Of a stretch of 36,391 bases of DNA, positions 1 to 36,391 are shown piece by piece. Source of the DNA: a virus (Duplodnaviria > Caudoviricetes); the IMG/VR virus record IMGVR_UViG_3300037434_000013, positions 1 through 36,391 of that record, one strand, 5' to 3'. The translations under genes were made by a program, and so were the position numbers. The notes below the pieces were generated by a model that was given only the letters and a program-made list of their open reading frames with translations, searched no databases and had not been told where the DNA came from. How positions within the stretch are numbered: the stretch's first letter is position 1; each line of letters opens with the position of its first letter.

Positions 1-1
1 T

Positions 2-865
2 TGCTTTGGAAAAAATAAGGTAGGGTTTTATGGCGGTGGAAAGAAAAACATTAGTGACATTACAGTTGGCATCGCTGCTAGCATCTCTAAGAATATTGCG
101 GAGTTCCAAGCCGCTGATATCGGAGTTGTTATTCTCGATGAGACACACCACACGCCGGCAACTACTTTCTTCGACATCTCGCAAGGCATGGCAAAATGTG
201 GAAAGATTTTCGGCCTCACAGCCACAGACTATAGGAGTGACGGCAAAGACGTAATGATCACTGCTGGTTGCGGACCAGTACTCATCCGTCGCGATATCAA
301 GTGGGGTGTAGCAAACGGATGGCTCGCAGAACCATATTTCATCGTTAGAAAAGTAAATACAACGGGTAGAGATTTCAAAGACGACAAGTTGAAATCCTAT
401 AAGGAGCATGTTCTAAATTGTCAGATCATGAGAGATCAGATTAAAGATGATGCCCAGAAGATGATGGCTGCAGGTAAAGCCGTACTTATCTTAGTGGATG
501 AAGTTGCTCACGGTCAAGATCTAAGTAAAGAGTTAGGTATTCCATTTGCCACAGGTCTAGATAAGCAATCTCAAGAATACGTCAATCAGTTGAATGCTGG
601 CAAGATTCCAGGTTTAGTTGGAACTGATGGGAAGATCGGTGAAGGCTCTGATACTCAGAATGTAGATGTCTTAGTTCTAGCTAACTTCGTTGCAAGTAAG
701 GGACCAGTTACTCAAGCAGTTGGACGTGGTTTACGTAAGCAGGGTACAAAGACCAAGTGCATCATCTTGGACTATATCCCCATGGGATCGACAATGTTAA
801 GTCGACATGGTTTTAATAGAGTTGGATACTATCAAGAGATCACTGATAAGGTTAAAGTGATATGA
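2..865 (+). CDS. Superfamily 2 (DExH) helicase, UvsW-like; 5' truncated by the window edge
   Basis: The frame of ORF 188..865 is open back to base 2 and contains VILDETHH (motif II), GLTAT (III), IGEGSD (V) and QAVGRGLR (VI). Confidence 0.9.
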   Translation, partial: CFGKNKVGFYGGGKKNISDITVGIAASISKNIAEFQAADIGVVILDETHHTPATTFFDISQGMAKCGKIFGLTATDYRSDGKDVMITAGCGPVLIRRDIKWGVANGWLAEPYFIVRKVNTTGRDFKDDKLKSYKEHVLNCQIMRDQIKDDAQKMMAAGKAVLILVDEVAHGQDLSKELGIPFATGLDKQSQEYVNQLNAGKIPGLVGTDGKIGEGSDTQNVDVLVLANFVASKGPVTQAVGRGLRKQGTKTKCIILDYIPMGSTMLSRHGFNRVGYYQEITDKVKVI

Positions 866-1101
866 ATTTTCGTAGACCAAAGCAAGAAGTTATAAATAAT
901 GCTCACAGTGCTGCTATGAGCTGCGGACAAATGTACGTACCAGATTTTCAGTATATGACCATAGATCAAGCAAAACGAGAACTTCAAAATAGTATAAATC
1001 TTGCTATCGCTAATGCAGTTAGAGCTGGAATCCAAAGTCTAGTAAATGATGTGTACACAGATGAAGAATTTGAGAATGATATCGGTCTCAACAAACCCTG
1101 A
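862..1101 (+). CDS. Hypothetical protein
   Basis: 79-aa ORF with an ATGA overlap on the helicase stop. Confidence 0.7.
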   Translation: MNFRRPKQEVINNAHSAAMSCGQMYVPDFQYMTIDQAKRELQNSINLAIANAVRAGIQSLVNDVYTDEEFENDIGLNKP

Positions 1102-1107
1102 TAGAAT
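1099..1107 (+). promoter_or_regulatory. Extended -10 promoter (TGaTAGAAT), 6 nt before the lysozyme ATG
   Basis: Motif match; the same geometry recurs at several other genes. Confidence 0.6.
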
Positions 1108-1113
1108 CTATAT

Positions 1114-1563
1114 ATGCAAATAAGTAAAAACGGTTTAAATCTAATCATCTCTTTCGAAGGTCTAAAACTTGACCCATATAAAGATTCAGCTGGTATTCCT
1201 ACCATTGGTTATGGAACTATCCTTTATCCAGATGGAACTTCCGTTACGATGGATGATTCCACTATTACTCAGGATCAAGCTTCGCAGTACTTAGAGTGGG
1301 AAGTGAATCAGAAGGCTGCTCACGTTACTAATCTAGTTACAGTACCTGTAAACCAGAATCAATTCGATGCCTTAGTATCCTTTGCCTACAATGAAGGCGT
1401 TGGAGGTCTTGGCGGATCTACTCTACTTAAGTTACTTAACTCAGGTGACTATGATGGTGCTGCTGCTCAATTCCCTAAATGGGACGTAGCTGGCGGACAC
1501 GTGGTAGACGGGCTAGAACGTAGACGTCTAGCAGAACAAGCTCTTTTTCAACAACCAATTTAA
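1114..1563 (+). CDS. GH24 phage lysozyme (endolysin/muramidase)
   Basis: FEGLKLDPYKDSAGIPTIGYG carries the E-x8-D-x5-T triad; also NQNQFDALVSFAYN and GLERRRLAE. Confidence 0.95.
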   Translation: MQISKNGLNLIISFEGLKLDPYKDSAGIPTIGYGTILYPDGTSVTMDDSTITQDQASQYLEWEVNQKAAHVTNLVTVPVNQNQFDALVSFAYNEGVGGLGGSTLLKLLNSGDYDGAAAQFPKWDVAGGHVVDGLERRRLAEQALFQQPI

Positions 1564-1567
1564 AAAT

Positions 1568-1578
1568 TGTGGTATAAT
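1568..1578 (+). promoter_or_regulatory. Consensus extended -10 promoter TGTGGTATAAT driving the tRNA-like/Pth2 cassette
   Basis: Perfect TRTGnTATAAT ending 9 nt before the tRNA-like RNA. Confidence 0.75.
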
Positions 1579-1587
1579 CAAATCTAC

Positions 1588-1669
1588 GGCGGGTTAGCTC
1601 AGTGAAAGAGCACCTATCGGGAGCAATCTTGATAGGAGGTCGGAGGTTCAATTCCATCTCCTGCCACCA
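1588..1669 (+). ncRNA. Anticodon-less tRNA-like RNA with encoded CCA
   Basis: Acceptor GGCGGGT/TCCTGCC+A+CCA, D arm GCTC/GAGC, T loop TTCAATT. The anticodon arm is replaced by CCTATCGGGA-GCAA-TCTTGATAGG (10 bp plus a GNRA loop). Confidence 0.8.
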
Positions 1670-1686
1670 ACTTTAAGAAAGGTTAT

Positions 1687-1713
1687 ATGTCATAGATTAC
1701 TGGTCCTCCCTAA
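1687..1713 (+). promoter_or_regulatory. Putative leader minigene M-S-(TAG)-I-T-G-P-P-TAA
   Basis: ATG TCA TAG ATT ACT GGT CCT CCC TAA preceded by SD-like AGAAAGGT (1676-1683). Function is inferred. Confidence 0.5.
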
Positions 1714-1767
1714 ATCCTATTAAGCTTCGCATAGACTTCAATACTATCAACTTATAAAGGATTTAAA

Positions 1768-2337
1768 ATGAAAACACAAATATCAAAACTCAAGCAAGAC
1801 CTCAAGGGTATTGCAAAAACAATCAGACAACAAAAGAAACTTAGAAAGCCATCTCATCCGCACCACGATAAGTATATCGGTGCCTGGAGTGTAGAGTTAC
1901 TTTCTATACAATATAGACACAAGCATGTCGCTTATTGCCTTGCACGAGGTCGCACTCTAGAGCAATGTGATAGCGGCAATGGCCTTGACATGGACTACGT
2001 CAATTGGCTCCTAGAGGTGATGAACCCGGAGTCTAAAGAGAAACTCTATGTCGTTGTGAATCAAAAGCTAACGGCATCGCAGCAAGCAGTTCAATCTGCT
2101 CATGCAGTAGCTGAGTTCATGAAGAAGAACCCTCACACCCTGTGGACAAATGGTTACCTTATATTACTAAAGGATAATCCATCTTCTCGCGGAGATATGT
2201 CTTACTACGGTGTATGCAACAACTATCAGCATCAGCGAGCAGAATTCATAGAGCCGGATCTTGGTAACAAGATAACCGCATATGCGTTCTTTGGGCCGAA
2301 TGCTACTCAGCAACTCAAGGATAAGTCTCTTCTTTAA
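1768..2337 (+). CDS. Two-domain protein: basic N-terminal domain plus C-terminal PTH2-like peptidyl-tRNA hydrolase domain
   Basis: SD AAAGGA. KLYVVVNQKLTASQQAVQSAHAVAEF resembles the Pth2 first strand/helix (KxVxVVRxDL...AQxAHA); later EFIEPDLGNKITAYA. Confidence 0.7.
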   Translation: MKTQISKLKQDLKGIAKTIRQQKKLRKPSHPHHDKYIGAWSVELLSIQYRHKHVAYCLARGRTLEQCDSGNGLDMDYVNWLLEVMNPESKEKLYVVVNQKLTASQQAVQSAHAVAEFMKKNPHTLWTNGYLILLKDNPSSRGDMSYYGVCNNYQHQRAEFIEPDLGNKITAYAFFGPNATQQLKDKSLL

Positions 2338-2349
2338 TTAGTATAAATA

Positions 2350-2423
2350 GATTGTAGTGCCAACGCGTGACGTGCGCTGGGTAAATGCCGTCCCTACGGG
2401 AAAATAAACTCGGCTACATCAAT
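2350..2423 (+). ncRNA. Candidate small structured RNA
   Basis: GC-rich island in an AT-rich spacer with closing stem TGTAGT/GCTACA, hairpin 2360-2380 and TCCC-TAC-GGGA, downstream of TATAAA (2342-2347). Confidence 0.35.
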
Positions 2424-2426
2424 TTT

Positions 2427-2561
2427 ATGACTGAACGAACTGTATACTTAACTATAATCCTCGGAATGCTCTTAACCATGTGCTATTATTTCTCTTGGGA
2501 AACTCAGCACTATGAATATATTGAGAGTAAGTTCGACATAACATTTTCCCACTGTAAATGA
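2427..2561 (+). CDS. Small putative membrane protein (44 aa)
   Basis: Read by hand: MTERTVYLTIILGMLLTMCYYFSWETQHYEYIESKFDITFSHCK, one hydrophobic segment, no clear SD. Confidence 0.45.
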   Translation: MTERTVYLTIILGMLLTMCYYFSWETQHYEYIESKFDITFSHCK

Positions 2562-2636
2562 TCTCTTAGCTCAATTGGTTAGAGCGGACCCCTCTAAAAG
2601 GTACGGTTATCGGTTCGAGCCCGATAGAGATCACCA
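2560..2636 (+). tRNA. Amber-suppressor tRNA (anticodon CTA)
   Basis: Perfect 7-bp acceptor GATCTCT/AGAGATC, A73 and CCA; D arm GCTC-AATTGGTTA-GAGC; loop CT-CTA-AA (anticodon 2594-2596); T arm ATCGG-TTCGAGC-CCGAT. The anticodon stem has two mismatches. Confidence 0.85.
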
Positions 2637-2747
2637 AGTTTATGCACACGATGAATCTTAATTCACAAGAAGCAAGCAACGCGTATAGTGACCTAATAAG
2701 GCTTCTATGGAAATTAGAAATTATACGCTTAGACCTTCTCGGTCTTC

Positions 2748-3488
2748 CTAATCAACCCAGTATTTGGCGTAAGGGTTTGTATTCTTCGGCTGATAGTATA
2801 TGGATGCAACGTCCTTCATCCCATTTGGATAATCTTTTAGAAGACGATTCATAAAGATCTTGTAACCCAACTTATTCAATAAACTAACCTTACTAACGTT
2901 ATTTCCTAAGTGCCATGCTAGTCGTCTAGCATCTGTGTTACCTATGTCTGTACCGATACAGCTTAATGCTAGGATGATAGCGCTGTATAGGAAGAATGGT
3001 AAGAAAGCTAATCTAATCAAGTAGTGTAGAGGATCTTCTAGACTTGGGAAAGCTGCTGCAGCCATAGCTGCAATAATCTGAGGCTGTCTGGCCATGAAGG
3101 AGTTAGCAGTCCAGGTTCCAGGAGAGTTATTGTTCATGCAACCAAAATATCTGAAGATAGCTCCGAGCATCTTCCTCGGTAACGCGGTATTTCCCATCTC
3201 AGCCATGCCGTTAGTAGCCCCGTAGAAATCGTCTGGTTCTTCTTGATCAGTATCGTTTGGAGCTCTGTTAAGTAATCCATTAGAGTCTACACAAGAACCC
3301 ATTCTAGTATCAAAATCCGTTTGATCTTGAGGGGTTAGGTTGCCAGTCTTCTTGAGCATTATGAAGTACTCGCTGGTATACATCGGTCCATTATCTGATC
3401 CCTTACCAACCGGTGGTTGCGGTTGTGGGTTAGGGGTCATCAGTTTATTTCCGTCTACATATGTCGCGAAGTCATCTTTGATACTCAT
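2748..3488 (-). CDS. Hypothetical protein (the only convincing minus-strand gene)
   Basis: 246-aa ORF with its own TGaTAGTAT promoter 6 nt upstream; ends in TAG. Confidence 0.85.
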   Translation of the reverse strand: MSIKDDFATYVDGNKLMTPNPQPQPPVGKGSDNGPMYTSEYFIMLKKTGNLTPQDQTDFDTRMGSCVDSNGLLNRAPNDTDQEEPDDFYGATNGMAEMGNTALPRKMLGAIFRYFGCMNNNSPGTWTANSFMARQPQIIAAMAAAAFPSLEDPLHYLIRLAFLPFFLYSAIILALSCIGTDIGNTDARRLAWHLGNNVSKVSLLNKLGYKIFMNRLLKDYPNGMKDVASIYYQPKNTNPYAKYWVD

Positions 3489-3494
3489 CTAACT

Positions 3495-3503
3495 ATACTA
3501 TCA
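3495..3503 (-). promoter_or_regulatory. Extended -10 promoter (TGaTAGTAT) in leaderless geometry
   Basis: Reverse complement of atactatca; 6 nt to the ATG at 3488. Confidence 0.55.
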
Positions 3504-3563
3504 CAAGGTTTATGGGAGCCCACCTACAACATCCTAAGATTTAAAGCGCCTTATAGGGCTATC

Positions 3564-3602
3564 TTCGTTTGCGAAGCAAACGAACACGCGCGCTTGCGCG
3601 CG
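3564..3602. repeat. Two adjacent perfect inverted repeats in the divergent intergenic region
   Basis: TTCGTTTGC-GAA-GCAAACGAA (3564-3584) and CGCGCGC-TT-GCGCGCG (3587-3602). Confidence 0.85.
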
Positions 3603-3763
3603 AGACTAACTAAAGCGCAACTAAGGTTTCTAAAAGATAGATTGACTAACAAAACCCTTCTCTATGATACCCACGAAGCGTATGTTTTTCACGCGGCTTG
3701 AAAAATAATTATTAACCACTATGTACGTATGTCTATCTGTATAAATCCATCACGGAGAGATTT

Positions 3764-4282
3764 ATGAGTAATGAATTTAAAGAGGGAACAATTGAACAAG
3801 TTAGAAATAGATATTTTAAGATCAAAGTCGAAATACTCAATGGAGGCAAATTGCCCTATAAAGCAAACCAAACCGACGCGGGGTTTGACCTCTACGCAAC
3901 TGAGGATATTGCAATCTACCCTGGCCAGCTTGCAAAACACCCTCTCAACATCAGGCTTCAATTCCCAGCAGGAACGTGGGCGGAGATCACTTCGAAATCT
4001 GGTCTTGGTTCACAAGGGCTCTTAGTATTCGCAGGTGTGATCGATCAAGAGTATCGCGGCATTCCACACGTCGTCATGTCTAATATTTGGGTAATGGATC
4101 GCTTGGATGAGGACGGTTACCCGTTGATGCGCACCAACCCGATCGTTATCAAGAAGGGTGAGAAGCTTGCACAAATGATCATGAGCCCTTACTCGCCCGA
4201 ATATTTCATCGAGCAGGTAGAGCAAGTAGATACTAATACTACTCGTGGAGCTGGCGGATTTGGAAGTACAGGCAAGACATGA
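3764..4282 (+). CDS. dut: Trimeric dUTPase
   Basis: Five motifs: AGFDL, SKSGL, GVIDQEYRG, AQMI, RGAGGFGSTG; SD GGAG. Confidence 0.95.
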   Translation: MSNEFKEGTIEQVRNRYFKIKVEILNGGKLPYKANQTDAGFDLYATEDIAIYPGQLAKHPLNIRLQFPAGTWAEITSKSGLGSQGLLVFAGVIDQEYRGIPHVVMSNIWVMDRLDEDGYPLMRTNPIVIKKGEKLAQMIMSPYSPEYFIEQVEQVDTNTTRGAGGFGSTGKT

Positions 4283-4716
4283 GTAATGTAGATATAATGC
4301 TAGAACTTAAACTAGTATTAACAGAAATCTTTGGACCTTGTCTTAGAGATTTTCACATAGAACAATTTGGAGGCGTACAGTCCGTACCTTCTATGGGTGG
4401 TCCAATCATGACACAGATGTCACAACCCACTACTAGACTTCATCTTAGATTAGCATTATCAGAATCATACATGATGAGAATGAATCCACAAGGTTCACTG
4501 GAAAATTGGTTAGACCTTGGTCCTAACGCCTTCTGTACAAATCGCTCTCAAAGCTTTTCTAGTAAGACTATGCTTCTTCACGAAATAGAAGTCTCTTATG
4601 CCCTTGTTGGAACAATAGAAGAATTTATAGATTTTAATAAAAACAAGGCTTGGAAACGCTTTAATGCGTTGATAGATGAACAGTTAAGTGAGGTGCTAGA
4701 TGTGGACGATAGGTGA
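4279..4716 (+). CDS. Hypothetical protein
   Basis: 145-aa ORF with an ATGA overlap on dut. Confidence 0.75.
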   Translation: MSNVDIMLELKLVLTEIFGPCLRDFHIEQFGGVQSVPSMGGPIMTQMSQPTTRLHLRLALSESYMMRMNPQGSLENWLDLGPNAFCTNRSQSFSSKTMLLHEIEVSYALVGTIEEFIDFNKNKAWKRFNALIDEQLSEVLDVDDR

Positions 4717-5119
4717 TGTGATCGATATAATGAATGAAGGCGTACCATTCTTTGATTTGGGCACTATGGTAGTTCAAGCAGATCCATCTAATGGTGTTAG
4801 CTTATCTGTAAGTGGTAGCGTAAGATTACCTCTTGAAAAGGCTAAGCATTTAAGTTTCTGTGCTGGTACGGATTTAACTAGCAACATATTTCAAATGTTT
4901 CATCCAGAACTTACAGGGATGAATGGTCTAAGTCAGAGTAATAACTATATGATTATGGGTGCAGGTTACGGTAACAACCATTGGAGAATAGAGAATGGTT
5001 TCGTTATACTTCAAGTTATGTTCTCCTTGCATGAACCTAATATAGCGCAAACAGCTCGTAACATAAGGGACAGTAATTTCTATAGTGTGTTTGAGGCGGC
5101 TTTAAATGATAAAGATTGA
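4700..5119 (+). CDS. Hypothetical protein
   Basis: 139-aa ORF with SD GAGGTG, tiled between its neighbours. Confidence 0.75.
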   Translation: MWTIGDVIDIMNEGVPFFDLGTMVVQADPSNGVSLSVSGSVRLPLEKAKHLSFCAGTDLTSNIFQMFHPELTGMNGLSQSNNYMIMGAGYGNNHWRIENGFVILQVMFSLHEPNIAQTARNIRDSNFYSVFEAALNDKD

Positions 5120-5462
5120 AAACAATAATGTAGCATATTTCGATGTAGACGACACCTTGATCCATTGGAAGTGGGAAGCAGATAGGGATCATGAGAAGAT
5201 CTATATCGGCATTGAGGGAAGTCTTCTTCAAGGCGAAGTAGTTCCACACCATGTTCATATTGAGCGTCTTAAGCGACATAAGGTTATTGGTAATGCTGTA
5301 GTCGTCTGGTCTCGCTCTGGATGGGATTGGGCTAACGCTGTCGTTAAGGCCTTGAATCTAGAGGACTATGTTGATGCTGTGATGGCTAAACCTTTCTATT
5401 ACTATGATGACAAGAAATGTTGCGACATTCTTGGTGAGCATAGATATTGCAATGACGTCTAA
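5106..5462 (+). CDS. Capless HAD-superfamily phosphatase
   Basis: YFDVDDTL (DxD motif I), VVWSRSG (II), KP (III), YYDD (IV). Confidence 0.85.
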   Translation: MIKIENNNVAYFDVDDTLIHWKWEADRDHEKIYIGIEGSLLQGEVVPHHVHIERLKRHKVIGNAVVVWSRSGWDWANAVVKALNLEDYVDAVMAKPFYYYDDKKCCDILGEHRYCNDV

Positions 5463-5492
5463 CTAAGTATAATGCTCCCTACGGAGCAATAC

Positions 5493-6263
5493 TTGGACAA
5501 TCTTTCAAACATCTTTCAAACTAACGTTCGAATTCATAACCAGGACGCTATGAGTCCAAGTGCCGTTTGGCCTAAGAATACAGAGATATGCATCTCGCGT
5601 GTTCCCATTAGGAAGCGAGACGGTTACGATCCTGTTAAGTTCAAGGAGTTTGCAGCTAAGCTCAAGAACTATATGGTTCCCAATGGAATCGTGTTCCTAA
5701 TATGCTACGCTCCAATTGAGGCCAAATGGCGTCCATTCGAGATTGCTAAGATGATGGCTGATGCTGGCTTTACTCACATCGACAATATAGTGATTCAAAA
5801 GACCTGGTATCCAGGCAAGCGCTCTGAAACTAACTTAGTTAACTCACATGAGTATGTTCTTCACTTCTGTAACGGCAATGTCTGGAAATTAGATCGACTG
5901 CCTATCAGGGAATATATGAAGACTGAAGACGATAAGTCTTGTCCAGGTAATACCTGGGAAATTGAAACAGGTTCACTGGACGAGGCATATCCAGTTGACC
6001 TAGCAGAACTCCTAATTAGGATGACAGATTGTTTGCCAGGCTCAGTTATATTCGATCCTTACTGCGGTGGAACAGGTTCACTTAAAGCAGCACTTAAATT
6101 AGGTCATAGTTTCTTCGGCTTTGAGAACGACTCTAAGCAGATTAAGAAGTATGAGAAGGTAGTAAAAGAATATAACAAGGAGATGGACAATGCCGTCAAA
6201 CAGCGGAAACCCGTTAGCACTAAAAAAGTCAATAAGCCAGGCAGTACTAAACCTAATAAGTAG
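5493..6263 (+). CDS. Beta-class DNA amino-methyltransferase-like protein with degenerate catalytic motif
   Basis: SAM-binding FDPYCGGTGS plus HEYVLHF and YPVDLAELLI; the DPPY/SPPY position reads SRVP. The TTG start at 5493 has SD GGAG; the alternative start is ATG 5472. Confidence 0.75.
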   Translation: MDNLSNIFQTNVRIHNQDAMSPSAVWPKNTEICISRVPIRKRDGYDPVKFKEFAAKLKNYMVPNGIVFLICYAPIEAKWRPFEIAKMMADAGFTHIDNIVIQKTWYPGKRSETNLVNSHEYVLHFCNGNVWKLDRLPIREYMKTEDDKSCPGNTWEIETGSLDEAYPVDLAELLIRMTDCLPGSVIFDPYCGGTGSLKAALKLGHSFFGFENDSKQIKKYEKVVKEYNKEMDNAVKQRKPVSTKKVNKPGSTKPNK

Positions 6264-6777
6264 TGGTACTCCTAGTCAAGTAGGTAATCAAAGTTTCTTG
6301 ATGGATGATATCTATCCAGCTATGAGATCCTGTTTCTCTGATGAAGCGGGAAAAGCTCTTCATAATAGAGCTAAGACTACCCTGTATCAATGGGATGAAG
6401 TTAAGGGTCACGAAGGACTCGCTAGTTTATTGCATAAACTTCAATTTAAAACTGGTCACAATGCTTATGCTTGCTATCGACGTGTAGCGCCATGTTTCTA
6501 TTTTGGTGGTGCATGTGAAGGACAGTATATTGAAAAAGTCGCAATGAAGTTAATAGACATGATAAATGACTTAGCATCTAAAAAGTACATATTAGCTACT
6601 TTGGCGCCATTAAGTATAATACAGATGGCACTTACAGGTCCATTAGATAAACAGAAGTATGTAATAGTTTCTTACCTACATCTGGATCAAGTTGGAGAAG
6701 CCTATGTCAAAGCAACCTATCCCCATCTTTGTATGGAAGAGGGTGCTTACCCTAAAGAATTTGGAGACGACGAATGA
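6190..6777 (+). CDS. Hypothetical protein
   Basis: 195-aa ORF with SD AAGGAG upstream, coupled to groEL. Confidence 0.75.
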   Translation: MPSNSGNPLALKKSISQAVLNLISSGTPSQVGNQSFLMDDIYPAMRSCFSDEAGKALHNRAKTTLYQWDEVKGHEGLASLLHKLQFKTGHNAYACYRRVAPCFYFGGACEGQYIEKVAMKLIDMINDLASKKYILATLAPLSIIQMALTGPLDKQKYVIVSYLHLDQVGEAYVKATYPHLCMEEGAYPKEFGDDE

Positions 6778-8507
6778 TATACGAGAAAAGTAAAGCTAAG
6801 AGCATTACAGCAGATAGAGCGAAGATTCGCAGGATCGTGAACGACACGATCAGTGAGATGGCTCAAGTTGTAGGAGCTACTCTAGGACCGGGCGGACGCC
6901 CAGTCATCTTAGAGCGCGACGGCTTGTCTCCTCTTGTAACAAAGGACGGAGTTACCGTTGCTAAGAGTTTAGGAGTTGCAAATGCAGAAGCTAACCTCAT
7001 TATCGAGTCTGCAAAGGAAATTTGCCTCCGTACCGCTAAACAGGCAGGAGACGGTACAACTACAGCTATTGTCCTTGCTAGCGCTATTACGCATCAAGGT
7101 TTAGAGTTCTTAGAAAAGAATCCCAAATACAATCCTCAGCGTATGGTTAATGAACTCAATAGCTTATACGAAAACACTATCGTGCCGTTCTTGAAGCAGC
7201 ACGCGAAACCAGTAAAGGAACGTCATGAACTTATCAATGTTGCTACTATTAGCGCTAATGGAGATGCGGCTATCGCCGTTGCAGCCGTTGACGCAGTTAT
7301 TGCTGCAGGTGAAGATGGTCAAGTACTCATTGAGGAAGCAGATGACTCAGGAATCAGAGTCGAAACGATCGATGGTTGTATAGTAACTAGCGGTCTTAAA
7401 GATATCGGTTCTATTGGTTTAGCTTTCATCAACGATCGTGCTGGTCAGCAAGCTAAGCTTGATAACGGTCTTGTGTTCCTATACGACGGAACGATGAACG
7501 ATCTTAAGGTTCCAGCTGCTATCCAACAAGCTGTTGGAGCAGAAGATTCACCCATGTATGGAAGACCTATCCTTGTGTTTGCGCATGGATTCTCTGACGT
7601 AGTTTTAGACAAGATGGCTAAATCAACTAAGGGTGGTTATTCTATTATTCCAGTTAAGACTCCACTTGGAGGCGTTGCCAACTCTCGCTCTATGTTCTTG
7701 TATGACATGGCTGCATATACGGATGCCGACGTTGTTGATGTTGCTAACTTAGAGTTCTATGCAGCAGAAGATACACTAGACGAAGCATTTGGTTCTTTCA
7801 TTAATGCTAAGATTAATATGTACGAGACGTTCGTTACATCAGAACAGAATCATGAGAAGATTGAAGCTCGTATCGCTGAACTAAAAGCTATTGCGGAAGT
7901 TGCTCCAGATGAGCGTCAAAAGATGTTCGCTAAAGCCGCTATCAGTAAATTGACCGGTGGCGTTTCTACTATCTGGGTAGGTGGCGGATCTGAATTAGAA
8001 GCCAGAGAGAAAAAAGCGCGTGTTGAAGATGCAGTTGAAGCGGTACGTTCTGCTATCGCCGAAGGTATTATTCCTGGCGGTTGTGGAGTTCATTTAGTGC
8101 TTTCGGACATTATTGCTAAGACGGAAAATCGTCCCTTGTCTTGGGACATCATGATTCATGCTCTTAGAGCTCCATTTGAAGTTCTATTATCTAACTGCGG
8201 TGAAGATTTCACAGATGTGTGGAATGCTTTAGAGAGACACATTGTTGGTCAGAAGCAACCACCTCAGTATATCTTCGACGCCAATGCGCACAAGATTGTT
8301 AATCCTTATCAAGCAGGTATTATTGAACCTGCGAAGGTCTGTAGGGTGAGTTTAGGTAACGCTCTCTCTGTAGCATCACTGTTGATCACCTTAGGCGGAA
8401 TTGTTGTTACCCCACGTGACGGAGCTTTCGAGAACCAATTAGGTATCGCTCGCGACGCATTTAAAACTATGATGGACCCTAATACAGGTATCGTAGGACA
8501 GGAGTAA
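6774..8507 (+). CDS. groEL: Phage-encoded group I chaperonin (GroEL-like)
   Basis: TLGPGGR, TKDGVTVAK, AGDGTTTA, ATISANGD, REKKARVEDA, GIIEPAKV. Confidence 0.95.
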   Translation: MIYEKSKAKSITADRAKIRRIVNDTISEMAQVVGATLGPGGRPVILERDGLSPLVTKDGVTVAKSLGVANAEANLIIESAKEICLRTAKQAGDGTTTAIVLASAITHQGLEFLEKNPKYNPQRMVNELNSLYENTIVPFLKQHAKPVKERHELINVATISANGDAAIAVAAVDAVIAAGEDGQVLIEEADDSGIRVETIDGCIVTSGLKDIGSIGLAFINDRAGQQAKLDNGLVFLYDGTMNDLKVPAAIQQAVGAEDSPMYGRPILVFAHGFSDVVLDKMAKSTKGGYSIIPVKTPLGGVANSRSMFLYDMAAYTDADVVDVANLEFYAAEDTLDEAFGSFINAKINMYETFVTSEQNHEKIEARIAELKAIAEVAPDERQKMFAKAAISKLTGGVSTIWVGGGSELEAREKKARVEDAVEAVRSAIAEGIIPGGCGVHLVLSDIIAKTENRPLSWDIMIHALRAPFEVLLSNCGEDFTDVWNALERHIVGQKQPPQYIFDANAHKIVNPYQAGIIEPAKVCRVSLGNALSVASLLITLGGIVVTPRDGAFENQLGIARDAFKTMMDPNTGIVGQE

Positions 8508-8508
8508 T

Positions 8509-8967
8509 ATGACCACTAAACAGATAGTAATTATAGCATTAATCGCCCTTGTAGGTGCTTTTGCTGTAGGTAGATACAGTGCTCCAGAGAAAGTTGTAAC
8601 TAAAACTGTTGAAGTCGAAAAGAAGACTGAGGATAAGCAAGTTGATTCTCAAGACAACAAGGTTACTACTATCACTGAAACAGACAAACCTGATGGAACA
8701 AAAGTAAAGACGACTGTTATAGCAGATAAGAAAGATGTTCAAGTCGATGATAAAAAGACTGATGACATTACAAAGACTGAGACTAAGGAAATTGATAGAG
8801 GTTCTAGTAAGGTCACTATATCCCTACTTGCTGGTGAAAACGTAACAAGTCCCGGTATACCTACATATGGACTCTCTATAACCAAACCAATTCTAGGTCC
8901 TTTAACTGTTGGCGTATTCGGCTTTCAAAATGGCCTTATAGGCGCAAGCATAGGTTTGACATTCTAA
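8509..8967 (+). CDS. Membrane-anchored or exported protein with C-terminal amphipathic beta-strands
   Basis: Hydrophobic N-terminus (IVIIALIALVGAFAVG), charged K/T/D-rich middle, ends GASIGLTF. Confidence 0.7.
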   Translation: MTTKQIVIIALIALVGAFAVGRYSAPEKVVTKTVEVEKKTEDKQVDSQDNKVTTITETDKPDGTKVKTTVIADKKDVQVDDKKTDDITKTETKEIDRGSSKVTISLLAGENVTSPGIPTYGLSITKPILGPLTVGVFGFQNGLIGASIGLTF

Positions 8968-8968
8968 T

Positions 8969-9313
8969 ATGCCTAAGTTTCGTTTCTTATGTGAAACCTG
9001 CGGGGAAGAGACTACTCAGTATGCTTCTCCAAAACTCGAGCAGATAACCTGCAAGTGTAGCGGTGTCGCTAAGAAGCAATTCCCAGGCGCTGGATCTCAA
9101 GTAACTCGTGAAGTCATAGATCCTTTTACTAATGTTAGAACAGACCCGGACGAAAAGCAGAATAATCAGGCTCGCAAGACTGAATACTTCTGGGAAGTCG
9201 AAGTCCCTAGACTGATCCAGCATTACTCGCTACAGACATGCCTGGAAGAGGGATGGCTCGTGTATAACGATAAGCAGGAGCTTGTCATTGGAAAACCGCC
9301 AAGTAAAAGATAA
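8969..9313 (+). CDS. FmdB-like zinc-ribbon protein
   Basis: The N-terminal pattern MPKFRFLCETCG...CKCSG. Confidence 0.65.
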   Translation: MPKFRFLCETCGEETTQYASPKLEQITCKCSGVAKKQFPGAGSQVTREVIDPFTNVRTDPDEKQNNQARKTEYFWEVEVPRLIQHYSLQTCLEEGWLVYNDKQELVIGKPPSKR

Positions 9314-9504
9314 TGAATGAAGAGATAGAGCACGACATATCCACTTGGTCTTATCACAAGCGGGAAGTAGTTGCAAGATTTATCATGTCTTTTATGTGGA
9401 AGATTAAGATTAAACCCTTTAAGGAGTTTTCTTATACACGAAGTCCAGATGGAACAGGCGAACATCCAATATCGCACATTAGTTATATTAAGAAGCAACG
9501 ATGA
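9313..9504 (+). CDS. Hypothetical protein
   Basis: 63-aa ORF with a TAATG overlap. Confidence 0.55.
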   Translation: MNEEIEHDISTWSYHKREVVARFIMSFMWKIKIKPFKEFSYTRSPDGTGEHPISHISYIKKQR

Positions 9505-9680
9505 ACTACCAACCACTTTATCTATTTGCAGAACAAAATCATCAAAAGGTCAATAGTGCCTTTATGTTGTTCTATCTATTAATACAGTTAGAGCTAACTA
9601 AAGAGTTCGTAGACGTAGTTATTAATAAGAACGATCTCTTTGATGGAGAAGATCTAATGCTGATTAGGACGCCTAAATGA
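9501..9680 (+). CDS. Hypothetical protein (59 aa, not in the ORF track)
   Basis: MNYQPLYLFAEQ...IRTPK; ATGA overlaps at both ends fill the gap exactly. Confidence 0.6.
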   Translation: MNYQPLYLFAEQNHQKVNSAFMLFYLLIQLELTKEFVDVVINKNDLFDGEDLMLIRTPK

Positions 9681-11422
9681 AGATACTATCGGTTAAAATT
9701 AATAATATTCTAAGCATTGAAGACGCATTTGTAGAGTTTCAAGATACAGGTCTCATGTTAGTGCAGGGGTGGAATCATGATGTCGGAAGAGCAAATGGTG
9801 CAGGCAAGACAGCAATATTTAACGCAATCACATTCGCTCTATTTGATAAGCTTCCTAGAAAAATTACTGCAACGGAAATTGTTCGAAGGGGATCTAAAGG
9901 TGGCTCAGTACAGGTCGTACTGCAAGTGGGCAGCGATCGATTCATGGTTAAGCGATCGAGGCCTAAGGGCGTTACCTTCTCACGACAGGTGGCTGATGGC
10001 ACTTTTGAACCTCTAACTGTAACTCAAGAAGGTTGGGAAGCCACATTACGATTAAACTACAATCAGTTCATTATGTCCATGTATACTGCTCAAGGTGGAA
10101 CATCTAGATTTCTATCTAGCAACGACTCTGAGAAGAAGACCTTTCTACTTCAACTCCTAAACTTAGAGGAGTTCTCTTTGTGTAAGAGTGCTGCAGACGC
10201 AAAGGTGAAAGCTTTAGATGAACAATTAGGTGCCGTAAAGACTGCTTTAAGTTCTATAGAATCTAAGGTATCCGCATACAGCGAATCATTAGTAAATGAA
10301 GAGATGGTAAGAGACGAGATCACTGAGGCTGAGCAGGTTGTTGCAAATCTATCTGCAGAGCTAGCTATTGCTCAATCCGTACAGAGACCTGATCTTAGTA
10401 AGTATCAGAAGCTTGAAGACGATATAGCGGCAAAGAAGACTGAATTTACTAAGGCAAGAACTCAAAGGGAGATGCTTCATGAACTATATAGAAAAACTCA
10501 ATCAAGAATTAAACCATTTAACGGAAGCGACAAATGCGATGCGTGTGGAAATGAACTTGATAACTCTGCTGCAGAAGCTGCGCATCGTGCTACGACCGAT
10601 GCCCTACGGAAAGAACTTTTAGTTACAAAGACCGCCATAGATATGTGTGACGCCGCTCTTTTAAACGCATCCTCTGTTAATGATCTATCTATAAGATTAG
10701 CAGAGAAGAAGCGCGACGAGTCTAGAGATTATGAAGCTGCTAACAATCGTTCATCTTCTATTCAATACCAGATCAACAGCAAGCAGAAAGACATCAAACA
10801 ACTCACTTTAAAACTACAAAATAACTTAGAATTAACTAAGAAGATTAATAGCTTAGAACAAAGTCGGACTGAGGCCCTAGCAACTAAGGATAGTATATCT
10901 CGCAGCATAGAGCTTTACAAAACAGTTTCGACCATGTATTCACCTACTGGGGCCCAGGCGTATATACTTGATTCTGTTATAGAATCCTTTAACGAGAAGG
11001 TTCAATTCTATGTAGATGAACAGTGGAGTAACCTTACCTACAAGCTCAAATCCTACAAGGAGAACGTTCGCGGGGACACTACCGCCAAGTTCTCTGAGCA
11101 CCTTGTTATGGACGGTAAGGACATCTCTATAGGCAGTCTTTCTGGTGGAGAATTTAGGGCTTTGTCTCTATGTGTAGATTTTGCCCTCATAGATGTCATG
11201 GAACGCCAATTCGGTATATCGATGTCCCCGATCATCCTAGACGAGTCTTTCCATGATCTAGATGAAACGGGCCGAGAAGTTATCGTTGAGCTCCTAGAGA
11301 CAATCTCTCGCAATAGACAGGTAGTGGTAATAGATCATTCTAGCGAAGTTAAGGCTCATTTCTCTAATGTGTTGAATATTGAGAAGCGTAATGGAGTCTC
11401 TACGGTTAATCTCCAGAGCTGA
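9677..11422 (+). CDS. SbcC/Rad50/gp46-like SMC ATPase
   Basis: Walker A NGAGKT, coiled coil with CDAC zinc hook, signature LSGGE, Walker B ILDE, IDH. Confidence 0.93.
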   Translation: MKILSVKINNILSIEDAFVEFQDTGLMLVQGWNHDVGRANGAGKTAIFNAITFALFDKLPRKITATEIVRRGSKGGSVQVVLQVGSDRFMVKRSRPKGVTFSRQVADGTFEPLTVTQEGWEATLRLNYNQFIMSMYTAQGGTSRFLSSNDSEKKTFLLQLLNLEEFSLCKSAADAKVKALDEQLGAVKTALSSIESKVSAYSESLVNEEMVRDEITEAEQVVANLSAELAIAQSVQRPDLSKYQKLEDDIAAKKTEFTKARTQREMLHELYRKTQSRIKPFNGSDKCDACGNELDNSAAEAAHRATTDALRKELLVTKTAIDMCDAALLNASSVNDLSIRLAEKKRDESRDYEAANNRSSSIQYQINSKQKDIKQLTLKLQNNLELTKKINSLEQSRTEALATKDSISRSIELYKTVSTMYSPTGAQAYILDSVIESFNEKVQFYVDEQWSNLTYKLKSYKENVRGDTTAKFSEHLVMDGKDISIGSLSGGEFRALSLCVDFALIDVMERQFGISMSPIILDESFHDLDETGREVIVELLETISRNRQVVVIDHSSEVKAHFSNVLNIEKRNGVSTVNLQS

Positions 11423-11428
11423 TATAAT
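11420..11428 (+). promoter_or_regulatory. Extended -10 promoter (TGaTATAAT) in leaderless geometry
   Basis: 6 nt before ATG 11435. Confidence 0.65.
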
Positions 11429-11434
11429 AAGGTT

Positions 11435-11980
11435 ATGCAAGACCTTCTCGATAAGTTAGAAGAACTCAAAAAGGCCCTACTGTCGACCAAGGCTGATGCT
11501 AAAAGCTCCCTAGTTCCTGCAGTCAAAACACCTACACTAAAGCCTATCTCTATGTCCTCTAAGGCAGCGGCTCCAAAGCCAGTTAAGATGCCAGGTGTAT
11601 CGCCCTCATCTAATAAGGATCCAGCTAAGGTTGCTCAACAACTCAAGAATCCTAAGCCAATGAAACCAAAGATCGAAGTTATGAAGACAGATAAGAATGG
11701 TCAGTGGAGTCTTGAAGAAGTTGAGAAAGCTGTTCATGAGCCGCATACACCTGAACAAACACGTGAAGGTGATGCATCTAGCGTAAAACCTAAAAAGTAT
11801 CAAGGTGGCGATCCTAGACATGCTAACGACGTTATGGGTAGTAATCATTATAGAGGATCGGGTCCGCAGACAAAATCCGGTCAATTGAGACCTCAAGTTT
11901 CTGCTAATCCAAGTCCAAAACTCGCCGGTGTAACGTCTGGTCAATCTATTAAAAAAGACGGCGAAAACAACGCAGTATAA
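11435..11980 (+). CDS. Low-complexity K/P/S-rich protein, possible internal head protein
   Basis: 181-aa ORF carrying LKKA and VEKA motifs like the head-module proteins. Confidence 0.65.
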   Translation: MQDLLDKLEELKKALLSTKADAKSSLVPAVKTPTLKPISMSSKAAAPKPVKMPGVSPSSNKDPAKVAQQLKNPKPMKPKIEVMKTDKNGQWSLEEVEKAVHEPHTPEQTREGDASSVKPKKYQGGDPRHANDVMGSNHYRGSGPQTKSGQLRPQVSANPSPKLAGVTSGQSIKKDGENNAV

Positions 11981-12007
11981 GTTGGGTTAATGTTTAAGGG
12001 TGTGATC

Positions 12008-12016
12008 TGTTATAAT
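12008..12016 (+). promoter_or_regulatory. Extended -10 promoter (TGtTATAAT) in leaderless geometry
   Basis: 6 nt before ATG 12023. Confidence 0.65.
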
Positions 12017-12022
12017 CACTCT

Positions 12023-12481
12023 ATGACTACCAAAAAATGCACTTCATGTAAAGAAGAAAAACCAACTAGCGAATTCTATGTTCGCAAGGATAGAAATACT
12101 TTTGTTTCTGCTTGTAAAACTTGTACAATAAAAAACAATTTTACATACAGAGACAAAGAACATCAAAAGGCCTACAAGGCCGATTATCATAAGAATAACT
12201 TACCTAGAAAATTGCGTAATGACTTAAAGAAATACGGTTTGACGTTTGATCAGTATAATCAAATGTTAGATAGGCAGAATAAGTGTTGCGCAATGTGCAA
12301 GTTACCGCCTAGTGCAAATAAAAGATTATCTATAGATCACTGTCATAGTACGGGTAAAGTGCGCGGATTACTGTGCAGTAATTGTAATTTTATATTGGGA
12401 CTTGCTAAAGATTCCCCTGCTGTTTTAAAAAATGGTGCGTATTATTTGGAGAAATATGAAAACTACATTGAAGAAACCTAA
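12023..12481 (+). CDS. Endonuclease VII-family (His-Me finger) nuclease, probable free-standing homing endonuclease
   Basis: CAMC...LSIDHCHSTGKVRGLLCSNCN plus an N-terminal CxxC...CxxC; start moved from 11990 to 12023. Confidence 0.88.
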   Translation: MTTKKCTSCKEEKPTSEFYVRKDRNTFVSACKTCTIKNNFTYRDKEHQKAYKADYHKNNLPRKLRNDLKKYGLTFDQYNQMLDRQNKCCAMCKLPPSANKRLSIDHCHSTGKVRGLLCSNCNFILGLAKDSPAVLKNGAYYLEKYENYIEET

Positions 12482-13019
12482 ATACAATCAAAATTCTGCT
12501 ATTAGGGGAGCTTTAAGAAGAACCTTCTCTCGAAGTCCTATCGTTAAAGAAGTCATGATGAAGTCAAGGAGAGAAGTTGCAAAATACAACAAAGATGGAT
12601 CTAGATCTAAAAAAGATGCTGTTCAATATCTCTGTGGCACTTGTAGCCAATGGTCTAACAGTACCTCAAGTGCAGTCGACCACATCTCTCCTGTTGTTGC
12701 TGTGGAAGATGGATTTGTTGACTGGAATAACTTTATCGCTAGGCTCTTCTGCGGGCCCGATAACCTCCAAGTCATTTGTGATACGTGCCACAACGAAAAG
12801 ACAAGTTCTGAAAGAATAGCTCGTCTAACAATACAATACACAGAAGAACTTTATGGCTTTGAGATGGCAGTAATGCAAGGCATTATTCCCGCTGACTGGA
12901 AAAAAATTCTTGGAAAGTATATCGCTAAAAAGAAGACCAAGGGTTTGGAACAGATAGTAGAAAGAGCTAGAGCAATTAAATCTCATATTGAAGGAAGTTT
13001 AAAAAATGGCAAGTATTGA
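12456..13019 (+). CDS. HNH endonuclease
   Basis: CGTC...VDHISPV...NLQVICDTCHNEKT; SD GGAG before ATG 12456. Confidence 0.85.
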   Translation: MKTTLKKPKYNQNSAIRGALRRTFSRSPIVKEVMMKSRREVAKYNKDGSRSKKDAVQYLCGTCSQWSNSTSSAVDHISPVVAVEDGFVDWNNFIARLFCGPDNLQVICDTCHNEKTSSERIARLTIQYTEELYGFEMAVMQGIIPADWKKILGKYIAKKKTKGLEQIVERARAIKSHIEGSLKNGKY

Positions 13020-13305
13020 ATCGGCAAAAAAAGTTCTTAGTAAGTCTTTCGTAGAGAACCATGAAAATGTAAATGAAGACGTAGCAGCAGACCTTATTGT
13101 TAAGGCTGAGATCAAGATCAAGGACCTTAGAGAAGACCGTGCAGCTAACGAGAAGTTAGCTCAGGCTAAGCAGATCGTAAAAGACTTAAATGCTGGATAC
13201 TCTAGCTCAATTAAGTATGAACAAGCTAAAATTAGCTTCCTATTAGAGAAGCTTGAGGAGATCCAGAGTGGGGACGTAAATCCCAGCTCAGGCGCTAACT
13301 CCTGA
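13006..13305 (+). CDS. Hypothetical coiled-coil protein
   Basis: 99-aa helical ORF with SD GAAGGA. Confidence 0.75.
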   Translation: MASIESAKKVLSKSFVENHENVNEDVAADLIVKAEIKIKDLREDRAANEKLAQAKQIVKDLNAGYSSSIKYEQAKISFLLEKLEEIQSGDVNPSSGANS

Positions 13306-13338
13306 TAGAATGGGTCAACCTAGTCTTAAGGAGACCCT

Positions 13339-14181
13339 ATGAGTTTAAGAGATTCCTATTTTAATGGCCCGAGTGGTCTTTCCCAACAAATGGATGCAGC
13401 TTTTGCTGCCGGAGTTGCCTTCGTAGGCGCTGGTACAGCCGATCAATCTACCCTAGCATTAGGTGATAGAAACGGTTTGAACCTCAGCACTGGCGTTGGT
13501 GTAGCCGGTAAATACTTTAGCTATGCAACCCCAAGCGTGAACTACATTATGTACTTCATCGTTAACGGAGAGATTGCTCCTCCAGTATCCGGAACTATGG
13601 TTCCAATTACTATCTTAAGCGGCGACGGCACACTTCAAGTGGCTGCTAAAGTTGCTTTAGCAATGAGTTCTATCTCAGGATCTCCTATCTCTGCTTCTTC
13701 AACTGCTGACATCGTTGACATGAACAACAACATAGTTGGACCAGTTATCCTCCCAGTATCTGCTGGAACTTTAGGTGGTACTTCCGCTGTAAATCAAGTT
13801 CAAGCGGGTGTTGCTCCAACTGGTAACTATGCTACCCTTCAAGGTGCATTATCAGCTGCAGCTGCTGCAGGACAATTACAGTTTAACTTCTTAGTTCAAG
13901 GAACTGGAACTGCTAACTCTGTATATCTACGTGGACGCAATGGTGATAATCTCTACTTAAGAAGCTTCTTCGCTGGTATCCTTCAAGCAATGGCCAATCA
14001 ACAGATCTATGACTATCAATGTGGATTAGAACTTGACATCAGTACTATCCAAGGTACTAACGTAATCTTTCACTTTAACTTCGGTTCACAACATCATAAT
14101 AAGCCTCACGTTCGTTTAGAGCCACTTAACGGTGCATGCTCTCCTTGCAATACTCAACAAAGCTTTAGTCGCTTTTACTAA
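13339..14181 (+). CDS. Hypothetical protein, probably virion structural
   Basis: 280 aa, G/A/S/V/T-rich; SD AAGGAG, own promoter TGaTAGAAT (13303-13311) and a downstream terminator. Confidence 0.65.
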   Translation: MSLRDSYFNGPSGLSQQMDAAFAAGVAFVGAGTADQSTLALGDRNGLNLSTGVGVAGKYFSYATPSVNYIMYFIVNGEIAPPVSGTMVPITILSGDGTLQVAAKVALAMSSISGSPISASSTADIVDMNNNIVGPVILPVSAGTLGGTSAVNQVQAGVAPTGNYATLQGALSAAAAAGQLQFNFLVQGTGTANSVYLRGRNGDNLYLRSFFAGILQAMANQQIYDYQCGLELDISTIQGTNVIFHFNFGSQHHNKPHVRLEPLNGACSPCNTQQSFSRFY

Positions 14182-14208
14182 AATTCTACTCGACCCGCAT
14201 CATTGACG

Positions 14209-14246
14209 GAGAGGGCATAGGGTCAAACCTGTGCCTTTTCTTTTTT
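14209..14246 (+). terminator. Rho-independent terminator
   Basis: GAGAGGGCATAGG-GTCAAA-CCTGTGCCTTTTC stem followed by TTTTTT. Confidence 0.8.
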
Positions 14247-14259
14247 GTATAATCAGTGC

Positions 14260-17200
14260 ATGGCAAGATTTAAAGAACCAGCACAACTGCATAACCACTC
14301 AAAATATTCACTGTTAGATGCAGTCCCATCGCCCGAAGAGTGGGTTGGATGGTGTTTAGAGACAGGTACTCCAGCTCTGGCTGTAACCGATCACGGTACG
14401 GCTATCTCAATGTACGATGCATTGAAGACTAAAGATTTCATTAAGGCATACAATAAAGAGCATGGTACAGATCATGCTTTAGACGCTGTAACTCTAATAC
14501 CAGCAGTAGAGTTGTATGTAAAGCTCAATGCAGAAGATAAGAGTCACTTTCATATTACTGCATGGGCTGCAAGCACTGAAGGTTATCATAATCTCATGAA
14601 GCTTTCATCATTGGCTTACAATGATACGGTTTCATTCTACGGCTCTGTGAAGGCTCGCGTTACATTCGATCAGATTAAGGAACATAAGGCTGGAATTAAG
14701 TTCGGTACTGGATGTATTGCTGGTCCTATCGGTAAGGCGTTCTGGGATGGCAATAAGGCTAGAGCAGAAGAGCTATACTTGATGTATCAAGATATATTCG
14801 GAGATCAATTATATGTCGAGTTCCATTGTAACGATGTCACTCATAACTTTAATAAAACAACTGGGAGTTTTGACCCCATCCCAGGAGATGAATGTTCTTG
14901 CGATGGTAACAAACAAAAGCACTACAATATATTCTTGGCAGAAATGGTGGACAAACACGGTGGCAAATGTATTCCTGTTACTGACGCTCACTTTATTAAA
15001 CCTGAAGATAAGATCATCCAAGATTGCCTTCTTAAAAACGGTAACTCTAACGGATGGTACTTCTACGAGTCTTACCACCAACTTAGGGCGGAAGAAATGT
15101 TTTCAAAACTTAGAGGTCATCTTGGGGACTGGCTCACCGAAGAGAACTTCCATACATGGATCGAAAATACATACGAAGTTGCTGCTGCAGCTGCTGATAT
15201 TAAAGTTAAATTCGAATACCACCTCCCCAAGATCGCAATACCAGAGTCTATTACAGCTAAGACTTCTGACTATGATACTCAAACTTATTACTACATGATG
15301 CAGCTCATCAATGAGCACGGTCGTTGGAGCAATGATCCTATATATGAGGCTCGCTTCAGACAAGAGCTTGATGTCATCATGAAGAATGCAACCCTCAACT
15401 TTATCCCATACTTCCTACTGTATGAAGACATTGGTAGGTTCGCTAGATCTAAGGGAATCTTACAGAACATCGCCCGTGGTTCTGCTGGCGGATCACTTAT
15501 CTCTTTCTATCTAAAGATTACACATGTTGATCCTATCGCTGCTAACTTACCGTTTGAGCGCTTCTTATCTCATGCTCGTATTAGAGCTGGTTCATTCCCA
15601 GACATCGACGCCGACATTGGTGATCGTGCTAGGGCCCTAATTATTGATTACCTTCGCACGAAGTATGGTGTGGGCTTTGCTCAGATCTCTACATTCCAGA
15701 AGATGAAGACGAAGAATGCTATCAAAGATTCTATGTTTGCTTTATATGGGCGTAACAGGAATGACTTTGAAGTTAAGACCATCTGTGATTCTATTCCAGA
15801 CTCTGGACAAGAGGTCCATGACGAGTACGGATTCTTATATGGTTACACGGATCAAGAGGGTAACTATAATGCTGGTCAGGTAGAGGTTAATAAGAATCTT
15901 GCTAACTTCTTCGCTACATATCCTGATGTAGAGAAGATGGTTAAGAAGCTTATCGGTACGATCCGTGGCTGGTCTCGACACGCTTCTGCGTTCGTTATCT
16001 CTACACTAGATCTAGCAGCTGATCGTGTTCCTACAATGGTGATGAAGGATAAAGAGCTTGGCGATATCGTATGTACTCAGTATGATGCGGATATGGTCCA
16101 GACGTGTGGTTTAGTGAAGGCCGATATCTTGGGTATTAAAACCCTCACTGCTGTTTCTGACTGTGTAGCTCTCGTTAAAGAGCAGGTTGATTATCTTGAA
16201 GAAGTCAAAGGTATGCCTTATATCTATAGGTTGCCAGAGGATAAGGATATTTACACTGACTTCTATAACAAAGAAACAGATTCATCATTTCAGTTCAATA
16301 CAGACTTGATTAAGGGTATGATTCAAGAGTTTATGCCTGTCCGTCGTAAGGATCTAATGGACTTTACAGCCGTGGCTCGTCCAGGAGCGCTAGATGCACC
16401 TCTCTACAACACAACGGCAGCACAGTACTACATGGACATTAAGAATGGTGTGAGGAATCTAGAGTACTTGCACGACGATCTAGAGCCAATCCTAAAGGAT
16501 AGTTGCGGCGTCTTCGTGTACCAAGAAGAGGTTATGAGATTTCTAGTAGAAATCGCAGGTTACTCTTGGGAAGAATCAGACGCCATCCGAAGCGCGATTG
16601 CCAAAAAGAAAACAGATGTTATCATGGCTTGCTATGATCGTATCCGTAAGAGTTGTCGTAACCGTGGATGGGATGAAGATGCTATTGAGACAATTTGTCA
16701 ACAGATTCAAGCCTTCTCTCGATACTCATTCAACAAGTCGCACTCGTATGCTTATAGTGAGTTAGGTTATATCACCATGTACTTAAAGCACCATCATCCT
16801 TATGAATGGTGGGCTAGTATTCTTAATGTGTACAAAGATGATGAAGTTAAACTTAGAAGCTATATGTCTAAGTTGGGCGACATGGTTCGTCCACCTTCAC
16901 TTAAGTATCCAACAAACAAGTTCGAGGTTCGTGAGATTGAGGGTCAGAAGTACATTGTAACTCCACTCTCTGCTATTAAGGGTGTTGGTCCAGCGGTTGT
17001 TAAAGAGCTCTGTTTAAAAGGACCTTTCCCAACGCTAGCTGATTTCGTTGCACGTATTGATCATGCTAAGGTTAATTCTGGCGGTATCTCTTATCTCATT
17101 AAGGGACGTGGAGCAGATGACATGATGGATATGTCTATTGAAAGCTATCCAGAACGTCGTAAGGCATTCATTGAGACATATAAGCAGTTGAGAGGTAAAG

Positions 17201-17697
17201 AGATCAAGCTTCAACCAGAGGTGTTCTCTTTCGATCCGCTCTCTATCTTCTTGATGGAGAAAGAATTTAACAAAGCTTTTAATAAAAACTTGCTCAGCAA
17301 TCCTGACATTGTAAACATCATTAAAGGTAAGTGGCCAGCACTTAAAGACACAGGTCGCTCAGGTATTCCACTTCTAATGGGCGGAACCCCAGTATTGGCT
17401 ACGATTAAAGTAGCAGAGGGACTATTGAAGAGGGAGTTTGAACAAGAGGTAGGTATGATCCTCTTATTCGAGTCTTCTACTGCTACCAAGGGTATTTCTA
17501 AGAAGAGCGGTAAACCGTGGTCTAAACTTTCGGTTTATCTCTCTGACGGATTTACAACACTTGAGTGTACGCAGTGGGATTCTAAAAAAGCTTTAGGTTG
17601 GGACAAGAACTGCATAGTGTATGTTCGAGGAAAATTAAAGGCGGGCTGGAAATCACCAGTTTGCTTAATAATTGAAGAAATCGAAAGAGTTGAATAA
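14260..17697 (+). CDS. dnaE: DNA polymerase III alpha subunit (family C, DnaE type)
   Basis: PHP motifs LHNHSKYSLLD, TDHG and TDAH; RGSAGGSL, FERFL, PDIDAD, KADILG, YQEEVM, YSFNKSH; C-terminal OB fold. ATG 14260 lies 6 nt after TATAAT. Confidence 0.96.
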   Translation: MARFKEPAQLHNHSKYSLLDAVPSPEEWVGWCLETGTPALAVTDHGTAISMYDALKTKDFIKAYNKEHGTDHALDAVTLIPAVELYVKLNAEDKSHFHITAWAASTEGYHNLMKLSSLAYNDTVSFYGSVKARVTFDQIKEHKAGIKFGTGCIAGPIGKAFWDGNKARAEELYLMYQDIFGDQLYVEFHCNDVTHNFNKTTGSFDPIPGDECSCDGNKQKHYNIFLAEMVDKHGGKCIPVTDAHFIKPEDKIIQDCLLKNGNSNGWYFYESYHQLRAEEMFSKLRGHLGDWLTEENFHTWIENTYEVAAAAADIKVKFEYHLPKIAIPESITAKTSDYDTQTYYYMMQLINEHGRWSNDPIYEARFRQELDVIMKNATLNFIPYFLLYEDIGRFARSKGILQNIARGSAGGSLISFYLKITHVDPIAANLPFERFLSHARIRAGSFPDIDADIGDRARALIIDYLRTKYGVGFAQISTFQKMKTKNAIKDSMFALYGRNRNDFEVKTICDSIPDSGQEVHDEYGFLYGYTDQEGNYNAGQVEVNKNLANFFATYPDVEKMVKKLIGTIRGWSRHASAFVISTLDLAADRVPTMVMKDKELGDIVCTQYDADMVQTCGLVKADILGIKTLTAVSDCVALVKEQVDYLEEVKGMPYIYRLPEDKDIYTDFYNKETDSSFQFNTDLIKGMIQEFMPVRRKDLMDFTAVARPGALDAPLYNTTAAQYYMDIKNGVRNLEYLHDDLEPILKDSCGVFVYQEEVMRFLVEIAGYSWEESDAIRSAIAKKKTDVIMACYDRIRKSCRNRGWDEDAIETICQQIQAFSRYSFNKSHSYAYSELGYITMYLKHHHPYEWWASILNVYKDDEVKLRSYMSKLGDMVRPPSLKYPTNKFEVREIEGQKYIVTPLSAIKGVGPAVVKELCLKGPFPTLADFVARIDHAKVNSGGISYLIKGRGADDMMDMSIESYPERRKAFIETYKQLRGKEIKLQPEVFSFDPLSIFLMEKEFNKAFNKNLLSNPDIVNIIKGKWPALKDTGRSGIPLLMGGTPVLATIKVAEGLLKREFEQEVGMILLFESSTATKGISKKSGKPWSKLSVYLSDGFTTLECTQWDSKKALGWDKNCIVYVRGKLKAGWKSPVCLIIEEIERVE

Positions 17698-17711
17698 CAA
17701 GGAGAAATGAA

Positions 17712-18209
17712 ATGGCAAAATTCGTAGTAGTAAATCAGGCACCAGATAGGGACTTAGAAAAAGGTGAGATCGTAATCGGTCAACCGGACTTTATGGAGCA
17801 AATCTTAGCAAATCAGAAGAAAGCACCAAAACACGGTCAGACAGGTATCAACCATCTTCGCGAGGTCTTAGGCTCTATTGCAGAGAAATACGACCACGAT
17901 ATGAATGTGTTCAAAATTAGGTTATTGAACTACGAAGGTCTTCCATGTAAGACTAACGCAGATCTCTCTGTAGTTCTAAATAACATTCTCAAGAACGAGT
18001 ATCCTCAGATCTTTGATAAGTACTTGGAGCATGAACTTAAGAATCGACCTTTAAATACTAAGTTAATTCACTATGTAGGTAGCTTACAATCTACAACCCC
18101 GTTCTATGCAGCTGGTCTAGATCTCATCGATGAGAAGGATGTTGAATCTTATTTGACTGGTAAACCTAAGAAGACTGTTGGTAAACCTGCGGTCTCGAAC
18201 GAAGATTAA
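17712..18209 (+). CDS. Hypothetical protein
   Basis: 165-aa ORF with SD AAGGAG. Confidence 0.8.
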   Translation: MAKFVVVNQAPDRDLEKGEIVIGQPDFMEQILANQKKAPKHGQTGINHLREVLGSIAEKYDHDMNVFKIRLLNYEGLPCKTNADLSVVLNNILKNEYPQIFDKYLEHELKNRPLNTKLIHYVGSLQSTTPFYAAGLDLIDEKDVESYLTGKPKKTVGKPAVSNED

Positions 18210-18210
18210 A

Positions 18211-18345
18211 ATGAATAAAGTAGTAAAGTTTGATCTATGCGATCAATGTGGCGTTGCAACCAACGAAACCTGTGCGATATGTGAAGAAAACGTCTGTCAA
18301 TATTGCACAGAAGATCATGACGAAGACATACACCCTGAAGAGTAA
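18211..18345 (+). CDS. 44-aa B-box-type zinc-finger microprotein (not in the ORF track)
   Basis: MNKVVKFDLCDQCGVATNETCAICEENVCQYCTEDHDEDIHPEE; starts 1 nt after the upstream stop. Confidence 0.7.
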   Translation: MNKVVKFDLCDQCGVATNETCAICEENVCQYCTEDHDEDIHPEE

Positions 18346-18348
18346 ACG

Positions 18349-18357
18349 TGGTATAAT
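18349..18357 (+). promoter_or_regulatory. Extended -10 promoter (TGgTATAAT)
   Basis: Intergenic, upstream of the SSB gene. Confidence 0.7.
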
Positions 18358-18404
18358 ATACCTAAGCCAATAACGGCCTTTGAACAAAACCCTTGGAGAA
18401 AATA

Positions 18405-19490
18405 ATGAGTAATAACACTAAAATCAAATTGAATATGGATTCCCTCAAATCAAGAAAAGAGTGGAAACGCCACAAAGTAAAAGACGGACATAATGTCTTC
18501 CGCATTTTACCACCATTCGGAGAAGCTTCTAACGGCTATCCGTACCGCAAATGGCAAATCATCTGGGGATTAACTGACCCAGAATCTGGACGTGCTCGTC
18601 CATTCGCATCATCCCTCACATCTGAAAAACGCTGCCCAGTAAATGAATTCGTTCAATTGCTTAAGCAACGTGCTGAAACCATGACTGGTAAACTTGAAGC
18701 GCTTGATACTCCGAAAGAAGAGATCAAGAATCGCATGAAAGGTTTGCAAGAACTTATTGGCAATATCATCCCTAAGACTGTCTACGTTTATAACGCAGCA
18801 GATCGTTCAGGCGAAGTAGGTCTATTAGAGCTTAAATCTACAGCTCACAAAGACATGAAAGAGAAGATGAACAAGTATATCCAAGATTACAATCAGGATC
18901 CTACCTCTTTGGGTAGTGCTGATGATGATTCTGGCGTATGGTTCGATATCATTCGTTCTAATGCTACCGGTCAATTCCGCGATACTAAGTATGATGTAGA
19001 GAAAGTACAAACTCGTCTTAAAGAAGCTTCTGGAAAGGTCTCTTTCGTAGATGACCGTTCTCCGCTTTCTGATGCTGTTGTAGAGAACTACGATAACTTA
19101 GCTTATGATCTTTCAGCTATTTATCAAACTAAAACTTACGATGAATTGAACGAAGTATTGCAAGCCAATCTTCCTAGCATCATCGAAGCTTATCCAGATG
19201 CAGATCTCTCTATCGAACCGAATCTAGCTAATGCATATGCTGCTCCAGTGGCTACTGCTGCAACCCCTCGTGCACAAGCTGCGCCTGCTGCTAAACCAAC
19301 AGGTACATCTCGTGTAACTACTAGATTGGATGATGAAGATGACGACATCGACGAAACAAAGTTGGCAGCACCAGCTAGTTCTGCTAACGTTCGTGGAACG
19401 ACTACTAGGAATCTACAAGCTGCCGCTACCGCAAGCTCAGCGATCACGGATGACTTCATGGCAGAAGCCGATAGACTCTTAAGATCATAA
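18405..19490 (+). CDS. gp32-like single-stranded DNA-binding protein
   Basis: GHNVFRILPP...CPV...VYVYN core, Ala/Pro linker and acidic tail; sits before uvsY-like and recA; SD GGAG before ATG 18405. Confidence 0.75.
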   Translation: MSNNTKIKLNMDSLKSRKEWKRHKVKDGHNVFRILPPFGEASNGYPYRKWQIIWGLTDPESGRARPFASSLTSEKRCPVNEFVQLLKQRAETMTGKLEALDTPKEEIKNRMKGLQELIGNIIPKTVYVYNAADRSGEVGLLELKSTAHKDMKEKMNKYIQDYNQDPTSLGSADDDSGVWFDIIRSNATGQFRDTKYDVEKVQTRLKEASGKVSFVDDRSPLSDAVVENYDNLAYDLSAIYQTKTYDELNEVLQANLPSIIEAYPDADLSIEPNLANAYAAPVATAATPRAQAAPAAKPTGTSRVTTRLDDEDDDIDETKLAAPASSANVRGTTTRNLQAAATASSAITDDFMAEADRLLRS

Positions 19491-19500
19491 GGACAAAACA

Positions 19501-19947
19501 ATGAGTGATATTACCAAAAAGGTAGACATCACTCGTCTAGCCCACTACGTAAACAAGATAGAGGAGCTGTCAACTATTAGCAAGTTGATGGCTCCTGTTT
19601 ATCTTCAGGATTACATTATGGGTCAAGACGTTGCTGCTAATCTACTTGCGAAAGCAATGCAGTCCGATTCTAAAGCAAAAGCGAAGGTTGAGCAGGCCGA
19701 AGCAATTGCATATCTTGAACGCGCCAAAGACTACCTAGAAGCGCGCGGTATCAAGGACACTAGCGAAGCTCGTAAACAATATGTAAACATCGATCCAGAT
19801 GTTCTTCAAGCTAAGGATGATAGAGCCATGACGGAGGCTTTAGTATCATTAATGAAGAGCAAATTATCTCAATTGAGACAAGCACATGACGATCTAAAGA
19901 AGATTGCTTATGGCGATCAAAATATGACAAACTACGAAGGAATGTGA
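19501..19947 (+). CDS. UvsY-like recombination mediator (putative)
   Basis: Helical 148-aa protein with ARKQYVNIDPDV, between SSB and RecA. Confidence 0.5.
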   Translation: MSDITKKVDITRLAHYVNKIEELSTISKLMAPVYLQDYIMGQDVAANLLAKAMQSDSKAKAKVEQAEAIAYLERAKDYLEARGIKDTSEARKQYVNIDPDVLQAKDDRAMTEALVSLMKSKLSQLRQAHDDLKKIAYGDQNMTNYEGM

Positions 19948-20477
19948 TGAAGATCTGTTCTAAGTGTTTTGATAATAAATCTTACTGTGATTTCTATGTT
20001 AGACCATCGTACAAAGACGGTTACAGTTCTTGGTGTATAAATTGTACATTAGAATATGGAAAAACATATAAGGTTCAGCATCTTGAAGATAAGAGAATTA
20101 AGCAAAGAGAGTGGAGAAAGCAAACTGATTATTGTTCAATATACTTAAGTGATATTAACAATAAATTAGCACATACTTTGAGAAATAGAGTTGGTGACAT
20201 TATAAGAGGGAAAATTAAAATAGGTTCTGCTGTAGATGACTTAGGTTGTTCTATAGAAGAACTAAAGAATTATTTAGAGTCTAGATTTCAACCTGGAATG
20301 ACCTGGGATAATTGGTCGATTAACGGTTGGCATGTAGATCATGTTAAGCCATTATCTTTATTTGATTTGTCTAATTTAGAGCAGTTTAAACAGGCTTGCC
20401 ATTACACAAACTTACAACCTTTGTGGGCGAAAGATAATTTGGTAAAATACAATAAGGAGATAGGGCGTAATGGATAA
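19944..20477 (+). CDS. HNH homing endonuclease
   Basis: GCSIEELKNYLE...MTWDNW...WHVDHVKPL...HYTNLQPLWAKDN plus an N-terminal CxxC finger. Confidence 0.88.
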   Translation: MMKICSKCFDNKSYCDFYVRPSYKDGYSSWCINCTLEYGKTYKVQHLEDKRIKQREWRKQTDYCSIYLSDINNKLAHTLRNRVGDIIRGKIKIGSAVDDLGCSIEELKNYLESRFQPGMTWDNWSINGWHVDHVKPLSLFDLSNLEQFKQACHYTNLQPLWAKDNLVKYNKEIGRNG

Positions 20478-20667
20478 TTTTATTTATCGTCTTAAGGATG
20501 AACAAGGGAATATTTTAAAAGAGACACAATATATAGGTGATCAAGAATTGTTAGATCAATTGTCTGCGTTTCAAACTAAGCACCAAATTGTTTTTGGTGA
20601 TAGCATGCATGATTTGTTATGTGATCTAAGTAATTATCTTATAAACAAGGGGGCAATCTATGTCTAA
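20470..20667 (+). CDS. Hypothetical protein
   Basis: 65 aa, SD AAGGAG, overlaps both neighbours. Confidence 0.6.
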   Translation: MDNFIYRLKDEQGNILKETQYIGDQELLDQLSAFQTKHQIVFGDSMHDLLCDLSNYLINKGAIYV

Positions 20668-21766
20668 ACAATGGCTAAGTAAACTAACAGAAGAGTTTGG
20701 AACCGTAGCGGCTGATCTCAATATAAATGTGCCACCTGTAGTGCCAACTAGATCACCGTCCTTAAATTGGGCGACTCAGATTGGTGGCTTTCAACCAGGT
20801 AAGATCATTGTTCCATATGGACCAGAGAGCTCAGGTAAGTCCCTACTAGCTATGATGGCTATTGCTGATTACCAGAAAAGAGATGCAGATGCGATATTCA
20901 TTTGGTTCGATGCAGAGTTCTCATTCAACCTCCCGCTATTTATCAAGATCGGCGGTGACTCGAAGCGCCTCATTGTACGCAAGTCGAATGACCCACTTAA
21001 AATCTTTGACTACGTCGGGGGAGAGATGTTGGAGGCTCTTCAAGAAGGAGCGCCAATCCGCGGTATCGTTATTGATTCTATTAAGGCAATTAGATATCCT
21101 AAAGAAACTAACATGAAGCAAACGACTGACCAGAAGATGGGTGGAACTGGTGCAAGCTATCTTCCATCTGCCCTAAAGTTAGTTATTCCTGTCATCGCTC
21201 AATATAACCTAATGACCTTCTTGATTCAACAGGTCACTATGGAGATTGATCCAATGAAGGCGCTTCGTAATCCTTTCGTTATCACGGAAGGTAAGGCTTT
21301 GAAGCACGCGGCAGATCTAATGCTTGAAATCGTTAAGCTTGATACTAAGAATGGAATCTTGGAATCGGGTGAGACAATCTCTGGCGCTGCGCAACAGACT
21401 GGTCACAAGGTTCGTGTTAAGGTTAAGAAGAATCGTCTCGGCGTTCCAGCTCGTATGGCACAATTTACGTACCACTACGATAATGGTATCATCGACACCG
21501 CTTCGGAAATCTTTGAGCTTGGCAAGTCTTTAGGAATTGTATTCCATCCTGTTAATCCAGCGTCTGGTAAAGAGAACGTTCAGATGTGGCAGTTTGGCGC
21601 CTACGATCCTATTAGGGGTGAAGAGAATATGAAGCAATTTGTTCTAGCATCACCTAAGATTCAAAATGAGATTATGTCTGCGTGCTATACTTACAAGGAT
21701 GAAGCCGTTCAGACAGATGTAGCTGGCGTTGTAATAGACGACTCTGATATACCATTGGAGGAATAA
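20660..21766 (+). CDS. recA: RecA/UvsX recombinase
   Basis: Walker A GPESSGKS, FDAEFS, IVIDSI, GKALKH, VKVKKNR. Confidence 0.93.
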   Translation: MSKQWLSKLTEEFGTVAADLNINVPPVVPTRSPSLNWATQIGGFQPGKIIVPYGPESSGKSLLAMMAIADYQKRDADAIFIWFDAEFSFNLPLFIKIGGDSKRLIVRKSNDPLKIFDYVGGEMLEALQEGAPIRGIVIDSIKAIRYPKETNMKQTTDQKMGGTGASYLPSALKLVIPVIAQYNLMTFLIQQVTMEIDPMKALRNPFVITEGKALKHAADLMLEIVKLDTKNGILESGETISGAAQQTGHKVRVKVKKNRLGVPARMAQFTYHYDNGIIDTASEIFELGKSLGIVFHPVNPASGKENVQMWQFGAYDPIRGEENMKQFVLASPKIQNEIMSACYTYKDEAVQTDVAGVVIDDSDIPLEE

Positions 21767-21963
21767 TGAGATATTTGCTGTTATTATTACTTTCTAGTTG
21801 CGCTACAGTGAATGTAGCACCTCAAAATGCATCTATAGCTCTTATGGAGAAAGCCAAGCAATCCTGTAAGGATGACAAGAGATGTGCACTAGAGTTCTTG
21901 TATAAAGAATGTCGCACTAAGAACTTAGATCTTAAGATATGCGGATTAATGGAGAAACTGTGA
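21766..21963 (+). CDS. Small lipoprotein
   Basis: MRYLLLLLLSSC signal peptide with a lipobox Cys. Confidence 0.65.
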   Translation: MRYLLLLLLSSCATVNVAPQNASIALMEKAKQSCKDDKRCALEFLYKECRTKNLDLKICGLMEKL

Positions 21964-22538
21964 TCTACTTTACGTCTGACAATCATTTCTGGCATGCAAA
22001 TGTAATCAAGTATTGCAATCGTCCATTCAAAGATGTGCAAGAGATGAATGAGATGATGATCAAGAACTGGAATGACGTAGTCACTCCAGATGATACTGTT
22101 TATTGTCTAGGTGACTTTAGCTTAGCAGCTAGACCTGTTGAAGACTACACTCGCAGACTTAACGGTACTAAATACCTAGTTCCTGGTAACCATGACTTCT
22201 GCCATTCCTATCATAAGAAATCTCGCAGTGAAGAAGGTCGTAAGAGATGGATAGCCAAGTACGAGGAATGGGGTTGGATTGTTCTTCCAGAGCAAACTAC
22301 TCTAGATATTCCAGGAGTTGCTACAGTAAACCTCTGTCATCATCCTTATAGATTAGTGGATCCAGGCGATGATAAGTATATTAAGTGGCGTCCAAAGGAC
22401 GATGGTCGTTGGTTGCTATGCGGTCACGTTCATGAGAAGTGGAAGATTGTCGATAAGCAAATTAACATTGGTGTAGATCAATGGGATTTTAAACCAGTTT
22501 CTATAGAAGAAATAAGCAAGATAATATGTCAACCATAG
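21960..22538 (+). CDS. Calcineurin-like metallophosphoesterase
   Basis: SDNH, LGDF, GNHD, CHHP, GHVH; GTG start with SD GGAG; ends in TAG. Confidence 0.9.
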   Translation: MIYFTSDNHFWHANVIKYCNRPFKDVQEMNEMMIKNWNDVVTPDDTVYCLGDFSLAARPVEDYTRRLNGTKYLVPGNHDFCHSYHKKSRSEEGRKRWIAKYEEWGWIVLPEQTTLDIPGVATVNLCHHPYRLVDPGDDKYIKWRPKDDGRWLLCGHVHEKWKIVDKQINIGVDQWDFKPVSIEEISKIICQP

Positions 22539-22903
22539 ATGGTACAACTGGATGGTGTCCAGATCACGCTGTATGCATGGAGTGGATAGAGAGAAGAGCT
22601 GCACAGTGTGTTGAAAATTTTCAAGATGTAGACTCTGTATATATGAGTCAAGATATCTATACTCAGTTTTTGAAATCAATGGAGAGCAATAGATTGTATA
22701 CAGCTAATGGACAACCTGCCAGCGTTGGTTTAAATGTTGTAAGTATATATACTTCTGCTGGTCTTCTTTTAGTAAAACCTATTCCCTTAATGAGTAATTT
22801 TTGTCATGTAGGAACTCATACTACATATGATGATCTTGTTAGGATTCAAGTGGATCAAATGTTTGAAGAGATAGTTTTAAAAGATTGTGAGTATGTAGAT
22901 TGA
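22526..22903 (+). CDS. Hypothetical protein
   Basis: 125-aa ORF tiled between its neighbours. Confidence 0.7.
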   Translation: MSTIDGTTGWCPDHAVCMEWIERRAAQCVENFQDVDSVYMSQDIYTQFLKSMESNRLYTANGQPASVGLNVVSIYTSAGLLLVKPIPLMSNFCHVGTHTTYDDLVRIQVDQMFEEIVLKDCEYVD

Positions 22904-23931
22904 AAGTTTTATTTATCGGCGATCCGCATCTTAAGATAAATCGTTTTGATCTAGCTATGCAATTCTTAGCGTGGTTAGATAAAGTTATCTTTGAACAGCG
23001 ACCAGACCTTGTAGTGAATCTAGGTGACACCTTTGATACACATGCAGTTCTGCGTTCTGAAGTCACTACTGAATTCATGAGACACGTATATAAGATTATA
23101 GGTGAAGGTATTCCATATGTATATCTTCTAGGCAATCATGACATGTATAAGCCTAACGATGCAAAGTATCACGCTATGCTTCCATTCAAAGATAAGATTA
23201 AAGGTCTCTACGTAGTAGATAAGCCTCAAGATCTATTTGGAATGACCTTTGTTCCTTATCAACCAGATGGATCTACTTTTCCTACTAAGACTCGTAAGAT
23301 TGTAATAGCGCATCAAACATTTATTGGAGGAGATTATGGTCCTATCAGAGCAACAGAGGGCGTCGATCCGAGAAGCCTTAATACTTGCGAACTTGTCATC
23401 TCGGGGCATATCCATAAGCGACAACGTCTCGTGGATCACGAGGTCGGACCCGAAATCGTATATGTCGGCTCTCCATTTAGTCAGTCTGCTTCAGACGTTG
23501 ATCAATCGAAAGGAATCTCAGTCTTTGATATGGGTACGTATGCAGAGACCTTTATACCAACTATATTGCCAACGTGGAGAAGACTTCACGTTGTGGTATC
23601 GCAGTCTACGGGGATTGAAATAGTTCATCAACTCGTACAGCAAGATATCTCTGGCAGTAAAGATCATTGGGTACTTGAATTAGAAGGACCTAAAGCAGAG
23701 ATAGTTGGATACTTAGGTTCTACTGAGTATATTAAAGCTATTAATGGTGTTGATGTAAAAGTGAAAACGAAGTTTAACGATAATGAGAAAAAGAAACTCG
23801 CTATCGAAGCTCGGACTATGGAACTTATTGTATCAGAGTATGTAGCTAAAGTGTATAACGGTTCTATAGATAAAAATGAGCTATTATTAGCGGCAAAAGC
23901 TGTTCTTAATGAGTCTAGACTGAGTAAATGA
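22900..23931 (+). CDS. SbcD/Mre11/gp47-like nuclease subunit
   Basis: IGDPH, LGDTFD, GNHD, AHQ, SGHIH, YVGSP; TTG start. Confidence 0.9.
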   Translation: MKVLFIGDPHLKINRFDLAMQFLAWLDKVIFEQRPDLVVNLGDTFDTHAVLRSEVTTEFMRHVYKIIGEGIPYVYLLGNHDMYKPNDAKYHAMLPFKDKIKGLYVVDKPQDLFGMTFVPYQPDGSTFPTKTRKIVIAHQTFIGGDYGPIRATEGVDPRSLNTCELVISGHIHKRQRLVDHEVGPEIVYVGSPFSQSASDVDQSKGISVFDMGTYAETFIPTILPTWRRLHVVVSQSTGIEIVHQLVQQDISGSKDHWVLELEGPKAEIVGYLGSTEYIKAINGVDVKVKTKFNDNEKKKLAIEARTMELIVSEYVAKVYNGSIDKNELLLAAKAVLNESRLSK

Positions 23932-23942
23932 AGTTACCCACC

Positions 23943-23951
23943 TGGTATAAT
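23943..23951 (+). promoter_or_regulatory. Extended -10 promoter (TGgTATAAT)
   Basis: Intergenic, before ORF 23983. Confidence 0.7.
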
Positions 23952-23982
23952 GTTATAAGGTGGATAGCACTAAGGAGCTAAC

Positions 23983-24432
23983 ATGGAGTTCGATAAGTTA
24001 AATGAATTTGTAGATCAGCAGAGATGGTTGTTGAACAACGGTCTCGTGCATGAATCTACAAAGAATCAATTATTCTTTTTCGGCTCTATCGTTCATCCTA
24101 GTGTACAAGCTGTCGAGATGAATCTTCAGACCGACATAAAAACTGTTGATTATATTTTGTATTTTAATAAGAAAGTACTTAATAAGATCGACAAGTACAA
24201 AGAGCTCTCCACTGCCACATCGTTATTTGGTATGTGGAAGTTTAAACGCCTTCTTCAAAAAGAGGGTGACTTAAATCTTCAGGGCATATTAAATTCGTTT
24301 GTTAAAGGCTTCTGTGGTCCTGGCTGGACTACTAAAATCACTTTAATGGACTTCGATGCGTATATAGATAACATTGGAGAACCAAGTGAGCCCGAGCAAC
24401 CAGGTCAGCAACCTAATAAATTGCCTGACTAA
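23983..24432 (+). CDS. Hypothetical protein
   Basis: 149 aa with SD TAAGGAG. Confidence 0.8.
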   Translation: MEFDKLNEFVDQQRWLLNNGLVHESTKNQLFFFGSIVHPSVQAVEMNLQTDIKTVDYILYFNKKVLNKIDKYKELSTATSLFGMWKFKRLLQKEGDLNLQGILNSFVKGFCGPGWTTKITLMDFDAYIDNIGEPSEPEQPGQQPNKLPD

Positions 24433-24784
24433 TGATGAAGACCAGCGTCAAAACCTATGGATCCACTATTTAAGTGGTAACCCGCCGTCTTCATTCGCAT
24501 CCTATTTAAGCAAGATAGAACGAGAATTCTCTTTAGATTCTCAAATCCAGCAAACGTTATGGGATACCCATTCCAACCCCAAAACGGATAAGTTCCAGGA
24601 ATTACTAGTAAATTTCAGTGAAATTGAGCAATCAGTACTATGTCTGTTGGCACTTGGACTGACGATAAGTGAAATCTCTTCATACAAAGGTATCAGCGAG
24701 GTGCGTATTAGGCAGCTGATCTCAGTTGTAAGGTATAATGAATGCTGGGAAGAGATATATGGCATTAAAGAAAAGACTGACTGA
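24386..24784 (+). CDS. Small sigma70-like / region-4 HTH protein
   Basis: DEDQRQNLWIHYL (region 2-like) and FSEIEQSVLCLLALGLTISEISSYKGISEVRIRQ (region 4-like); GTG start with SD GGAG, alternative TTG 24374. Confidence 0.6.
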   Translation: MSPSNQVSNLINCLTNDEDQRQNLWIHYLSGNPPSSFASYLSKIEREFSLDSQIQQTLWDTHSNPKTDKFQELLVNFSEIEQSVLCLLALGLTISEISSYKGISEVRIRQLISVVRYNECWEEIYGIKEKTD

Positions 24785-25391
24785 CGAAGAGAAGTACGGG
24801 CTAAGTGAAGAAGAGATTAAACTAGCTGAAAAGTACTTAAGAAAGCATAAGACAGCCGGGGCTCTTAAAGAGCTAGAAGCTGCAAAGTTATTTGAACTGT
24901 ACCTACTAGGTGAGTCAATCCCAAAGATAGCCCAACAGTTCCCCCAATACAATTTAGGTCAAGTTGCCCTTACGGCCTCCCTACGAGGATGGGCCCATGA
25001 TCGCGACAAGATGATGCACACCCTGCAAGATCGGGTTCGTGCTAAAGTCGTTAAATCAGTCTTAGAACAAGTCGATTTCCTAACTGCCATGATGTCTGTA
25101 GCAAATGCAGAGCACTTAGAGAAGATGATGAAATACTGTCAAGATCCAATTAATAATCCAAAGCCTGACATGCGTGTGACCAATATTAAAGAATATAAGG
25201 ATGTTGCAGAGACTTTATATAAGATTGTCTCCGGTGCTACTCCTGGCTCTGGCAAGAATAAAGAGCGTTCACCAATGTTTGAAGCCTTGACCCCTCCAAC
25301 TCCCAAGAAGGAAGTTGAAGTGCAAGAAGATGATGCAAGTACTTTACTTAGTCATGCGGTAGGAAATAATGAGCAAGAAGACCAGCACTAA
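24759..25391 (+). CDS. HTH protein, candidate terminase small subunit
   Basis: LYLLGESIPKIAQQF HTH-like segment; directly upstream of and overlapping terL. Confidence 0.5.
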   Translation: MALKKRLTDEEKYGLSEEEIKLAEKYLRKHKTAGALKELEAAKLFELYLLGESIPKIAQQFPQYNLGQVALTASLRGWAHDRDKMMHTLQDRVRAKVVKSVLEQVDFLTAMMSVANAEHLEKMMKYCQDPINNPKPDMRVTNIKEYKDVAETLYKIVSGATPGSGKNKERSPMFEALTPPTPKKEVEVQEDDASTLLSHAVGNNEQEDQH

Positions 25392-27309
25392 GCTTACCTT
25401 CGAGCAACAGAAGAAAATGCTGCTTACTCCTTGTAAAACAAGGAACGAAGTTAAAACTTGGATTAAATATCACCTTGGACTTGAGTTACCGGACGTTACT
25501 GTCTCTAGGTACTCGGACACTAATCCCTTAGACGTTATCTGGGAAGTGTATCGTATCTGTGTTCTAGGTATCAACCCAGACAATATTCAGGAATTGCTTT
25601 TCGTCGCCGGTCGAGGATCGGGTAAGACTCTCGGTATGGCTATCGCAGAACTCATGATTCTTTTTCATGATAAGCGAGATGTGGTTCACGTTGGAGCTAT
25701 TCAGACTCAAGCTGAGCGATGCTATGCATATCAAAAAGGCTATCTATATAATCGCAAGCTAAAACCTATTGTGATGCCGCCGGATCTTCCCGAAGATCAA
25801 AGAATTGTTGAAAAAGCAAACATGTCGAAGTCTATCTTCAACATTGGACATGACAAAGTTACTCTAGAGGTTCTTCCTTGTACGCTAAAAGCTTGTAACG
25901 GTCCTCACGTTCCGCTAGTTGTAGTTGATGAGATCGATACTGTATCTGGTGAAGGTTTGAAAGCCTTCCGAGAGATTTCCGGTATGTTAGACTCAAGAGC
26001 TGGCAAGAAGGCTCTACGCGTAGGTATTTCTACACGTAAGTCTCGCTACGGCTTAATGAATCAGAAGCTTGAAGAGATCGAAGGCAATCCAGATAAGACC
26101 CGCGTTGCGCGACGTTGGACTGCATTTGAGTTTACAGAGCGTTGTCCTGATAGTCGTTCTGGTACTCAGAAGATGGACTTATTTGTCAACCAAGACAAGA
26201 TGGAAGTCTTGAACCAAGAAGAGTTTGATAAGAAGGATAGAAACAAGCAAAAAGAGTATCTTCCTTACCAAGGATACACTGGTTGCTATAAGTGCCCGCT
26301 ATTCTCCGTATGCTTGACAGATGCTAAGAAGCAGAACTCTACTTCTAACATGTTAAAGAGTTTGGATGAGATGATTCAAAAAGTTAGATCCGAGGGCGCC
26401 GATTGGGCCCTTGCTCAGCTCATGAACTTAAAACCTTCAGTTGAAGGTATCGTGTTTCGAGAGTTCGATGAGAAGATTCACATTCGTACTTGGAATGAGA
26501 TGTGGATGACTCTAGTAGGTAAAGAGTATCCAGGTGAATGTACTCACGATATGTTCGTCAAGAAGTGCCACGAGATGAGAGTTCCATGCTATGCTGGAAT
26601 CGACTGGGGTTTCTCTTCTCCAAATACTGTAGTGTTCTTTTTCGTAGATTCAAGAGATAATATCTATGTAGTCAAGTGTGACGGTATGACTTATGTTAGC
26701 TCTCCTACTTGGATTCACCATATTAAGACTAAGTACCATAACATGTATCGATGTCAACTTTATGTTCCTGATGCTGCCGATCAAGGTGCGATCATGGAGA
26801 TGCAGAAGGCTGGTCTACCGGTCGCCAATCAAGCGGATAAGGGTGCCATCAACACAGGTATACAAGTTATCAAAAAGTTTTTAAAGATGCCGGGTACGAT
26901 CGACGCAAAACTATTCTTAGCAAAAGACCATTGCGTACCTCTTGTGAGAGAGTTCAATCTATATCACTTTAAGACAGATGCTGCAGGATTGGTTACAGAT
27001 GACCCAGATACCGAACACGATCACTGGATTGATGCATTGCGTTATCCGATGACCCTACTGTTTGGTGCCTCTCAGATCATCCTTGGAAGCGGTTTGACGG
27101 ATCAAGCTACTAATCTTACGGACAATAACGGTAACTTTAACAGGATGCCGACTCCGACTGAGTATGCGCTCGCTCAGGGTATTCAGATGGCCCCGCAAGA
27201 AGTAGATAGGTCTAAACTTGGAAAGATAGGGAAACCCTCCGAGTTAGAGGACCAAAATGATGACGATGACTCTAATAGTGGAGCCGGAGGTTTTATCTGG
27301 TCAGTTTAA
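25369..27309 (+). CDS. terL: Terminase large subunit
   Basis: Walker A AGRGSGKT, Walker B VVVDE, nuclease GIDWG and DHWIDALRY. Confidence 0.92.
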   Translation: MSKKTSTKLTFEQQKKMLLTPCKTRNEVKTWIKYHLGLELPDVTVSRYSDTNPLDVIWEVYRICVLGINPDNIQELLFVAGRGSGKTLGMAIAELMILFHDKRDVVHVGAIQTQAERCYAYQKGYLYNRKLKPIVMPPDLPEDQRIVEKANMSKSIFNIGHDKVTLEVLPCTLKACNGPHVPLVVVDEIDTVSGEGLKAFREISGMLDSRAGKKALRVGISTRKSRYGLMNQKLEEIEGNPDKTRVARRWTAFEFTERCPDSRSGTQKMDLFVNQDKMEVLNQEEFDKKDRNKQKEYLPYQGYTGCYKCPLFSVCLTDAKKQNSTSNMLKSLDEMIQKVRSEGADWALAQLMNLKPSVEGIVFREFDEKIHIRTWNEMWMTLVGKEYPGECTHDMFVKKCHEMRVPCYAGIDWGFSSPNTVVFFFVDSRDNIYVVKCDGMTYVSSPTWIHHIKTKYHNMYRCQLYVPDAADQGAIMEMQKAGLPVANQADKGAINTGIQVIKKFLKMPGTIDAKLFLAKDHCVPLVREFNLYHFKTDAAGLVTDDPDTEHDHWIDALRYPMTLLFGASQIILGSGLTDQATNLTDNNGNFNRMPTPTEYALAQGIQMAPQEVDRSKLGKIGKPSELEDQNDDDDSNSGAGGFIWSV

Positions 27310-27333
27310 GTGTTTATATGGTACATTTATAAG

Positions 27334-27939
27334 ATGAAACGTTGCGGTGGTTGTTTAAAAGATCAACAATTAAGTGAATACCATAAAAATAATAGGACTT
27401 TAGACAGCCTTAATACGTCTTGCAAAACATGTGTAGCCAAAACTTCTGCAAAATATAGAGCGAAAAATAAGTCTAAAATAGCTGATGTAAAAAAGAAATG
27501 GTACGAAGCTAACAAGGATCAGGCTTTGAACTATGCTAGTGAATACTATAAGAATAACAAGAGTGTTGTCATTAAGAAGGTTGTTGAATATAGAAGAAAT
27601 AGACTAAAGGTTGACCCTATATTCAAATTGCAAAAGAACATGCGTCATAGGCTTAGTAATTTATTAAAACAGCAATCTTCAAGGGTTGCTATCAATTTCT
27701 TGGGTTGTACATTAGATGAATTTAAGATCTATATTGAGTCTAAATTTTATAACTATATGACTTGGGACAGCTATGGACAATGGGAAATAGATCATGTTAA
27801 GCCATTGGCTTCTTTCGATCTCAGTGATCCTAATCAGTTGAAGGCGGCTTGTCATTATAGCAATCTTCAGCCACTATGGAAGCAAGATCATGTTACTAAG
27901 ACAACTAACGATGTAAGGCAATCGAAGGGTACAATATAA
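27334..27939 (+). CDS. HNH homing endonuclease between terL and portal
   Basis: GCTLDEFKIYIE...MTWDSY...WEIDHVKPL...HYSNLQPLW; paralogous to 19944..20477. ATG 27334 lies 6 nt after TGgTACATT. Confidence 0.88.
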   Translation: MKRCGGCLKDQQLSEYHKNNRTLDSLNTSCKTCVAKTSAKYRAKNKSKIADVKKKWYEANKDQALNYASEYYKNNKSVVIKKVVEYRRNRLKVDPIFKLQKNMRHRLSNLLKQQSSRVAINFLGCTLDEFKIYIESKFYNYMTWDSYGQWEIDHVKPLASFDLSDPNQLKAACHYSNLQPLWKQDHVTKTTNDVRQSKGTI

Positions 27940-27942
27940 GTT

Positions 27943-29916
27943 ATGGCAATCTGGGATCAATGGCTTAAAAATAGAATACAGGGACAAATAGACGATCTCA
28001 TCAAAGCCGACGTGGGCGAAACAGAACCATCGTCTCCTCCAGCCGTTGGCGACATCGCAGATGGCGATACTTTACCAGATGTACCAGAAGCCGACCATGA
28101 TGCCTCAGGTCAGATCGGACGCAAAGCGTTCGTAGATGATCCTTACTTTGACTTGATGGGAAGTCAAGTAAATTACAAATTTAAACTTACGCGAATCTCC
28201 AATAAGACTTTAAAAGAAGTCTCAGTTCGAGATTGGTTGATATCAGCAATCATTCAATGTCGCGTAGATACACTTTTAAGATTCTCCCGCATCGAGCACC
28301 GTCGTCATGAGATGGGTTTTCGTATTGTTAAGAAAGACGGAGAAGCGCATTACACAGACGCAGAGAAGGATGAGATTGCGGCAATCGAAGATTTCATCTA
28401 TCACTGCGGTCGTAAAGAAGGCACTCCAGCAGACGATAAGAGATTGTTCGGCGAGTTCCTCAAGCTTGTAGGCCGCGACGCATTGACGTTCGGTCACGTA
28501 GCTATTGAAAAAGTTAAGACACGTGCCGGTGGATTGCACCGTTTCCGCCCACTTCCAGGTGAATCAATGTACCTAGTCAACAAGGCTCTCTCTAAAGAGC
28601 AGTTGAATTCTAGTGCAATGAAGAACTATCAACTAACTAAACCTAAGAGTAACAACGATCCGAAAGCTGATCAAGTTATTAATGAAGCAGAGAATGACTA
28701 CATCAAATATGTTCAGATCTCTTATGACAACAGACCTCTAGCTACATTCGGCGACGAAGACTGTATCTTCAAACTATTTAATCCTCAGAACTTTGCAGAC
28801 TCTATGGGTTACTGCTACTCTCCGTTAGAGTTGGCGATCATCAACATTACCAACCATATGAACGTAGAGAACTACAATGCTAACTTCTTTACTCATGGTT
28901 ATGCTGCACGAGGCGTTCTTCACTTAAAGGGAACAGTAACTCAACAGAACTTAGCTAACTTTCGTAGAACTTTCTATAACTCTATTTCAGGAACTCAGAA
29001 TGCTTGGAGAACTCCAATCGTTGCAGGTCTTGATGAAGTTCAATGGGTACCGATGTCTGCAAATGCCCGTGAGATGGAGTATTTGAACTACAACAACCAT
29101 TTGATGCGTATTCTTTGCGCTCAGTTCCAAATTGATCCAGTGGAATTAGGATTAGATTACCTTATCTCTGCAACTGGACGCTCTCCGATGCAGCAAGCTA
29201 ACAATGAGTATAAGATCACCTACTCACGTGAGCGTGGTTTAGTGCCTTTGCTCATGTTCATTGAAGATATCATTAACTGCGATGTTCTTACTGCATTAGA
29301 TAAAGATTTAGCAGCTAAATATAAGTTCGTATTCACCGGCATGACTGACGAGACTCCTCAAAACGAGATCGCTCAGATGCAAGCTGAGATGACTGTATGG
29401 AAGTCAATGAATGAACTTCTAGTACAGGCTCAAAAGAACAAGATTACAGAAAAGATTGCCGACGTTCCGATGAACCAAGCTTTCTGGGCGCTCGTTGAGA
29501 AGAATTACACCCGTGGAGAGATTCGCGAGAACTTCTTTGGTGACAAGGGTGCATCTGAAAGACGCGAACTGCAATACATTCCTGGCGATCCATCGTTCTT
29601 GAACTGGAATCAATTCCTTTTCACCATGGACGCTCAGAAGAAGCAAGAAGCTCAGATGAAAGAGCAGCAAGAAGCTCAGCAAGGCGAAGCTCAGATGAAG
29701 ATGGCCCAAGAACAGCAGAAGCATGAACATGCGGAAGCTGCTCACGGTCGTGATAAAGAGAAGCATGATCTTGAGATGGAGCAAATCAAGGCTAAAGCAG
29801 CCCACGACGTTGTTCAACCTAGTGTAAAGGACACCGCTAAGCAATTTGGCGCTACTAAGTCTGAAAACATCGGCGGAGTTCCAGTCGCCAACCCTATTAA
29901 CAAATTAGGCCAGTAA
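27943..29916 (+). CDS. Portal protein
   Basis: RDALTFGHVAIE, GYCYSPLE, NFFTHGYAARGVL, AWRTPI, EMEY...ILCAQFQIDPVELG, GLVPLL; position after terL. Confidence 0.9.
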   Translation: MAIWDQWLKNRIQGQIDDLIKADVGETEPSSPPAVGDIADGDTLPDVPEADHDASGQIGRKAFVDDPYFDLMGSQVNYKFKLTRISNKTLKEVSVRDWLISAIIQCRVDTLLRFSRIEHRRHEMGFRIVKKDGEAHYTDAEKDEIAAIEDFIYHCGRKEGTPADDKRLFGEFLKLVGRDALTFGHVAIEKVKTRAGGLHRFRPLPGESMYLVNKALSKEQLNSSAMKNYQLTKPKSNNDPKADQVINEAENDYIKYVQISYDNRPLATFGDEDCIFKLFNPQNFADSMGYCYSPLELAIINITNHMNVENYNANFFTHGYAARGVLHLKGTVTQQNLANFRRTFYNSISGTQNAWRTPIVAGLDEVQWVPMSANAREMEYLNYNNHLMRILCAQFQIDPVELGLDYLISATGRSPMQQANNEYKITYSRERGLVPLLMFIEDIINCDVLTALDKDLAAKYKFVFTGMTDETPQNEIAQMQAEMTVWKSMNELLVQAQKNKITEKIADVPMNQAFWALVEKNYTRGEIRENFFGDKGASERRELQYIPGDPSFLNWNQFLFTMDAQKKQEAQMKEQQEAQQGEAQMKMAQEQQKHEHAEAAHGRDKEKHDLEMEQIKAKAAHDVVQPSVKDTAKQFGATKSENIGGVPVANPINKLGQ

Positions 29917-29917
29917 T

Positions 29918-30064
29918 ATGTACGTCCGAGAAGACGGCACTGTTGTAACTGATGAAGAGCGTTATGCCACAATGATGCTTATTAAGATCCTATATAGACT
30001 TCAACTCATAGAAGAAGAGCAAGCTATGAAAATAGCAACCCAGTTCCATATTCTGTATGTATAA
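29918..30064 (+). CDS. Hypothetical protein (48 aa, not in the ORF track)
   Basis: MYVREDGTVVTDEERY...FHILYV fills the gap between portal and kinase. Confidence 0.5.
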   Translation: MYVREDGTVVTDEERYATMMLIKILYRLQLIEEEQAMKIATQFHILYV

Positions 30065-30075
30065 TCATAAGGAAT

Positions 30076-30948
30076 ATGTCATTAATTATCCTTGAAGGTT
30101 TAGATCGTACAGGCAAGACTACGGTAGCAGATTATTTTGCTACTCAGGGCTTTGAAGTTATTCACATGTCTGCGCCTGATAAGGCAATGTCGCAATCTGG
30201 TTATATAGGACCTAGCTATCTAGATCAGATGGTGGAATTACTCACTGGTATCGGCGGTAGGAACGTTGTTCTTGACCGTTCTCACTACGGTGAGTTAGTG
30301 TGGCCTCAGGTTTATGGTCGTAAGGCTATGCTTGATGACGATGATATGGAGATCTTACACGAGATTGAAACTAGCATGGGTGCTAATCGTATACTTATGC
30401 AAGATCCTAACAGCGAGGCTCACTGGCAGCGTTGTGTAGATAATAATGAACCGCTCACTAAGACTCAATTTGTTAAAGCTAGATCGCTTTACTCAAATAT
30501 GGCTGATAAGTATGGCTTTGAGCGTAAGACTTTGAAGGACTTTCCAGATGCAGCACAGCCACTACCCGCGCTTCCGCCAGAAGCCCTTAATAAAACGAGG
30601 TCTACTTCGGATGATGAGGGAAAGAAATCTGAAACTGCTGGAGCTTCTGGACAAACTGGGAATAATAACTCTGGAAATAACGAGATAAGTAAAACTAAAG
30701 AGCAACTTAAACTTGAGCGTGCAAACGTTATCAATGAAGTCCTTTCCAAGCGTATCCTTAAGGGTCGCGGCGTTGCATACGACGAGATTGAGAAAAGTTT
30801 ACGTCACTATTTGAATACTGAATTGGGTAAAATACTCGGGACTAGCAATGCTGTTACAACAAACGCCGCAGCTGGTTTAACTACTGAAGAAGTTGATTTA
30901 CTTAAGTTTTTCTGTAAAACATTGAATGATAAAGGGGCAAAAAGATGA
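30076..30948 (+). CDS. Thymidylate/dNMP kinase-like P-loop protein with C-terminal extension
   Basis: IILEGLDRTGKTT P-loop and VLDRSH motif. Confidence 0.8.
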   Translation: MSLIILEGLDRTGKTTVADYFATQGFEVIHMSAPDKAMSQSGYIGPSYLDQMVELLTGIGGRNVVLDRSHYGELVWPQVYGRKAMLDDDDMEILHEIETSMGANRILMQDPNSEAHWQRCVDNNEPLTKTQFVKARSLYSNMADKYGFERKTLKDFPDAAQPLPALPPEALNKTRSTSDDEGKKSETAGASGQTGNNNSGNNEISKTKEQLKLERANVINEVLSKRILKGRGVAYDEIEKSLRHYLNTELGKILGTSNAVTTNAAAGLTTEEVDLLKFFCKTLNDKGAKR

Positions 30949-31586
30949 AGGGTTTTAGAACAGCACCACAAGGTAATCGTAAAGAGAAAATTCGCGCACA
31001 TGAGGTTCAACTTAAGAACTTAGAGATGTCTGTTCGCATCAATCAAATGATGACTCAGCAACTTATGCAGAACTTAAAAGGTATGCATGAAGACATCGGC
31101 AGAGCGTTGAATCTTATCTCAGAAATGCAATATAAGATCCTAGCCATTCAAAAAGTGTCTGGTCTAGATCTCGCAGCTATGAATGCTGTTGCTAACGAGC
31201 AACGTCTTCAAGATTTCTGTGAAGCTTCTGATAAAGAAGATGCTGAAAAAGGTTTCACTAACGGTGATACAGTCAACGAACAATCTACTGTAGTCATCAC
31301 TTCTACAACCGAAGGTAGCGATACTGGTATCTTCCGCTCAAGACTTAAGTTGTCTGAGTGCGGTGTTCCAGATCTTATTAATGCCTTCATGGGCCGTGAA
31401 GTTGGAGCAAAAGCAATTGTTACTCTAAACGGATTAGAACATGAAGTTGAACTCCTCGCTATTAGACAACCCGCTGTGGAAGTTCCAGCAGCTACAGAAT
31501 CAGAAGAAACTGCAGCGACAGATGACAGCGAAAGCGAAACTACTAGTTTTACTGCGACTACTCAAGATAACCAGGCCACTGCCTAA
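30945..31586 (+). CDS. Coiled-coil protein with GreA/Rnk-C-terminal (FKBP-fold)-like domain
   Basis: DTVNEQSTVVI...PDLINAFMGREVGAKAIVTLNGLEHEVELLAIR resembles the Gre C-domain pattern P-L-x-x-A-L-L-G-x-x-V-G. Confidence 0.5.
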   Translation: MKGFRTAPQGNRKEKIRAHEVQLKNLEMSVRINQMMTQQLMQNLKGMHEDIGRALNLISEMQYKILAIQKVSGLDLAAMNAVANEQRLQDFCEASDKEDAEKGFTNGDTVNEQSTVVITSTTEGSDTGIFRSRLKLSECGVPDLINAFMGREVGAKAIVTLNGLEHEVELLAIRQPAVEVPAATESEETAATDDSESETTSFTATTQDNQATA

Positions 31587-31999
31587 TGTCTAAAAAGGAC
31601 AGCACTATGGACTCGCGATGCCCTCGGGGTCTAAAGTGCAATCCGGATAAGTTCTGTCCACTTGCGGTAATGCGACTCAGAGCGATTCGTACTGCCGGGC
31701 ACGAACTAACTGAAGAGGAAGAAGCAAAGCTTCCAGGTTGTCCATGGGCTGTAAACCACCAGCTTGCTAACTACTGTTTTTTTAACTACATCAAAGACTA
31801 TGTGGGTGATAAACCGCCCTCTGATATCGAAGTTGCATCCTTGAACTGTATCTCTGTTGACGCAGTTAAGAAGACTGAGAAGAACGCTTTGAATAAGATT
31901 AGGAACACAGAGCAGTTTCAAGATTTGAAAGAATCTTTAGATGGCGGAAGTATATTAGATGATCACCTCACAGACGAAGACTATAAGATCTACAGATAA
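31586..31999 (+). CDS. Cys-rich protein with sigma70 region-4-like HTH
   Basis: SDIEVASLNCISVDAVKKTEKNALNKIR matches the region 4.2 pattern; Cys cluster upstream. Confidence 0.6.
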   Translation: MSKKDSTMDSRCPRGLKCNPDKFCPLAVMRLRAIRTAGHELTEEEEAKLPGCPWAVNHQLANYCFFNYIKDYVGDKPPSDIEVASLNCISVDAVKKTEKNALNKIRNTEQFQDLKESLDGGSILDDHLTDEDYKIYR

Positions 32000-32048
32000 A
32001 TCTAATACGATATGGGTGTTGTTATGTTTCCTACAGCAACTAAAGATC

Positions 32049-32198
32049 ATGGAGAAACTTAATTTTAGCGCCACTGACGTAACTCCTTTTACCTGGAATC
32101 CTACTCTCAATGGTGGTATGGGCAGCGAAGAACCTCATGGTCCTCAATGGATACTAAGAGTATGGCGAAAGGAAGAATATGAACAATGTAAATTTTAA
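32049..32198 (+). CDS. Hypothetical small protein
   Basis: 3' part of ORF 31959..32198 from ATG 32049; start uncertain. Confidence 0.3.
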   Translation: MEKLNFSATDVTPFTWNPTLNGGMGSEEPHGPQWILRVWRKEEYEQCKF

Positions 32199-32553
32199 TT
32201 TCTGGTTACAGGGTTACTTTGAACTAATGGGTCCTCAAGATGGAACATCGCCAGAATTACATGGATTTCAAGTTAAACTTATACAAGAGCATATTGCCTT
32301 GGTAAAGAAGACTGAAGCTCTTGGAGAATTCGCTGCTTGGCTTCAAGGTTATCTAGATGCAGCTATCGGTGTTCCAGGTACTTACACTTCTTTAGGAGCT
32401 CAGCATTATTTAACTATCAGTGCTAAACTAAGTCAAGTTTTTGCTCATGTAGTTCAACCTGTAGTTGTTCCAAGTGGACCTGGCCAGTCTGCAACCCTTC
32501 TTAAGTATCTGGAGTCTGGAAAAGGCATTGACTCTACGATGCTATACTGCTAA
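32179..32553 (+). CDS. Hypothetical protein with duplicated FxxWLQGY motif
   Basis: FNFWLQGYFE and FAAWLQGYLD; SD AAGGA. Confidence 0.75.
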   Translation: MNNVNFNFWLQGYFELMGPQDGTSPELHGFQVKLIQEHIALVKKTEALGEFAAWLQGYLDAAIGVPGTYTSLGAQHYLTISAKLSQVFAHVVQPVVVPSGPGQSATLLKYLESGKGIDSTMLYC

Positions 32554-32569
32554 TTCATAGTCGATAGCC

Positions 32570-32578
32570 TGGTATAAT
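32570..32578 (+). promoter_or_regulatory. Extended -10 promoter (TGgTATAAT)
   Basis: 10 nt before the protease ATG. Confidence 0.7.
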
Positions 32579-32588
32579 CTTAGGTGGT

Positions 32589-34220
32589 ATGTCAAAGAAA
32601 CCACTTGAGATCGATATGTGTGCAGGTTCCCAACTTAGGGACACCCAGGGAGAGATGCTCTCTGTAGAGGGAGCCGACATCGGTGAACTCGAAGCAGGCA
32701 AGGGCCGCATCAACGACAACCACGGTAAAGGTTTCTTCAATTCAATCGGCCGCGTCACTTCAGCTAAGAAGATCTTTAAGGCAGAAGATTGCGACAACGA
32801 CCGTCAAAAATACTATTGGGATAAAGTTAAGGCTCCGTACGTGTATGTTCGTGCAACCTTGTACGACGACGAGGACCACCCAAACGCCAAAGCCGCAGCT
32901 GCAATTCTGCGTAACGTTCATAAAACTGACTGTCCTTTAAAATTGAAAGCGTCAGTAGAAGGCGGAGTAGTTTCACGTGGGATCTCAGACCCGACTCTCC
33001 TCGCAAGGACAAAGATTCATTCTGTTGCACTAACTTTTACTCCTGCCAATACGGCCACTCTAGTTGAGCCACTAAACTTAGATAAATCGCAGCACGATGA
33101 GGAATCCGATATGGAACTCATCAAATCTGTTATACACCTTGCAGAAACGAACGTACCTTCATTCCGTCATATCGCTCGTGATGCCTCAGCGTCTAGGGTG
33201 CGCTCTAACATCGAGAAGATCGTAGAGTTGATGAAGGGCGATAAAACTATTGATATCCCTACTAAGCAAGAGATACTTCAATACGCTCTTGAGTGCAAGA
33301 TTCAAAACAATGTAGCGAAAATTCACGAACTAGTCGAAGCTTCCTCTGAAGAGCTTGAAAAAGACATGAAGAGTAAGTTGGCTGGTGCCGCAATGATGGG
33401 TGCTGCCGCTTTAGCACCAAATACTGCTCAAGCTCCACAAGCTCCAAAAACAGCAATGAGTCAACCGGCCACAAATCTATCTAGAATGCCTTTAGAGCAT
33501 CAGAATGCATACAAGGAGTTCTCTCACAAGAATCCTCTTCTAGGCGCGATCGGGATGGTTGAGTCAAGCGGTGGATTGAATTACGATCACAAGCCTTTAA
33601 AGAACGGTCACAGAGCTGGTGGAATGTTTGGAATGCTGCCTACTGCAGCTGAATATACACTAAGAACTAATCCAGAGCTTGCTAAGAAATACGGCGACAT
33701 GGCCGAATACTCTAAAGATTTAAATAAGAATCACGCCAAAATTACAGAGCGTTTCAACAATGATCCTCAAGCTGCCTATGATTTCGCAGATGCATTGTTA
33801 AAGAGAAACAAGTCAAAAACTAAAGATATCAATATGTTAGTGCATTCTTGGACTAACGGTTTGAAGGGAACTTGGGACAAATATAAAGGCGAAGGTCCTC
33901 AAGGTATTCAAGATTCTGACTACGTGAAAAAAGTTATGACCGAATACGGCAAGTTGCATCCTAAAAAGGCGGCAAAGCCAACTAAGTCAATTAAGAAGGC
34001 CCTAACTGCGGGTTACGGTGGAGCTGGTTCTCCAACAGGTAATACCGGAGGCGGAGTACTACAATCTGAGTCGCTGGATGTAGGAAATGGTAAGGGTTTC
34101 AAGTATGTTACATGCGATGACTGCGGCACTGAGCAGATATACTCTAAATTTCAGGTGAAATGTAGAGATTGCGGTAAATCATTCCCTTTGGAGAAGTTAC
34201 ACAAGTTGTTTCTTAGGTAA
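32589..34220 (+). CDS. Prohead protease fused to a lytic-transglycosylase-like domain, a capsid N-arm copy and a zinc ribbon
   Basis: RDTQGE, NDNH, KASVEG, VALTFTPAN (HK97/herpes-fold head protease motifs); then MVESSGG...AGGMFGMLPTAA...YVKKV; then CDDC...CRDC. Confidence 0.8.
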   Translation: MSKKPLEIDMCAGSQLRDTQGEMLSVEGADIGELEAGKGRINDNHGKGFFNSIGRVTSAKKIFKAEDCDNDRQKYYWDKVKAPYVYVRATLYDDEDHPNAKAAAAILRNVHKTDCPLKLKASVEGGVVSRGISDPTLLARTKIHSVALTFTPANTATLVEPLNLDKSQHDEESDMELIKSVIHLAETNVPSFRHIARDASASRVRSNIEKIVELMKGDKTIDIPTKQEILQYALECKIQNNVAKIHELVEASSEELEKDMKSKLAGAAMMGAAALAPNTAQAPQAPKTAMSQPATNLSRMPLEHQNAYKEFSHKNPLLGAIGMVESSGGLNYDHKPLKNGHRAGGMFGMLPTAAEYTLRTNPELAKKYGDMAEYSKDLNKNHAKITERFNNDPQAAYDFADALLKRNKSKTKDINMLVHSWTNGLKGTWDKYKGEGPQGIQDSDYVKKVMTEYGKLHPKKAAKPTKSIKKALTAGYGGAGSPTGNTGGGVLQSESLDVGNGKGFKYVTCDDCGTEQIYSKFQVKCRDCGKSFPLEKLHKLFLR

Positions 34221-34324
34221 ACTTCATAGGTAATGTATAGGTGTATACCGGGCCGGTTTAAGTAATGGGCCATGGTATATTAAGTAATATCAAGTTTTAA
34301 CTATAGTAGTTAAGGAGAACTAAA

Positions 34325-34747
34325 ATGGCAAATATTAATTCAATCATGGCAAAAGTAGCCCGTAACGCTCAAACTATCGGTTTGACTGTTGCTTCACAAA
34401 CTGCTACTACTGTCGTAATTCAAGACGGTGGAGCAACCCTTACCGTTGGTTACGCTCTAGCATCAATCCAACTTCCACAAGGTGGAGTTGATCCAACTGT
34501 GTCGCCTTTCCTTGGAATCGGCATCGCAAATCCAGGACAACTTACCCTTACTTCTAGCAATTCAGGCGGAACAGTAGCTGACGTTATCGACAGCGCAACT
34601 GCTGCTCAAGTGTTAGCAATGTTAGCGTGGTTCGCAAATGACATCATCCTCGCGGATGCAACAACTCCAATCACCACTACAAACGGCTATGCTCAAGGTA
34701 TTGCACGTATCCGTGGCGATTCAGACATGATCAACATTGGACAGTAA
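34325..34747 (+). CDS. Hypothetical virion (head-associated) protein
   Basis: 140 aa, A/T/G/I-rich, SD TAAGGAG, upstream TGgTATATT (34273-34281), inside the head module. Confidence 0.6.
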   Translation: MANINSIMAKVARNAQTIGLTVASQTATTVVIQDGGATLTVGYALASIQLPQGGVDPTVSPFLGIGIANPGQLTLTSSNSGGTVADVIDSATAAQVLAMLAWFANDIILADATTPITTTNGYAQGIARIRGDSDMINIGQ

Positions 34748-34775
34748 TTGACCGATTGATTAACGAGGAGTTAAC

Positions 34776-35564
34776 ATGAAAGACGAATTAAGAAAAAGCT
34801 TAACAGACCTGATCGATGAAACTCTCCATGAATTGGAAGAGCTTCAAAAGTCACGTTTTGCAGCTTCAGAAATCGACATTAAGGGACCAGGCGAAGGAAT
34901 CGCTGGCAAACCTACTAATGGCGATCTTCATGCAAAAGCTGAAGATAAAGACGAAGATAAAGACGAAGATAAAGACGAAGACGACAAAGACGAGAAGGCT
35001 GAAAAAGCTGAAGGTCAGAACCGTCAAGCAGATCCAGATGGTGGACACCACAAGATGGACAAAGGCGAAGGCCAAAATCGTCAAGCTGATCCAGACGGCG
35101 GACATCACAAGATGGACAAAGCTGAAGATAAAGACGACGACAAAGACGACAAGAAAAAAGACAAAGACGCTAAAGGCGGCGACGAGCACGAGAAGAAAGA
35201 AAAAGACGCTATCGGCAAACTCGCTAACTTGGCAGGCATGAAAAAGTCTCAAGAAGAGCAAGAATCGTTATTCAAAAGCATGGTTGAAGAGAGAGTAAGA
35301 CCTCTTGAAGACAAGCTTTCAACGATCCTAAATCTTGTTAACAAGATTGCAGACCAACCAGTTCAGACTAAGGGAAGTACTTATCGCGCACAACCATTAC
35401 ATAAAAGTAATGATGGTGTAGGTGAGCAGTTGTCTAAAGCTGATGTGGCTTCTAAACTATTTGACTTGAAAAAGTCAGGAACAAAAGTTGACTCTCTGGA
35501 TATCACCAGGGCGGAAATGGGACACGATCTCGCAAAGATCGCAGCCAAATATAATATTTCGTAA
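34776..35564 (+). CDS. Capsid scaffolding-like protein
   Basis: Highly charged D/E/K low-complexity protein directly before the major capsid gene; many [LM]xK[SAG] sites. Confidence 0.7.
   Translation: MKDELRKSLTDLIDETLHELEELQKSRFAASEIDIKGPGEGIAGKPTNGDLHAKAEDKDEDKDEDKDEDDKDEKAEKAEGQNRQADPDGGHHKMDKGEGQNRQADPDGGHHKMDKAEDKDDDKDDKKKDKDAKGGDEHEKKEKDAIGKLANLAGMKKSQEEQESLFKSMVEERVRPLEDKLSTILNLVNKIADQPVQTKGSTYRAQPLHKSNDGVGEQLSKADVASKLFDLKKSGTKVDSLDITRAEMGHDLAKIAAKYNIS
34941..34976 (+). repeat. Tandem 12-bp repeat GAAGATAAAGAC x3 (EDKD)
   Basis: Read directly. Confidence 0.9.
35004..35117 (+). repeat. Tandem 57-bp (19-aa) duplication K[AG]EGQNRQADPDGGHHKMD
   Basis: Copies at 35004-35060 and 35061-35117. 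Confidence 0.9.
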
Positions 35565-35582
35565 TCAAAGGGAGAAACGAAA

Positions 35583-36391
35583 ATGAATGACGCAGTAAAC
35601 TCAATTTTACAAGGCCTAGATCAAGGGCTCGTCTCCGCATCGGATATCGAGTCATTGAACAAAGCTATTACAGCAGGATACGGTGGGGCTGGAAAGCCGA
35701 CCGATCTAACCTATGGTGGAGTGCTACAAGCCGAATCACTAGAGGCAACTCTTAAGTCGATCACCTTCGACATGAAGAACCTCAAGTTTTGGCCAGCTAT
35801 CTCTGTAGACAAAGCTTATAACCTATTCGAACAATACAATCGTTTGATCAGTTATGGTTCTGACAGTGCTCCGTATATCGGAGAAGGTGGAGCTCCTCAA
35901 GAGGAAGATTCTACTTACGTACGTGACGGTCAAAAGATCGTGTTCTTCGGAACTAGACGTCGTGTGTCACACCAAATGACATTAGTTCGTGTTACTGTTG
36001 GCGACATCGTTGCTCAACAAGCTAAAGAAGGTACTATGCATCTTCTTAAGAACATCGAACGTGAAATGTATTGGGGACATGCCCACTTCATGAATCAAGT
36101 AACTGGTAACGAAACCGGTTCTGATGCAGATCTTCCATCTAACAGTATCGCGATGAGCGGTTTGTTAAAACAACTTCAAAAAGGCGACACCGATGCGCAA
36201 ATGCAAGCGGGTGACTTCTTAGGATATGGCGACTCTAGCTCAATCATCACTGATTTAGCTGGTCAAGTTATGGCTCAAGATGACATCGAACGTTTAGCGG
36301 TTATTGCTCTCGAAAACTTCGGTGCTCCTGATCAATTGCACATCGAACCAGCTGCTCTTTCAGCTTTCGTTAAGCAATTTTATCCTCAATT
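35583..36391 (+). CDS. Major capsid protein (SPO1/Twort-like), 3' truncated
   Basis: Translated by hand: MNDAVNSILQG...LNKAITAGYGGAGKPTDLTYGGVLQAESLEATLKSITF...FEQYNR...GEGGAPQEEDSTYVR...IEREMYWG; open to the window end; SD GGGAG. Confidence 0.9.
   Translation, partial: MNDAVNSILQGLDQGLVSASDIESLNKAITAGYGGAGKPTDLTYGGVLQAESLEATLKSITFDMKNLKFWPAISVDKAYNLFEQYNRLISYGSDSAPYIGEGGAPQEEDSTYVRDGQKIVFFGTRRRVSHQMTLVRVTVGDIVAQQAKEGTMHLLKNIEREMYWGHAHFMNQVTGNETGSDADLPSNSIAMSGLLKQLQKGDTDAQMQAGDFLGYGDSSSIITDLAGQVMAQDDIERLAVIALENFGAPDQLHIEPAALSAFVKQFYPQ

Follow-up and report, generated by a model that had tools for sequence, protein, structure and literature searches.

A readthrough-triggered switch proposed for a Pth2-like phage gene with its own suppressor tRNA

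A Pth2-like gene in the virus record IMGVR_UViG_3300037434_000013 is very probably controlled by a switch that is triggered by stop-codon readthrough. The core of the locus, found in the 36,391-nt stretch of DNA analyzed here (the window), is formed by three linked parts: a leader reading M-S-amber-I-T-G-P-P-stop, a gene encoding a helical and a Pth2-fold domain, and a tRNA(CUA) (Table 1). Since the leader contains an in-frame stop codon and the locus encodes its own tRNA matching this stop, translation of the gene likely requires that termination be overridden by this tRNA. To judge from sequence, this leader-stop design, with its own tRNA, ahead of a Pth2-like gene is shared by many distant phages.

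The original prediction had described a self-contained module of six parts (a tRNA mimic, an amber minigene, a Pth2-like gene, a structured element, a small membrane ORF and an amber suppressor). All six were located in the window by sequence, tRNA and fold searches. Across homologous loci the parts co-occur far beyond chance, the leader and the tRNA(CUA) accompanying the Pth2-like gene, but they do not form a fixed cassette, the mimic being present at 20/27 and the membrane ORF at 8/27 close-clade loci and the 2340-2425 element being unconserved. No described system of such composition was known, and the literature searched likewise yielded no description of a stop-gated leader combined with a suppressor and a Pth2-like gene.

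Table 1. Features of the locus (positions in the window).
Feature	Position	Strand	Basis
Promoter-like extended -10, TGnTATAAT, without a -35 match	1570..1578	+	Sequence
tRNA mimic lacking an anticodon, CCA encoded; accessory specific to the clade	1588..1669	+	Rfam tRNA 38.2 bits; fold z -3.8
Shine-Dalgarno (SD) of leader, AAGAAAGG	1675..1682	+	Sequence
Amber-gated leader peptide M-S-TAG(1693-1695)-I-T-G-P-P-TAA	1687..1713	+	Sequence, conservation across clusters
Hairpin, 5' arm TAAATCCT (1711-1718) predicted to pair with SD region of next gene AGGATTTA (1758-1765)	1711..1765	+	Folding
189-aa protein: basic helical domain (about 1-88) and Pth2-fold domain (89-189)	1768..2337	+	Predicted structure, homology
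Second -10-like box TATAAA	2342..2347	+	TATAA[AT] within 25 nt after gene stop in 17/25 close loci
Non-conserved RNA, putative accessory	2350..2423	+	Slot holds different structured RNAs in relatives
44-aa single-TM-like ORF, accessory	2427..2561	+	Conserved start 2427
Amber suppressor tRNA(CUA), canonical type, mismatches G27-A43 and C31-A39	2560..2636	+	ARAGORN; Rfam 56.7 bits

Leader, hairpin and suppressor tRNA

The predicted minigene, with its SD, in-frame UAG and GPP-stop ending, was recovered as described. A pattern ATG..TAG..PP/RSP lies upstream of 70 of the 87 homolog clusters, versus 0/203 control starts and 75/17,400 shuffled sequences, and TAA and TGA versions occur once each among the 87. 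When the 17 clusters missed by the pattern were read by eye, 12 showed TAG..PP/RSP-like frames and one a TAA frame; no TAG..PP leader is seen at L105, L043, L074 and L077, four loci that are either close or distant. Leaders are mostly 8 codons long, many being longer or carrying two ambers, the spacing from TAG to PP is 5 codons in 50/70, and the Pro codons vary synonymously. KPP is the commonest C-terminal motif and prevails in the close clade, RGPP (12), RAPP (2) and RDPP (2) also being found among the 70 leaders, and the TGPP of the window lacks the Arg of known arrest peptides. RGPP, RAPP, RDPP and RSPP are arrest-permissive according to the available part of PMC12992588.

The hairpin, which starts at the PP-stop, had been overlooked in the original prediction. 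In the window, its predicted opening cost is 7.7 kcal/mol with a ribosome at the TAG and 1.3 with a ribosome at the PP-stop; over 80 loci the median goes from 9.2 to 2.5 kcal/mol, 75 of the 80 exceeding shuffled-arm controls. An arm-swap test, which ignores relatedness, was positive at 78/80 loci (0/20,000 permutations). The predicted change is below 2 kcal/mol at 11/80 loci, and a ribosome footprint of 17-19 nt weakens the switch prediction (5.3 or 3.2 versus 1.4-1.5). Per-sequence folding and arm swaps were used because the 5' arm slips in register: column-based covariation was not detected when a structure was placed by hand on alignment A4, where 33.9% was paired, less than in shuffles, and RNAalifold returned no pairs. 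The conserved TAG-to-PP spacing, the PP and the hairpin downstream are what would be expected of an attenuator controlling translation of the following gene. As in arrest-peptide attenuators, a uORF is followed by an SD-occluding hairpin which, by predicted folding, lies inside the footprint of the stalled ribosome.

The presence of the tRNA(CUA) was confirmed by ARAGORN and Rfam. The label tRNA-Pyl, given to it by ARAGORN, was rejected, since it has the canonical U8-A9 and a 5-nt variable loop; tRNA-Pyl has one base between the acceptor and the D arm, a 3-nt variable loop and a 6-bp anticodon stem. A tRNA(CUA) adjoins 69/77 loci and is the first downstream tRNA in 74/87, tandem copies occurring at several loci; around 117 Pth2-like loci, it is found near 85, the next commonest anticodon being found near 8. 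That the suppressor can decode the stop of the minigene, as had been proposed, is supported by the match of its anticodon to the leader UAG and by their co-variation. Indeed, all five loci with a neighboring tRNA(UUA) (L076, L146, L147, L244 and L256) have a TAA leader stop, the gate codons of four of these ochre loci and of several amber loci having been assigned by eye, and the hairpin switch is kept in them. The UUA/TAA pair accounts for 3 changes, at least two of them forced (at least two origins), on a tree obtained by a quick method from 99 columns and containing many open forks. At L121, L136 and L180, neither a nearby suppressor nor an amber gate was found. The anticodon loop reads CUCUAAA in 70 of 90 suppressors, the bodies are heterogeneous, the acceptor stems vary widely, and the discriminator is A73 in 41, U73 in 31 and G73 in 15 (n=90). 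As no identity set is shared among these bodies, the inserted residue seems irrelevant.

A recoded phage (code 15) was considered and rejected, since terminase, portal, lysozyme and polymerase contain no in-frame TAG within the 36 kb. No other SD-ATG-TAG-gated ORF was found in this window. The gate codon is seldom used as a stop (TAG 2/46 in the window; TAA 1/12 in L244 and 2/15 in L256). Recoded Lak phages also carry the module, with a TAA gate and a separate tRNA(UUA), and TAA is the main stop in Lak, contrary to a "rarest stop" rule. A tighter tRNA-loop pattern gave CUA tRNA-like matches, judged by eye, elsewhere in XacN1, Xoo-sp13, RAS14, Lak-B4 and LR756511; a loose one was uninformative.

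The gated protein and other gate designs

The prediction of a Pth2-like gene was borne out by the C-terminal half of the ORF. In the AF2 model of the protein (pLDDT 95.8, pTM 0.88), this domain superposes on 1wn2 with Z 11.2 and rmsd 2.5 over 100 residues, and all top Foldseek matches are Pth2. The protein also matches phrog_3668 (E 4.8e-8). A Pfam search with it gave no match, the gathering score of PF01981 not being reached; the XacN1 and IkeLoa homologs pass this score (25.3 and 30.3 versus 23), and at E up to 0.05, 33/49 relatives match PTH2. Nothing useful came from searching the PDB and phages with the single sequence P0001.

The catalytic residues of Pth2 are K18, D86 and T90, and its motifs G-K and D-A-G-x-T. 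In the phage family, the G-K motif aligns to S-Q-Q, and a consensus F-x-E-P-D stands at the place of D-A-G-x-T, the latter motif lying outside the stretch of alignment compared. Because the catalytic Lys of G-K and the D-A-G-x-T motif are altered, hydrolase activity is uncertain; a literature search on PTRHD1 and Pth2 catalytic residues found nothing usable. Q, H, W, N, E and D are invariant in the Pth2-like domain, and R and H in the basic helical domain. The helical domain family comprises 1,703 representatives; it has no convincing match among PHROG families, PDB sequences or Atlas features, and structure searches retrieved at most helical hairpins of a generic kind (best Z 6.5). The fold and a Q-x-x-H-A motif are shared with archaeal and eukaryotic Pth2 (PF01981; 1wn2, 2zv3, 1xty, 1q7s) and with phage "peptidyl tRNA hydrolase" annotations, the phage family differing by S-Q-Q for G-K, the E-P-D motif, the extra helical domain and translational gating.

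In 24 other homologs (21 stand-alone Pth2-like genes and 3 HD fusions), including those of cultured phages, TAG is found within the first 7 codons with no leader minigene, and TAG lies inside the domain in 15/94 loci and between two domains in 4. XacN1 ORF364 has an in-frame SD-M-K-TAG start 10 codons ahead of the annotated start. When five cultured phages were scanned for SD-ATG-NNN-TAG, 27 matches were obtained, with long open frames only at known HD-Pth2-like starts. HD-like domains are fused or adjacent in XacN1, RAS14 and ME3 (weak matches, E 0.011-0.016). Across the four gate designs, the gated gene has a tRNA-ester-hydrolase fold, the loci having been collected through that gene. Bacterial genomes provided 4 loci only.

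Proposed mechanism, alternatives and known systems

In the mechanism we propose, a ribosome starting at 1687 would normally terminate at UAG 1693, and the hairpin would stay closed over the SD of the gene; the geometry of this first step is shown by sequence and folding. When tRNA(CUA) outcompetes the release factor, the ribosome would reach the G-P-P-stop, dwell there and cover the anti-SD arm; we infer this dwelling from conservation and from known PP/RxPP arrest. The SD would then be freed and the helical and Pth2-fold protein made. In a fourth and least certain step, the protein may hydrolyze the tRNA esters that remain after readthrough or unsuccessful termination, which would make the loop compensatory, like RF2 autoregulation. 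The available part of PMC8012679 indicates that non-stop complexes arise from nonsense suppression and that dropped-off peptidyl-tRNA is cleared by Pth. We hold the first three steps jointly with high confidence, and the whole chain is slightly more doubtful than probable. On this model, the protein likely recycles peptidyl-tRNA when release factors fall short. The earlier suggestion that the module senses termination is plausible; the ribosome-rescue and anti-defence roles suggested with it are putative. A doubtful extension is a termination surveillance circuit, in which the suppressor would be a programmable release-factor probe, moving from UAG to UAA upon a change in code or base composition, and the effector that it turns on, of Pth2 fold, would replace or protect release factors against an undescribed host defence blocking termination.

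With the same switch, the protein could instead be a suppressor-specific brake which deacylates or binds aminoacyl-tRNA(CUA), forming a suppression homeostat. The gate logic suits such negative feedback, as do the tight linkage of suppressor and gene, the conserved anticodon loop, the altered Pth2 active site with its invariant residues and the basic helical partner with its invariant R and H. This reading is nevertheless unlikely, considering that acceptor stems and discriminators of the suppressors are highly variable, that the loop becomes UUA in five loci, and that no other amber-gated target in 36 kb explains why suppression is kept. Somewhat less likely is positive feedback, in which the protein would inhibit a release factor or boost suppression, resulting in a late switch with two stable states, in sabotage of the host or in an initial move toward recoding. 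The absence of in-frame TAG from terminase, portal, lysozyme and polymerase and of further gated ORFs in the window argues against it, and in Lak, with its TAA gate, amplified readthrough would harm the phage's own genes; pointing the other way are the very presence of the module in recoded Lak phages, the altered catalytic motifs, the late-gene control by recoding proposed in the available part of bioRxiv 10.1101/2021.08.26.457843 and the host toxicity of suppressors proposed in that of PMC12386605.

An inducible counter-defence appears improbable. Here the switch would sense a host toxin disabling termination or modifying tRNA 3' ends, the damage would be repaired by the Pth2-like domain, assisted in some phages by an HD domain, and the mimic would be a decoy. 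The HD-like domains, a mimic whose acceptor, D and T arms are kept and whose binding to EF-Tu is predicted to be weak, and the action of phage tRNAs against defences, indicated by partial sources, accord with this; yet a toxin acting on tRNAs generally would disable the suppressor too and close the gate, the mimic is not found in most distant loci, and no anti-phage system aimed at release factors appears in the available part of the literature listing. Still less probable, the switch may read suppressor dose only, as an infection timer or a multiplicity or co-infection sensor, with a protein role unrelated to termination: a -10 box of the suppressor's own, tandem suppressor copies and the co-infection sensing suggested in part of bioRxiv 10.1101/2021.08.26.457843 would suit this, but a tRNA-ester-hydrolase fold is gated in all four designs, at loci collected via that gene. 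Finally, the lambda-bar-type generator of peptidyl-tRNA originally put forward, whose M-S-stop minigene (1687-1695, a two-codon ORF with a strong SD unless read through) would sequester host tRNA with Pth2 as antidote, Pth being needed in bar toxicity (PMC8012679, in part), is very improbable, as the second residue varies over nine amino acids in 42 leaders (L9, S7, T7, K7, N3, R3, M2, H2, W2), the post-amber spacing, PP and hairpin are conserved, and 24 homologs have no minigene at all.

Lambda bar minigenes share with the leader a very short ORF with SD and stop, but here there is no fixed second codon, and a readthrough extension and a hairpin are conserved. The readthrough switch we favor is also reminiscent of RF2 (prfB), which is autoregulated by an early in-frame UGA and a +1 frameshift. 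The M-x-TAG starts and internal TAGs similarly tie expression to failed termination by an early in-frame stop; here, however, bypass would rely on a cognate suppressor and not on frameshifting, and the product, a Pth2-fold protein, does not belong to the class I release factors. SecM, ErmCL and MifM are arrest-peptide translational attenuators. The RAPP/RGPP peptides, as presented in part in PMC12992588, share a short uORF ending in Pro-Pro or RxPP before a gene with its SD in a hairpin, whereas here the arrest site would be reached only after a dedicated tRNA has decoded an in-frame stop, the window has TGPP and most leaders have 8 codons. The available main text of that study contains none of the terms "stop codon", "phage" and "readthrough". 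Nonsense suppression would be a new input to attenuation by arrest peptides, for which the covariation of codon and anticodon provides natural evidence.

Stop-codon-recoded phages (bioRxiv 10.1101/2021.08.26.457843, in part) share a phage suppressor tRNA reading in-frame stops; the window uses the standard code, with one regulatory stop and not many. "Non-functioning" suppressors without visible recoding have been described in XacN1 (PMC5852040) and Zeta crAss-like phages (PMC12386605), and the available parts of both studies report that no suppressor targets were found. For XacN1, ORF364 is identified here as a candidate target, and the gate is a probable reason why normal-code phages keep suppressors without visible targets, a question raised in these two sources. 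The design also implies that phage genes annotated as "peptidyl tRNA hydrolase", those of mycobacteriophage cluster C1 among them, have mis-called starts. It points to an uncharacterised effector family and possibly to conflict over termination, and the locus would provide a small, naturally occurring reporter for suppression of amber or ochre codons.

Promoter-like boxes and accessory parts

The single consensus promoter of the original prediction is in part retained: the upstream box exists, and most close relatives have it too, ahead of their mimic or leader, but it is an extended -10 without a -35, was not listed by a sigma-70 promoter scan and is not the only one. A second box right after the gene, recurring in close relatives, suggests a separate promoter for the downstream RNAs including the suppressor.

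The anticodon-less, CCA-ending tRNA mimic proved to be as predicted. It retains the acceptor stem, D arm, T arm and CCA, and has in place of a 5-bp anticodon stem with a 7-nt loop a 10-bp stem closed by a GCAA tetraloop; over the 20 close-clade copies this region spans 12-37 nt. The mimic is almost confined to the phage's own clade, and its covariance model, which also matches ordinary tRNAs, is unable to count mimics in distant loci. The T-stem is predicted to be weak for EF-Tu in 16/18 scored mimics versus 0/83 CUA tRNAs, the window copy being unscored owing to an A51-A63 mismatch.

The proposed structured element at 2340-2425 did not hold up: on the + strand it folds no better than shuffles (z 0.26), and its matches are identical copies of the locus only. 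The RNAs in this slot belong to no Rfam family, and a search of the locus for T-box, tmRNA, Y RNA or other Rfam RNAs retained only RF00005 at gathering score, ARAGORN finding no tmRNA. The small membrane ORF is present and hydrophobic, has no Pfam match and, among the 27 loci examined, several of its 8 homologs are truncated; its conserved start is at 2427 and not, as first assigned, at 2385.

Leader and probable hairpin switch

Termination at the leader UAG would leave the Pth2-like gene shut, and suppression of this codon would bring the ribosome to the PP-stop and open the gene, the quantity sensed being charged suppressor relative to release activity. We consider such a gate, closed by UAG termination and opened by suppression up to the PP-stop, to be very likely. 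Through the protein, 140 loci were gathered, and clustering of its helical domain at 90% identity gave 92 clusters, 87 of which had sufficient upstream DNA. The scoring of homologue upstream regions called for by the original prediction recovered an ATG..TAG..(PP or RSP) leader in 70 of these 87 clusters (47/64 at 70% identity), versus one each with TAA and TGA; the pattern occurred in 0/203 control gene starts of the same loci and in 75/17,400 shuffles. Among the 17 clusters missed, reading by eye revealed an equivalent frame in 12, which begins with GTG or TTG, is extended at its front, has a deviating arrest motif or uses the upstream gene's TAG; of the remaining five, L076 has TAA, L105 has TAG without PP, and nothing was found by eye in L043, L074 and L077. 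The end of PP lies five codons from TAG in 50/70 leaders, a stop follows PP in 53/70, a purine directly follows TAG in 69/70, and the Pro codons vary synonymously.

A hairpin arm starts just past PP and base-pairs with the SD region of the following gene. Assuming a 13-nt ribosome footprint, the predicted opening cost of the initiation region falls from a median of 9.2 kcal/mol with the ribosome at TAG to 2.5 at PP (80 loci; 7.7 to 1.3 in the window), with a drop above 2 in 69 loci and shuffled-arm controls beaten in 75. In the window, the switch is stable with footprints of 9-15 nt and weaker at 17-19. When arms were swapped, predicted pairing had a median of -5.3 versus -12.0 for cognate arms, and 78/80 loci paired better than their own row median (0/20,000 permutations), statistics which ignore the relatedness of the loci. 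Column-based covariation tests on a plain alignment of the hairpin failed. PP and RxPP are ribosome-arresting motifs. The putative arrest at the PP of these leaders is carried over from such motifs (PMC12992588).

Suppressor tRNAs and alternative gates

The predicted match between suppressor and minigene stop was borne out by covariation, which is the strongest evidence that tRNA and leader stop act together. All five loci neighboring a tRNA(UUA), namely L076, L146 (Lak-B4), L147 (Lak-A1), L244 and L256, have a TAA leader and retain the predicted hairpin switch (8.2-13.5 to 0.4-4.8); on a quick tree, three UUA/TAA changes are needed, at least two being forced by strong branches. TAA seldom ends genes in L244 and L256, and Lak phages are described as TAG-recoded in a preprint (bioRxiv 10.1101/2021.08.26.457843). 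A UUA tRNA called by ARAGORN in L251, sitting within a coding region, was discarded. No opal version of the gate was seen among the loci.

A tRNA(CUA) lies at -400 to +1,800 from the gene in 69/77 clusters and near 85/117 loci of a wider set (runner-up anticodon, 8), and is the first tRNA downstream in 74/87. Its anticodon loop is CUCUAAA in 70/90 parsed copies, with variable acceptor pairs and discriminator. An automatic table assigned a TAG gate to 90/99 loci with a CUA tRNA; four of the other nine have TAG frames on re-reading, and L025 also has a TAG frame. Tandem tRNA(CUA) pairs occur in L010, L021, L093, L096, L149, L220 and XacN1.

Across homologues, the gate appears to be constructed in several different ways. 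Stand-alone Pth2-like genes with TAG at most seven codons from an upstream in-frame ATG number 21, including those of Acinetobacter phage ME3 and mycobacteriophage IkeLoa, a tally leaving out 3 TAG and 8 TAA/TGA rows from overlaps of split loci. IkeLoa has an M-TAG start and a tRNA(CUA) 250 nt downstream, and HD-like fusions in XacN1, Xoo-sp13 and RAS14 begin M-K-(K)-TAG; the true starts of the HD/Pth2-like genes of L141 (XacN1), L142, L143 and L145 are likely upstream of the annotation and TAG-containing. Among 94 loci, TAG lies within the Pth2-like domain in 15 (five distinct positions) and forms the junction of helical and Pth2-like domains in 4. In the small branch L121, L136 and L180, neither an amber gate nor a nearby suppressor was seen. 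Other gated genes would escape this survey, since loci were sampled through the Pth2-like gene. Readthrough of annotated amber stops was tested in the XacN1 study, which reports no targets (PMC5852040); the Zeta crAss paper poses the purpose of 'non-functioning' suppressors as a question (PMC12386605).

The Pth2-fold protein and its possible role

The AlphaFold2 model of the protein (pLDDT 95.8, pTM 0.88) aligns over residues 88-189 with P. horikoshii Pth2 (Z 11.2, rmsd 2.5), suggesting a tRNA-ester-binding, Pth2-like type, catalytic motifs aside. Q, H, W, N, F, E and D are invariant in the family, whereas the G-K of solved Pth2 aligns with S-Q-Q, and E-P-D appears to occupy the site of the Pth2 motif D-A-G-x-T; in its catalytic motifs the phage protein departs from Pth2. 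As for the basic helical domain, it is fused to the Pth2-like one in the clade of the window and encoded elsewhere by a separate overlapping gene. A search counted 1,703 representatives of it (E up to 0.001); family, PDB and structure comparisons returned no named family or specific fold.

Since TAA versions exist and UAA is read by both release factors, the module would not sense RF1 alone. The autoregulation of prfB offers an analogy for a compensatory loop. This analogy, together with the non-stop complexes and peptidyl-tRNA to which suppression and failed termination give rise (PMC8012679), makes a compensatory hydrolase our tentative choice of effector, at somewhat under an even chance. 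That the protein instead brakes the suppressor specifically seems unlikely, and that it closes a positive feedback rather less likely still; an inducible counter-defence is improbable and a dose timer more so. The bar-type minigene of the original prediction, acting as a toxin, is very hard to sustain, since nine amino acids occur at the residue before TAG, which argues against a single tRNA target. No published account of the module was found in a full-text literature search, subscription journals lying largely outside its reach. Compared with arrest-peptide attenuation, the module is of the same kind with a new input; it would become a categorically new system if its effector proved to work as a termination factor or in counter-defence.

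Accessory parts and genome setting

All cassette parts originally listed were found in the window. The proposed consensus promoter, 5' of the cassette, has an extended -10 box and no -35 match. Another box, TATAAA, stands past the end of the protein gene, as it does in 17/25 close relatives, which makes separate transcription of the suppressor probable. The structured element is present, but its fold z is 0.26 and its matches are identical copies only; this element and the membrane ORF (recurrent in 8/27 loci) are accessories.

The mimic is placed between promoter and leader in 20/27 close loci. Its acceptor stem is complete but differs in sequence between loci; D and T arms and CCA are present, and the region of the anticodon arm measures 12-37 nt. 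Scored with Table 2 of PMC3239215, which describes T-stem contributions as non-additive for related stems, predicted EF-Tu binding was weak (at least +1.5 kcal/mol) in 16/18 scorable mimics versus 0/83 CUA tRNAs, the mismatched window copy being excluded. The mimic, dispensable for the module, probably serves as a decoy that does not decode or as a processing element.

Directly after the Pth2-like stop, 5' of tRNA(CUA), L009, L090, L091, L093, L094, L095 and L097 carry conserved structured RNAs of 150-170 nt, closed by a GTGCGG/CCGCAC-like stem and bearing a GGATAGACG loop, without any Rfam match. Different RNA types occupy the slot 3' of this stop in L022/L103, L099/L100, L101 and L102. These slot RNAs are candidate new ncRNA families.

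Coordinates of module parts and of neighboring or related features
Feature	Sequence	Position	Strand	Remark
Extended -10 box	window	1570-1578
tRNA mimic	window	1588-1669
Leader	window	1687-1713	+	M-S-TAG-I-T-G-P-P-TAA
Hairpin	window	1711-1765		1711-1718 with 1758-1765
Protein gene	window	1768-2337	+	189 aa
Structured element	window	2340-2425
Membrane ORF	window	from 2427
tRNA(CUA)	window	2560-2636
ORF converging on the module	window	2748-3488	-	246 aa; no Pfam/PHROG match; similar DNA in L004
Two neighboring GC-rich hairpins	window	3540-3610		intergenic gap of divergent genes; terminator-like on minus strand
Region of terminase ORF	window	25369-27939		terminase ends in TAA, directly in frame with an endonuclease VII-like ORF that also shares its frame with the portal gene
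tRNA-like element, 83 nt	L113 (distant locus)	542-624		66 bits on mimic model
HD-like domain joined to or neighboring Pth2-like domain	L141 (XacN1 ORF364)	1961-2800		also L142, L143, L145
SD-M-F-amber-V-T-R frame	L144 (IkeLoa)	2096-2130		5' of hypothetical gene 150, which lies upstream of gated Pth gene
Second leader, M-S-amber-S-R-P-P	L149 (735-kb phage)	4331		5' of two tRNA(CUA) genes

The window, an entire contig of 36,391 bases, comes from a large tailed phage and encodes terminase, portal, Pol III alpha, RecA, chaperonin and lysozyme; contigs with relatives reach about 180 kb. Its genetic code is standard: the 46 forward genes end in TAA (27), TGA (17) or TAG (2), and no long gene requires TAG as sense. 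Besides that of the module, no SD-ATG-short-TAG-long-frame start was seen in the window. In L092 and L102, paired hairpins 3' of the suppressor resemble the GC-rich pair of the window.

Follow-up and report, generated by a model that had tools for sequence, protein, structure and literature searches.

A tRNA-shaped RNA of tailed phages, its anticodon arm replaced by a sealed hairpin, as a candidate partner of an adjacent Pth2-fold protein

The best explanation for an anticodon-less, tRNA-shaped RNA encoded by a large tailed phage is, in our view, that it may be an uncharged tRNA mimic which binds the adjacent Pth2-fold protein, a reading to which we assign a probability of about 0.45 and in which binding, expression and function are all putative. 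The RNA lies in a 36.4-kb piece of phage DNA (the window, meaning the whole 36,391 nucleotides analysed) that also carries genes for helicase, endolysin, dUTPase, GroEL, DnaE, terminase, portal and capsid (features around the RNA are given in Table 1). It is a real feature and a new form among the non-decoding tRNA look-alikes of phages, and the stop-codon-sensing module around it is apparently undescribed. A phage with recoded stop codons (code 15) was considered and rejected, as the genes pack tightly under table 11 and TAG ends 2 of the 47 genes examined.

Table 1. Coordinates of the RNA, its parts and its neighbours in the window, with three comparable start regions in named phages
Feature	Position	Strand	Basis or remark
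Endolysin gene	1114..1563	+	synteny marker upstream, outside the module
Extended -10 promoter-like element (TGnTATAAT type), 9 nt ahead of the RNA	1568..1578	+	sequence; activity inferred
Anticodon-less tRNA-shaped RNA, 82 nt, ending A73-CCA	1588..1669	+	register, Rfam, folding, orthologs, covariation
Acceptor stem	1588-1594/1659-1665	+	
D stem	1597-1600/1608-1611	+	
10-bp hairpin replacing the anticodon arm, GCAA cap at 1623-1626	1613-1622/1627-1636 (span 1613..1636)	+	z -5.7
Variable loop	1637-1641	+	
T arm (G49-C65, G50.U64, A51-A63), predicted weak EF-Tu binding	1642..1658	+	PMC3239215 Table 2
A73-CCA	1666-1669	+	
Ribosome site (1675-1682) and leader frame Met-Ser-UAG-Ile-Thr-Gly-Pro-Pro-UAA (1687-1713)	1675..1713	+	
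Hairpin predicted to mask the ribosome site of the next gene	1711..1765	+	constrained folding, 30 loci
189-aa protein: basic helical-hairpin domain and Pth2-fold domain (~residues 88-189)	1768..2337	+	
tRNA with CUA anticodon (amber suppressor type), two mismatches in the anticodon stem	2560..2636	+	
Ribosome site, start and in-frame TAG, XacN1 ORF364	L492 ~1440-1464		
Ribosome site, start and in-frame TAG, ME3_195	L493 ~1986-2022		
Ribosome site, start and in-frame TAG, CBB_406	L495 ~1990-2088		

The cloverleaf body of the RNA has its acceptor, D and T arms and CCA end all present, as in a decoding tRNA, and is matched by the Rfam tRNA model (RF00005) at 38.2 bits (gathering score 29, E 2.2e-5). 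A sequence-only reading of the window had placed these arms in tRNA register around a 10-bp GCAA-capped hairpin; all of them are confirmed in that register, as are the D loop without GG, the T-stem mismatch (A51-A63) and the G4.U69 wobble that it had listed. The acceptor has a U7-U66 mismatch besides the wobble, leaving six of seven pairs formed, and the ten pairs of the hairpin include two G.U. Alone, the hairpin arm folds at -12.2 kcal/mol, a stability reached by 0/300 shuffles, and the whole RNA folds with a z of -3.8 (1/200 shuffles equally good); its minimum-energy fold retains acceptor, D arm and hairpin, with a slipped T-arm register. ARAGORN at default settings did not call the RNA, and the tRNA-Asp(atc) call that it made at a lowered threshold was rejected as a forced parse. 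The -10 element ahead of the RNA was not listed by a two-hexamer promoter scan.

Ortholog loci were fetched through the downstream protein (101-sequence alignment A1), blind to the RNA, and the close set consists of 28 distinct loci with 46-100% protein identity and enough upstream DNA. The slot between endolysin and leader is filled by the RNA in 22 of the 28, 21 parsed by script and one (L046, which has an extra base in the T stem) by eye; in the other six the RNA is missing, with the leader and the Pth2-like gene still there. At L056 the slot before the leader holds only a 7-8-bp hairpin with a tRNA-like beginning and an ACAA end, possibly the remnant of a microhelix. Neither the window nor any of the parsed orthologs (0/21) has a canonical 17-nt anticodon arm, that is a 5-bp stem and 7-nt loop with U33 and a purine at 37, which supports the earlier suggestion that the RNA cannot decode. 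The ortholog arms range from 11 to 37 nt, three of them shorter than normal, and 14/21 fold better than 95% of shuffles. Their caps, labelled partly by hand, are GNRA in eight (within a 6-nt loop in L042 and L218), UUCG in two and an A-rich loop in 11, where N-U-A-A is kept and the triplet ahead of the A run is CUA, UUA or GUA.

Covariation was counted in nine of the 21 orthologs, selected for arms of 23-25 nt, and 93.6% of cells were paired, a level matched by 0/500 shuffles in a control that ignores relatedness, with slid partners giving 37-51%. In these length-matched orthologs two-sided changes occur at all ten arm pairs and at six of the seven acceptor pairs (L211 was left out of the DNA alignment). 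Mapped on the protein tree, the GNRA caps need seven changes, at least three of them forced by well-supported branches. Because the arm pairs covary while arm lengths and caps differ among orthologs, closure of the arm is conserved, and its length and cap type are not. The sequence-only reading had taken the GNRA-capped 10-bp extension as selected rather than decayed; selection is borne out for the closure, by the 22 filled slots and the covarying arm and acceptor pairs, and the 10 bp and the GNRA cap fall away as conserved traits. The outcome it had named as contrary to its claim, relatives with a normal 7-nt loop and an extension that does not covary, is the reverse of what the relatives show.

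Kept across the orthologs are the D stem, the variable loop, the CCA (20/20, in a parse that does not require it) and the T stem, with G49-C65 in 20/21, G50.U64 in 19/21 and U51-A63 in 19/21. Summed from Table 2 of PMC3239215, the predicted EF-Tu penalty is 1.9-2.1 kcal/mol in 18 of the 20 scoreable orthologs, whereas 25 scoreable CUA tRNAs from the same loci have a median of -0.4 and reach 1.0 kcal/mol at most; that paper gives the G49-C65/G50.U64 context as non-additive, binding EF-Tu more tightly than the additive sum, and the window RNA is unscored, its A51-A63 pair being absent from the table. This T stem is also common among phage tRNAs of the ordinary kind (a list of 86 bodies consists mostly of tRNAs with normal anticodons), which is why it was rejected as a family marker. 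The acceptor is variable, with 13 different 5' strands and a discriminator that is A in 16 and G in five. The alanine identity pair G3.U70 occurs in 0/21, and G4.U69, a weak alanylation signal in eukaryotes, in 5/21 and together with A73 in the window; the GG of the D loop survives in 5/21. The varied acceptor strands, the absence of G3.U70 and the choice of A or G at position 73 suggest that no single synthetase would charge the family.

The surroundings of the RNA are laid out regularly. A -10-like hexamer lies 6-13 nt upstream of position 1 of the RNA, and the leader starts 14-21 nt after the CCA, in 21/21 parsed orthologs, and an amber leader of the Pro-Pro type is found at 27/28 close and 30/68 distant loci, some of which do not have the RNA. 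Folding of 30 loci, with a block reaching 13 nt beyond the P site, predicts that the ribosome site of the next gene goes from a median openness of 0.004 with the ribosome at UAG to 0.65 at Pro-Pro-stop, the gain exceeding 0.2 in 25/30; the values predicted for the window are 0.27 and 0.64. In translational attenuators of the leader-peptide kind, the position of a ribosome on a short leader opens a hidden ribosome site, and a proline before a stop slows release. On these folding predictions the leader would fit such an attenuator, having a ribosome site to itself and, over the site of the next gene, a hairpin that opens according to ribosome position. Neither this amber-gated leader nor the suppressor tRNA of the operon had been noticed in the sequence-only reading.

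A CUA tRNA lies near 57/70 Pth2-anchored loci. In the window and its relatives these tRNAs vary in acceptor and discriminator (A, U or G), often have mismatched anticodon stems and have no single amino acid identity that is evident; L036, L039, L040 and L042 each carry two. A second leader type, Met-x-UAG-...-Gly-Phe-Thr-stop, takes the place of Pro-Pro-stop in L062, L085, L239, L256 and L259. At seven further loci (L014, L417, L440, L443, L471, L115 and L134) the sole nearby ATG opens a short stop-ended frame, ending His-stop in five, and the Pth2-like domain is in the +1 frame, with either a programmed shift at the stop codon or an overlapping AUU start as possible routes; the RNAs beside the Pth2-like gene in L417, L440 and L471 have 6-7-nt loops ending UUAA.

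The C-terminal domain of the neighbouring protein was modelled with a pLDDT of 95 and superposes on 1wn2 with Z 11.2 and an rmsd of 2.5 A over 100 residues; the top 12 Foldseek PDB matches listed are all Pth2-type entries, and a profile match to 2zv3 has an E of 4e-7. By the gathering score the domain does not fall into Pfam PF01981: the window protein has no hit, and three of 101 relatives have one, the best with E 0.03. The catalytic residues of Pth2 are the lysine of a Gly-Lys pair and the threonine of an Asp-Ala-Gly-x-Thr loop. Like the Pth2 hydrolases, the domain has the fold and retains the Gln and His of the first helix; it differs from them in a Gln at the usual lysine (74/103 proteins, with Lys not among the five commonest residues there), in a loop shortened relative to solved Pth2 in profile alignments, and in the extra N-terminal helical domain. 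For this basic helical hairpin no family was found in Pfam, PHROGs or the ESM Atlas, and its structural matches are generic helical hairpins. The full fusion protein has no match among isolated phages, and GTDB yields four distant loci, in metagenome-assembled bins without a host clue.

We propose that the RNA would mature like a tRNA into an uncharged, CCA-ended mimic and use its acceptor-T helix to bind the Pth2-fold protein, whose gene lies 100 bases downstream; for Pth1, which has an unrelated fold, binding is reported to involve this helix and no other region (PMC3488237). In the Pth2 gene the ribosome site would stay hidden until a ribosome reads through the leader UAG and reaches Pro-Pro-stop, so that the protein would depend on the CUA tRNA of the operon or on weak release-factor activity. 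Once made, the protein would act on tRNA 3' ends, either damping readthrough of stop codons or clearing up its aftermath. The promoter would supply the RNA without any gate, and by titrating the protein the RNA would fix the threshold of the readthrough feedback loop. The RNA is likely to descend from a tRNA paralog that reads stop codons. More tentatively, we regard it as possible that standard-code phages hold here a three-part translation module consisting of a suppressor tRNA, a catalytically rewired Pth2-fold protein made only on readthrough and a dedicated anticodon-less RNA that binds the protein; the RNA could then be reducible to a minihelix, and might act as an inhibitor or as an RNA subunit of the protein.

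The association with Pth2-like genes extends beyond this clade. A wider class was defined by scanning viral contigs for the GG-less D arm alone, which gave 87 distinct tRNA bodies, nine of them with a canonical arm, compared with 24/38 GG-loop bystanders at the same loci and 85/103 tRNAs at other tRNA loci. A Pth2-like domain is encoded on the same strand within 2.5 kb (<=2.5 kb) of 28/87 of these bodies and of 2/80 control loci, one of the two being a member of the class itself. With canonical arms and the clade of the window removed, the counts are 22/75 (15 of them adjacent) and 1/79 (Fisher p 3e-7, a value that ignores relatedness), and the other 53/75 have no Pth2-like gene within 2.5 kb. 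The 28 neighbouring proteins fall into 16 clusters at 50% identity and nine at 40%. Among 26 Pth2-like genes outside the clade, eight have an in-frame TAG a few codons past the start, six a plain ATG and the remaining 12 no in-frame ATG found by script. Only 5/21 orthologs have the D loop by which the wider class was defined, so it does not follow that the two are one family. The link is thus partial, and also against it, long-arm tRNA-like loci lie near a Pth2-like gene in 6/80 and odd tRNA bodies were seen by eye at only ~5/83 distant Pth2-anchored loci (49 with full flanks). Scanned for minihelices, 113 Pth2-anchored metagenomic loci (228,159 bases) had none; the background is 3 in 762,640 control bases. 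As a separate observation, the GG-less D loop is accompanied by A57 in 78/87 bodies and by U56 in 24/87 (0/38 controls); a compensating A19-U56 elbow pair is possible, and the combination is a handy signature for anticodon-less phage tRNAs.

Among isolated phages, a DNA search with the RNA returned only T-arm or D-arm matches to ordinary tRNAs. Distant Pth2-like domains do match isolated phages, and of eight named-phage regions examined, six hold no anticodon-less RNA. Mycobacteriophage IkeLoa has, ~10 nt after the Pth2-like gene and ahead of a CUA tRNA, a 77-nt RNA that is missing from the annotation; it has an acceptor, T arm and CCA and no anticodon loop, and the stretch is common to 203 records. 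CCA-ended folds stand in tandem in Bigswole (three), Morizzled23 (three) and Cane17 (two), and in Myrna the interval from gp84 to a tRNA with a CUA loop holds two bare minihelices of 34 nt and one mini-tRNA of 54 nt. Judged by these arrangements, cluster C mycobacteriophages show the same trio of anticodon-less RNA, Pth2-like gene and CUA tRNA. The unit is thus present in cultured phages of M. smegmatis, and binding, charging and the readthrough switch are therefore directly testable. The sequence-only reading had offered the RNA as a ligand of the neighbouring Pth2 fusion; the genomic part of that idea gains support from the 22/75 against 1/79 and from the cluster C trio, and the binding itself we infer. 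Unannotated tandem CCA-ended look-alikes or minihelices from cluster C mycobacteriophages can be found at L496 2876-3116, L500 417-700 and L497 2338-2461, and the Myrna record has two overlapping features labelled tRNA-Ser, one with a CUA loop and the other with no anticodon.

In ME3, CBB and XacN1 the third or fourth codon of the Pth2-like gene is an in-frame TAG, which lies ahead of the start given in the annotation (Table 1), and on this placement it is a likely target for the suppressor tRNAs of those phages; the XacN1 paper, in the text available, found no target for its CUA tRNAs (PMC5852040). A CUA tRNA is present in the ME3 region. The Pth2-like gene is longer in XacN1 and RAS14, and the extra N-terminal part in XacN1 has an HD-like motif.

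The same observations can be read in other ways. The RNA might be a free decoy for host defences that target tRNA, whether anticodon nucleases or modifiers of the 3' end such as toxSAS, MenT-type and acetyltransferase toxins, with the Pth2 neighbourhood reflecting a shared role in counter-defence. We think this unlikely, although a kept CCA and core on an acceptor of free sequence would suit it, as would the 53/75 class RNAs away from Pth2-like genes, and phage tRNAs are known as counter-defences (PMC11555353). However, no defence gene or target was identified, and a decoy does not predict direct adjacency to the Pth2 gene in 15 of the 22 linked cases. The decoy for anticodon nucleases put forward in the sequence-only reading finds no support here: colicin E5 is described as reading the anticodon loop, other anticodon nucleases do likewise, and in this family the loop is missing and the arm hypervariable. 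Spacing raises another alternative, that the sequence is a cis-acting 5' element of the mRNA, either a stabilising fold or a processing signal that sets the end and lifetime of the leader-Pth2 message. The spacings to the -10 box and to the leader in 21/21 orthologs would suit such an element, as would the L056 slot with only a small hairpin, but L048 has cleanly lost the RNA and kept promoter, leader and gene, RNAs of this sort sit downstream of the Pth2-like gene in other phages, and a stabiliser would not need a fixed T stem; we consider it improbable.

To a similarly small degree we credit a ligand of the ribosome, which could either be charged, as a codon-independent peptidyl acceptor on the model of the tmRNA TLD (tRNA-like domain) that the Pth2-fold protein then recycles, or uncharged, as a 'terminator' tRNA for ribosomes stalled at stops. 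An operon logic centred on stop codons, the CUA, UUA or GUA triplets in the loops of 11 orthologs and the G4.U69 of the window with A73 (G4.U69 in 5/21) point in this direction. Arms of 11-37 nt could not all be expected to fit the decoding site, however, a tag frame is lacking, and none of the 45 window proteins scanned is SmpB-like; the tmRNA-like acceptor of the earlier reading also loses ground through G3.U70 in 0/21 and a T stem predicted to be weak for EF-Tu. That the RNA is a functionless, decaying duplicate of the suppressor tRNA is very improbable, and largely refuted already by the covarying pairs. Loss at 6/28 close loci, degenerate D and T loops, two stem mismatches in the window copy and the two CUA tRNAs of some relatives would all agree with decay; the two-sided changes in 6/7 acceptor and 10/10 arm pairs, the 14/21 arms that fold better than 95% of shuffles and the GNRA caps with their seven tree changes (at least three forced) would not. 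A normal tRNA with a short intron, of the kind reported in Lak phages (PMC6784885), is scarcely credible: the extra sequence is indeed in the anticodon arm, but excising any one block gives no canonical loop in the window and could give one in just two of the 18 orthologs whose arms exceed 17 nt, and three ortholog arms are shorter than normal.

In relation to known RNAs, the uncharged mimic that we favour shares with a canonical class I tRNA or a phage tRNA(CUA) the 7-bp acceptor, D stem, 5-nt variable loop, T arm and encoded CCA, and the A-rich loops of 11 orthologs resemble CUA/UUA anticodon loops; it differs in having no 7-nt loop with U33, in an arm of 11-37 nt, in the absence of D-loop GG from 16/21 and in the lack of shared identity elements. 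Non-decoding tRNA look-alikes in phage genomes include T4 species 1/2, the stable tRNA-like RNAs of T5 and the Y RNA YrlA, which has a closed acceptor end and Ro60 as partner; for the present RNA Rfam reports only the tRNA model. A tmRNA identity was rejected (ARAGORN found no tmRNA, Rfam only the tRNA model over 1-8000, and there is no tag frame), and the RNA was likewise rejected as a decoding tRNA, a tmRNA domain or an intron-bearing tRNA by the arm, G3.U70/tag and excision tests. By analogy, the proposed mode of action comes closest to that of the TLD-only RNA found in mycobacteriophage DS6A, for which titration of SmpB has been proposed (PMC4131195); with that RNA and the tmRNA TLD the present RNA shares a tRNA top half without an anticodon loop. 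As far as the available text of that paper describes them, the phage RNA differs from both in lacking G3.U70 (terminal G-C in 13/21, not fixed) and a tag frame, in its full D stem and long closed arm where SmpB would sit, and in its proposed partner, the Pth2-fold protein. The irregular tRNA polycistrons and allo-tRNAs of soil metagenomes are comparable in not being charged by E. coli synthetases (shown for theirs) and in possible suppressor tRNAs nearby (PMC5389517, PMC7609411). In the examples described, the acceptor branches are 8/4 or 9/3 or there are extra loops, and anticodons are retained; the phage RNA, 7/5 with a sealed arm, is set apart by these descriptions.

The prfB gene is autoregulated at a stop codon. 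The amber leader shares with leader-peptide attenuators, prfB and the lambda bar minigenes (PMC8012679) a short leader and a stop-codon sensor, and differs in an amber gate read by a phage tRNA and in its output, the Pth2-fold protein. Pth2 (PF01981) has been noted in jumbo phages (PMC7824862) and in the tRNA arrays of cluster C mycobacteriophages (PMC5966550), with neither an RNA partner nor an amber gate described in the accessible parts of those papers. We found no description of the RNA or of the module in the literature searched, subscription journals being largely outside it and supplements outside it; novelty could be affected by the supplements on irregular tRNA polycistrons (PMC5389517) and with the XacN1 tRNA table (PMC5852040). 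Many phages with the normal code carry an amber suppressor tRNA without known purpose, and tiny tRNA look-alikes of this sort are missed by default annotation. Here a divergent Pth2-fold protein is tied to an amber gate and an anticodon-less RNA in one recurring unit. If the proposal is true, no member of the Pth2 fold with an RNA partner would have been known before, and the orphan CUA tRNAs in jumbo phages and in mycobacteriophages of cluster C would have an explanation.

Elsewhere in the window, non-coding stretches at 2340-2460 and 2640-2750 lie among the Pth2-like gene, the CUA tRNA and a minus-strand gene of 246 aa, and small ORFs at 2385-2561 and 2642-2854 had no family hits. Four endonuclease VII or HNH-type genes (11990-13019, 19944-20477 and 27310-27939) are interspersed among the replication and packaging genes and are likely to be free-standing homing endonucleases.
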